Below, in pieces: positions 1 to 64,000 of a stretch of 64,000 nucleotides of DNA. The notes beneath the pieces are model-generated. The model searched no databases. It was given only the letters and a program-made list of their open reading frames with translations, and had not been told where the DNA came from. The stretch covers positions 7,688,001 to 7,752,000 of the forward strand of contig CDPCPM010000074.1 of the NCBI GenBank assembly GCA_976551045.1, read 5' to 3'. Every line of letters begins with the position of its first letter. The first letter of the stretch is position 1. The position numbers and the translations under genes were made by a program. The stretch comes from Glaucostegus cemiculus (taxonomy: Eukaryota).

Positions 1-1234
1 ATCTAATTGATCATCTATTGGATGTTAAGGTTCCAGTACAAGTACTAATAGATTGCCCAGAAAGCAAAAAAAAACACACTATGGGGGCAAACCCTACAAA
101 CTAGTCTGTTAAGTCTTCTTATATAGTTGTCCTGAAAGTCACTATTAAGCATTGTAGACATTAGAATGATAAAACCACATGCACTGTTAGTGCCAATCTT
201 ATTCATATTTATTTATTTATGATGTAATATTATTTATGATTTAATATTGTCAGAGATTTAAATGAAAGATAACAACACTTGGATGACTAAAACAGTATTG
301 AGCCTTTGTTTAAGTTGATTTTACTAATGGAAATTGAATGGAAACCCTAATTTTATAAGGCAAACAACTGGGGACAATGGGCATTGAAATGTGACAAATG
401 CAACACAGCTGAAAAAAGCCTTGAAAAACAGCATTGCCTTTTACACAACCCCAGCTTATCTACCAGGAAGGTTATTACAGGAAGCCTTTTTTGATTTCCA
501 GAAATGTTCCCAGAATTGATACTTTTTTTCAGTACTATATCGCTCTACATGTCCAATAGGCCAGTTCGAATTGATAGATCTAATGGGACGACTATATAAT
601 CTTACATAACACTGATAATATCACTGACGTATCTGTGTAATTTGTATCAGAAAAAGGACTGTAATCACTGAAGTCAGGCAAATAACTGAGGAATAAAACT
701 TGTTTTGTCCAATATTTGTATAATACAAAGACTCATTCTTTAACCAAATTACTGCAACATAGCCAATTGAGTTTAAAGTGCATCATGAATTTGACAAAAT
801 TGCACTTTGTACTTCCACACCACCATTCCCTAATTAACAGAGAGTCATTTAAAAATATAATCACGTCACAAAAAGGTTAAAACGCAACCCAACTACACTT
901 TTCTTGGACTTCGCTGCATAATTCCAACTGTTTTTGAAGCAAAAGTCTAATCATTACCAAACAAAGTGCACTTATTTACTGTTGCTAAATATTAATTAAA
1001 CTTGTGACAAAACAATACCTGTTCAGAGGGAGGATATCCTACTTTACTTGCACTCTGCGAAATGCTGGATTCCTTTTACTGCACTATCTGTGAGACTGAA
1101 ACAACTTATTCCATACGTTGCTGCTTTAAGGCTATGGAATTTGGAGTTCTGCATGTTCATAAGCCCAATACTTCTTTTGCATCCCTAAATTTTTCAGAAT
1201 CTGCATGTCAGATATAGCTTCTGCACATCAACAC

Positions 1235-1400
1235 AAGAACTTAAGAACACAGGAAATAGAAGCCTGCCTCTTTTGCCTGCTGCACCATTCAATAAAATCA
1301 CAACTGATATTTTATCTCAGCACCATTTTCCTTCACTAATCCCATATCTTTTGTTTCCCCAAATAACTGAAAATCTACTAGTTCCTGTGTTGAATATAAT
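1235..1400 (-). mobile_element. Degenerate CR1-type LINE 3' tail remnant
   Basis: aagaacttaagaac...cctgctgcaccattcaataa...atcccatatc resembles the reverse-complemented CR1 3' UTR seen intact at 20349 and 20711. Confidence 0.4.
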
Positions 1401-1989
1401 AATGGGAGTGAAATACCACAAAATATCACCACAGGGAATTTGGAAAGCTAAGCAGTTGGATTTTCACCGCATTTATGTGTCAAATGGCAAATTACAGTGG
1501 TAATGAATTGCAAAGTCTCATTGATCCCCAGAGTATAGTCATATTCCAGTAATGATGTATTATGCTTTATGTACATTTGTGGACCTCTGCTTTTTGTTTT
1601 TGCTTGTCAATTTTAAAGTTAAAAGACAAAAGAAGAAAGAGAGCCCTTCAGCATCATAGATGTCAAATCTTCATTCAAAAATCAATTCTTCCGTAAGAAA
1701 CTCACAAGCGGAGACTTCAGCTTTGAATATGAACTAAGTGAGAATTCTGGTCCCATGTCCCAGTGCAACATTGTCACAAGTTAGGCCACACTGCAACTTG
1801 ACCTGCTGCACCCCCTACTGACTGATGCTTGGAGCAATACCACCCTTAGTAATCATGGAGGAGTCCACAAACATTCTCTTAAAGACTGTGGACACTCAAA
1901 TCATCCAGAGATGGACTGAGGAGAGAGCCAAACAATTAAGTCAGTTAAGATCAAAACCTTAACAGATCTGAATCTATCTCACAGCCAAC

Positions 1990-2568
1990 ACGATGAAGTT
2001 GTACAGGACACTGGTGAGGCCGCACTAGGAATATTATGTTCAGTTTTGGTTGCCCTGCTACAGGAAAGAAGTTATCAAACTGGAAAGAGTGCAGAAAAGA
2101 TTTACAAGCATGTTGCCAGCACTTGAGGGACTGAGTATAGGGAGAGGTTGGACAGCTCGGACTTTATTCCTTGGTGTGTAGGAGACTGAGAGGTGACCTT
2201 ATAGAGGTGTATAAAATCATGTGAGGCATAGATAGGGTGAACGCACTCAGTATTTTTCCCAGGGTTAGGAAAGCAAGAATTAGAGGGCATATGCTTAATG
2301 TGAGAGGGGAAAGATTTAACAAGAACTTGAGGGTCAACTTTCTTACACAAAAGGTGGTATCTATGTACAAAAAGTTGCCAGGGGAAGTTGTTAGACAGGT
2401 ACAATAACAACATTTAAAAGAGAGTTGGGCAGGTACATGAATCAGAAAGGCTTAGAAGGTTATGGGCCAAACACTGGCAAATGGGACTAGCTTGGATGGG
2501 GCATCTTGGTCAGCATGGACCAGTTGGGCTGAAGGGCCTGTTTCCGTGATGTATAACTCTATGACTCT
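1990..2568 (+). mobile_element. CR1 LINE, 5'-truncated 3' fragment (ORF2 C-terminus + 3' UTR)
   Basis: Reads LYRTLVRPH.EYYVQFW.P, ERVQKRFT, LRGDLIEVYKIM; ends gggctgaagggcctgttt...ataactctatgactct microsatellite tail. Confidence 0.9.
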
Positions 2569-2602
2569 GTGACACAAGCAACATTTCTCTAGCTTAAATA
2601 AA

Positions 2603-2965
2603 CATACCATGAGAAATACGAGCAGGAGTATGCCATTCAAGTCCTTGAACCTGCTCTGCCATTCAGTAAGATCATGGCTGACCTGATTTGATCTTTGGCC
2701 TAAACTCAACTTTCCTGCACAATTCCACAAAGTCATAAAATCTCTCTTAAAATAGTGACTCAGCATCCACCAGTCCCCTGGGGGAGAGAACATCAAAGAA
2801 TCACAACCCTTGGAAAGGAAATTCCTCCTCAACTCAGTCTTCAGTGGATAATCCCTTTTCCAGAGATTAAGTCCACTAATTCTACACTCCCCACTAGGGA
2901 AAATGTCCTCAAAGCAATTTCTCTGTTGAAGTCCCTCTGAATCTTGGATTATTTAATTAGATTTC
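2603..2965 (-). mobile_element. CR1 LINE 3' remnant
   Basis: gagcaggagtatgccattcaagtccttgaacctgctctgccattcagtaagatcatggctga is the CR1 3' UTR; minus-strand ORF begins MRRNFLS (CR1 C-terminal motif). Confidence 0.7.
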
Positions 2966-3033
2966 CTTTGAAGGAGTTGGGGAGATCATACAGCTGTCTT
3001 TTCTCTGTGTACATAACAAAGGGTAAGTTCAAA

Positions 3034-3433
3034 ATTTTTTATATTTCAAATATAAACTTTATTCATAATAAAAAAATATATACAAGTACAAATAAAAAAA
3101 CATAGTACATGGCTCTTTACATTGGTAGTGTTCAGTCTATAGATTCGGTGCTGCTGGTTCTATGCAACAGTAGTGTTAGCACATTTCTATGTACATAACA
3201 CCATTGGTGCTCATGTGGTCTCTGGGGCGATACAAACTTCAGTTGTTTGAGGGGTTTCCGCACCACATCTAGCCCATCAATGTCCAGTGCCTGAAGAACC
3301 TTAGGCTGCAGTCCTTCCCCACAAAGCCTTTGCACCAGGCTTCAGTGCGTTCCTCAGTACATACTCCTGCAGCCTGGAAAGTGCCAGTCGACAGCAATCA
3401 CTTACAGACATCTCATTGTACTGGAAGACCAAC
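3034..3433 (-). mobile_element. Tx1/L1-clade LINE, 5'-truncated (ORF2 C-terminus, 3' UTR, poly-A)
   Basis: Minus strand reads LLVFQYNEMSVSDCCRLALSRLQEYVLRNALK, typical of the Tx1 ORF2 C-terminus; AATAAA and A-tail at ~3035-3064. Confidence 0.8.
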
Positions 3434-3447
3434 AAGGATAAGTTTAA

Positions 3448-3660
3448 TTTTTTTTAAATTCTAACATAAACTTTATTCATCATAAAAATCAAACTATATA
3501 CAACAATTAAACTGTGCATTTACATTTGTGTACGGATCAATCATTAGTGTTACCTTTTCATATAAATTCAGATTAATTTGCAATGAAGTAGATGCATATT
3601 TTAATGTAGAACATTTGTGCCCAGACCTTTCCACTCTGCACCCCAAGTGTAGCCCTTTAT
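3448..3660 (-). mobile_element. Second Tx1-like 3' UTR/poly-A tail
   Basis: tttttttt...ataaactttattcatcataaaaa...tatatacaa closely parallels the tail at 3035-3085. Confidence 0.5.
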
Positions 3661-4599
3661 ATTGAGGGTGAGAGTGATGCTGGTAAAGTCACATTACAGC
3701 TCATCACTAGTTGCCGTGAGAAATTGTGTGTTTGTCTTCTTCTTGAATTAGTACAATCCCAACTGTAAATATATTCTTCTAATTTCACTTTAAGATTATG
3801 CAGACAATCAGGATAACATTGTACAGCAGGATTCAACTCATCATGACACCGAAAGGAAGGATACAACACAGCACACTAGTTCACAGAGAGAATTTTCAGT
3901 CGTAGATCCCCATTGTACGAAGGTTTTAATTGGTTCTTAGTACAAGGAAAAAGGTCTCGAAGAAAAATCAACAGTAGCTACCCCCATTGAACTAATTACA
4001 AAATAAACCTAGATTAAAGGTGTTGAAGTTGGCAAACTTGAAAGGAAACTATAAAAACAAATTTGAAAGCTTGGGTATTCAAATCATTGATAGAAGTTTG
4101 CAATTAAAGGACTTGACCTTTTGTCTTTGAATGCTGAATATAATGAAATGGTCTAATAAAGAAATAGTCTGATTATTTTGAAGAACAAAAGATAATTGCA
4201 AATATGAATTAAGGAATCTTAATAGCTCTTTGTACAAAATATGGAATGGGCTGTAGGATATGAGCTTCATTCAGTGGAACTTTTGTATTCCCTACAATAG
4301 ATTTTCATGCTGCAGATAAACCCTTCCTGCAGACTTCAACCATAATGTTGACAAGAGTGACAGGAAAGGCTGGACCCAGAATTGGCAAACTCTAGTTTAA
4401 CACAACAGATTCTGGTTGCTTTGGCTGTTGAATGTAGCTACTGAGAACTCTAAGAAAAACACAGTAAAGAAAAGGATGGAGATTCTGGACACCCAAAATT
4501 TGTTGTGTTTCCAGTTTTAAAGAGAAACAGTGTTGGTTGTACCTGAGCACCAGCAAATCCCATATAAAAGGGAGCAATTAGTGGCACATCTCAGCTGCA

Positions 4600-4977
4600 T
4601 TACAAGATCCTGCGGGGGCATGACGGAGTAGATGTTGAGATGTTTCCACTCATGGGGAAATCTTGAAAAAAAGGACAAAGTTACAAGATTAGAGGTGGTC
4701 ATTTCAAACTATGGTTCGTCGGAAATTCTTGTCACAGAGGGTGGCAAGTCTTTGGAATTCTCTACCCCAGAGGGCAGTTGAGTCTGGATCATCAGGTGTA
4801 CTTAAAGTGGAAATGGGTGAATTTTTGAAAGATCAGGGAACTGAGGGTTATCGAGAACTCTTACAAAAGAAGAGGGGAGGACTGTAGCAGGTCAGCAGTC
4901 ATCATATTGAATGGCAGGACAGGCCTGAAGGGCTGAATGGCCCACTCCTGCTCCTATTTTCCTTTGTTCTTATGTTA
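4600..4977 (+). mobile_element. CR1 LINE 3' fragment
   Basis: gatgtttccactcatgggg...aaattcttgtcacagagggtgg...tggaattctctaccccagagggcag; ends gggctgaatggcccactcctgctcct...gttcttatgtt. Confidence 0.8.
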
Positions 4978-5489
4978 TTTCCAGGGCCATGAGGAAACTA
5001 GTTGAGGAACTCACAATGTGGAGAACCATTTTCAACTTCATGACATGTAGCCCTCTAGATTCCTTAAGGGATTATTTGCGTCAAAGGACAATAACCCAGT
5101 GAGCTTTTGCAAGATCCTGAGCAAGAGAATCAAAGTTCTGGCTTTTCAGGGAAGGACTAGCAATCAGCCTTTAATTTCAATGTGTAGACAGCCTATTTCT
5201 GACCTGGAGGCTTGTTTATTTTTTGACAATACCAATGTGATGGGCAACACACTTTAACTTGTAAAGAGTCGGTGCTTCTTGTCATCCACAATGGAAACTC
5301 CTGATGAACAGATTCAGCACCGTTCATCTACGTGGCCACCATGTCTAATGTATATAAACAATGGCTTCACACTTTCATTTTCATATTGAAATGGGAGCTT
5401 AAAGATTTACTATGGCTTTTCCTTGTTTTTGCTCATTTCAGCTGGTTATAAATGTTTCTTTCTCATGGGTTTTGGTTGTCACTGCCAGT

Positions 5490-5775
5490 ATTCACTGCCC
5501 ATGCATTGAATGGGTTCCTGAACCATTTCAAGCACATTATTTGGACCTGAAGTCACACATAATCCAGAATAGGTCAGAACAGATTTCTTTTCTAAAGAAG
5601 AACCAGATGGGATTTTACAAAATTTGAGTTGCTTCAATTTTGCTACTACTGACAATAGAATGTTAATTTCTGTTTAAATTAACAAATTGATTTAAAACTT
5701 CCTAGTTCCCATGATAGATTTGAACTCTTATCACCCAATCATTCATTCAAAAACTCAGCCACTATGCTACTGCCA
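5490..5775 (-). mobile_element. Old SINE (here called family S2; related copies at 26150, 46440, 62110)
   Basis: Reverse complement has B-box-like gagttcaaatc and cccatctggttc...aaatctg...gtgtgacttcag, shared with the copy at 62110-62390. Confidence 0.55.
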
Positions 5776-6049
5776 CCCAGGCATGTGGTAATCTTATTTT
5801 CAGACCATTTTAATATGTTCCTCTCTGAGGCAGCAGAAATTTTAGCATAGCTTGCTAAGTTGCTTGATTTTCAATCATATTTCCAGACCCAGTATGACTT
5901 CAACACACTATCAAAATTAGTGCGATGATGACATTATTAAATGGTTTGAATGATGGGATATGAGTTCACCTCAACGTAGGCAATAAACCTTTCTGCTGGA
6001 ATGTTCACAGAGCATAAGATTGTTTGACATTTGTTGCTGAAATCGAATC

Positions 6050-6210
6050 ATTCAGTCATAGAGCCAAACGGCACACTGACCATCACACCATTCATTTATA
6101 ATAATCTTACAATAATCCCGTTTTATTCTTTCCACATACAAACTCAGCACAGACAGCACTGGAGATCAGGATTGAACTGGGTTGCTTGAGCTGCAAGACT
6201 GTGCCACTCC
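6050..6210 (-). mobile_element. Internally deleted HE1/V-SINE
   Basis: ccacatacaaactcagcacagacagcactggagatcaggattgaactgggt is the reverse of the tRNA-derived head/V-domain. Confidence 0.55.
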
Positions 6211-8929
6211 CAAAGTGTTGGTTCTGACAGAAATGAAACATTTGCAATTATCCCATTATTCATGTTCTCAGCACAAATTTCTGGTTGGTTTTAAAGGAAC
6301 ACCTCATATCAACTAAGAGCCAATCAAGGCACGAGCTGGAGGTGGATCTGACTGAAATGAGAAAGGGACTATCCCATTCAAATAACCTTTAATTTTAAAA
6401 GTGCAGTTTAGTCATAATTGAAATAACTTTAGTTCTGCTACCCAGGTTCTCAATCCTCTTTCTGCATTTGCACCTTCTCAAATGACTCATGTTAGTAGCT
6501 TTTTTCTTTGATATAGCTAACTCTATAAACCATAAATGACAGAGAATTGAGACAGAGAATATGGAGGAAGAGGGGAAAGAATTCTGTTGAGTGACTTTAC
6601 TTGGCCTTAGTTGAGCAGCAGTGTGCATGGAGCTGTGTATCTCTATAGCTGCACTCTGTACATGTACCACATGCTGAATAATAATCTTAAACATTTATCT
6701 TCCACTGCAATCAAAATGAATGTTTAATCTAATTTAGAAACTACAAGCTCCTTTTAATTCCCTAAAGAGAACTCTCTTCATTGCAAATATAGTTAGTTCA
6801 GTTATTATTAAATTAATTTGGAAATATACACCTACTGAGGAAATAAATCAATACTTTCTTTCCAAGGTCAGAAATGGCACCAGTTTCAATCAGGTGCTCT
6901 TAAATGATTGGTAGGTAATTATAGACATGAAATGGTGAACTGCTCACTTGTCAAATTCAAAGGCCAAGATATATCTCCATAATCTACATCAAAAATAAAA
7001 GGTAACACTCCCATGTTACACATATTTTATCTGATGTCAACCATCGAGCATGAGATCTTACAACTCACAACTAACTTTTCTGACTTTAGTCACAATTCTT
7101 TTAATGTCAGAGTGTTTGATCAAAATGATAAAAGACTGGATGATGTGGTTATGAAAACTTGTATTTGTTAACCAGCATCAAGGAAAAGGCCAATCAGGCA
7201 AGGTGGAAAAAAAGAATGAGCAAATGGACACTTTCATAGTTTGCAGTACTGCAAAGACGTCTTACATTATACATTATTAATGTTTCATAATATAGTGCAG
7301 GGCTTTATAGGCTACATGAATCAAAGGCGACTGAAGAAATCCTTGATAAATAGCACTCGCAGAAAGGAACTGCAAAAATGTCAGCACAAGGAATCCCAAC
7401 TTAAAAGCCATGGAAAAATACAACCCCCTTCATGTTTAAGGTACCAGTGCTAAAGAAACAATGTGATTGTGTGAAATTCAAAACTGATGATGAACAGCAG
7501 AAGCTTAGCAAATATAGGAAGAAAATGCTACATCTTGTTGCTAATTCTAAAGTCTTTCGTTGACACAAACACTAGTATGCACCAGAATCAAATTAGAATC
7601 ATAAGTTAGAATCAGAGAAATACAAAATGCATCCAAATACTTCCATTAATTAAACTACAAGGTATGATGATGGTTAGTGTTAACTTCTTAATTAGGATTG
7701 ATTTTAAAAAATGCTTAACGTTATACTTTTTATTTACAGTTGTCATTGTACATTGCTTTCTGTACATTGGGTAAAATCAATGAAAATTTTAATGAGGGTG
7801 AGGTGTTATCAATCTGTTGCCCACCAGATTAACTCTAAGAGTGGAGAATTAAGAATGTTACCAACCTCTCAGCATCATGCATTGACCTGACATCCTTGCG
7901 GATGATGTTGCAGTCTGTTCCTTGTCTGCGCTTCCATGTTGATATTGTAGAAATGTAGGCGATAGGTTTAAGATCGCGAGTTTTTATTCACTGGCCTTCT
8001 GGTGTTGCACAGAGAAATAATCCTCCTATAAATGCCAAACATGCAGGTCTATTTGGGACATCTGTGGACCAGTTACTTTCAAGGGCTATCAGCAGGAAAT
8101 GATCCGTATGAATTGCTTGGTTATACATTAAGTCTTACAGGTTTTCAAAAGTTGGTAAAGATTAGGTAGACCTGGGTAGACCAATAGTCCTGCAAAACAG
8201 GGATGTTATGACTGTTGAGCCTGAACGTGATCTTAGCTCAGTTGCCCAATACCTTACACACAGCACATGACGTTGGGAGAGGAAGAGATATGGAAAAGTG
8301 TGCAAGGAGCCCAAAATATTCAGTTCTGCACTAGTGCCTCCTGATGAAATAGAAACCTTTAAACTAGCTTTCCTACTGAGCAGAGAAAAGGAGCGGTAAC
8401 AAGGTAATGCTGCAGAATTGCTTTATTTAACAAACTTCTTTAGAAGTCCCATTGCAGGCAGCCTTGCAAGAAGTATGGGCCACTCAGGAGCTGAGGAACA
8501 TTCTGGGTGCATGCAGCTAAAATGACAAATTTGTGCTGTGGACCTAGTTGCACACGAGAAAATATGTCACCTGGCATCAGAAAGGTTGCTACCGTAAATG
8601 TGCCAAGTGCATTTCTGCCAGGGTGCCTAATAGTAAATCTTATCAGCCCTTCACTGTAAACTTAGTAGACCATCACAGAGGAAGAATACACAGGGATCTT
8701 GCATTCATTCAAGTACTTCCCAAATATTTAGTCTGGTCCATACTTTAGAAGGTTCCTTTGCCACATCAATGTATACAACAGTGAGAACTATTATAATCTA
8801 GCTCTTGTTCAAGACAGAATTAATAGTCCTTTTAGTCTCAAAGAATTTAGATCAAAGGTAGAAAATTAAATTTGTGATGTAGATTAGTCATGTTTTGCAA
8901 ACCTCTCCAATTCCTCCAATGTTCTCCAA

Positions 8930-9200
8930 TTTTCTTGTAATGCCTTGCACAGTCAACCAAATTATCCTTCTCCAATATCTTGCAACCATTGCCCTGCCAA
9001 ATGGGACTGGTCTTAATTGGTTTGGCTCTGACCTGTCCAAGCATATCCAGAAAGTTAGCCAAGATATCTTTGCTATAATTTCCTTGCAGAAACCTCACAT
9101 CTAACACCTAGGTGGAGAAGGATTTGGCACAGTTTATTTTCAAAATCAGTTGAATATCTTTACCTGTAATCTAGAGAACTAACTGCAAAATGGTTTTGAA
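8930..9200 (+). mobile_element. Ancient L2 LINE RT remnant
   Basis: Translation TVNQIILLQYL...GTGLNWFGSDLS resembles the L2 motif TVDHxILLxRL...GTxLxWFxSYLS. Confidence 0.45.
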
Positions 9201-9211
9201 GTATTCATTTA

Positions 9212-10000
9212 AGAGTCATAGATTCATACACTACAGAGAATGGTTCTTCAGTCCACTATGTCCATGCCAATCATCAAGTAGCCATCTCCACTTATCCTAC
9301 TTTCCAGCACTCACTCGGTAGGCTTCAAGGCCTTGGCAATTCAAGTGTTTGTCCAGATATCTATTTAATGTTGTGAAAGTCTCTATCTCTACCCCTTCAG
9401 GCAATGCATTCCAGATTCCAGCCAAAAATGTCTTCTTCAGATCATCTTTAAACCTCCTACCCCTTACTCTAACCCTATGGTTCTGGTGCTTCTGCTATGG
9501 GAAAAGTATTTTTTGTACTAAAGATCCCTTTTGTACTAAAGATCCCAGGGTTATGCAGGGTTCCTGTGAACTGTAACCTGAATGGTTGGCATGTCGGAAA
9601 TGCGGCTGACCCGCAATAGGATTAAATAAGCACCAAGCGTGTTCAATTCAACCATTCAGATTTCTCTGCAAGATACAAAGATATTGCCATGAACTATGTT
9701 CCCACCCGACAGAAGATACCTGCAGCCATGCAGCAGCTGACAACTCCATTCCACCCGTCTCCCAAATGCTTGTTCATACGTATGGGCTGTCCATAAGTCA
9801 GGCGTTTACAACTTGGGGACAACCTGTACCTACCCCATCTATACATCTCATAATTTTGTATACTCTTATCAGGTCCTCCTCCTCAGCTTCTTTTGCTCCA
9901 AACAAACACACTCTCTAGTGCAATCACATCCTTCCTGTAATGTGGTGACTATAACTGCACACAATACTCCAGATCTAGCCTAACCAATGTTTCATGAAGG
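9212..10000 (-). mobile_element. CR1 LINE 3' fragment, interrupted by a DNA-transposon remnant
   Basis: Tail gagtcatagattcatac; ggcaatgcattccagatt; after the insert, cacatccttcctgtaatgtggtgactataactgcacacaatactcc (reverse of EYCVQ.WSPHYRKDV). Confidence 0.75.
9534..9828. mobile_element. Tc1/mariner (Tigger/pogo-like) non-autonomous DNA transposon remnant
   Basis: Right end cataagtcaggcgtttacaacttggggacaacctg+TA matches a Tigger-type TIR; left end is degenerate (tactaaagatcccagggttatg); interrupts the CR1. Confidence 0.5.
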
Positions 10001-10329
10001 TGACCCTTTTGTTTGTTAAGAGCAGGAAGATTGTGGCAATTCCCAGTTCTACTATAATTCAACATTGTTGGCCAATGAGGTTTACTGTCACTGTGTTAGA
10101 ACAGTTCATTGTAGCCAGGAATAATGAAGAAAAACCCAGCATAGATTTTCTCTAAAAATATAAACCAAAGGGTGTAACAGTGTAATATTTTTCCTATTTA
10201 ATGCTGTTTGAGGTGTGGTTTATAATTTTTGGCATAATATCCTTTCTTGCTAGTTAATGATCCTGACAGTATAGTGCCAGCTAGCAATTTTCAATGTTGT
10301 TTTTAATAGGTCAATTAGTAGTTTGACCA

Positions 10330-10730
10330 TCTTGGCTCAGTGGTTGCATGCTCCCTCTGTGTTGAAAGGCGGCGGCTTCTGCCTCATTCTATGGCTCCAT
10401 GTGTGTAATCATGGTTACACATTGTTATTCTGTGGAGGGGTTACTGCACTGTTGGTTGTTTGTTGGTTGAGATATTATACTGAGGCTCTTCTTCTCAAAA
10501 GTAAGGGGGAACACTATTTAATATTTATCATACGTCAACACCACTAGAGAAAGGTTATCTGATCATTTCCCTCCTGGTTGTTTGTGAAGGCTTGCTTTGT
10601 TCAAAATGCTGTGGTATTTTCCTACATAACAGCAATGAATGCACATCAAAAATAATCCATTAACTGTGAACCACTATGGGACATCCTGAGGATATGGAAA
10701 GTGCAACACAAAAAAAAAGTCTTTCTACAT
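10330..10730 (+). mobile_element. Deu-domain SINE (SacSINE1/AmnSINE1-like), degenerate
   Basis: ttatctgatcattt...tgtttgtgaaggcttgct...ttcctacataacagcaatga...gggacatcctgagg...gaaagtgc...aagtctttct. Confidence 0.6.
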
Positions 10731-11179
10731 AATAATCATTTTACTCCATGGACACCTTAGTGTAATTTGTCTTTCTCTGTTTATGACTAAGATATCACTG
10801 TTTAGATCCAACAGATGCAGATAATTTATATTCTGTGCTTTCATTATTTCCCTAACCTTTTTGGGTCTCAGTTATCATTGTTATTTTCCAATGTCGGAAC
10901 TGACTTCCAATAAACTAGATATCCTTAGCTCTCGGGATAGGACTAGTGGTTCTGGACTGAAGCCTCATTAACTGTTCTCGCGTGGTTACAGTCTGCATTT
11001 GAGTATTTTTCCTCACCACTAAGAGCTGTTTCCCTTCAAGACAAACAATAAGTGCCAGCTGTTCAAGTGAGTTGCTTTCAGACCCAGAACAAATGCCTTT
11101 TGTTCTTTCTTGCTTCAAGCTGGGGTCATTACCAGCCATTGACCATCAGTCAGGTTTAAAAGAAAATGCAGCAATTTTT

Positions 11180-11764
11180 AAATTCATTTTCAGGACCTGG
11201 GCAGTACCAGGAAGGGCAGCATTTATTGCTCATCCCTAATTGCCCTTGAGATGGTGGCTGTCCTCCTGGTTTTTGCACAGGGAACTTGAGGATTTAAATG
11301 CAGATGATACATTTCCAAATCAGGATGGTGTGTAATAAAGTGGCGGTGTCCCCAAGCACCTGCTGCCCTTGTTCTTCCTGATGGCTCAGATCACAGGTTT
11401 GGGAAATGCTGTCTGAGTAGCTTTGGTGAGTAGATGGTACACACTGCAGTCATTCTGTGATGATGGTGCAGGGAAGTTGATAGGGTATCATTCAAGTGGG
11501 CTACTTTGTTGTGGATGGTGTTGAGCTTCTCGCGATTGATGATGGATTCATCCAGGTAGGTGGAGAGTATTCCATCATGCTTTTGACGTGCCTTGCAGAT
11601 AGCCTGAGGTGTCAGGAGGGGAGTCATCAAACGTTTGACCTGCTCCTATTGCTACAATTTTTATGTGGTCTAGTTGAGTTTATGGTCAATTGAGTTTCTG
11701 GTTACTGCCATGCCTCCGCTCCTAAGCTATTGACGGTTGGGGTTTACGCAGTGGTAACACCATT
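11180..11764 (-). mobile_element. CR1-group LINE 'X', 3' part (continues at 14174)
   Basis: 3' UTR gcatttattgctcatccctaattgcccttgag; sequence joins colinearly to 14174 (gtggtaacaccatt|gaatgtgaaggg). Confidence 0.7.
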
Positions 11765-12464
11765 GTTCTGGCTGAGGTAAACTGGGATGAAAAGTTGACA
11801 GGAAGAACTGTAGCAGAATAATGGCTGCCTGTAAGGAAGGTTCAAGTCCAGCGGAGGCACAGCTTATGAGAGCAAATGAAGAGCTAACAAATCCAGAGCT
11901 CCATGGATAATGTAAGAGATACAAAGGAAGCTAACGAAGGTCAAACAAAAAAGGCAGCTTATGACAACTGTGGAGTTGTTAAGTACCAGCAAGAACCAAG
12001 CTGATTACAGTGGAAGTGAAGACTGAAATAAGAGACTCAAAGGAAATGTATGAGAAACGATTAGCTGCCAACATAAATTGTAATAATAGGCACATAAATA
12101 TTTTTAAAAAGTACATGAAGAAGTGGGGCCTATTTAAGAACAAAAATAGGAACTTTCACATGGATACTGAGGCATTGTGTTAAGATACTGAATGAGTATT
12201 TTGCATCTACCTTCACTGGGAAGAGGGTGCTTTAAAACTAATAGTTTTAGTTTTAGTTGATAGTTGAGACATTAGACATGTTAAAAACTGATAATGTGAT
12301 AACACGGAATTTGGCTGAACTTAAAGTGGGTAAATCACTACAACCAGATGAGATGCATCCTTAGATTTTGAGCGAAGTATGGGAGGAAACCACAGAAGGT
12401 CAGTGCATCATTTTTCCATTCGCCTTGGAAATGGGGGTGGTGCCAGAGGACTGGACTATGGCTG

Positions 12465-12600
12465 AAAATCAAAATGTGCAGATGCTGGAAATCTGAAATA
12501 AAAATGGAAAATGCTGGAAACACTCAGCAGGTCAGGCCGCATCTGTGGAGAGAAGAACATGGTTAACATTTTAGGTTGAGGACCATTCATCAGGATTGGG
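12465..12600 (-). mobile_element. Short Penelope-pLTR-derived element with degenerate hammerhead core
   Basis: gcagatgctggaaatctgaaataaaa...ctcagcaggtcagg.gcatctgtggag; minus strand reads CTGATGA-atggtcctcaacct-AAAAtgtt. Confidence 0.7.
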
Positions 12601-12995
12601 TAAGACACCAGGAAACTGGAGAGAGGTTAATGTTTTATCCTTGGTCGCAAAATGGGAATGGGGGTAAAAACTATCAACTGTAAGTCAATCACTTTAACTT
12701 TAGTCATGGGAAAGCTTTTCAAACCATTGATCCAAGACAGGATTGTCATCTGGAAGAAAATGTGTTAGTTTAGGCAAAGCAGTATGGATTTATTAAGGAT
12801 AAATCATACTTGATAGAATATTTTGAAGAGGTGACAAATGGGGTTGAGGAGGGTAATGCACTTGATGCAGTATAGATGAACATCCAGATAGCTTTTTATA
12901 AAGTACCACAGAACAGCTTGTCAGCAAAGCACAAAAGGGACAATGTTGGCTAAGTAACAGGCAACAAAAGGTCATGGTTAACACTTGTTTTTTTG

Positions 12996-13136
12996 TTCTG
13001 ATGAAGGGTTTTTGACCTGGAACATTAGCTCTGTTTTTCTTCCCACAGATGCTGCCTGACCTCCTGAGTATTTCCTGCATTTTCTGTTCTTAATTCAGAT
13101 TTCCAGCATCTGCAGTTTTTGTATTTTTTTTATTTT
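12996..13136 (+). mobile_element. Short Penelope-pLTR-derived element (141 bp) with hammerhead-like core and 14-bp TSD
   Basis: CTGATGAagggtttttgacctGGAAcatt...cagatgctgcctgacctcctgag...ttccagcatctgcag; flanked by cacttgtttttttg at 12982-12995 and 13137-13150. Confidence 0.8.
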
Positions 13137-14173
13137 CACTTGTTTTTTTGGACTGAGGAAGGTGAATTGTGCTGTTCCCTGGGGATTTGTGTTAGTCTGT
13201 TGCTTTTTTTTCTATATTAAAGACCTAGACATGGGATTGAAAGTCATAATTTCTAAATTTGCAGATGACCACAATATTTTGTAGTATTCTGAACTGTGAG
13301 GTGGATAATGATAAATTGCAGCAGGATGTGACAAGCTGATAGAAATGAGCAGACACAGGGCAGATGAAGTTTACTGCACAAAAATACCAGCTGAAGCATT
13401 ATGGTAGGAAGAATGAGGAGGGGTAACATAGAGTGAAGGATACTGTTCTAAAAGGGGTGCAGGAGCAGAAAGACTTGGGGCTATAAGTCCAGAAGCTACT
13501 GAAAATGGCAGGACAGATTGAGAAAGTGATTAATAAGGCACACGCAATTCTGGGCTATAACAACAGAGGCAGAGTATAAAAGCAGAGAAGTCATGCTGGA
13601 AACACTGGTCTGACCTCAGCTGTGTTCAGTACTCATTGCCTCATTCATGATAGGAAGGATGTGGTGGACTGAAGATAGTCCAGAGGAGATTGATGAGAAT
13701 GGTTCCCAGGATGAGGGACTATGTTTATAAGGATAGATGGGAGAATCTGAGTCTGTTTGCTTTAGAGAAGAGGGCTGAGGGGACATCTGATAGAAATATG
13801 AAGGGTCTGGACAGAGAAGAGGCTGGACATGGGGAGGCTGTTTCCATTGGTGGATGTATTGTTGACTTGAGGTCACAGGTATAAAACAAAAGGGAACAGA
13901 ATTAATAGTAATGTGAGAAACAAACTTTCTTACACGTCATGTGGTTGGAATCTGGAATGCACACTTCCTGCAGATGTGGTGCAGGCAAATTCCACTGTGG
14001 CCTTCAAGAAGGAATTGGATAATTATATAGTGAGGGAAAATTTACAAGGCTACAGAGAAGGAGCCGGGAGGTGGAACTAGTGAGTTGCTCTGGGAGAGAC
14101 CCAACACAAACATGGCCTCAAAATGGTCTCCTTCTGGATGGTAATCATTCCATGACCTATGATTCTGTGATAT

Positions 14174-15870
14174 GAATGTGAAGGGTGGGTTGATACACTC
14201 CCTCTTGCTGGAGAGGGACATTGTCTGACATTTTTGTGGTGCAAATGTTACTTGACGTTTATCAGCCCATGTTTGAATGTTGCCTAGGTCTTGCTGCATG
14301 TGGCAATGGACTAAATCATTTATTGAGCAGTGTTGAATGGATCATCCACGAATATCCCACTTCTGACCTTATGATGAAAGGAAGGTCATTAATAATGTGG
14401 CTGAAGATGGTTCAGCATAGGACAGTGTCTTGATGGATTCGTGCAAAGATATCTTGGGAAAAGGATAGTTGACCTTCAGCCATGTTCTTTTGTGTAAAGA
14501 AAGTCACCAACCACTGGTATGTTGTCCTTTTGATGCCCATTGACTTCAATTTTCCCAGGGTGCTTTGACAGTCAAATGCTGTCATGATGTCAAGGACGGG
14601 CAGTCTCTCCAAACTCTGGAATTCGTATTTTCGGTCCATATTTAGACCATGGCTCTGAAGTCTGGAGCCAAATGGTTCCAGCAAAATTGAACTGGACATT
14701 GGTGAGTAGCTAAATGAGACAAGAGACTGCAAATGTTGAAATCTGGAGCAACAAACAAAAAACAAACTAACTGCTGGAACAACAAGAGACTGCAGATGCT
14801 GGAAACCAATTTCCTCTAGTGTTTTTATCAGTGAGTAGGTGAGTGCATGCTACTTGATAGCACTGTCAAATACAGCTTCTATCACTGATACCGTTTGAGA
14901 GCAGAATGGTTAAGTGATAATTAGACAAATTGGATTTGTCCTGCTCTTTGTGAACAGGACATGCCTGGGCAATTTTCCACATTGTTGGGAAGATATCAAT
15001 GTTGTAACTGTACTGGAACAGCTTGTCTAGAGGCACAGCTAGTTCTGGAGCACAGGTCTTCAGTATTTCAGCTGGCATTTTGCCTTGTCCCAAAGCCTTT
15101 GCTATATCTAGTGCTCTCAGCCATCTCTTGCTATCATGTTGAGTAAATCAAATTGGCTGGAGGTGGGCTTCTATGATGGTGGGGATCTCAGGAGGAAGCC
15201 AAGAAGGTTCGGCTATTTGGCACTTCTCTTCAACCTTCTCTTCAGCATTCACATGCTGGGCCCCATTATCATTGAGAATGAGGATGTTCATGAAATCTCC
15301 TCCTCCTGTAAGCTGTTAAATTGTCCACCACCATTCAAAGTGATAGGACAACAGAGTATTGATCAGATTTGTTGTGAGATCACTTAGCTCCATCTATTGC
15401 ACACTGTATGTGTTTTTTAGCATGTACATATAGTCTTGTGTTGCAGCATCAGCAGGCTGACATCTCATCATTTTCAGAAAGGGCTGTTGCTACTCCTAGC
15501 TTGTCCTTCCTATACTCTTTGGTCTCATTGATCTCTCTGGTTTGATATTAATGGCAGAGTGAGGGATATGCAGGAAAATAAGGTGAGAGTTAGTGTCGAT
15601 TTCCGCTACTGCTGACGGTCCGCAGAGCCTCGTGGATGCACAGTTTTGAACTGCCAGATCCGTTTTGAGTCTACTCCATTCCACAAGCCTGTGGTGCCAC
15701 ACAGAATGAGGGAGGGGGTCCTTGGTGTGACGACAGGACTTTGTCTTCACAAGGACTGTGCAGTGGTCACTTCTACCTGTGCTATCATGGGCAGATGCAA
15801 CTGCTGCACATAGATTGGCGAGGACAAGTCAAGTACCTTCATGTTGATGTTCTGACTACCTGCTGCACAA
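14174..15870 (-). mobile_element. CR1-group LINE 'X', 5' part (ORF2 remnant)
   Basis: Minus-strand ORFs: PAEILKTCAPELAVPLDKLFQYSYNIDIFPTMWKIAQACPVHKEQDKSNLSNY; QQDLGNIQTWADKRQVTFAPQKCQ; VWHHRLVEWSRLKTDLA. Confidence 0.85.
14715..14810 (-). mobile_element. Partial tandem Penelope-pLTR fragments inside LINE X
   Basis: acaagagactgcaaatgttgaaatctggagcaac followed by acaagagactgcagatgctggaa. Confidence 0.55.
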
Positions 15871-16004
15871 CTGGTCAAACTTGAGAGCAGTTTCTTCTGC
15901 TTCAGCCAACTGACCTAATCCCAGACCTAATCCCCAGACAAACTTTTCCAAAGAAATCAGGTTTGAAATGGGTTAGAATTTGTCTGCTGCTGACAACAGC
16001 TATC

Positions 16005-16300
16005 CTCACAATAGTGTAGCAGTTAGCGCAACACTATCACAGCGCTGGAGTTCAACTCTGGCCGCTGCCTGTGAGGAGTTTGTACGTTCTCCCTGTGTCT
16101 GCGTGGGTTTCCTCCGGGTGCTCCAGTTTCCTCCCACATTCCAAAGACATACGTGTTAGGAACTGTGGGCATGCTATGTTGGCACTGGAAGAGTAGCAAT
16201 ACTTGCAGGCTGCCCCCAGCACATTCTCAGTAACTCAAAAAGACACACTTCATGTGTGTTTCGATGTACAGGTGACTAATAAATAACTATCTAAACATCT
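16005..16300 (+). mobile_element. V-SINE (tRNA head, V-domain, Rex1-like tail)
   Basis: A box tagtgtagcagttagc, B box gagttcaactc, V core tgcgtgggtttcctccgggtgctccagtttcctcccaca; tail gtgtttcgatgtacaggtgactaataaa. Confidence 0.9.
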
Positions 16301-18849
16301 ATATCTCCTTGTGAGGTTTGCAATGCCACACTCTTTAGGATGAAGTTGTAGACAATTTAGTCCTGATAGGTAGGAGCCAAGCTGGGGCTGTGGAATAGAT
16401 GATCACATTCCACACAACATGAGTCCATGAGGTCCCCATACTAGTTACAAGTGACACTGAGGAAGCAGGAAGAGAGAAAACTGAAACAATGGTTGGTAAT
16501 GGAGAAGATAAGACAAGCACATTTTATACAGCATCTTTATATTCAGTTAGAGAGTGTTTCCATTCCTTATTTCTAACCTGATTGAAACCCAAACCTTCTC
16601 TGTTAACCCACTGAACCAGATGAATTGACTTTGTCACACGCTGAACTCTTGTTACTGTGAAATCCACACTGTTTATATTGGCTGTCAGCATGATTTGTCA
16701 CTCCCTTTCCTGGCCAGTGCCTGCTGCCTGAGTCATTGGACTCCACTTCTGGGCAGAATAAGTAACAGCTGCTTCCACTGGAGGCAGCATTAACATTGTT
16801 TCTGTTGGACCTCAGTCTCAAGAGATGTCTTTCGAAGTTGGTACTTTCAGACTGCTTTACTTCATCTACCTTAAAGGGTTGTCAATGAAATTCAGCCAGC
16901 CAACACAGCGAAGCTAGCTGCCAAATGCACCTTTTGATTTCAGCCACAGAATCACAAATGTACTATCTGACCCATCATGTCTGTACAGACTCTGCTAGAA
17001 TCCAAGCAACCACTGAATAACAGAAGTAGACCATCCAACTCATTGTATGTATGCTGGCTAGCTCCCTGTACAATCTGAATTAAAATCCAGTGTCCTGCTT
17101 CTTCCCAAAATTCTACATTGTTCTCAGTTTCAAAATGTTGTCCTTTTTTTCCAGTAATATATTTCATGTTCCAAAAACTCTTTGTATGGAGAAATCAAAC
17201 TTAGAATTACTCCTCAGTCTCAGTGCTGGTTTTAGATGTGACGGCACCCTTGTTACCTGACATTACTTCAGTGGGCTCTACCTTGGACAAGGTGACTCCA
17301 TCATGTTAAACTGCATGGGGATAACACCTTGGAAGAAGTGAATTGCAATTTCAGTATGTTAATTGGTCAACTGGGGCATCATGCATTTCGCAGTGTGATT
17401 TGAGTGTTCTGGAACTCACCAGTGAAAGCACAAAGGCAGTGACAATTGTGGAGAACAAGGACATGGCAGGGAAAGTACAGTCTGTGTTCACCATGATCCC
17501 ATCTCCAGTTCAACAGTCACACCATATGCATATCCATACCAACAAACATTAATTGCCAGACAACCTTTTATCAGAGTATTTACTAGACATCAGATGATAC
17601 AGGCAGTTCTAATGATGCAACTTAGATTAAAATTTAAATGACCTTCACCCCTTATGGCAACTTGCTTAATTCTAATTCGCTGGCCAATTAACTCAGTAAC
17701 CTTTGATAATTAAAGGCATGGCAAGTTCAGAATAGCTTCTCCCTATGGCACTCAATCATTTAATTAAAATTCATAGCCCAATTAACTCATCTCACCTGAA
17801 GCCTCGGTCAGATTTGCTTTGTCTTTGTTCCCGCCCCTTTTGCTTCAGAGTTTTGACCAACCACAAGCTACTTTAGGATTTCATGTTTTCAGTATTGCAT
17901 CAAATTGTCATTTCCATTAAGCTTATAAAAGCAGGTAATAATAGTTCAGTATATCACACACAAGGTTTATGATTAATTATGACCAAGAAAGTTAATTAAT
18001 GAAAACCACACATTTCTGAAGTTTGGGTTTTGATGATAAAAAAACCAAGATGGGGCCATTGAATTAAGCAAGCAGGTGAGTTCATAGTCCATCCTTTTGT
18101 ATTTTATACTGGTTCCATTTTGGATTTGGCCATGTGTCTGAAGATATGAAGCAGTTTCCATGAGTTTATATTGTTTATAATTTGATACAGATGTCCCACT
18201 GCCATCAAATGATCAAAGTATGTCTGCAAATGCTTTCAGCATCAAATCTTAATCCAGTATTTGCCCCCAGAATTCACCACAATGTATATTTATTCTTTTT
18301 ATGCAAAAACTGGCTTTTGAGGTAATTATGGAAAATATTAATAATTTGATTGATTTAAAATTGTTTACTTCTGATGTAGCATGTTGTAGCAGATCTTGGT
18401 AGGAACTTGGGAATGTCAGTGATGACTCTTATAACTAATCATAGCCATGAGCTAACTTACTACATGTGACCATAGAATAGTTCCATTTGATGCAGAATTA
18501 TTTCATGTGATCTCTTAAGTAATACCAATGAAAGTCTGTAATTGAATTCTGGAAAATTTCATGCATTTGCAGTCCAAGCATTGGAGAAAAAAATAGACTG
18601 TTTTTTCTTTCTTATTTTCTTTCTTCATAATTCTATTGTTTGGTTTCTGGAAAGGATAATATCACACTGTTGTGATTAAGAGTGCTTTTAGCATATTACT
18701 ACCACAGGCTGTTTTCAAATATGGGTAACTTAACACAGTAGTTACACCAACAGTTTGGTCATTTATTAAAGAGGGGTTAGGATTGGCGATGCGGGGGTGA
18801 GGAGGGAGAAAAAGATCAATTAGTAGAGGTCAGTCATCCTCAGATATGT

Positions 18850-18935
18850 TAAAAACACACTGCTGTAGGAACTCCATGGGTCAAGCAGCATCTGTGGAGG
18901 GAAATGAACAGTCAATGTTTTGGATCAAGACCCTA
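18850..18935 (-). mobile_element. Truncated Penelope-pLTR-derived element
   Basis: tgctgtaggaactccatgggtcaagcagcatctgtggaggga...cagtcaatgttttggatcaagaccc. Confidence 0.6.
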
Positions 18936-19098
18936 CAATAAGTTTTAAAAGACATTTGAAAAAAGCCTATGGATAGGAAAGGATTTGGGGGATATGGGGC
19001 AAATGGGACAAGTTTAGGTGGGCACCTTGGTCAGCCTGGATGAGTTGGGCTGAGGGAACTGTTTACATGCTGTGTTATTCTAGGACTCCAAGATTCTA
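18936..19098 (+). mobile_element. CR1 3' UTR fragment
   Basis: ttttaaaagacatttg...ggatatgggg...ttgggctgagggaactgtttacatgctgtg...ctaggactccaagattctaag. Confidence 0.7.
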
Positions 19099-19429
19099 AG
19101 TCACCAGCACCACAAAGCATCTATTTACAACATCCAGACCCCATCAATATCACTCTGAATGTGCCTGGAGAGCGCTCAGCTGGGAAATGGTGCTCACTCT
19201 TCACTGGGGGCATCCATGAACTTAAAATCTTACTTCTAAATTAGAAAGTTTCTTCTCTTTGAAAAGGCCTGAGTTTCTGCCTAGAAAATCTGGTGGGCAT
19301 GACTTGAATGCTTGGTGAGCTGTTGTTGCCAGGACTACTGTCACTCACCTTGTGGGAGGACCCTCTAGAATCTGTAAAAGTACAAACAGTGCAAGGCATT
19401 GCTTTTGAGGTTAGGACCAGCTTCTTCAT

Positions 19430-19755
19430 CATCAGATCTCTCAGCATCTTCAAGCCCATCGAACCCACGCCAACCATCAGCTACCTATTAGCACTGATCC
19501 TACATTAATCCCATTTTTTTAAAAATTCTCCCCACATTCTGATCAACACCTCCCAGATTCTACACACAAGGGGCAACTTACAGTAACCAATTCACCTACC
19601 AACCCACGTGTCTTTGAGATGTGGGAGGAAAACGGGGCACCCGGAAGAAACCCACACAATTACAGGGAGAATGTGCAAACTCACACACACAGCACCCGAG
19701 GTCAGGATTCAAGCAGGGTCTCTAGCTATTAGGCATCGACTCTACCAACTGCGTC
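19430..19755 (-). mobile_element. HE1-type V-SINE with CR1-like tail
   Basis: gtgggaggaaaacggggcacccggaagaaacccac...gggagaatgtgcaaactcacacacacagcacccgaggtcaggattcaa; tail cttcaagcccatcgaacccacgccaaccatca. Confidence 0.85.
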
Positions 19756-20348
19756 CAGTCCATTTGAGATCCTTGGTCAGTCATGATTCTGAGAATGTTG
19801 ATGGTGGGGGATCTGTGAAATGCTTTTATCAATGTATTAATGAAAATGACAAAAAATTCATCAGTTTTCAGTGTTGGAAATAAGCAGACAAAATACTGCA
19901 GGTTTTTAAAATCTGAAATGATATCAAAAGACAATTGACAAAAATGAATGTATTAAGATTTTTTTTAAACTCACTTGTAAATTAATACTGAAATGATTTA
20001 ATGGGTTTAAATTACACTGAGATTGATTTCCCACATCCTGGTTGACCAGTCTTCTGTAACCCTCCTATTTTCTTACTTTTGCCATGTCTTTAACATTGGA
20101 AATGAGTGCTTGATTGCATTTTAATGGCAAAACATGGTAAATTAAATATTTTAAATAATTTTGAACTTGGGAATTATAAAACTTTTTAGTGTACATTTAA
20201 GAACTAGTTTGTATCATGAGGTATGACTTCTGAAGCATTGTACCCTGCGTTGACAATTCAACAAAAGAGATTCTGTTTGCAGCTCTACCTGTGTTTACTA
20301 CATCTACAATCAACAACACAATGAAGCCCACAACCACTGTTTGAGTTT

Positions 20349-23300
20349 AGACCATAAGACATAGGAGCAGACTTAGGCAATTCGGCCCTTCGAGTCTGCT
20401 CTACCATTCATTCATGGCCGATTTACTTGTCCCCCTCAGCCCCATTCTCCTGTCTTCTCCCTGTAACCTTTGAAACCCTTGCAGAAGTTCATGGGTTCTT
20501 GATTAGCTTTAAATAGACCCAATGATTTGCCCTCCACATCCATCTGTGGCAATAAATTCCACAGATTCACCATCCTCTGGCTAAAGAAATTCCTCCTCAT
20601 CTTTGTTCTAAAGGGATGTCCTTCTATTCTGAGGCTGTGCCCTCTGGCCCTGGACTCTCCCACTACTGGAAACATCCTCTCCACGTCTACTCTATCCAGG
20701 CCTTTCAATAGACAATAGGAGCAGAAGTAGACCATTCGGCCCTTCAAGTCTGCTCCGCCATTTTGAGATCATGGCTGATCCTCAACACTCAATATCCTGT
20801 TCCTGCCTTGTCCCCATATCCCTTGATTCCCCTATCTATAAGAAACCTATCTAGCTCCTTCTTGAAAGTGCCCAGAGAATTGGCCTCCACTGCCCTCTGA
20901 GGCAGTGCGTTCCACAAACTCACAACCCTCTGGGAGAAGAAGTTTTTCATCACCTCTGTCCTAAATGACCTACCCCTTATTCTTAAATCATGTCCTCTGG
21001 TCCTGGACTTCCCCAACATCTGGAACATATTTCCTGTCTCTATCTTGTCCAATCCCTTAACAATCTTGTATGTTTCAATCAGATCCCCTTTCAATCTTCT
21101 CAATTCCAGCATGTACAATCCCAGTCTATCCAACCTCTCTGCATAAGACAGTCCCAACATCCCCGGAATTAACCTCGTATACCTATGCTGCACGCCCTCT
21201 ATAGCCAGGATATCCTTCCTTAACCCTGGAGACCAAAACTGTACACAATACTCCAGGAGCGGTCTCACCAGGGCCCTGTACAAATGCAAAAGAATCTCTT
21301 TGCTCTTGTACTCAATTCCCCTCGTAATACAGGCCAACATTCCATTAGCCTTCATCACCGCCTGCTGCACTTGCTCATTCACTTTCAGCGACTGATGAAC
21401 AAGGACTCCTAGATCCCTTTGTACCTCCCCTTTACCTAACTCCACACCATTCAGATAATAATCCGCCTTCCTGTTCCTGCTCCCAAAGTGGATAACCTCA
21501 CACTTATCCACATTAAACTTCATCTGCCAAGTATCTGCCCACTCACCCAACCTATTCAAGTCACCTTGAATCCTCCTAACTTCCTCTACACATGTCGCAC
21601 TGCCACCCAACTTTGTATCATCAGCAAACTTGCTAATGTTATTCTCAATGCCGTCATCTAAATCATTAACATAGATCGTAAACAGTTGCGGTCCCAGCAC
21701 CGAGCCCTGCGGCACCCCACTAGTCACGGCCTGCCATTCCGAGAAACATCCATTCACCCCTACCCTTTGTTTCCTATCTGCCAACCAGTTTTCTATCCAA
21801 GTTAATACCCTCCCCCCAATTCCATGAGCCCTCACTTTACCCACCAATCTCCTGTGCGGCACCTTATCAAATGCCTTCTGAAAGTCGAGGTACACAACAT
21901 CCACTGAATCTCCCTCGTCTATTTTCCTGGTTACATCCTCAAAAAAAACTCCAGTAGATTAGTCATGCACGATTTGCCCTTGGTAAATCCATGTTGACTC
22001 GACCCAATCCTATCATTGCTATCCAAATACACCGCTATGTCATCCTTAATAATGGACTCTAGCATCTTCCCCACCCCAGATGTCAGGCTAACCGGACGAT
22101 AGTTCCCCGTTTTCTCCCTCCCTCCTTTCTTAAAAAGTGGGATAACATAATATTTGGTATGTTTCAATAAGGTCCCCCCTCATTCTTCTAAATTCTCCAG
22201 CAAGTACAGGCCCAAAGCTATCAAAAGCTCCTTATACATTATAAGAATGATCCCAGGAATGAAAGGGTTAAACCTCCTCTGGACCCTCTCCATCTGCCAC
22301 TTCATTGCCCATCTCCCAAGCTGTTCAAGTCCTTCTGCAGACTCCCTGCTTCCTCCACGCTACCTGCCCCTCCACCAATCATCATGTCATCCATGAACTT
22401 GGCCACAAAACCGTCAATTCCATCATCCAGATTGTTAACATATAATGTGAAAAGTAGTGAACCCAACACTACTAGTCACTGGCAGCCAGCCAGAAAAGGC
22501 CGCCTTTATTCCCACTCTTTGCTAGTACCTTTCCTGTAATACCATGAACTCCTATCTTGCTAAGCAGCCTTGTGTGCGGCATTCTAAAAATCCAAGTAAA
22601 CAACATCCACTGTCAGGCAAGATCTCCCCTTCAGGAAACCATACTAACTTTGGCCTATTTTATCATGATCTTCCAAGTACCCCAAAACCTCATCCTTAAC
22701 AATGGATTCTAACATCTTGCCAACCATTGAAGTCAGGCTAACTGACATATAATTTCCTATCTTTTGCCTCCCTTCTTAAAGAGTGGAGTGACATTTGCCA
22801 TTTCAGTCCTCTGGAACCATTTCTGATTCTATTGATTCTTGAAAGATCATTACTAATGCCTCCAATCTCTTCGGCTACCTCTCTCAGAACCCTGGGATGT
22901 GGTCCATCCAGTCCAGGTGACTTACCTGCCTTCAGACCTTTGTTTCCCAAGCACCTTCTCCTTAGACTACACTCACTTCTGCCCTCTGACTCTCTTGAAT
23001 TTCTGGCATGTTGCTGGTGTCTTCCACAGTGAAGTCTGATGCAAAATACTTAGTTTGACTGCCACTTCCTTGTTCCCTATTACTACTTCTCCAGTGTCAT
23101 TTTTCCAGTGGTCAGATGACTACTTTTGCCTCGCTTTTATTCTTTATGTACCTGAAGAATCTTTTGGTATCCTCTTTTATATTATTGGCAAGCTTACCTT
23201 CATATTTCATCTTTTCTCCCATCATTGCTTTTTTAGTTGCCTTCTGTTGGTTTTTAAAAGCTTCCCAATCCTTTAGCTTCCCATTAATTTTTGCAATATT

Positions 23301-24240
23301 GTATGCCCAATCTTTCGTTCTTATGCTGTCTTTGACTTCCCTCGTCAGCCACAGTTGCCTCATCTTCCCTTTAGAATGCTGCTGCTTCTTTGGGATGAAC
23401 TGATCCTGCATCTTCCAAATTACTCCCAGAAACTCCGGCTATTGCTGCTGTGCTGTCATCCCTGCTAGGGTCCCATTCCAATCAACTTTGGCCAGCTCCT
23501 CTTTCATGCCTCTGTAGTTACTTTTACTCAACTGTAATACCAATACAGCCGATTTTAGATTTGCCCTCTCAAACTGCAGGGTGAATTCTATCACATTATG
23601 ATCACTGCCTCCTAAAGGTTCCTTTACCTTAAGCTCCCAAATTAAATCTGGTTCATTGCACAACGCCAAATCCAGAATTGCCTTTTCCCTAGTGTGCTCG
23701 ACTACAAGGAGCTCTAAAAAGCCATCTTGTGGGCATTCTATAAATTCCTTCTCTTGGAATCCAGTCTAACCTGATTTTCCCAGTCTACCTGCATATTGAA
23801 ATCCCCCATGACCACCATAATAGTGCCCTTTTTACATGCCTTTTCTATCTCCTGTTGTAATTTGTACCCCACATCCTGCCTATTATTCGGAGGGTTGTAT
23901 ATAATTCCCATCATGGTCTTTTTACCCCTGCAGTTTCTTAACTCTACCCACAAGGATTCTACATCTTCTGATCCTATGTCACTTCTTGCTAGGGATTTGA
24001 TTTGATTTTTTTTCTTACCAACAGAGCCATTCCACCCCCTCTGCCCACCTGCCTGTCTTTTCGATGGGATGTGTATCCTTGGATACTAGCTCCCAGCTAT
24101 AATCTTTTTTCAACCACTAATCAGTGATGTTCACATCATCATATCTACTAACTTCTAACTGCACTATGAGCTTGTCTATCTTATTTTGCATACTGCATGC
24201 ATTCAAATATAACACCTTCGGTCCTGTATTCACTGCCCTT
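20349..24240 (-). mobile_element. CR1 LINE A (endonuclease to 3' end, deleted and frameshifted); host of the nested CR1 B
   Basis: Endonuclease motifs WVELRN..GKKT.MGIIY.PPN, VMGDFN, EPLGGSDHNVIEF; KSPGLDGPHPRVLREVAEEI; 3' tail agaccataagacatagg. Confidence 0.9.
20711..22148 (-). mobile_element. Young CR1 LINE B, 5'-truncated, nested in CR1 A; RT ORF 20789-21904 intact
   Basis: 371-aa ORF with DVVYLDFQKAFDKVPH, SGVPQGSVLGP, SKFADDTKL; flanked by aata at 20707-20710 and 22149-22152; host resumes colinearly. Confidence 0.95.
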
Positions 24241-25689
24241 CTCAAATTTTTCTTGATGGAGTTTAGGATGTTACTGTTTGAGGCAGCAGTTGGTTAGTGG
24301 TTGAGGAAGCATGCAGGAGTGCTGCCATCATAGAGCTAGCCCTTGTGAATGTGAGGCAGTTTTGCTCGGAGTATGATTCTGCTTCTTTTTATAAAAATAT
24401 AAACAGACCCACAAAGTCTGTCATAGTGCTATAGACTTACTTATCAAGGCCAGGTCATGTGGATATTGCAAGCAGATCAAAAGAAACCAGCTGTTTAACA
24501 TGTATGTTAAAGCAGGAAGGCCAAGAAAGAAAATATACCCATATAATCAATTATATGAATGAAGCTATACGATTTGTTAACTATTTACATTAACGTACAG
24601 ATATAAATTCGATCATTTATGAACGTGTTCAGTTTTTTGGTCCACTTTCACATGTTTCTTTGGCACACTGTTTTGACCATGTCCATAAGGTTATGATGTT
24701 GCATACTGTTTTTTTAGCCTAATTCCAAGAGTCATCAAGGCTTCCTCATTTCTACAGGGGTGAATGACATCAATCGTATTTTAAGCAATGTATCACTATT
24801 GTCTGTGCAAGTTTGAGGTCCCTACAATCACTGCAGTCATACAGCCATTTGTTGTTCCACCATCTTGTCTTCAAAAAGGCAATGACATAGTGGTGGAAGC
24901 AGATGCCAGATACAAAATGTAATGTTGATTAAAGGAGAGTAAATTAATTGTGGCCCAATGCAGAAATCATAATCTAACGAGAATAAGGGACATTATTTGT
25001 CATTTCTGGAGTTATCTTGAGATTTTACTATTATTACTTTACTTTTAACTTAAACAAGCAGTAATGTTGTCAAATCATAATTTCCATGTTTACATTCATT
25101 TATCTTTAAATAAATTTCAGTAAGGTGAAAAGCTGTCTTTTGTACTTGGTGTTTGCTTTGGTATCACACAGCAGCTGTTAAAACATCAGGTGAAAGAATG
25201 CAGTTTTAAAAATAGATTAATCACTTTTAAATTCTATTTTATATGTAACAATTTAAAACTGCAATGTCAAAAGTCAGATGTAATGTAGAAAAACTTGCCG
25301 ACGCACAGCAGGCAGTGGAACTTGTAAATCATGCTGCCTGCAGATCTAAACTGTGTGACTGGGCATTTGTCTCTTTATGGAGCCTGGGTATATGGATCAA
25401 AATGTAACCAGAATGCAACCTTACCAAAGGTTCTTGTAAAATGTTTGCTCCAGCATTTGGTATCTTGATTGAGAATGGCTTACTCCATGCACCCTATGAC
25501 ATAATAAGGTTATACTTGGAGAAGCTATTGAGGAATTCTTCCTATTTGTTGTTAAATCATCAGCTGTAATTTTCAGTAGAAATAGCAAATTGGAAAAATC
25601 ATAATGCAGCACAGAATATTGCAACAAAAGGTATTTACTTCCAGAATCCCCTTACTCATGTGCTACTGAGCCAGGTATAAATAATGTCT

Positions 25690-25980
25690 TTGGTTTAATC
25701 CCCACTGCACAAATGAGGTCCTGTCTGCCCTTTGGAAGGATTTGAAAGGATCTATGGTATTACTTAAAGAATAGGGAAGTTCTGCTCATCGTTATCTGTT
25801 AGCCAACATCAAATGGGATTGTTTGGTTATTAGCACATTTTTACTGGTGGGAGCTTGCTGTGCAAATACTGGCTGCCAGATTTTCCACATTACAACAATG
25901 GGTGCGCCTTGAGAATAGTTCAGTAGTGGCAATGTGTTTTGTACAGCTTGAAGTTTCTGAGAGCGGGCATTATTTTTTCC
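25690..25980 (+). mobile_element. Deu-domain SINE, degenerate
   Basis: gaggtcctgtctgccc...aaggatctatgg...ctggtgggagcttgctgtgcaaatactggctgcc...cacattacaacaatg. Confidence 0.6.
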
Positions 25981-26149
25981 AGGAATTTAGAGGAAAAAAA
26001 TTGGAATACTTATCAACTTAACTTTATTAAAAGTAGAATAAGATTAATAAAATTCCAGCACTGTTTATATCCCCCATTCCTCCAGCAGTATATTATCAGA
26101 CATGAATAACCTTCATACAAGAAACCAAACCAGATCTGCTAACAGTTAA

Positions 26150-27860
26150 GGGAACAAGGAGTGACTGGACTAATAACCAGAGACTAAAATAGTGATCTGG
26201 AGACAGGAGTTCAAATCCCTCTATGTTCAAGTCATTGAAGAAATGTGAAGTAAAATGTTGGTCTCAGTAATCTATTGGTTCATTATTGTCACTTGTACCA
26301 AGGTACAGTGAAAAACTTGTCTGCACACCAATCATACAGGTCAATTCATTACATAGTGCAGTTACATTGAGTTAGTACAGAGTGCATTGATGTAGTACAG
26401 GTAAAAACAATTACAGTACAAAGTGTCACAGCTACAGAGAAAGTGCAGTGCGATAAGGTGCAAATCACATCAAGGTAGATCGTGAGGTCATAGCCCATTC
26501 ATTGTATAAGGGAACCGTTCAATAGTCTTATCACTGTGGGGTAGAAGCTGTCCTTAAGTCTGGTGGTACATGCCCTTAGGCTCCTGTATCTTCTACCGAT
26601 GGAAGAGGAGAGAAAAGAGAATGTCCTGGGTGGTGGGGTCTTTGATTATGCTGGCTGCTACACCAAGACCATGAGAAGTAAAGACAGAGTCCAAGGAGGG
26701 GAGGCTGGTGTCCGTGATGCGCTGGGCTGTGTCCACAACTCTCTGTGGTTTCTTGCGGTCCTGGGCAGAACAGTTGCTGTACCAAGCCGTGATACATCCA
26801 GATAGGATGCTTTCTGTGGTGCATTTGTAAAAGTTGGTGAGAGTCAAGGGGGACAAACCAAATTTCTTTGGCTTCCTGAGGAAGTAGAGGTGCTGATGAG
26901 CTTTCTTGGCTGTGGCATCTACGTGAGTTGACCAGGACAGGCTGTTGGTGATGTTCACTCCCAGGAACTTGAAGCTCTCAACCCTCTTGACCTCTGCACC
27001 ATTGATGTAGACAGGTGCATGTACACCGTCCCCTTTCCTGAAGTCAATGACCAGCTCTTTTGTCTTGTTGACATTGAGGGAAAGGTTCTTTTCATGATAC
27101 CATTCCACTAAGTTCTCTATCTCCTTCCTGTACTCTGACTCATCACTGTTTGAGATATGGCCCACAATGTTGGTATCATCTGTAAACTTGTAGATGGAGT
27201 TAGAGCAGAATCTGGCAACACAATTGTGAGTGTATAGGTAGTAGGGTAGATGGCTGAGGACGTAGCCTTGTGGGGCACCAGTGTTGAGACTAATTGTGCT
27301 GGAAGTATTGCTGCCTATCCTCATTGATTGTGGTCTGTTTGTAACAGGATCCTTGACTTTCTAACAGAGGGATGTGTTGAGTTCTATGTTTTGGAGTTTG
27401 GTGACAAGCTTGCTTGGAATTATTGTACTGAAGGCAGAGCTGTAGTCAATGAACAATAGTCTAATGTAGGTGTATTTACTGTCCAGATGCTCCAGAGCTG
27501 AGTGGAAGGCCAGGGATACGGCATCTGCCGTAGACCTGTTCTGAAGATAGGCAAATTGCAATGGGTCCAGGTTGTCTGGTAGGCTGGAGTTGATGCGTGC
27601 CGTGACCAAACTCTCAAAACTCTTCATGGTGGTGGATGTCAGAGCCACTGGTTGGTAGTCATTGAGGCATGTTACCTTGATCATCTTCGGTATCAGGATG
27701 ATGTGATCATGAACTCATGGATCTAGTCCACTAATATCCTCCTTGAATTTGCCAGCCTTATTCAGTCTGGTTCACGTGACTACAGATCCACTAATGTGAT
27801 TGACTTTAACTTCGTAATCTGTTCTGAGAAACTTGGGGAATCCTGGCATTATCAATGAAG
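26150..27860 (+). mobile_element. S2 SINE split by the Rex1 insertion (parts ~26150-26271 and ~27701-27860)
   Basis: ggactaataaccagagac...ggagttcaaatccc...gtctcagtaat | gtgatcatgaa...ccactaatatcc...cagtctgg...gtgactacagatccac; colinear with the copy at 62110. Confidence 0.6.
26272..27700 (-). mobile_element. Rex1/Babar LINE, 5'-truncated RT region
   Basis: ORFs: CLNDYQPVALTS..MK.FE.LV; LDPLQFAY..NRSTADA; YIRLLFIDYSSAF.TIIPSKL; TGAPQG.VLS; IYKFTDDT; FKFLGVNI; ESILSGCITAWY. Confidence 0.92.
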
Positions 27861-28179
27861 TCCTTGTCTTTTGAATGAATCACACAACTTTTGATAGCCA
27901 ACCATTGCAATTTTGTAAATGATAGAATGTCTATTTTACTGCAATATGAAATCATTCTGACTGGCTTATGATCTTAATTTGTGGAAGCTCGTAATTCTGA
28001 TGGTGCAGGCTGCAGGTGAAAAGTGATAAAGCAAGTTCTAATAATCACCATCCGTGATTCCCATGGCTCAGGTCACTAAACCTGCTGAAGGAATTTTTTG
28101 TGATGGGGCAGCTCTGCTCGATCTGCTCAAAGTATGTTGGCCTGGAAATTAGTTACTGCTGTGCCTTGTTAAAAGGTCC

Positions 28180-30320
28180 AATATTGTGTGTGGCAAGCAG
28201 ACTTATTCAGGGAGCTACAGGCCACTGAGCCTCACATCAGTGGTGGGAAAGTTATTGCAGGGGATACTGAGGGACAGGCTCTACCAGCATTTGGAAAGGC
28301 AAGGACTGATTAGGTATAGTCAGCAAGGCTTTATCCCTAGGAAATTGTCTCCCAATTTTCACTAAGTTTTTTTGAAGAGGTGACCAAGAGGATTGAGAGC
28401 AGGGTGGTAGACAGTGTCTACGTGGACTTTAACAAGGCCTTTGATGAGGTCTTGACTGGTAGGTTAGTGTGGAAGGTTGGGTCACATGCGATCAAGAGTG
28501 AGCTAACTGTTACGAAGTAGCTTGCTATAGGCAAATATCCCTTTAAGATGGGACATTGTGTGTGTGTGCAACATATTACGTCAACAGAAGATAAGACTAA
28601 CGTGATGAGGTCATTACAAGAAAGAAAAGAGAGGAGAGAGACAAACAGACAGAGAGAGAAGAAGGAGAGATGGCAGCCTGTTTTGTTTCTGTCGATGGAT
28701 GAAGGACAGTAACTGTGTTTGTCACTAAAATCCGTGGATGGATTTCTGGAGTAGTCCAGTGCAGTTCACCTTGTCGGTAACCTGTAGAAGGACACAGGTG
28801 TTTGCGTGGACAACCACATTTTGGATGCTCTTCAGAGTGGCAGATACTGTGGAACAAGGTGATGGAATTCACTTTGCTGCTAACCTGTAGAAGAACACAG
28901 GTATTTGCATGGACAGTCACGATCCAGGAGTTTTCAGGGTGAGAAAGTTAGCCCTGAAGTGTCGTCTGAGTTTCGAGTGGAACATTCGGATTTCATGATT
29001 CCTCTCTAATCTCTCTCTATATCTATGTTTTGTCTTCGGTGGACGGTGCTTGTGAAGAAGCCTTTATTCGTGTTTCATCTTACGGCTTATTGAACTGAAC
29101 TTTAAGAACTAATTCCTGGACTTTGAGTTTAGGAATTCGACACACACACACATGACAAGTAGTTTTTGGGGTTATAGTTTAAGATTCTAATATTTTGTTT
29201 TGTACTAATATACTAACTTTTTGTTCTTATTTTACATATTATCAGAAGTAGTTATTAATAAAGTAGTTTTAACACTGAAGTATGAATTGGTGTGATTCTT
29301 TTGTTGCTGGTTTCGTAACATAACTAATTGGAAACAAAATTGACTCAGTAGAAGAAGTCGGTGATAGTGGAGCATTGTTATTCAGATTGGAGGTCTGTGG
29401 CCAGTGGTGTGTCGCAGGGACTGGTGCTGTTGTTTGTCATCTATGTTAATGATTTGGATGATAATATTGTTAACGCAGTTAGTAAGCTTGCAGATGACAC
29501 CAAAATTGGTGTAGTAATGGACAGTGAAGTAGGTTATCTAAGATTACAATAGGGTCTGGATTGACAGGGGAAGTGGGCTAAGGAATGGTAGATGGTATTT
29601 AACTCTAAGTGTGAGGTGTTGGATTTTGGTCAGCTAAACCAGGGCAGGAATTGCACAGTAAATGGTAGGGCCCTGGAGACCTAGGGGTACAAGTACATAG
29701 TTCCCTGAAAGTGGAGACACAGGTAGATAGAGTGGTGAAGGAGCTTGTTGCACTTTCCTTCATCAGTTAGGGCATTGACTACAGAGCTGGGCCATCATAT
29801 TACAACTGTACAAGTACTTGATGAGACCACACTTGGAGTATTGTGTGCAGTTCTGGCCACGCAACTGTAGGAAGGATGTCATTAAGCTAGAAGGGATCCA
29901 GGAATAAAAATCATGAGGATGTTAGCAGAACTGTAGGGCTTGAATTATAAGGAGAAGCTGGATAGACTGGGACTTTTTTCCCTGGAGGGTAGGAGGTTGA
30001 GGGGTGAACCTTTGAGGCATATAAAGTCATGAGGGCTGTAGATAAGGTGGATGGTCAGTCTTTTTTCCCCAGGCTAGGGAGCCTAATAGTAGAAGGCATA
30101 CATTTCAGGTGAGAGGAGAAAGCTTTAAAAGGGACCTGAGGGGTAACTGTTTCATGCAGAGTGTGGTTGGTGTATTGGTTTATTGGAGGTATATGGAAGG
30201 AGCTGCTAGACCAAGCTATAGAAATGGATGCACAATGTTTAAATGACATTTGGACAGGTACATGGATAGATGGATGGACAAGTTGGGCTGAAGGGCCTGG
30301 TTCCATGCTATACAACTCTT
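28180..30320 (+). mobile_element. CR1 LINE (RT to 3' end, degenerate), interrupted by a solo LTR
   Basis: YRPLSLTSVVGKLL, SGVSQG, VSKLADDTKIG, EYCVQFW motifs; ends gggctgaagggcctggttccatgctatacaactct. Confidence 0.88.
28508..29320 (+). mobile_element. Solo LTR (Gypsy-like), 813 bp
   Basis: TGTTACGAA...TTCGTAACA inverted termini; 4-bp TSD taac (28504-28507, 29321-29324); AATAAA ~60 bp from the 3' end; second copy at 48039. Confidence 0.92.
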
Positions 30321-30344
30321 ATTTCAGAAGCCCTAGATCAGAAG

Positions 30345-30530
30345 ACCTCACATGAGAACAGAGATGGTGGAGACCAGAGAAACTGAGAAAAAGGATGGCC
30401 TCCTTGCAGGAGGTAGTATGAGAGGATGTGTAGTCAAGGTAGCTGCCGGAGTCAGTGGATTTATAGAAGATGTCAGTTGCAAGTCTCCATCCTGAGATGG
30501 AGACAGAGATCCAGGAAATGAAGAGAAATG
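30345..30530 (-). mobile_element. Penelope-like element RT/thumb fragment
   Basis: Translation ISVSISGWRLATDIFYKSTDSGSYLDYTSSHTTSCKEAILF matches the PLE motif TDIYYKPTDSHSYLDYTSSHP..CK. Confidence 0.85.
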
Positions 30531-31654
30531 TCCTGAATAGAACACTGGAAGCACTCACTTGGACTGATTTTTGTTCTCTCAACAGACTCATTTTCTCATC
30601 CTTAATTTATTTGACCAGTTAAATGGTGCAGTATTGCAATACTCTACAACCTATAGCTATACTGATGCACCTTTACAATCCAAACATTTATTACAAATGG
30701 CAGCAGTATGTTTTCACCTACCCCCAGGGGCCAAGACAAGAACAATTAAACTACAAGCAATCCTTTAATAAATAACTTGGGATCTATCATTTTAGTAATT
30801 AAAGGAATGGGTTGCTGAATTGAGAGGCCAGTGATGATATTCACTTCTTGGATAATACTTTATTTGCAGCTTTGGTGGTCTTTGCAGCAATTTCTTTCTT
30901 AGTAACACCCTTGCTCACTCTGCAACTCTGAAATACTAACAGACAATTGTAAGTGAATGGTCAATTTGGATTATAAAGAATATATTGTTCGTCAGGTGGG
31001 ATGCCAAGGGTCGACAAGCCTTGTGGATTTCCTGAATCATTATTGCCTTGGATGTTTGGAAAGAAACAATCAGAACGTTTTTCTGAATTAGTTCTGGTTT
31101 TGTTATCTTTTTACAACCCATCTACTGATCCTTTCCCATGCTTTCATTTACAAGGGGAATTTCTGTCAGAAAACACAGGAGTTTCCTGAAAATGGTAGGA
31201 TGGAATTGCTAATCCATTCTCCATCCACAGTGTGGACAGAAGCTCATCATCTGACTTGCCTGAGTTAAGCTTTCATGCTTGATCATTGACTGAGCTCTAC
31301 ATCATGTAGTGCATCATACCTATACTTAACCCTGTCTGCATACCAATTATAGTGCTCCTATAAATGGAATGCAGACTCTCTGGCTGGACGTATATAATGG
31401 TAGGTGAGTGTTGTGGCATGGATGATTTTGATCACCTATCACGAACACTCATGAGCTTTCCAGCAGTAATCAGGTGTCCTGACTAAACTTGTGTCTCTTC
31501 TCTGATTAGGCACCCTGAGGCCAAATACAGTATTTCTGCAAGGCAAATGCAAAGATCAACCAAATCAACACATAATAGGAATCAAACCTCGCAACTCCCT
31601 GGCCTGTGCAACACCTTGTGATGCAGTAAGCCTTTAGACTTAACTGTATAATAT

Positions 31655-32030
31655 GCAAAACAACAAATTTGAATTCATATAGCACCTTTACCATAGAAAA
31701 ACATTCCAAGGCTCTGAGAAGTGTTACAAAACAAAATTTGACACTGACCCAGATAAGGAGGTGGTAGGAAGGATGACCAAAGCCTTGGCCAAAGAGATGA
31801 TAATGGGTGTCTTAAAGGATGCACACAGGTGAATGAGTTTAGGCAGGGAGCTAGCTGCTTAAGATGTGGTTACAAACAGTGGTAAATTAAAATTGGACTG
31901 GTCAAGAGGCCAAATTGGAGATGTGGACATATCCTAGACAGTTATCAAGCTGGAGCAGATTACCAAAATAGGGAGCGGTGGGGCCACAGAAGGGAAGAAC
32001 AGCAGGCAGATGATATTTTAACAAATTGCA
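31655..32030 (-). mobile_element. L2 LINE 3' end
   Basis: acaacaaatttgaattcatatagcacctttac...ccaaggctct...ataaggagg...gatgaccaaagccttggccaaagag; mirrors the + copy at 58560-59000. Confidence 0.65.
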
Positions 32031-33064
32031 TTGATGACCAATAATAAATTTCTACTCCAGGTTTCCAAAATATAATGAAAGGAAACTTCTGCTGATCCAG
32101 TGGTGGATGTCAGGCAGATATCTGCCTGACTTATTCAATGCTCATCTTTTGGACTTATCAGAGCAGAAGTGAGGGTTGAACCAGTGACAAAAAAGCATGA
32201 GATGGTGGTTTAATGGAGAGTGGCGTGTCAAGAGTGAAGTGAGCAGACCAAGTGGCTACAGGTGAATTGTGCTGAATTAAAGGCCAGGGGTTTGTCTGTT
32301 GTGATTTTGGAAGCGAATTTTGTAATGAATTGAGTATCTCCCAAGATCAAACTAAGAAGCAAGCAGGATTGGGAAGAGGAAAGAGAAGGAGGGGGGCATA
32401 ATTGAAGAGTAATACAAGGTAATTATTTTTATTAATTTTGTGAAATGGTTGTTGCTGAAAAGGTCAACAGTTATTGCCTATCTCTGACTGCCCTTGAAGT
32501 GGTGACTGAACCACTGAAGTCTGTCGGGAGAAGGCGTTTCAAAGTGTGTGTTTCCTTTTTAAGTTTGCAGATAGTTCTGAGCATGCTCAGCATCTTGGGT
32601 GTGGCAACAAAGGAAGTAGCCATTGTTAAAATAATGTCCAACAATGAGTCTGTATAATTAATTACATATGTAGGGGCTAACAGCTGAGGTGCATAGTTCC
32701 CTCGAAAGATTTGTTTTGATCCATTGACCTTATTCTATCTCTTGTACTGCTCAGAGGTTAAAAGAATTCTGTTTTTTTTGTAAGTTTCATTCAGTATTGG
32801 CTTTCCTGACCACTTTGTCCTTGCCTGTTAAGTTATTTAACCAGTGTGTCAGGCATCTTTGACGGGTTTGATCTTGCTATAATGTTTATTGATGAACTTC
32901 CACATGTCTGTGTCATACTTCATTTGAATTGAGCTCAGTGGTAAATCCACTATAAAATCCTTTTATTTCTATGTTACACAAAACTGTAGATTACTTTTTT
33001 TTAACAGGTTAGAAACAAAACTATAGTCTGTAAGTCCGTGGAATTAATCACATAATGCCACAAT

Positions 33065-33357
33065 TGACTTATCGGTAGTGTAGTGGTTAGCGTAACGGCT
33101 ATTAAAGTGCCAGCAACCTGGGTTCAATTCCTGCTGCTGTCTGTAAGGAGTTTGTATGTTCTTCCTATGTCTGCATGGGTTTCCTCCAGGTGCTCCGGTT
33201 TCCTCCCACATTCCAAAGACGTACTGGTTAAGAAATTGTGGGCATGCTATGTTGGCGGCGGAAGCGTGGCTGCACTTGTGGGCTGCCCCCAGAACACTCT
33301 ACACAAAAGACATACTTCACTGTGTTTTGATGTAAATGCGACTAAAGATATCTTATC
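33065..33357 (+). mobile_element. V-SINE with Rex1-like tail
   Basis: ggtagtgtagtggttagcgtaacg; ggttcaattcc; tgcatgggtttcctccaggtgctccggtttcctcccaca; tail ...actaaagatatcttatc. Confidence 0.9.
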
Positions 33358-33489
33358 CAATGTATGCAAGCATGTCAATAAACCTTATTTTCCTTCATCT
33401 TCCTATCCTCTTAATCTTTCCATCCATATAAACTCAAAATCAGTCCTTTGTCGTCTTCATATCAGCTGATTCTGTTGTTCCCATTCAAC

Positions 33490-33720
33490 ATTCATAGATA
33501 TCTACCTGACAATGTGGAAAATTGTCTGGATGATTACTGGTCACAAAGAAAAGGACCAATACAATCTGGCTGATACCACCCAATCAGTCTGCTGTTTAAT
33601 ATCAGCAAAGTAATGGAAGCTGTCGTTGACAATACTCAACTGGTGCTTACTCATCAGTAACCTACTCATCAATGCTCAGAAGGGGTTTTTCCAAAACCAT
33701 TTGGCTCCTGACCTCATGAA
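33490..33720 (+). mobile_element. LINE X RT-upstream fragment
   Basis: atctacctgacaatgtggaaaattg...cacaaagaaaaggac...aatctggctgataccacccaatcagtctgct...agcaaagtaatggaag, homologous to 14870-15000 reversed. Confidence 0.7.
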
Positions 33721-33929
33721 GTAGATTATCTTTCCAAAATAATATGCTCTACCTAAGCTCCAGAATACTGCAGGAATTGCACTGGAGCTGCCAGAATCTC
33801 ATTATGTTTGAGAATGGGTTTCTAAGGGAGTTACAGGAGGAGAACTGTTAAAGATGTGCAATTTCTTTTGATGCATAGAGAGAGTAATGTATTGCCAGGT
33901 GGTCTTGATGGATGGAAAGTGCAGGTAAT

Positions 33930-34078
33930 CTGATTATTTGCTCATGTGCTGTGTGTGTGTGCACCCTGCTGTGAGGAAATTGGGTCTGTCTACATAATAA
34001 CAGTGAATGCACTGTAACAGTAACCCATTGGCTATAAAATTTTGTTGAGCAATTGATAAATGCAAGGTCTTCCTGTTT
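33930..34078 (+). mobile_element. Deu-SINE 3' tail remnant
   Basis: tgctgtgaggaaattgg...ctacataataacagtgaatgcact...cattggctataaa...ataaatgcaaggtcttc. Confidence 0.55.
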
Positions 34079-34119
34079 TTGTACTTATGAATATTGAGAC
34101 AATAATGGTATTATTATAA

Positions 34120-34230
34120 AAGAACATAGATACCTATAGCACAATTCAGGCCCTTCGGCCCACAAAGCTGTGCCGAACATGTCCCCACACTATTAGGCTT
34201 ACCCATAGCCTTCTATGGGTAAGCCCAATA
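34120..34230 (-). mobile_element. Extremely 5'-truncated CR1 tail with fold-back duplication
   Basis: gcacaattcaggcccttcggcccacaaagctgtgccgaacatgtccc is the reverse of 55410-55470. Confidence 0.8.
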
Positions 34231-34819
34231 ACTTGGGCCTAAACCTCCAATGAAGGGATGGTGCAGTTGGAGAAAAAGATAGTAAGCTAATCCTCAGCAC
34301 TTGTCCCCCTTTTATCTCAGGGTTATCTATATTGGTTTGGGTAATGAACACCTGTAAGGATTTGGCTCCATAATTTCATTCTAATAGTCCATACAAACTG
34401 ATGGACACCGAGGTACATATTTCAGTCACTCTGTTGCTCAAATCTTGTGCCAGGCAGGAAATAACTATCTGTTATTCCCAAATCTCATGTTCCCTCCCCC
34501 CCAAATATTTTTTATGTATAAATAAAACACTAGTTCCTAATTTTCAATTGGAGTCCATTACAAATTAGAAATGCAATGCAGTATTTCACCAGAACCCACC
34601 ATAGAGGTCACCTGATTTGGCCTACAGTGAAAGGTTTGGACTGCCAGAATTGTGTATTCACTAGGTAAGAAAGATACGGCTACCTTCTACATAAATATTG
34701 GACTAAAGGCACTGCCTGTATGTGATGTGAACACCAACCCAAACAATCAGCTGCCTTCATGCATCAAATTTTGGTAACCTTTACGCAGTAACACCCAACC
34801 CTGTCAAATGGCGATCATA

Positions 34820-34975
34820 GAAGTCGTACAATCATAGTCATACAGCACACAAATAGACTCTTCACCGTTTCATGCCTTTACTAACCTTTGAGTATCCATC
34901 TGTAATAATCTGTTTTATCAGAACGTGGTCTATAGCCTACTATGCCTTGGCAATTCAAGTGCTTGTCCAGCTGTT
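34820..34975 (-). mobile_element. CR1 3' tail remnant (same family as 9212)
   Basis: catagtcatacagcacacaaatagac...gccttggcaattcaagtgcttgtccag shared with 9330-9356. Confidence 0.6.
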
Positions 34976-37900
34976 TCAATATCAGTCCTTGATCTGGGAC
35001 GCTAATCTGCTATGCTAACACTGAGCTGCTATACATGGAGTATAAGTATAGGTTAGAGAAACCATTCAAACTATCTTCATTCATTCAGGAAGATGATACA
35101 ATCTTCCCCACGGGAAATTCATTTCATAAATGTATAAGGAGTTTTCTTCTGTACCTTATCCAGAAATCTAAAACACATGTCAATTGTTCTTTATATGTGA
35201 AAAGTTTTCTAATCTCAGCCCTAAAATTGTCTCAACTAGTTTGAATGTATGGTATTGTCAAGGCTTAGTTATTTAATTATTGTGTATTTTTAGCTGAAGC
35301 AGGAAGGAAAGCTCCAAGTGTGGTCCAGTGATTAAGGGGTGGAAATGGGGCTTGCAGACTGTTGTCTACAATCTACAATACCATACCCACAATGGTTAAA
35401 AATTTCTGATTGAAAGGGATGCACCTAAAAAGCCGCTCACCTAGTTCAGGAAGAACAAGAGTGCAACTGGATCTGTCTTTCCTAGGGATGTTAAATATTT
35501 TTGCTGGTTTTCTTCCTTTCTTTCCCTTGCTTTCTGCTTCCTTTCCTCCAGGGCTTTCTGATTCTCCTATTCAGTCTTTTGTTTTGATGTTTTCAATTAG
35601 ATGGGAACTGCTGGGTAGTATGATCCAAGGATTTTCAGACTGATCTTGAGCTGGAAGTGTAGGAAATCAACAGTTCCCAGCATTGCCCTTCCCATGCCTT
35701 CTCTCAGCCAGTCATGATTTCCTGCGTGCCTCAACTCCCATTACACTCCCCACCTCTTTGCCCTTTTACTCTCCTCCAATTACCACCACGTTCTCACTCC
35801 CACTTATTCTTGCCCTTCAAATTATCTGCTCGTGTACTTTCCCTTTATTACTTGCACCTCTAATTTTGACCTTAAACCTTCATCCACTTTCCCGTTCTGT
35901 TACCCACTTCTTCCAAGAGTAGTTGGCAGATCCCAGTGGCCACTCTCGCCCTCTTCTCTTCTTTGGCCTCTCCTTTCTCTTCCATCAGCTTTGTCTGCTT
36001 TCTAAATTCAAGTTGCTTTTTATGATAAAAGATAAATTAGAATGAAGAAATAAATCTCCTCTGGTCTGAATACATGCCTTTCTTTGTTTCTCTTTCATGC
36101 TGCTTCATTATTTTTCCTCTTTCTTTGTTCCCCTCTGTCTCAAGCTTTAACAATTAGGATATCTTGGTGTGAAAGTTAACTCTGCCTGTTTCTTGAGGGA
36201 AATGCAAGCTGCAACTGCATACCCAGAAACAACAGCTGAAATAAGATATCTGGTCTTGGCTACATCAAACCATCAATATGCATGTGCTAATCAGGCATGC
36301 TGGGGATGTCGGTCAGGAAGTGGCTATGTAGTTCGTCAAAGGAACTGTGTAAGACTCTCACTTGTGAGTGCTTTAAAGACATTTGGTTGCTGAAATTCAA
36401 GATGGGTAGAATTTGACAAAGATTTACAATTTCTCTTTTACCCTTTCTCCTTCCAACCTCCTTCCTTCGTTAGTGCAATGTAGTTTCTGAAGTTTACAAA
36501 ACAAAAAACATAAAATTAATGAAAATAGTAGCCTTGTGGTTAGGTTACTGGGCTCGTATCCAGAGCCTGTGGCTGGTGGACTGAGGAGCTGTTCCTGTGC
36601 TGTATCTCTCAATGACTGAGTCTCTCACTCTAGAACAATGATGTGTAATTGGAATTATAACAATGGCTGGAAAAGCATCTTCAGAGATTCAGTGCTTCAC
36701 AATGAGAAAAACACTGAGTGCTTGTTATCATTTTCTGCTGTACATATATGTTGATGCAGGAAATTGCATTGACTGGGCTCTTATTGAGTCAGAAGAGCCC
36801 AATGACATTTTAACCAGGGCCTGCGTTGGCAACCAGCCTTGGGGTTTCAAGCAGGACTTGAAAGAAGTCCTGCTTCCTGCGCCAAGTAGAGGGAAGAGGA
36901 ATTTAACTAAAGGATTACAAATAGGTAGGAAAAATTGGGTGCATCACGTGCTTATCTACAGCTGCATCTTATTTGTATTACATTCCTAACTTGTAAAATT
37001 CAGCTATAGCATGAGTTTGAGATGCATTCCTTCATACAAAAGGAACTTTGTTTTCAACTTGTGTTCAGAGGTTCATCTTGTACAGAGAAATTCCTATTTC
37101 ATGGCAGTGCTGAAATTGTAGAAATTTGCAGCAGGGAACTGTGGCCCATTGAATGCCTTTGCTTCCTCTCAACTGTGTCGCTCCGAATTTGTGGCATGCC
37201 TATTCAAAATGGACATCTGTGTTGAGTGCAAACACTGCAGAAGGTAGTAGTAACAATCGCAATACTGTTTTGGGGTGGGGTGGGTGGAAGACGTGTAGCT
37301 TCAGGTCTGTCTGCCAAAGGCATGACATCATGTGGGCAACATACTGCAGCATTTTGGCAGCAGGGAGATCCTAAAGCTGATCAATGCAAGGTTGCAGTAA
37401 CTTGGAAGAGGCTCAGCATTGCTTTAACTTGGTTTTGTTCTCTTTAGACCCATTTGCAGTGTCATTAATAAATGAGACTGGAAGGTTCTGTGGCCCATCC
37501 AATGTCAGTTTGACATACAATAATCAGTAATTTATTTAGGGGTCAGGGAATGGAGAATGATGTTGGCTGGAATGTGTTTCCTAATCTTTATGATTATAAC
37601 TTGTTTAAGGGCTTGTGGTGAAAACCTAGCCAAAGATCTGTATAAACATGGCATTTCCTAACTTTGTATAACAAGGCTTTGCCTAACTAGAAATCAAAGT
37701 CCTTTCTTACCCAGTGTCATCAAATCTATCAAATCCACATATTTCACATGATGAAAGTTGCTCTTTATCCTCAGTGTTATCATTTGTTCCCCTTGCTTTA
37801 ATTCCTAGAATTGTTTGCCACAAGCCTGCTGTGCTTTCCGATTGGTTGCTGGATCTACTTGTGTAAGCAGATGCTGTTCCTTCCCAATCTCCTTTTTCCT

Positions 37901-38177
37901 GGTTCTTGATATGCAACTTACTGTGGGGCAAGGCATTATCTGATAATTTTTGCTTCCTTGCCAATTCTTACGCCCCATATTTCCTTTGGGTGTTTCTGAT
38001 GCATTTTCAGAATAAGGACTTGTAGATTATAGGTACCTTCCAGTACTTATTCAATCATATAATTAAATAATATATTAATGTCTCATGCTGAGTATCTTCA
38101 GCCATCTCATTCCACAACTTGTGTTTATTGAATTCCACTTTAACTCCAGAGAGCCCAAGTGGCTAATTTTCAACAGT

Positions 38178-38455
38178 TAGATAGATGGATATCTTTATTA
38201 GTCGCATGTACATCAAAACACAGTGAAATGCATCTTTTACGTAGAGTGTTCTGGACAGCCTGCAAGTGTCGCCACGCTTCCAACGCCAACATAGCATGTC
38301 CACAACTTCCTAATCCGTACGTCTTTGGAATGTGGGAGGAAACCGGAGGAAACCCATACAGTCACAGGGAGAATGTACAATCTTCTTACAGACAGCAGCT
38401 GGAATTGAACCCGGGTTGCCGTAATAGTGTTACACTAACTGCTACGCTACCGTGC
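38178..38455 (-). mobile_element. V-SINE with Rex1-like tail
   Basis: tttattagtcgcatgtacatcaaaacacagtgaaatg...tgtgggaggaaaccggag...ggaattgaacccgggt...ctaactgctacgctaccgtgcc. Confidence 0.9.
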
Positions 38456-38592
38456 CTGGACAGGATATTTAGTCTTCATTCAAATATCCTTCCAGTCTGA
38501 TTTATCTAACTCTCTCAGCATAAATCTTCTATTCTCTTCTCCTGTCTGGTATTATCTAACTTTCCCAGAACTGCATCTATGTTATTCATCAA

Positions 38593-38855
38593 GGGCGGCA
38601 CGATAGCGTAGCGGTTAGCGTGACGCTGTTACAGTGCCAGCGATTGGGGTTCGTTTCCCATCACTGACTGTAAGGAGTTTGTATGTTCTCCCGTGTCTGC
38701 ATGGGTTTCCTCCGGGTGCTCCGGTTTCCTCCCACATTCTAAAAAAAGGCATGCGGGTAGGGGGTTTAAAATGGGCGGCGCGGACTCGTTGGGCTGAAAG
38801 GGCCTGTTACCACCCTGTGAATAAAAATTTTTTTTAAATTAAAAAAAAAATTAAA
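38593..38855 (+). mobile_element. V-SINE with CR1-like tail and A-rich end
   Basis: gggcggcacgatagcgtagcggttagc; ggttcgtttcc; V core; tail ggactcgttgggctgaaagggcctgttacc...aataaaaa. Confidence 0.88.
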
Positions 38856-39009
38856 TCTCAAGTCCTCGGGATGGTGCATCCCACCTTCTAATTAAGCCTT
38901 GGGTAAACACCTTTTGTGTCATGGCCACCTAGAAAATACTGACACTAGGTACCTACTAAGTAGTCTGTAATTTCTTTGTCATCACCTGTGAGTTTTTTGT
39001 CCCATCCCT

Positions 39010-39250
39010 ATTCCAGCCAGAAAAGAAATTCTACCTATTTCCATCCTAAATGGTTGGGGTCTTATCTTGAGACTCTCCTCCCTGGTTCTAGACTTCCCCG
39101 CTTGGGGAAAGAACTCTCAGCATCCACACTGTCAAACCCTCCCAAAATATATTTCAAAGGGAAAGTATTCCATTCTTCCAAGCTCCAAGGAATATGGGCC
39201 AAATCTACTTAGTCTCGTATTGATGGATAATCCTTAAATCCCAGGAATAA
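39010..39250 (-). mobile_element. CR1 ORF2 C-terminal remnant
   Basis: gaaaagaaattctacc...ctggttctagacttcccc...tcagcatccacactgtcaaaccc. Confidence 0.55.
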
Positions 39251-41045
39251 AATATCTTTTGCTCATCCCCCATGATTATTGAATCCATACAGCATTTGGT
39301 TTCTGTTCCCACTTCCCTTGGACACCTCCTGTCATGCATAGCAACCTTCCTCATAGTCCTCCTTGCCTGTCACTAGCACCCATTGCCTGAGATGATATTA
39401 TTATCAACATTGTTCTAGTAACCTAAGCCAATAGCTCAAAACTGCATTGAATGTGCTGCTAACCTTGTTCTGAAGCTTATCAGCATGCACTGAGGGGGAG
39501 AAAGGTTTGTACAATGCAAGAATGGATGATCTTTTAAGAATTCAGAAGAACAATCCACTTGGAGATGGGTATGGGGAAAACCATAACCAGCTTCACTGTG
39601 CAATACCAGTGAGTGACATTGTTTTACATCTGAATGGGTATCAATAAAACAAACCTTTAATCCTTTTGGTGGAAAATATAAAAACAACCTCTGTTTTGGA
39701 TAGGTTGCTGTGAATCTGTTTTCTTCAATTTCAGGAAAGACATGAATTATGTAATGTATCAATACATTATCCATGTTCTCTCAGATTGTAGATGAGTGAG
39801 GTAGTGTAGCAAAGTGCATGTAATTGGCAAATAAATTCTTCGTGAAATATGTAATCTCAAATTAATAGTTTAAAAGTCAATTTTGAAGAGCTTTCAGTAT
39901 CCGTGTCGAGGTGTACTCTATCAAGCTGCCATTACTGCCCAATGACACAAAGGCTTCCCGCTTTTGTTTTTATATATGGTGTTCTGCAAAATCATGTTGT
40001 CAACAACAAAGCAGATGGGTACAAAAGGTCAGCTGAAGACAGGCATGTACGCACTGTTTGTTACTTCTCCCAGCATCTGTGATTCACTGTGAACCATGAA
40101 TCAATGAGGTACAATGGAAAACATTGCATTAAATCCATTTAAAATAAATGAATCCATTTTTCACATGATGTTTAGATCTTTTATTGTGCAATTTGAATTA
40201 CTGAAGCAGATAGAATCATTAACATTGAGATTTGACTGAATAGAAATGGCAGGCACAGATAAATGGGCTATGGAACCATTCTCAGGGAATCGGGGGAAAC
40301 TTTCAGGGAATCGTGTGATTTCCACATGCATCTGGATGTGGTACCAGTGCAACGAGCAGTGCTCAGGGGTCAGAGTGAGCAAATAGCATGTGCATACCAA
40401 ATAGAAGGAATTCATGAAGATGTCATGCATAGTAGTGATGCCTTGTCTATTGAAGTACAGCCATGGTGCAAATAAATGTGGCCCTTGGGATGGGTCAGTC
40501 CACACCACACTCGCAGCTTCCTGCAGTCCCACTGGCCAATCCATGCTCCTGCTGAAGGCTCACTGTCAGTCCCCAGTGGCTGGAGACTTCAGTAGTCAGA
40601 CAGTGTGGGGTCCAGGAGGAGCAGCCTGGAAGCTGCAGATGAAGACCTAAGGTAGGGCTGGACTTGGCCCCCACCTCCTCTCCACAGTCAATCCTGCAGT
40701 CCCCAGGACCCATTCGTTGACAGGACTTGGGGTGGCCTTCAGAACCCCAGGTTGAAAAATGTAACCCATTGCCAGGCCATGAGCCAGAGAACCAGGGATT
40801 TCAGCAGATCCCAACTTCAGGACCTGAGTCCTGATCCAAGTCCACACCCAACTCTAGAACCAGCTGTACTATAATGATGAGCAGAAGTCTGTCACTACAA
40901 ATGGTGTGGGCATAGGTCTGACATTGTGTAAGAGGGTTACATTACTGTTCTGCACACACCTGTCACTGTATAACACCGGGGCACAGTGGTTGTGGACAGG
41001 TGTCTGTTAATTAGTCATAAGATCGGGGTTCAGTAACAGTCAAAA

Positions 41046-41394
41046 CAGGGCTGTCGCTGTGCAACACGGGTACCGTACGGGTGGGCACAGGGCTGTCGCT
41101 GTGCAACACGGGTACCGTACGGGTGGGCACAGGGCTGTCGCTGTGCAACACGGGTACCGTACGGGTGGGCACAGGGCTGTCGCTGTGCAACACGGGTACC
41201 GTACGGGTGGGCACAGGGCTGTCGCTGTGCAACACGGGTACCGTACGGGTGGGCACAGGGCTGTCGCTGTGCAACACGGGTACCGTACGGGTGGGCACAG
41301 GGCTGTCGCTGTGCAACACGGGTACCGTACGGGTGGGCACAGGGCTGTCGCTGTGCAACACGGGTACCGTACGGGTGGGCACAGGGCTGTCGCT
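41046..41394. repeat. Minisatellite, 42-bp unit, 8 identical copies + 13 bp
   Basis: Unit cagggctgtcgctgtgcaacacgggtaccgtacgggtgggca starting at 41046, 41088 ... 41340, partial at 41382; no spacers. Confidence 0.98.
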
Positions 41395-41429
41395 CCACAA
41401 AACTGGGTTGCAGTACTGGTGGGTGCAGA

Positions 41430-42608
41430 AGACCGGGTCTTGAAGTTTGATAATGAGTTTGGATGGGATGGGTGTGTTGAACGCCAAGCCATAGTCGATG
41501 AACAGCAGCCTGACATGGGCTCCTCTTGTCCAGATGGTCCAGAGCAGAGTGAAGAGCCAGAGAAGTCACACCTGTCGTGGTGGTAGGCAAACTGAAGTAG
41601 ATCCAGGTCATCTGAGGCAGGAGTTGATTATTACCATAACCAACCCCTCAAAGCACTTCACTATGGTTGATGTAAGCACTGCCAGACAGTGATCATTGAG
41701 GCAGATCACCACATTCTTCTTGGGCACTGGTACAGTAGATACCATTTTGAAGCAAGTGGGAACCTCAGACTGCCGAAGCAGGAGCTTGAATACAGTATGT
41801 CTGTAAAGACTGCAGCCGGTTGGTCCATACAGATCTTTAGTACTCAGCCAGGTACGCTGTCTGGACCAGATGCCATTTGTAGATTCATCCTCTTGAAGGA
41901 TTCCCGGAGCTCAGCCTCAGGGACTGATTACAGGGTCATCTGGAGATGTGGGGGGCTCCTGTGGGTGTGTCATAGTTCTCCCTATCAAAGCCTGCATAAA
42001 AGTCATTGAGCACTCTGGGAGTGATGGGTCACTGCCACTTATGCCAACCGATCTTGCCTTCTAGGAAGTAATATTGTGCAAGACCTGCCACAGCTGTTGA
42101 GTGTCCATACAGGATTCCAGTCTGGTCCAAAATTTCCTCTTTGCACTTGCAATGGCCTTCTGGAGGTCACACTTGGACTACTTGTGTAACCCTGGATCAC
42201 CTGCCCTAAACACCACAGATCCAGCCCTCAGCAGATTACAAGTCTCCTGGTTCATCTAGGGCTTCTGGTTGGGAAAGACTTGGAATGTTTGTTGTGGGGA
42301 CACACTTGATAACAAATGTCCTTTATGAAGTCGGTGACAACTGTAGCATATTCATTTAGGCCTGCTGATGAATCCTTGTACGTGGTCCAGTTAACCAACT
42401 TAAAGTGATTCCCGAATTCGTTCCTCTGCTGTCCTCTTCACCAGTGCTGCGCTTTTCAGTCTCTGTACGCAGGTGGAAGCAGCACAGCCGGGTGGGCAGA
42501 TTTACCAAAGTGTGGGCAAGGGATGGAGCAGTAGGTGTTCTTGATGGTCTAGCTGTGGTTGAGTGTGTTGTGTCCTCTAGTATTACAGGTGATGTGTTGA
42601 TGGTGGTT
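41430..42608 (-). mobile_element. Rex1/Babar LINE, endonuclease C-terminus to RT N-terminus (continues at 45741)
   Basis: Minus strand: NHHQHITCNTRGHNTLNH, PCPHFGKSAH, FPNQKP.MNQE, VRLLFIDYGLAFNTPIPSKLIIKL. Confidence 0.85.
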
Positions 42609-45600
42609 ACATAGAACATTACAGCATAGTACAGGCCCTTTGGCTCACAATGTTGTGCTGACATTTTATCCTGCTCTAAGATCTATCTAACCCTTCCCCC
42701 TCACATAGCCCTTCATTTCTCTATCATTCACGTGCTTATCTATGAGTCTCTTAAATGCCCCTAATGTATCTGCCCTCACAACCTCTGCAGGCAGTGCATT
42801 CCACACACCACTGTATTTTTCAAAAACAAAATGATTGCCTCTGACATTCCTCCCCCCGCCCCCCAATACCTTCCTCCAATCACCTTAAAATGATGCCCCT
42901 TGTGTAGGCCATTTTCACCCTGGGAAAATGTCTCTGACTGTCCACTCGATCTATGCCTCTTATCATCTTGTACACCTCTATCAAGTCACCTCTCATCCTC
43001 CTTCTCTCCGAAGAGAAAAGCCCTAGCTCACTCAACCTGTCCTAATAAGACATGGTCTTCAATCCAGGCAGCATCCTGGTAAGTCTCCTCTGCACCCTCT
43101 CTAAAGCTTTCACATCCTTCCTATAATGAGGCAACCAGAACTAAACACAATACTCCAAGTGTGGTCTAACCAGAGCTGCAACATTACCTGGCAGCTCTCA
43201 ATACCCTGACCAACACACCATATGCTGCCTCAACAACCCTATCAACTTGCATGGCAATTTTAAACTATGGACTTGGACCCCAAGATCCCTCTGTTCCTCC
43301 ACACTGTTAAGAGTCCTGTCATTAACCTTGTATTCTGCCTTCATATTTGATCTTCCAAAGTGTATCACTTCGCACATTTCATGGTTGAACTCCATCTGCC
43401 ACCTCTCAGCCCAGCTCTGCATCCTATTAATGTCCTGTTGTAACCTACAACAACCTTCTACACCATCAACCTTCGTGTCATCTGCAAACTTACTAGATCA
43501 CAAGATAATGGAGCAGAAGCAGGCCAGTCGGCCTGTCGAGTCTGCTCCAAAGGGAAGGGAGGGTGGGGAAAAAGAGGATAACTAAAAAACCTATTCTAAG
43601 TCCAAATCCCCACCTTATCTCCATATCCCTTGATACCTTGACCAATTAGATATCTATTTCCTTCTTAAATATCCCCAATGATCTGGCTTCCACTGCTTTC
43701 TGTGGTAAGGAGTTCCACAGGTTCACCACCCTCTGGCTAAAGAAATTCCTCCTTATCTCTGTTGAACCTGCTTCCCCTGATTCTAAGGTTGTGCCCTCTA
43801 GTCCTGGACTCCCCACCAAGGGAAACAGCTTGACCACATTCACTTTGTCCATTCCTTTCAACATCGTGTACGTTTCTATTAGGTCCCCTCTCATTCTTCT
43901 GTACTCCAACGAGTACAGTCCAAGTGACGACAGTCGCTCATCATATGTAAGCTTTTTCATCCCAGGAATCATCCTAGTAAATCTCCTCTGAACCCTCTCC
44001 AACATCAGCACATCCTTCCTAAGGTATGGGGCCCAAAACTGCACACAGTACTCCAAGTGAGGCCTCACCAGTGCCCCGTATAGCCTCATCAACACTTCCT
44101 TGCTTTTATATACTATACCCCTTGAAATAAATGCCAACATAGCATTCGCTTTCCTTACCGCCGATCCAACCTGGCGGTTAACCTTTAGGTTATCCTGTAC
44201 AAGCACCCCTAAGTCCCTTTGTACTTCTGTGCTCCCAATTTTATCTCCTTCTAAATAATAGTCTGCCCATTTATTTCTACTTCCGAAGTGTACAACTGCA
44301 CATTTTTCCACGTTGAACCTCATCTGCCATTTCTTCGCCCATTCTCCTAGACTATCCAAGTCTCTCTGTAACTTTCCTGTCTCCTCACTACTCTCCACTC
44401 CCCCCCCCCCAATCTTAGTGTCATCCGCAAACTTGGCCACAAACCCATTAACTCCTTCGTCTAAATCATTAATATACAAGGTAAAAAGAAGGGGCCCCAA
44501 CACCGACCCCTGCGGAACACCACCAGTAACCGGCAGCCAACCAGAACAGGAACCTTTTATTCCCACCCTCTGTTTCCTGCCATCCAGCCAACGCTCCACC
44601 CATTCTGTTATCCTGCCTGTTATTCCGTGATCTCTCATCTTACTAATTAGTCTTTTGTGCGGCATCTTGTCGAATGCCTTCTGAAAGTCTAAATACACTA
44701 CATCTACGGCCTCTCCCTTGTCCACCCTGCCTGAGATTTCTTCAAAAAACTCCAATAAATTGGTCAGGCAGGATCTTCCCTTCACAAACCCATGTTGACT
44801 AGGACCTATCTTGCCTTGCACCTCCAAGTATCCCATCACCTCATCCTTGAGGATCGATTCTAGTATCTTCCCCACCACAGACGTAAGACTGATAGGTCTG
44901 TGATTTCCTTTATGCTGTCTCCCACCTTTCTTATACAATGGAAGTACATTCGCAACCCTCCAGTCCTCCGGAACCACTCCAGCATCTATCGATTCCTGAA
45001 AAATTATCACTAATGCCTCCACTATTTCTAAAGCTACTTCCTTCAGTACACGGGTATGTATCTCATCCGGTCCCGGAGACTTATCAGTCTTTAACCCATT
45101 TAGTTTCCCCAACACTTTCTCTCTAGTAATCTTAACTGTACTCAATTCTGTCCCTCGAGACCCTTGACTAACCGATATACTGTTAATATCTTCCACCGTG
45201 AAGACTGACGCAAAATACTGATTTAGCACCTCCACCATCTCTTTATCATCCATAATAGTCTCTCCCGCATCATTTTCTATCGGTCCTATATCAACCCGCG
45301 TCTCTCTTTTACTAGTGCATCCTTCCGCATCCTCCTCCAAGTCATTTATAAAAATTGCAAAGAGCAGGGGTCCCAGAACAGATCCCTGTGGGACACCCCT
45401 GGTCACCAATCTCCAGTCAGAATACGCTCCGTCTACCACCACCCTCTGTCTTCTATGAGCGAGCCAATTCTGAATCCACACAGCCAAGTTTCCCTGAATC
45501 CCATGCCTCCTGACTTTCTGAATGAGCCTTCCACGAGGAACCTTATCAAACACCTTACTAAAATCCATGTACACCACATCCACTGCTCTACCTTCATCAG

Positions 45601-45740
45601 TGTGCTTTGTCACATCCTCAAGGAATTCAGTCAGGCTCGTGAGGCATATCCTGCCCCTCACAAAGCAATTCTGACTGTCCCTAATCAGCCCATGCTTCTC
45701 CAAATGCCCATAAATCCTGACTCTATGAATCTTCAGAGAC
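42609..45740 (-). mobile_element. CR1 LINE C, 5'-truncated, inserted in Rex1 and itself split by CR1 D
   Basis: 3' tail acatagaacattacagc; SWAERWQMEFN; 5' part RIYGHLEKHGLIRDSQ...RGVPQGSVLGPLLF at 45316-45735. Confidence 0.9.
43497..45308 (-). mobile_element. Young CR1 LINE D, 5'-truncated, open RT frame; 7-bp TSD
   Basis: ttactag at 43490-43496 and 45309-45315; KSPGPDEIH, SQHGFVKGRSCLTNL, GGVPQGSVLGP, AKFADDTKI. Confidence 0.95.
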
Positions 45741-46015
45741 TTGGGTAGGGACTTCTTCAAGTCTCCTGCCACGAGGTGACGGACGTCAGGGTATGCTGCT
45801 TCATTCTTGATTGCAGCACTTAGTTCCTCAAGTGCTAGCTTGATGTCTGCCTGAGGTGAGACATAGACTGCAGTCACGATGACAGCCGTGAACTCCTGCG
45901 GTAGGTAGATCGATTGGCACTTCACTGCCAGATGTTCCATGTTGGGGGAGCAGAAATGGGACAAGACCGCTATGTCTGTGCACCACAAGTCTATCATAAA
46001 GCAGATACTGCCCAA
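43646..46015 (-). other. 789-codon chimeric ORF (Rex1 endonuclease piece + CR1-C partial RT + CR1-D RT)
   Basis: Given in the ORF track (TTG start; first ATG at codon 7); the DVVYxDFxKxFDKxP and GVPQGSVLGP blocks each occur twice; junctions coincide with element boundaries. Expression unknown. Confidence 0.8.
45741..46010 (-). mobile_element. Rex1/Babar LINE endonuclease fragment (5' part of the element at 41430)
   Basis: ICFMIDLWCTD...CSPNMEHLAVKCQSIYLPQEFTAVIVTAVYVSPQAD...AGDLKKSLP joins NHHQH at 42608. Confidence 0.88.
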
Positions 46016-46439
46016 TGGAAGGTCAGCTCATTTAAAATATGTTAGCCAAGGCTCTGGCATTTTGCATACTGTACATTTAGGAAAATCACAAGCTTCCAGG
46101 TTCAGGGGTGTGTGTGTGTCTGCATGTGCATTGCTGCCACTGTTCTTTCAAAGTGATGGGAAAGAAATTCTCATTTGACAAATTGATAGCTTTGGCCTGT
46201 AAGTTTGACCATGTGGCAAGGAGCTTTTAGCAATGACTGATTGAATGGAACACTGCTCAGATATTCAGTTTCATTGGAGGAGGAAGCCTAATCTGAAAGA
46301 ACCTCGAAGATATTGTGCACGCACACACAGCACATGGGTCCTCTTTCATTTATTTGCTTCCAGTGTGTGGCCATCCCTGCAATGCTGCATTTATTATCCA
46401 TTCCCAACTGCCCCCATTTCAGAGCACATTTTACAGCCA

Positions 46440-46600
46440 ACGTGAGCCCAGTTAAATAAGAATAGTGATAATGAATGAAATAGGTTTTTGGAACAATCCA
46501 GTACTGTAAAGGTCACTGTAACAGAGACTAGTTTTTTATTTTTAATTGTTTTAATTAAAATTTCTATTTGCCCTGGTAGAATTTGGACCCATGTACTCCT
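46440..46600 (-). mobile_element. S2 SINE remnant
   Basis: aggtttttggaacaatccag...ggtcactgtaacagagactagtttttt...ggtagaatttggacccatg is the reverse of the 62110-type head. Confidence 0.5.
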
Positions 46601-47389
46601 CTACTCCACAAACACATCAAAACCTTTGACCTGACCACTCCTCTGTCCAATACCTAAGTGGGACCCTCCATCCACTAATGTCCTGAATCAATCTTCAAGC
46701 TCCCAATATTACTCACCCAGGGCCTCTTTTTCACTGTGACACCCCTCCCTGGACATCAAACACAAAGAAGGCATCTGGGTGTGAAAAAACTGACAGGTCT
46801 ATTTGTTAACAGGGTCTGAGTCCATCATGGGCTTTGGCATGGAGGCATGGAGGTCAGTGGGTATTGGGGAAAAGATGAGGGGCTTATAACCAAGATGGGT
46901 GTATACCAGCAGCGGTCATGAGTGAGATTGGATTGTCTGGGCAAGATTAGAGGATCAGTGTCTGCGGTAGGAGTGAGGACTCAGGAAGGGTGATATTGCC
47001 ATGTTGGGAGGGGAGCTAAAGGCTTAAATGTAAGTCTTTGGTTGATGTAGTATTGAGTGTATAATAGCTTTAAGAGGAGTAGCACGTGACCTGCTGCTCT
47101 GTATGCTGTTGACACAAATGCTTCCATGTAGAAACTAGACAGAACCAGTTTGCCTGACTGGAAGCAAGACGCAACAAAAACACTTCCCTCATTGTAACCT
47201 TTAAGAAAGTATCCTGGTTGTTCACCTGAACCACCAATATCTTGGAGAAATAATCTGCACCATATCTCATTATAATACTGAACACCTGGCATAGTGGTAC
47301 CAGGTGACCATGCTATGTGCTGTATGTTATTGGTATAAATATTTCAGTGTAAAATGGAGGTGAAATCAGGGAGGGTATGTTGATATTCT

Positions 47390-47560
47390 GCAAGAGGAGG
47401 TGGTAGAAGCAGATATGAAAGCAACGTTTAAGAGGCATTTAGATAGACATGAACAGGCAGAGAATGGAGGAATATGGACCATTGTCAGGCAGATGGGATT
47501 AGGTACATTAGCACCGTGGTCGACATATACATGGTGGGCTGAAGGGTCTGTTTCTGTGCT
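47390..47560 (+). mobile_element. CR1 3' UTR fragment
   Basis: ggtggtagaagcagat...acgtttaagaggcatttagatagacatgaac...gtgggctgaagggtctgtttctgtgct. Confidence 0.75.
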
Positions 47561-48038
47561 TAACTGGGTATGACCATTTTGTCCAACTGGAATTGGACCA
47601 CAGCAAAAATGCTGACCCCTATTGTAAGCTTTCTTTTTTGTTCAATAAACTACAACCCGTTGTTAATTTGAATGACCTACTATTTTCTGATATCATGACA
47701 GGTAGATACTGAGACAGAAAAGATCTTAGTTTACACGGGCTGGTTCAATGCTGCACTCTGTAGATGTAATTGTCTTAAAGTGCCCAATGATAGTCACTTC
47801 CTGGAGAATTTAGTCTAATTTCCTCCATGATTTTCTTTATATAAAAAAAAGGACTGCAAAGGGAATTTTCATCCCAGATGTGCCTATTGCAGAAATCACA
47901 TTGCATACATGGGTAAATCAAGGATGGAAGTTCCCGGTCAAAGTTCTGGAGTGACGCAATATAATTACGTTTCACTTCTGGAAAAATGGAGTTTCAATTT
48001 GAAAACATTGTAAAACAGTGTTCTGTTTGAATTTCTGG

Positions 48039-48871
48039 TGTTATGAAACCAGCAACAAAAGAAGCACACCAAGTCATAATTCAGTGTTAAAACTACTTTA
48101 TTAATAACTAGATCTGATAATACATAAAATAAGAACAAAAAGTTAGTATATTAGTACAAAACCAAATATTAGAATCTTAAACTGTAACCCCAAAACTACT
48201 CGTCGTGTGTGTGTGGCAAATTCCCAAACTCCAAGTCCAGGAATTAGTTCTTAAAGTTCAGTTCAATAAGCCGTAAAATGAAACATGAATAAAGGCTTCT
48301 TCACAAGCACCGTCCACCGAAGACAAAACATAGATATAGAGAGAGATTAGAGAGGAATCACGAAATCCGAATTTTCCACTTGAAACTCAAACGACACTTC
48401 AGGGCTTACTCGGTAGTGACTTTCTCACCCCGAAAACTCCTGGATCGTGACTGTCCATGCAAATACCTGTGTTTTTCTACAGGTTAGCAGCAAAGTGAAT
48501 TCAGTCACTTTGTTCCACAGTATCTGCCACTCTGAAGAGCATCCAAAATGTGGTTGTCCACGCAAACACCTGTGTCCTTCTACAGGTTACCGACAAAGTG
48601 AACTCCACTGGACTACTCCAGAAATCCATCCACAGATTTTAGTGACAAACACAGTTACTGTCCTTCATCCATCGACAGAAACAAAACAGGCTGCCGTCTC
48701 TCCTTCTCTCTCTCCGTCTGTTTGTCTCTCTCTCTCTTTCTCTTTTTTTTCTTCGTAATAACCTCATCACGTTCGTCTTATCTTCTGTTGACGTAATACG
48801 TTCTTGTAGGCACACACACACAATGTCCCATCTTAAAGGGATATTTGCCAATAGTAAGCTACTTCGTAACA
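48039..48871 (-). mobile_element. Solo LTR (same family as 28508), 833 bp
   Basis: Reverse complement of 28508-29320 over its whole length; TG...CA ends; TSD ctgg (48035-48038, 48872-48875). Confidence 0.92.
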
Positions 48872-50804
48872 CTGGACAATAATCCTTCCTACAGGTGGCT
48901 ATTGGAACAAAATTGTGGTTGAAGTGGGCGATAATGAAGTGTGATGTGTTGCAAATAGCAGGTCAGGGCAAGCTAATGGTGAGAGATGAAAAAAGTGAGC
49001 CAGTATCACAGACGGATGACTTACCCTGTCCCTGTACTTTTTTTTTATAATAGTAGCAACAATAACTAATTCAGTCATGTAATACCAATCAATAAATCTC
49101 CAGTAAACACTATTGTATTCAGCTGAGAGAAATATAAACTAAGCAAATTTTGATAACTTGTTCTAAGCAATAGTATACAAATTTAAGCTGTGACAATTTT
49201 TGTACTGATCTATGTAGCAATATCATTACTAATGCAATTTTACTGCAAGAAGTATATGTAATGGATTTCCTGCTGGACTTTCTATGATGTTGTCAGTCAG
49301 ATTTCTGTCCCTGGACACAGCCCAATCTTAATTTGTCCAAGCTGGGAATAATGAGGAGGAATTGCGTCAAAATGGGGTAAAAATCCATTTAATTTTGCCA
49401 CTTTTGAAGTACCAACCTTTGTTTGCCAAAGCACTCTCCTGATTTGGGTGATCGATCTCATGGGGGGTCCCAGATTGCTATGTCTGAAAAGAGTAGAGCA
49501 GAGCAAATGCAGTATACTTCTGACCAGATCTGATGTGTGGTAACGGAGTCCACAAAATACAAGTTTAAAATTATTTAACTGAAGTAAGGAGACAAGTTGT
49601 TCAAAATTGACTGCTGTATTTCCAGTTTAGCTGTAGTTTCTGATTTCCTGAAGACATAAAGAAAAATGTGTTATAAATTCAGTTCTTTATTTTCCCCTTC
49701 AATATTATACTGTCAGTTGCCTGTATGCATGTGTGATAATGTGGACAGTAAGAACAATTTAAATGAGCTTGGTTGTATGCATCACACGTTCTGTGAGTTC
49801 CAGATATGCAAAACTTTAAAATTTTATTTATAAAAACCTAGATGGAACTACTTTTGACAAATATGCTTCCAAGCAATTTAAAAATAGTTCTGGCTCATTT
49901 TGCTGTCTGCCATTCCTAAAAATTGCCACAATTCACTACCACAAATTGCAGCTGTCAAATAATGAGAGGCAACTGGGACAGAATTGGAAGTTACAAGTCC
50001 TCTTGTATAGCTACTGTTGAGAAATTGCCTCCTTTTGTAAAACTTTTACTTTAGCATGGTATTGAAAGATAACAAGGTATCATTGCTCTTATTGATTTGG
50101 AAAAGACAGTGATTGTGGAACTAAAGATAAGCTATCTACGTATTTGGGTGGTTCAGCAAAGTTTAAACATTTTGAACGGCCTTGCACAATAACTGGTAAT
50201 GTTTGTAAGACATAGCAATATCTTTAACGTAATGACAGCAACAGATACATGACCTAAATGATATCTATATCTCATAAACAAGGCACATAAGGTCAATGGA
50301 ATCGGGTAGGTTTCCTTTAACCTGAATTCCCCTTATGATTAGTGTTGGATTTGGCTTTTGCTGTTGGTATCAGTAATGCCAACAAAAGAAAAACAAACTG
50401 AAATCAATGGACCTAGCCCATTTGGTCTAGAATGTAAAGACTAGCTTCATCAGTACAAATAGTGATCTGAAACTTTTAATAATTCCAATTTGTAACAGTT
50501 CTGTAAATTTAAGGAGATATGTTAAGTTTATAAGAAACAATAATTTGATAATGTATAAATTATTTGTGAAGGAATTTTTTTGAGGCACACCTAGCATTAT
50601 ATTGCCCAGGACGATATTAAGTGTCTGTGGTGTGTAATTATTTATTGATGTTCTGACATTGCAAAACATCACCAAGTAATATCCATTCATGACCGCCTGG
50701 TTTCACCTAATCATATGCCAGAAAATAATTAACAATTGCTTGTCCTTGAAAAATGCACAGATGGATTTTTTGTAATGTAAACACTTGAGGAAATTCTTTG
50801 GAAA

Positions 50805-53800
50805 TTTAGTTAATTTAGATTGCGAGGGGGGGGGGGGGGGGGGAAGGGAACCGGAGGAGTAGGTCAGAGGAAGAAGGGGATGGGGAAAAGTTGGATCTGA
50901 CAGGTAGAGAGGCTTTGAGGAAGGAGAAGCAGGGTACAGGCTATAGAAGTAGTAAGGTGGATAGGCTAAAATGCATTTACTTAAATGCAAGAAGCATCAG
51001 GAATAAGGGAGATGAACTGAGGACTTGGATAATGATATCCAAGGACTTGGATAATGATATGAACTGAGGACTATGATATTGTGGCTATTACAGAGACGGC
51101 TGACATCAGGGCAGGAACGGATATTGAATATTCCTGGTTTTCAGTGTTTTAAAAGGGATAGGGAGGGGGGGAGAAGAGGAGGAGGGGTGGCGATATTGGT
51201 CAGGGACACTGTTACAGCTGCAGAGAGGGTAGATAATGTAGAAGGATCCTCTCTAGAGTCAATATGGTGGAAGTTGGGAACAAGAAAGGGGCAGTTACCC
51301 TTCTGGGAGTATTCTATAGGCCCCCCTGTAGCAGTAGGGATACTGAGGAGCAGATTGGGAGGCAGTTTTTGGAAAGTTGCAAAACTAACAGGGTTATTGT
51401 AATGGGAGACTTCAACTTTTGAAATATTGATTGGCACCTACTTAGTGCCAAAGGTTTAGATGGGGCGGAGGCTAAGTGTGTCCAGGACAGATTCCTGACA
51501 TAGTATGTTGACGGGCCGTCTAGAGGGAATGCCATATTAGATCTAGCTTTAGGTAATGAACCAGGACAAGTGACAGATCTATCAGTGGGTGAGCATTTGG
51601 GGGACAGGGACCATTGCTCCATGACCTTTAGAATTGTCATGGACAGGGAAAGGAGCAAAGAGGATGAGAAGATATTTAATTGGGGAAAGGCGAATCATGA
51701 GGCGATAAGGCGAGAACTTAGGAGTGTAAATTGGGATGACATTTTTGAAGGGAACTATACTATTGGAGATGTGGTTGATGTTCAGGGATCTTTTGCAGGA
51801 TGTTAGGGATAAATTTGTCCTGGTGAGGCAGAGAAGGAATGGAAGGGTGAAAGAACTGTGGGTGACGGGAAAGGTGGAACAACTAGTTAGGAAGGAAGCA
51901 GCAGTATACATAAGGTGTAAGCAGCAAGGATTGGACAGGGCTCATGAGGAAGGAACTTTGGAAAGGAGAAAGGAAGGAACTTTGGAAAGGAGAAAGGAAG
52001 GAACTTTGGAAAGGGGAAAGGAAAGGAAGGAACTTTGGAAAGGAGAAAGGAAAGGAAGGAACTTTGGAAAGGAGAAAGGAAAGGAAGGAACTTTGGAAAG
52101 GAGAAAGGAAAGGAAGGAACTTTGGAAAGGAGAAAGGAAAGGAAGGAACTTTGGAAAGGAGAAAGGAAAGGAAGGAACTTTGGAAAGGAGAAAGGAAAGG
52201 AAGGAACTTTGGAAAGGAGAAAGGAAAGGAAGGAACTTTGGAAAGGAGAAAGGAAAGGAAGGAACTTTGGAAAGGAGAAAGGAAAGGAAGGAACTTTGGA
52301 AAGGAGGAAGGAAAGGAAGGAACTTTGGAAAGGAGAAAGGAAAGGAAGGAACTTTGGAAAGGAGAAAGGAAAGGAAGGAACTTTGGAAAGGAGGAAGGAA
52401 AGGAAGGAACTTTGGAAAGGAGGAAGGAAAGGAAGGAACTTTGGAAAGGAGGAAGGAAAGGAAGGAACTTTGGAAAGGAGGAAGGAAAGGAAGGAACTTT
52501 GGAAAGGAGGAAGGAAAGGAAGGAACTTTGGAAAGGAGGAAGGAAAGGAAGGAACTTTGGAAAGGAGGAAGGAAAGGAAGGAACTTTGGAAAGGACTGAG
52601 GAGAGTGAGAAGGGGACATGAAAAGGCTTTGGCGAGTAAGGTTAAGGAGAATCCCAAGGCTTTTTTCTCGTACGTAAAGAGCAGAAGGATAGCTAAAGTA
52701 AAGGTAGGTCCGATTAACGGCAAAGGTGGGAGGATGTGCCTGGAAGCTGTGAAAGTGGGTGAGGTTCTCAATGAATACTTCGCTTCAGTATTCACCAAGG
52801 AGAGGGGTCTTGATGATACTGAGAACAGTGTTGGTGAGGGTAATGTTCTAGAGTATGTAGATATTAAGAGAGGATGTGTTGGAGTTGTTAGAAAATATTA
52901 GGACAGATAAGTCCCTGGGGCCTGACGGAATATTCCCCAGGCTTCTCTGCGAGGTGAGGGAGGAGATTGCTGAACCATTGGTTAGGATCTCTGAGTTCTC
53001 GTTGCCCGCGGGGATGGTACCAGAGGATCGGAGGGTGGTGAATGTTGTCCCATTATTCAAGAAAGGTAGTAGGAATAGTCCAGGGAATTATAGACTGGCG
53101 AGCCTTGCGTCTGTGGTGGGTAAGCTGTTGGAAAGGATTCTAAGAGATAAGATCTATGAGCATTTAGAGAATCATGGACTGATTAGGGACAGTCAGCATG
53201 GCTTTGTGAAGGGAAGATCTTGCCTCACAAGCCTGATAGGGTTCTTTGAGGAGGTGACCAGGAAGATTGAAGGTAGTGGATGTGGTCTACATGGATTTTA
53301 GTAAGGTGTTTTGACACCTGGTTCCACATGGTAGGCTTCTTCAGAAGGTCAGAGGCCAAGGGATCTGGGGAAGCTTGGCTGTGTGGATTCAGAATTGGTT
53401 TGCCTGTAGAAAGCAAAGAGGTGTGGTGGAGGGAGTGCATTCGGATTGGAGAGTTGTGACTAGTGGTGTCTCACAGGGATTGGTTCTAGGAACACTCCTT
53501 TTTGTTATATTTATTAACTACTTAGATGAGGGGGTGGAGGGCTGAGTTAGCAAGTTTGCAGATGACACAAAGATTGGTGATGTTGTGGATAGTGTGGAGG
53601 GCTGTCAAAACTTGCAAAGGGATATTGATAGGATGCAGAGCTGGGCTGACAAGTGGCAGATGGCGTTCAATCCGGAGAAGTGAGGTAGTACATTTTGGAA
53701 GGACAAACCCCAAGGTGGAGTACAAGGTAAATGGCAGGATTCTGGGCAGTGTAGAGAAGCAGAGGGATCTGGGGGTTCATATCCACACATCACTGAAAGT

Positions 53801-54462
53801 TGCCTCATGGGTAGATAGGGTAGTTAAGAAAGCTTATGGGATGTTATCTTTCATAAATCGGGCGATCAAGTTTAAGAGCAGTGAAGTGATGATGCAACTT
53901 TACAAAACTCTAGTTACTCCACACTTGGAGTACTGTGTCTGGTTCTGGTCGCCCCATTATAGGAAGGATGTGGAGGCGTTGGAGAGGGTGCAGAGGAGAT
54001 TTACCAGGATGCTGCCTGGATTAGAGAGTATGCAATATGAGGAGAGACTAAAGGAGCTAGGGCCGTTCTCATTGGAGAGAAGGAGGATGAGGGGAGACAT
54101 GATAGGGGTATACAAGATATTCAGAGGAATAGATAGAGTGGACAGCCAGCGCCTCTTTCCCAGTGACCAATGCTCAAAACAAGAGGTCATGGCTTGAAGG
54201 TAATGGGTGGGAAGTTCAAGGGAGATGTCAGAGGGAGGTTTTTCACCCAGAGTGGTTGGTGCATGGAATGCGCTGCCTGGGGTGGTGGTGGAGGCTGATA
54301 CATTGGACAAGTTCAAGAGATTGTTAGATAAGCATATGGAGGAATTTAAGATAAAGGGATATGTGGGAGGAAGGGGTTAGATAGTCTTGCGTGTGGTTTG
54401 AAGGGCAGCACAGCACGGTGGGCCAAAGGGCCTGTATTGTGCTGTATTGTTCTATGGTTCTA
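50805..54462 (+). mobile_element. CR1 LINE with near-complete but frameshifted ORF2 (APE endonuclease + RT)
   Basis: LKCIYLNARSIRNKGDEL, VMGDFNF, VGEHLGDRDHCSMTF, NYRLASL.SVVGKLLE, SKFADDTKIG, HLEYCV.FWSPHYRKDV; tail gttctatggttcta; 5' boundary approximate. Confidence 0.93.
51947..52595. repeat. Purine-rich minisatellite, 29-bp unit (first two units 24 bp), 23 repeat cores
   Basis: ggaactttggaaaggag(a/g)aaggaaaggaa; cores at 51952, 51976, 52000, then every 29 bp to 52580. Confidence 0.98.
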
Positions 54463-54957
54463 GTTTAATGTTACAGTAAATTACTGCTTTGACATTCAAC
54501 AAGAACACTTGCCATCCTACTTACAGAGTCAACTAAAGTGTTAACAGTTTGATTCACTGCTCAACATGTGCAAGGGTCACAGAGAGCAAGTGGCTTGTTG
54601 AAATTGTGATGGACTCATCCATAATTGGCTGAACTGTCATTACAATTCAATGTGACATCATTGTCTGTAAATACTTGTATTGTGGGCAATGTCTTGGTTT
54701 GTGCTATTTGCAATAAAATGAAGGAAGAGTAAAATAAAAACAAGGGCAAACTATAAAGAATCTCTAAGGACATAAACCTGAAAAATATAGTAATAACAGC
54801 AAAAACACATTCATAAACAGCATAGCACTGTAGAAACATTGGGATTACCCAACTCACTGGGAATTCCAAAATTAGTGAAATTTGAAAACAAAATTGCTTT
54901 TTAGATGTATTTTCTGGTTAACATGATAGTTGCTGATGCAAATTGGAACAATGAAAA

Positions 54958-55483
54958 TGAAGTATTGTGTTCAGTTCTGGTCGTCTCACTATAGGAAACT
55001 TGTGGAAGCCATAGAAAGGGTATAGAGGAGACTTGCAAGGATATTGCCTGAAATGCGGAACATGCCTTATGAAAGCAGGTCAAGGGAACTCGGCCTTGTC
55101 TCCTTGGAGAGATGGAGGATGATGGGGGGACCTGACAGAGGTGTATAAGATGAGAGGTATTGATCGGGTAGATAATCAGAGGCTTTTCCCCAGGGCTGAA
55201 ATGGTAGCCACAAGAGGACGTAGGTTTAAGATGTTGGGGAGTAGATATAGAGGAGATGTCAGGGGAAAGTTTTTTAGTCAGAGTGGTGAGTGCGTGGAAT
55301 GGGCTGCTGGAAACGGTGGTGGAGGCAGACACAATAGTGTTTCAAGAGACTGTTAGATAGGTACATGGAGCTAAGTAAAATAGAGGGCTATGGGTAAGCC
55401 TAGTAACTTCTAGGGTAGGGACATGCTCGGCACAGCTTTGTAGGCCGAAGGGCCTGAATTGTGCTGTAGTGTTTCTGTTTCTA
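54958..55483 (+). mobile_element. CR1 LINE 3' fragment
   Basis: agtattgtgttcagttctgg...; YKMRGIDRVDNQRLFPRAEMVATRG; tail gggcctgaattgtgctgtagtgtttctgtttcta. Confidence 0.9.
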
Positions 55484-57149
55484 ACAATTTATTAATCTCA
55501 GTGAGAAAAAAAAAATCTCTCATTCCCTTATGCTCTTACAAGTCCATTAGTTTATATTGCTTTAAGATCTGCTTTGATATTTTTCTATCATATTTTACAA
55601 AAATAGTTGCAAGTGAATTATATAAACTCTTCTCATCGTTGGGAAAGTTTTTTCCCCAATCTGACTGGAAGTGAATTCATCATTCAGTCAAAAGTACAGC
55701 ACTCTATTTTTCTTACTTAACAGGAAGATTTATCTGAATGCTGTAGAGAGAAAATGGTGCCAAGAAGTCATGGATGCTTATGGAGGATGGATTACAGTGC
55801 TTCATTTAGCTTATAGTCTCTTAAAGAGTAGCACAAGTATCATTATGGGTTGCCTTGGAGACATCGAGCTAATCTACTCAATAATTGGAATATAAAGCTC
55901 CAACCAATGCTGGACCTAAACTTGGATTGAGTTAGGTGATCTTAATTGTGGTGACCTTTGGTGTCTTATAGTTGGTCTTGTTACTACTGGCTGTGCTAAT
56001 AAACTAAATAAAGCTATTTACCACAAATATAATTTCTGAACTCTTGCATGTTAGAATATTACTTAAGTCATACCATTGACTTCTATTGTACACTCCTGAT
56101 GTCTGATTTTTGTGGCTGGAAGGGACCTAAGATGATGTTTGGCAAGGATAGCTAGGGAAGGCAAATGCATTCCTGCAATTAGTAACTCCTGTGAAAACTG
56201 GAATATTCTGATAATAGAGGATATGGAAGAAAACTATGTACAAGCAGACTTTTTTTTACTGTTGTAAACATTGTAGTTTGAAAATATTGTACTATATTAT
56301 TTTTGGATCTTGAATGGGATCTTGAGGCACTGATATTGTTTTGAATTAATCCCTTTGCTTGCCTGTCAGAAAGTAGTTTCAAAGAAACATGTTAATATTT
56401 ATTTCTTTGTATCTCATCAGACTGACCTTCATGTTTATTCCTGACTTTTGATATTAACATCATAAACTATGTTTGAATTGGGAACATCATTCATACAAAC
56501 AGAAAAGTGCTAAAGAGTTATTGTTGAAATAGCCTTCATCAGTTGCTGCAGTATATTTTTGTACATGATGTATATTGTTTGTCATATGGTAACACAGAGG
56601 TGTGGAGTTCAAGGTTTAAAGGTTCCAGGACCCAAAAGCATTCATGTCCTTGTTTTTTCAATTGAGCAATCTTCATCAATTGAATAACAAGGCTTTGAAT
56701 CTAGAAAGCCCAACACTCAGTACACCCACCCAATTAGTGTTTAAACACTACATATCACCAGGAATCAAGATGTTACTTTGGGGAAAATAAAACAATTTAT
56801 TATAAGAGTACATGTTTGATTTGATACAATTTTGTAGAACCTAATGTACTACTTAAATTCAAGGAAGAGAAAACAATTTGTCAAAAACATGGTACGAAAC
56901 TCAATTAACCTTAAGCTTTATCTAAAGAGAATTACATTTAATGCTCTGGCTATTTCCATATTTCTGCATTTGAAAGAGGACTACAACCTTTAGAAAGATT
57001 TGTGATTTTAGTTTTATTCCAATACTAACATGCCTTTCACATTTTCATGTTAAAGATATTTCATAAAAGCAATGTTTATTTTCCCCATCCCCCTCAACTC
57101 AGAGTACAAGTAGATTTGTCATTTCTGTTTGCTTACCATTATAAGGTAT

Positions 57150-57620
57150 TGGTAGATCATTTACTTTTTGTATCAATGGTGGTCTCAAAATAACATTGGA
57201 TGGTGAATTCCAGGGTGTTGATCCAGTAATGATGAAATAAGGCCAGTTTATTTCCAAGTCAGGATAGTACGTAGTGGTGATAAAACAATATTGCTTTTGT
57301 TGTGATAGTGTCATTGCAAAAGAGTTATTGTTGAAGTAGCCTGAGTTGTTGTAGTATATCTTGCGGATATATTGTAAGTGAGGCATTAATAGTGGAGGGA
57401 TGGATCTTGAGTTCATAGACTGGGGCACATATCACCATTTAAAAAGGCAATACAAGGTTCTTGTGCAGTTGTAGCTGCACTTTGGCCCATTCATTTTCAA
57501 TTAATTCATTAATTGTAAATTTAGAGACGGGCTCTTCAATACACAACACAATTACAACCAGAATTCTGAATAATGAAACAGCCAAGCCAGCAGAATCTCT
57601 GGCAATGTGGCTTGAGCTGC
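57150..57620 (-). mobile_element. Degenerate LINE X 3' remnant
   Basis: gaattccagggtgttgatccag...atttccaagtcaggatag parallels 11280-11335. Confidence 0.45.
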
Positions 57621-57709
57621 AAGTGGCAGTTAACATTACTACCATGTACTTGATGAATGATTTGTTATCCCAAATTGACCTCATCAGGTGGTCCACCATC
57701 ATTATGGAA

Positions 57710-58070
57710 TGAAAAACACAATGATGCTGGAGGAACTCAGCAGGTCAGGCAGCATCCTTGGAGAAAAGCAGATGGTCAACGTTTCCGGTCAGAACCTTTC
57801 TTCAAGACTGAAGATGGGAAAAGGGGAAGCCCAATACATAGGAGGGAAAAGCAGCGCAGTGATAGGTGGACCAAAGAGGGGAGTTGGAGTGGGCACAGGG
57901 AAGTGATGGGTAGATGCAGGTAAGAGATGGTGATAGGCTGGTGCGTGGGAGGGGAGAGCAGATCCACCAGGGGATGGATAAAAGTTAAGAAAAGGGGGAA
58001 GCAGAAGGGCTAGGAAAGAGAAGATGCATGTTGTGGGGGGGTGGGTGGTCTTGTGGAGATTACATAAAGT
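57710..58070 (-). mobile_element. Penelope-like element 3'/pLTR fragment with the best-preserved hammerhead-like motif
   Basis: atgctggaggaactcagcaggtcaggcagcatc; minus strand 57775-57808 reads gtc-TTGAAGA-aaggttctgaccg-GAAA-cg-TT-gac. Confidence 0.8.
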
Positions 58071-58073
58071 GGG

Positions 58074-58346
58074 AACCATAGAATACAGCACAATACAGGC
58101 CCTTCAGCCCACCATGTTGTGCTGTCCATCAAACCTCACACAATCTAACTCTTTCCTCTCACATATTCCTCAATCCCACATTTCTCCATATGCCTATCTA
58201 ACAATCTCTTGAACCTGTCCAACATATCAGCCTCCATCACCACCCCAGGCAGCGCATTCCATGCACCAACCACTCTCTGGGTGAAAAACCTCCCTTTGAC
58301 ATCTCCCCTGAACTTTCCACCCAATATCTTAAAGCCATGCCCTCTT
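58074..58346 (-). mobile_element. CR1 LINE 3' fragment
   Basis: aaccatagaatacagcacaatacaggcccttcagccc...caggcagcgcattccatgcaccaaccactctctgggtgaaaaacc, the reverse of 54200-54460. Confidence 0.9.
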
Positions 58347-58559
58347 GGGAGAATTTAACAAATGTGTGGGTCTTTAGGCGTTGGACCCTGGAAACTGGCT
58401 GATATTCTGTGAGTGATAATGCTTTGAAAGGATTTCACTTCTTTTGGGTCACCCTGAAGGATCTAACACAATTGTCAGGTTCTTCTTCATGTGTTAATCT
58501 ACTATTGTGTGATCAGTAACTGTAGCAGGATTCCTACCTTCCATCCTCTGCAAATGGAA

Positions 58560-59000
58560 ACCATGCTGCCTGTGTCCTAACCCACACTATATCCTGTACA
58601 CACATCAACCCTTTGCACAGTAGCCTACATTGGGTCCTAATCTGGCAATGCCTCAATTTTAAATTATCAGCTTCCTTCAACATGCCTACATAGCCTTGCT
58701 CCTTCATATCTTTATAACCTTCAGGCCTGTGAAATCTAGTTCTGGTCTCTGGGCATTCCCAATTTTACTTCGTCAATTACTGCCAACAACATATTTGATG
58801 TCAGTGCAAGAGTTAGATGAAGCATAAGCCAACATTTATTTTTTAAAACCCACCTCTTTGACTAAACTTTGGTCATCTGTCCTAACATCTCATTATTTAG
58901 CTAAGTATCACATATTGTTTAATAATACTGTTGGGAAGCAGCATGGAGTCCTTTTACTACATAAATGGTGTTACATAATTGTAAATTGTTATTTGCTGAT
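58560..59000 (+). mobile_element. L2 LINE 3' end, degenerate
   Basis: acacatcaaccctttgcac..cctacattggg (HITP..LHW); ctttgactaaacttttggtcatctgtcctaa...ctgttgggaagc. Confidence 0.6.
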
Positions 59001-59554
59001 AGTGAGTATACACTTGGGAAACTACATCATCTCTGGCTGAATTCGCTCCCTGACAAACTGGCTGACACCTCAAAGCCTCTGTAAAGATATCACACTCCTT
59101 TTTGTCATATTATGGATGCATCAGTGAACAATTCAACACCAGATAAGAATGACAATTGTGCATCATTATATGAAATAATTTGGTGAATGCAAATGCTCTG
59201 AAATGGCAAACCACTGCCCTTTGGGCATGGTCAGAAATACTTTCATAAGTAGAACCTTGACTTGCACTCCACCCTTTGGAAGACTGATCCACAACCTCCT
59301 TTTGGATACTTAGCCACACTTATCAAAAATAGATTATATTCCTATTTATGGAATAAGTTCAGTGCACAAGAAGAGCAACAGAGTTATGGTTATTTTTGAC
59401 ATCAGCTCCATGGTCATTTAGTATTAAGCAATGGCCATTTGGTGATTGCATTTGATAGCAATGTAATCTTCTAATGTCTATTCATATCCTCTTAAAACAA
59501 CAGTTCCTTGTAACCTATAATTCTGATTCTTAAAACACAAATGGTAGGACGCTT

Positions 59555-59710
59555 GAGCAAAAATAGAAAGTGCTTGAAATACAGAATCCGATCATCTGTA
59601 CCTCCAAGTGAATGAGACGTGGGCCTTTCTGTGAGAACTGGCTATCACAGCTGTTCCGATGAAGGTATCCACCCGAAACATGAAGCTGACTTTCAGATGC
59701 TGACTAGCTT
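59555..59710. mobile_element. Degenerate, apparently head-to-head pLTR-derived element with hammerhead-like core
   Basis: Left arm agaaagtgcttgaaatac...catctg; right arm cagctgtt-CCGATGA-aggtatccaccc-GAAA-ca-tg-aagctg...cagatgctgac. Confidence 0.55.
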
Positions 59711-61039
59711 AGTGGCCTAGAATGATCCCCAAAGACCTGGACTCTACCATGAGAAGATCAATGAACTCCACACATGGAGTCAAGGCCAGTGAATACATCT
59801 TCAAAAACCACTCGTTGCCTCAATCGTTACACAGAGATAGAGTGAGTTGGGGAAAAGTCACACTGCTGGCAAAGAGATGGTGGTTTATATTTACTGCTTT
59901 TGATATGCTTCTTCTCTGTACTCAAAATTCATTCTACAAGGCTCAAAAACCTAGTCTATATTCTAGACCAGATTACAATGTACTGTTTGAGACCAAGATC
60001 TGATGGGCATGTTGCAAAGTTCGGAAGTTTGATTTAGTCCAATTATCATTTAGTACGGGAATGGCCTCATTAACCTTTACAGAATGAATAGCATTTGGGA
60101 TGTGTAAACTTGCAACAAGCGTGTTTCTTTAACTAAAAATTAGAACAAAAGGTTAAAATGCAGAACTGAAAAGGGGGTGTTAATCAGTAGCAATTCCTGA
60201 AATGATGCATTCTAATATTAAATTCCTGTTAAGCCACATTATAATAGGATAACTAAAACACCATAATCTATTTATAAAAGGGATTCATTTACTGGAAACA
60301 GTCACTCTGATTCTTACCCAGTAAAAGTACTGGGCACAACCCAAGGGCTACCCCACAATCTTGATTCTTTCAGTTTCTCATTCACAATGTTTCCTTTAAA
60401 CCTGTAACTTCTTTACTGCATCTGTTGCTGCAACTGTTACTGTGTCATTAAATGGTCTTACATTATCAATTTGCATTACATCTGGCTTGACAAACTGAGC
60501 ACAATCAGTGGCCTGTAGATGACCCCAGCATCAAGGTGTATGCTGGTGTTCACTGTGACTGCAAGGAGGTGGTGTTTAGGGGATTATTAATGAATGATCT
60601 TGTTAGGTCTAACTACTTAATCCTTGTGGGATTATTTCAAACAATCTGGATTTTGAGCATCTTTTTATATTTACTGTGTAGGGTTGGGAGTTAGTTTGGG
60701 TAGTGAGATGAGACTGCATGATCTTCATTCATACCTCCACCTACAAAGTCGGTGAGAACTAACTACCAGTCTATTAAAAACTGAAGTAACACCATACCAA
60801 ACCAGTACTCTGTCTTATCATCATAGGCGTTGAAGTTGAGAGTGTAGTTTGTTGGGGACAATGGTGTGTGAGAACAAGTTGTCACCTGCACCTCATACTC
60901 TAGGCATACCAAACACTGGAGGGGGGGAAAAAATAACACAAAGAAACCCCATTACTAGAATATTTAAAATCACCCCTTTTAATGGAAATTCATGAAAGTG
61001 AATGATGCTTGCTGGCTAGTTTTACTCTTAAGTCCTTTG

Positions 61040-61510
61040 ATAGGTTAGGTGAACTAATGTCAATGTTCTCTCCCAGGTCAGGATCGTAAGCTGTGAAGCC
61101 TTAATTACACCAAGCCAGTTGTATTGGCAGATCACCTTGTCAGTATGCCTGACACCAGACTCCTGAAACAGGCATTCTATTTCTGAGCTTGTGTTAGGAA
61201 GAGATTACTAGGCAGATGAAAGAAAAGATCCAAGGATGTCCTCAAAGCCTCCTTGAAAAATGCAACATCCTATTGCTCCTGGTAATCCCTGGACCATGAT
61301 CATTCAGACTGGAGAAAGAACATTTGGGATGGCACTGAGAATCTTGAGTCCATGTACCAGTTAAATATAGAAGCTGAGTGTAATCAATCTCACAAACACC
61401 CACCCGTCTGTCCACCTGTCCTGTCAGACACCACCTACCCAGTCTGTGGTTGAGTCTGTGGTTTCTTGATTGGCTTCATTGGTCACCTCAGAACCCATAA
61501 AACTGGAGAA
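61040..61510 (+). mobile_element. RTE-clade LINE 3' end
   Basis: QLYWQ..LVSMPDTRLLKQAFY; KDVLKASLKN/KCNI; terminal C2H2-like VCG.VCG..IGFIGHLRTH. Confidence 0.8.
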
Positions 61511-62109
61511 GTAGGAACAACCATAGAAGAAGGGAGAAGAATATTAATCATCACGGGTAAGGAATTAGATAGCATAAAGCTGTTTATTTCAACACTCCAA
61601 GATTGACAACAGACTTAGCATGGAGTGAAATGCAACAACATGTTATTTTATTTCAATCAGGAAATTCAACTGGGCAATTCCTTGAATGAGTCGAGCTCGT
61701 TGTCTGAGGCCCACCTCATTCCATAATTTGGAGCACCTTGCAGAAGGTCAAGATAAATGGGTCACTTTTGTTTCGACAGTCAGTGACCGGTGCAACATTA
61801 CATGGATCAGTGCTGTAGGGATCTCTGTGAGGGGCACTATAATCTAATCTGCTGATGATACAAAGATAGAAGGGTTAGTAAATTGAGAGGAGGACACATG
61901 TAGCCTGCAAAATGAGGTGGGCATAGATTGGACCCACAGTAACAATGGGGGAAAAATGAATGGAGTCGAAGTAGTCGATCATTTTGTGACAAAAGCAGAC
62001 CCACATGTGGGAAGGTATTGATCGAGGGGGACTGGTTAGGTCCGTGCTGTAACTTTTGTCTGATTAAAAGGAATTATAAAAAATACTTTTTGCATGTTTA
62101 CAAAAAATG

Positions 62110-62390
62110 TATGATAGTATAATGGTTAAATTACTAGATTAGTATACAGAGACTAGGATTATTGACGTGGAGATGTGTTCAAATCTCATCACTACATGTG
62201 TAAAATGTAAATATGTGATTAAATAATTCTGTGACCATGAAACTACTAGATTATAATGAAACATCATTTGGCTCAGTAATGACTATTTAGAGGAAGGAAA
62301 TCTGCTGTCCTTAGATGGTCAGATCTATATGTGATGCTAGACCACAATGTGGTTGACTCTTCTACAGCCCTCTGAAATGGTGAGATCCAT
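62110..62390 (+). mobile_element. S2 SINE
   Basis: tagtataatggtta..ttactagattagta...gtgttcaaatctca...gtgaccatgaaactac...ggaaggaaatctgctgtcctta...aatgtggttgactct...ccctctgaaatgg. Confidence 0.7.
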
Positions 62391-62459
62391 ATCCTAGAAA
62401 AAAAATTCAACGACTCTTTCAACTTCCTTTATTTATTAGTGGAGGAGAGAATTACATTT

Positions 62460-62545
62460 TAAAGAAAACAGAAAATGCTGGAAATAATCAGCAAGTTAAG
62501 CAGGAAGTGAAACAGAGTTCAAGACCCTTGATCCGAGAATTGACT
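62460..62545 (-). mobile_element. Internally deleted Penelope-pLTR-derived element
   Basis: aaacagaaaatgctggaaataatcagcaagtt...gaaacagagttcaagaccctt. Confidence 0.55.
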
Positions 62546-64000
62546 GCATCCCAAAATTGGTGAAGTTGGCAGAACAATTGTCCGCCTGAGGCCTGTCTCT
62601 GTTAAATTCAGGTCTTCAAGACAGATCTGCCACACAGTACAATGCATTGGTTCAGGCCTGACAGATTCCAATCTCTGCTGCTCATAGTTTGTGTGTGTGT
62701 GGTAGGGGAGGGTGAAAGCAAAAACTTGAATTTAATCATATCGTTTTGACCTGTAGCTAGAGGGGCTCCTTATGACTTCACAGGGTTTAACTTGCTAGAT
62801 GTTTCATGGCTCTGTGTTAAGTGGCCATATGCAGCCCTATCAAGGACCATCGATTAGATTCTCAGCTTGCCCATTTGTAACTGAATTTGGCCTCGAGGTT
62901 CTCCAATCAACATTAGACTCCCTCTAGCACAGTAAAACAGTTCTGATTCAGAAGGACGTGCCATTTCCAGGCCTCTTTAACATGTCATCAGGTGGGATTT
63001 GGCCACTCATGAGTTTCTGAGGTGTCCTTCCAGCTACCAGTTTTTCCCCAACTACATTTTAGGCATAAAAAGGATGGCTGAGAGTTAAACATCTTTCATG
63101 TGGCCTGCAAGAATTCAAACAGAATTTGCCCTTGGCAGCTCCCACAGTGGTCTTCCTTGGAATTTTAGTTTCTGTGTTCTATGCAAATATGTAAAGAGCC
63201 AAGCATCTGATGTATAATTCTTTTTGGCACCAGCACATCATTTCCTCCATTACAGTTACCTGGGTTACAAGTATTTTATTTTGTATATGATATTCTACCA
63301 CTTCAGAGCCATTTATTTTTCTTTTTCTTAGCAGTGTGCACTGAGGTTAGTTTGTGCTGAAAACCATTTGATTGCCTGGTATTTTGCTCCTGTTACCTGA
63401 TGGATGGAATTTCACCCAAGACCACCGGCTTTGTCCTTTCTTTTTCACTGGCGCCAGCGCTTCAGGCTTCCTTCATTACCAGGTCCTGGTTTCTCAGCTG
63501 AGTTGAGGGCAAGGAAGTAATAATCTTGGTTGATAACTTCCCCTGTGCTTCAGAATACAGGTCCAAAATGTTTTAATTCCTGAGTCCTATTGAAGTAGTT
63601 GGGTTTTCATTGACACAGTGGGCGATCTGTCCACTTTGAGAGGTCTAGTTAAAGTGGAAATCATCTCACAAATCATTCTGCCAGCAAGATTTGATTGTAG
63701 AAGATGAATGGAGTCTGAGTTGCGAGGAAGGAAGTCTTCAGAAGTCTCCTTATGAGCTGGGTGTGTGCTAGTGATTAGGAGGGTTGCTGGAAAATATTAA
63801 GGTGAGGAAAGATGTTTTCTTTCCATACAAGGAGAGGGGGATATCCAAACACCAAGTGTACCAGGAACTAGGGAGAGACTGCTGCATTTGTCAGTGCCAA
63901 GCAGCATTACCCTCTCCTCCCAAGATGAAGAACAACGATCATTTTATTGCAGGAGGAAAGCTGTCGATAGCACCATTGCTATACATCTTTCACTGTTTGC

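What the first reader, a model, noticed from the sequence alone, without database searches (positions are those of the whole stretch)
12465..13150. Mobile ~140-bp elements carrying a minimal hammerhead-ribozyme-like motif, one with a 14-bp TSD
Seen: 12996-13136 starts almost exactly at CTGATGA-agggtttttgacct-GGAA-catt and is flanked by a perfect 14-bp duplication (cacttgtttttttg). An inverted sister copy lies ~400 bp upstream, with relatives at 14715, 18850, 57710, 59555 and 62460. A Penelope RT fragment is at 30345. Known: Penelope-like element pLTRs encode minimal type I hammerheads (CUGANGA...GAAA...UH), and non-coding hammerhead retroelements (retrozymes) exist. Inference: a high-copy, non-autonomous, ribozyme-associated element with no Pol III head that inserts as a discrete unit. 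This may be an under-described retrozyme-like system in cartilaginous fish. These two copies have mutated cores and are probably inactive.
Basis: partly seen in the sequence, partly recalled or inferred. Interest (0 to 1): 0.7.

Follow-up and report, generated by a model that had tools for sequence, protein, structure and literature searches.

The report
Penelope retrotransposon end-stub with broken hammerhead
This 141-base insertion is real and is likely the cut-down tail end of a very abundant Penelope-type jumping gene, carrying a mutated copy of a small self-cutting RNA motif already known from such elements; the one unexplained detail is that copies stop at the motif's upstream edge several times more often than at neighbouring positions.

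Summary
12996-13136 is flanked by a true 14-bp target duplication inside a CR1-like LINE fragment and carries a minimal type I hammerhead with a broken core. The same sequence is the 3' end (pLTR plus ~35-bp tail) of RT/endonuclease-coding Penelope-like elements: it lies 0.9-1.5 kb downstream of 23 of 29 RT fragments. In a sister subfamily, TSD-flanked copies run from ~100 to ~640 bp, and 77 of 91 best-preserved copies extend past the ribozyme. About 0.6-0.8 million hits per genome; a third are head-to-head pairs, tandems are rare, and 5' ends are not enriched at the cut site, so it fails the retrozyme test. An independent short lineage is therefore not excluded, though short and long copies interleave on a low-power tree. 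This scan noted the same elements before, in this genome and others. Known kind; modest interest.

The parts
12982..12995 (+). Target-site duplication, left copy (14 bp); its last G may be shared with the element's 5' edge
   Evidence: single copy in register in CR1 paralogues
12996..13136 (+). Insertion: 3' end of a Penelope-like element (pLTR from the hammerhead's 5' edge through the tail), family B
   Evidence: 84% to the end of ORF-bearing L003
12995..13029 (+). Minimal type I hammerhead motif: stem I cut to ~3 bp, CUGAUGA intact, stem II intact, GAAA changed to GGAA, helix-III palindrome lost; predicted inactive
13095..13136 (+). Approximate optional ~35-40-bp tail
   Evidence: bimodal 3' ends in family A at +86..105 and +125..137; position here inferred by homology
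13137..13150 (+). Target-site duplication, right copy
12465..12608 (-). Second, independent PLE-end insertion with tail; core G12 changed to A; no clear TSD
12170..13900 (+). Decayed CR1-like LINE RT fragment hosting both insertions (limits approximate; the CR1 label is recalled from its motifs)
14716..14807 (-). Tail-only fragments of the same element family, no hammerhead
18852..18937 (-). Family A end, 5' part of the core lost, no tail
30341..30532 (-). Isolated fragment of the PLE reverse transcriptase (thumb region), no adjacent pLTR
57709..58024 (-). ~316-bp PLE 3' end extending ~215 bp upstream of the hammerhead, no tail
   Evidence: 82% to L057 over 321 bp
59552..59700 (.). Distant, degraded head-to-head-like pair with a hammerhead-like core at ~59656 (+); weak
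   Evidence: read by eye; not hit by the profiles
62458..62536 (-). Degraded family B end

Best explanation
The 141-bp insertion matches the 3' end of an endonuclease-bearing Penelope-like element, and it was likely made by that element's own RT/GIY-YIG protein, which would nick the target, start copying at the tail site and stop early at the 5' edge of the hammerhead. Shown: identity with the 3' ends of ORF-bearing copies, TSDs, two 3' end classes ~35 bp apart, a continuum of 5' ends with a peak at about -10..+10 around CUGAUGA, and frequent head-to-head pairs inserted as one unit. Inferred: target-primed reverse transcription with internal initiation, by analogy with the Anolis element. Also inferred, and the weakest step: once the cDNA has copied the 5' strand of stem I, its 3' end is self-complementary (stems I and II, the palindrome), so it folds back or pairs with a second cDNA primed on the other strand. 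That would end synthesis there and give either a stub or an inverted pair. The ribozyme is a passenger in these stubs and in these two copies is predicted dead.
For: A same-strand copy lies 0.9-1.5 kb downstream of 23 of 29 RT fragments; about 2 would be expected from the background density (my arithmetic). Family B: 12 of 29 closest relatives continue upstream into shared sequence, from ~50 bp to over 500 bp, and L003, L023 and L010 reach RT/endonuclease remains. The ORF resembles RT clusters at 0.95 in the Atlas and has a GIY-YIG-like end and a Cys linker. Best-preserved family A copies: 77 of 91 extend more than 10 bp upstream of the core. TSDs in 12 of 67 against 1 of 392 shuffled pairs; the 9 that abut both ends give 5' ends at -508, -408, -389, -163, -48, -23, -7, -4 and 0. 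3' ends: 29 at +86..105, 48 at +125..137, 2 between, of 90. 37 head-to-head pairs and 0 tail-to-tail among 228 hits; TSDs around whole pairs in 9 of 49 against 6 of 483; 30 of 34 uncut pairs have exactly one tailed arm and none has two. Long copies carry inverted short arms at their truncated 5' ends (L180, L182, L183, L186). Short and long family B copies interleave: 11 changes against ~12 shuffled. All these layouts are described for PLEs (PMC8557442, PMC3846280, PMC11167929, PMC4209133).
Against: 5' ends are not random: 22 of 75 non-inverted family A copies end at -10..+10 against 5.4 expected, and 14 of 91 best-preserved copies against 1.8. In family B only 3 of 27 sampled non-inverted copies scored as extended (about 7 by eye), so short copies dominate the window copy's own family; the reference set for B was small. 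The tree has 128 columns and 1 supported branch of 34, so it has little power. Pfam and PDB gave no family for the ORF pieces, and I built no RT tree. No intact full-length element was found. Which arm of a pair carries the tail does not follow which arm is longer at the 5' end, which argues against simple one-way fold-back.
Confidence: 0.78

Rival explanations
1. Many short copies, above all in family B, come from a short non-autonomous template (a stub or fold-back copy, or an RNA whose 5' end lies at the hammerhead edge through a start site or splice acceptor) that the PLE protein mobilised in trans: a PLE-dependent SINE-like element.
For: 5' end peak. Family B is mostly short. A pyrimidine tract and CAG precede the core (CAGTC in 62 of 91 copies), and in Drosophila Penelope an intron ends at helix I (PMC4209133). 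pLTRs can act in trans (PMC3846280), and non-autonomous PLE derivatives exist (PMC8557442; bioRxiv 2026.07.22.740005).
Against: No separate clade. Ends scatter over about -10..+10 rather than one base. 5' flanks of edge copies share no exon-like sequence and, apart from one local duplication (L287), do not match the element's upstream region. Same-subfamily copies have ORF remains.
Confidence: 0.14
2. A non-LTR retrozyme: tandem units self-cleave to monomers and circles, which are reverse-transcribed and inserted.
For: An intact core exists in the family: 543 exact matches to one 25-nt intact variant, 0 for the reversed control. Retrozymes were reported in the one chondrichthyan genome that the preprint sampled (bioRxiv 2026.07.22.740005).
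Against: 3 direct neighbours among 228 hits. Units begin ~30 nt upstream of the cut site, and 5' ends at the cut site are 6 of 110 against 6.5 expected. The motif is the minimal PLE type, not the canonical retrozyme type (PMC7229834). Only 7 of 64 and 3 of 33 sampled cores are intact.
Confidence: 0.03
3. Solo pLTRs left by later recombination or deletion of longer elements.
For: Proposed for TSD-less solo pLTRs in Adineta (PMC3846280); most sampled copies show no detectable TSD (15 of 179 rows, two of them duplicates of the window copies).
Against: The window copy has a perfect TSD against both ends, and recombination would not give a continuum of TSD-flanked lengths or one-tailed inverted pairs.
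Confidence: 0.05

Closest known systems
Minimal type I hammerheads in pLTRs of metazoan PLEs (Cervera and De la Pena 2014, PMC4209133)
   Same: CUGANGA, extra base before stem II, GAAA, palindromic stub in place of helix III, UH, short stem I; mostly single dispersed motifs read there as truncated PLEs; reported for fish Xena, Poseidon and Neptune elements.
   Different: In the parts I read no shark or ray is named, and the counts (4,000 in coelacanth, 9,000 in Xenopus) are of intact motifs; here ~0.6-0.8 million mostly decayed hits. No 5'-end peak is described there.
Insertion structure of EN+ PLEs (Craig 2021 PMC8557442; Arkhipova 2013 PMC3846280)
   Same: 5' truncation, adjacent inverted pLTR, 30-40-bp tail on one side only, 8-10-bp TSDs, microhomology and palindromes at the junction.
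   Different: Here very many insertions consist of little or nothing but the terminal 100-140 bp, TSDs are 9-17 bp, and 5' ends peak at stem I.
Poseidon of Anolis (PAc), internal RT initiation (Frangieh 2024, PMC11167929)
   Same: Two 3' end classes ~100-140 nt downstream of the hammerhead; no sign that cleaved RNA is the template.
   Different: This family looks Neptune-like from its Cys linker (not placed on a tree); nothing was tested biochemically here.
Non-LTR retrozymes (Cervera and De la Pena 2020 PMC7229834; Li et al. bioRxiv 2026.07.22.740005)
   Same: Non-coding, type I hammerhead, related to PLE pLTRs, long TSDs; dispersed monomers are described.
   Different: Defined by tandem units with active ribozymes and circular RNAs; here tandems are rare, neighbours are head-to-head, and unit ends do not match the cut site.

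Membership tests
EN+ Penelope-like element (3' end) | Terminal repeat lies downstream of an RT + C-terminal GIY-YIG ORF | tested here: met
   Atlas RT 0.95, GIY-YIG 0.88 as a lead only; Pfam blank
EN+ Penelope-like element (3' end) | Optional 30-40-bp tail | tested here: met
   3' ends 29 at +86..105, 48 at +125..137, 2 between, of 90
EN+ Penelope-like element (3' end) | 5' truncation and an inverted 5'-truncated copy at the 5' end | tested here: met
EN+ Penelope-like element (3' end) | pLTR also present before the ORF (partial tandem) | tested here: met
   same-strand pLTR upstream of the ORF start in L181 and L176, 2 of 30 loci; family A only
Neptune clade | Zn-finger-like linker between RT and EN; RT phylogeny | tested here: inconclusive
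   Cys motif seen in L055 and L040; no tree, and Nematis shares the motif (PMC8557442)
Minimal type I hammerhead | CUGANGA / GAAA / UH core with stems I and II in the family | tested here: met
   88% of cells paired against 13-46% when slid; C-G/U-A swap at the stem I closing pair, one family-level change in 20 sequences that I chose; 543 exact intact 25-mers
Minimal type I hammerhead | Intact core in the two window copies | tested here: not met
   A13 to G at 13020; G12 to A in the second copy
Minimal type I hammerhead | Self-cleavage as dimer or with protein | not testable with these tools
   weak or protein-assisted in the literature (PMC4209133, PMC11167929)
Non-LTR retrozyme | Tandem units each with a ribozyme | tested here: not met
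   3 direct neighbours among 228 hits in 980 kb; rare arrays elsewhere in the genome are not excluded
Non-LTR retrozyme | Monomer ends set by the cleavage site | tested here: not met
   6 of 110 against 6.5 expected, family A
Non-LTR retrozyme | Monomeric linear and circular RNA | not testable with these tools
   only contigs of coded runs were offered
Non-autonomous PLE derivative (SINE-like) | Own lineage with a fixed 5' end | tested here: inconclusive
   no clade (low power); ends scatter over ~20 bp; family B mostly short

The most novel reading that the evidence does not exclude
The hammerhead's stem I acts at the DNA-synthesis step as a preferred stop and fold-back point, or marks the 5' end of a short template. 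A cartilaginous-fish PLE would then make hundreds of thousands of near-unit-length 100-140-bp stubs and hairpins, some of which propagate as a PLE-dependent SINE-like family. The PLE hammerhead's structure would shape insertions without cleaving.
Probability: 0.2. Interest if true: 0.55.

Novelty: new member of a known kind. Interest (0 to 1): 0.27.

Why it matters
As annotation: about 2.3% of the sampled DNA is this short terminus, easily mis-called as a SINE or retrozyme. As mechanism: how PLEs build inverted repeats and what their weak hammerhead does are open questions. The end statistics (5' peak at stem I, none at the cut site, exactly one tail per inverted pair) give predictions that the published in vitro PLE system can test.

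Tried and rejected
Rfam scan of the window: no hammerhead match. Pfam and PDB sequence search on ORF pieces: no useful family. Single-strand folding: z-scores -1.2 to +0.3, uninformative for a motif without helix III. Nucleotide search for an empty CR1 site in fetched loci: no close paralogue; the protein-level test worked. Sequencing runs: no RNA holder listed. The first lay of contigs covered the ORF interior, not the ribozyme. The second showed no GT..AG joint ending at the CAG among the 15 of 381 joints listed, and contigs cannot show RNA ends; no conclusion drawn. Spliced-template idea: no shared exon-like 5' flank, so unsupported, not excluded. One-way snap-back as the only source of inverted pairs: tail side does not follow arm length. 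Subfamily artefact for the family A peak: rejected, since flanks of edge copies are 0.24-0.68 pyrimidine against 0.70-0.89 in extended copies; not excluded for family B. L057 and L037 looked like full-length tandems but their upstream copies are separate insertions. The 12465 copy as an inverted arm of 12996: rejected (about 400 bp of CR1 between, own TSD on the first). Literature searches returned no paper on shark or ray PLE ends or on a 5'-end peak; the library lacks most subscription journals and Repbase/Dfam. The preprint's supplements, which list its chondrichthyan retrozyme families, were not seen and may bear on novelty.

Full report
Observation. The stretch 12996-13136 is flanked by a 14-bp direct repeat that occurs nowhere else in the window. 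It interrupts a CR1-like reverse-transcriptase fragment (label recalled from its motifs). The two flanks both translate TCFF, and most of the 18 paralogous hits in fetched loci have that position once and in register, so the repeat is a true target-site duplication. The element starts two bases before CTGATGA (12998), has a five-pair stem II, then GGAA in place of GAAA, and UU followed by the 3' strand of stem I. The copy at 12465-12608 (-) is 80% identical, reads AAAA in place of GAAA, and is a separate insertion. Of the named relatives, three are confirmed by profile, one is tail only and one is a weak distant copy.

What it is part of. The window is a piece of a 2.85-Gb genome. I searched the genome with the RT fragment at 30340-30519 and examined the 29 best loci other than the window. 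23 have the same short sequence on the same strand 0.9-1.5 kb downstream, two more at 894 and 76 bp, and four have none; in one of the 23 (L054) the link is not contiguous. About 2 would be expected by chance (my arithmetic). These ends belong to a sister family (A, stem I CAGUC/GACUG). For the window copy's family (B, AGUU/AACU), 12 of the 29 closest relatives continue upstream into shared sequence, and L003, L023 and L010 reach RT or endonuclease remains; the window copy is 84% identical to the end of L003. The ORF resembles RT clusters at 0.95 in the Atlas, with GIY-YIG only as a 0.88 lead, and shows a Cys linker and a GIY-YIG-like end. Pfam and PDB gave nothing. Two of 30 loci found with an N-terminal peptide have a same-strand pLTR before the ORF, and several have an inverted short arm at the truncated 5' end.

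Abundance and layout. In 98 stretches of 10 kb, which I chose at round positions on larger contigs (not strictly random), profiles found 228 hits and none in reversed DNA. That extrapolates to 0.56-0.78 million per genome, arms counted singly, and 2.3% of bases. 37 head-to-head pairs hold 74 of the hits; tail-to-tail pairs number 0 and direct neighbours 3. Beyond 60 bp of gap there is no clear excess. Whole pairs carry TSDs in 9 of 49 cases against 6 of 483 shuffled. Of 34 pairs not cut by a locus edge, 30 have exactly one tailed arm and none has two, while 79 of 152 non-inverted copies are tailed.

Ends. I took the 543 exact matches to one intact 25-nt core and examined 91 matches in 90 loci among the first listed. 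77 extend more than 10 bp upstream, spread out to beyond 900 bp, and 14 end at -10..0 against 1.8 expected from the next 100 bp (p about 5e-8 after dropping one local duplication). TSDs were found in 12 of 67 non-inverted copies against 1 of 392 controls; nine abut both ends, at -508, -408, -389, -163, -48, -23, -7, -4 and 0. 3' ends are bimodal, ~35 bp apart (one copy could not be aligned). In the 980-kb sample, 22 of 75 non-inverted family A copies end at -10..+10 against 5.4 expected, their flanks are not element-like, and 25 of 75 extend over 50 bp. At the predicted cut site (+28) there is no excess: 6 of 110 against 6.5. Against my reading, family B is much shorter: 3 of 27 sampled non-inverted copies scored as extended, about 7 by eye, with a small reference set. 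A tree of 37 B copies mixes short and long ones (11 changes, shuffled mean ~12, 153 of 500 as low) but has almost no supported branches.

Ribozyme. The family has an intact minimal core; stems pair in 88% of cells against 13-46% when slid, with a C-G/U-A swap between families, which is one event (20 sequences chosen by me). Only 7 of 64 A and 3 of 33 B sampled copies keep the core. Both window copies have a changed catalytic base and are predicted inactive. No activity was tested.

Mechanism. Shown: the unit is a PLE 3' end with TSD, tail, variable 5' truncation and a peak at the hammerhead's 5' edge. Inferred from PMC11167929: nicking of both strands and internal initiation at two sites give the tailed and untailed ends, with uncleaved RNA as template. 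Inferred and untested: self-complementarity of the cDNA after stem I is copied favours termination, fold-back or pairing with a second cDNA. A start site or splice acceptor at the CAG is the alternative; I found no spliced form.

Known and new. Minimal hammerheads on dispersed truncated PLEs (PMC4209133, parts 1-2 of 4 read), inverted arms, tails, TSDs and solo pLTRs (PMC8557442 and PMC3846280, passages), internal initiation (PMC11167929, parts 1-2 of 4), the intron in the Penelope pLTR (PMC2377424, passages) and tandem retrozymes (PMC7229834, passages; bioRxiv 2026.07.22.740005, parts 1-3 of 5, supplements not seen; PMC6155905, passages) are all in print. Seven searches returned nothing on a 5'-end peak at stem I. 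Earlier notes of this scan report the same stubs and hairpins in this and other genomes; they are leads, not support.

Verdict. Real, a new member of a known kind, not a retrozyme by the tests run. Interest 0.27, for the end statistics.

Noticed in passing
random sample L061-L158, family A copies: Subfamily-wide core variants are as common as the canonical heptamer: CTGATGC 13, CAGATGA 12, CTGATGA 10 of 65. Whole subfamilies seem to have spread with a non-canonical core, which suggests cleavage was not needed or the core is read differently.
   Followed up: partly
L007, L012, L023, L029 upstream of the main hit: Several family B copies stop sharing sequence about 80-95 bp upstream of the core; possibly a second preferred stop, or chance.
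   Followed up: no
all subfamilies, 5 bases before CTGATGA: A pyrimidine tract ending in (C)AG precedes the core and looks like a splice acceptor, also in subfamilies where stem I would not need the A.
   Followed up: partly
L063, L068, L075, L124, L129 inverted pairs: Junctions often overlap by 3-5 bases where the bases just before the core can pair with the start of stem II.
   Followed up: no
G000 C32, C361, C528, C574, C1, C144, C454 hits: Seven hits share the same 212-aa open frame and near-identical scores; possibly a younger PLE subfamily or duplicated segments. Not fetched.
   Followed up: no
window 42609-42924, 54196-54472, 55244-55473, 58084-58288: Matches to the far 5' part of L003's locus; probably another common repeat rather than PLE.
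   Followed up: no
window 29400-30320: A second CR1-like LINE 3' fragment abuts the PLE RT fragment (label recalled).
   Followed up: no
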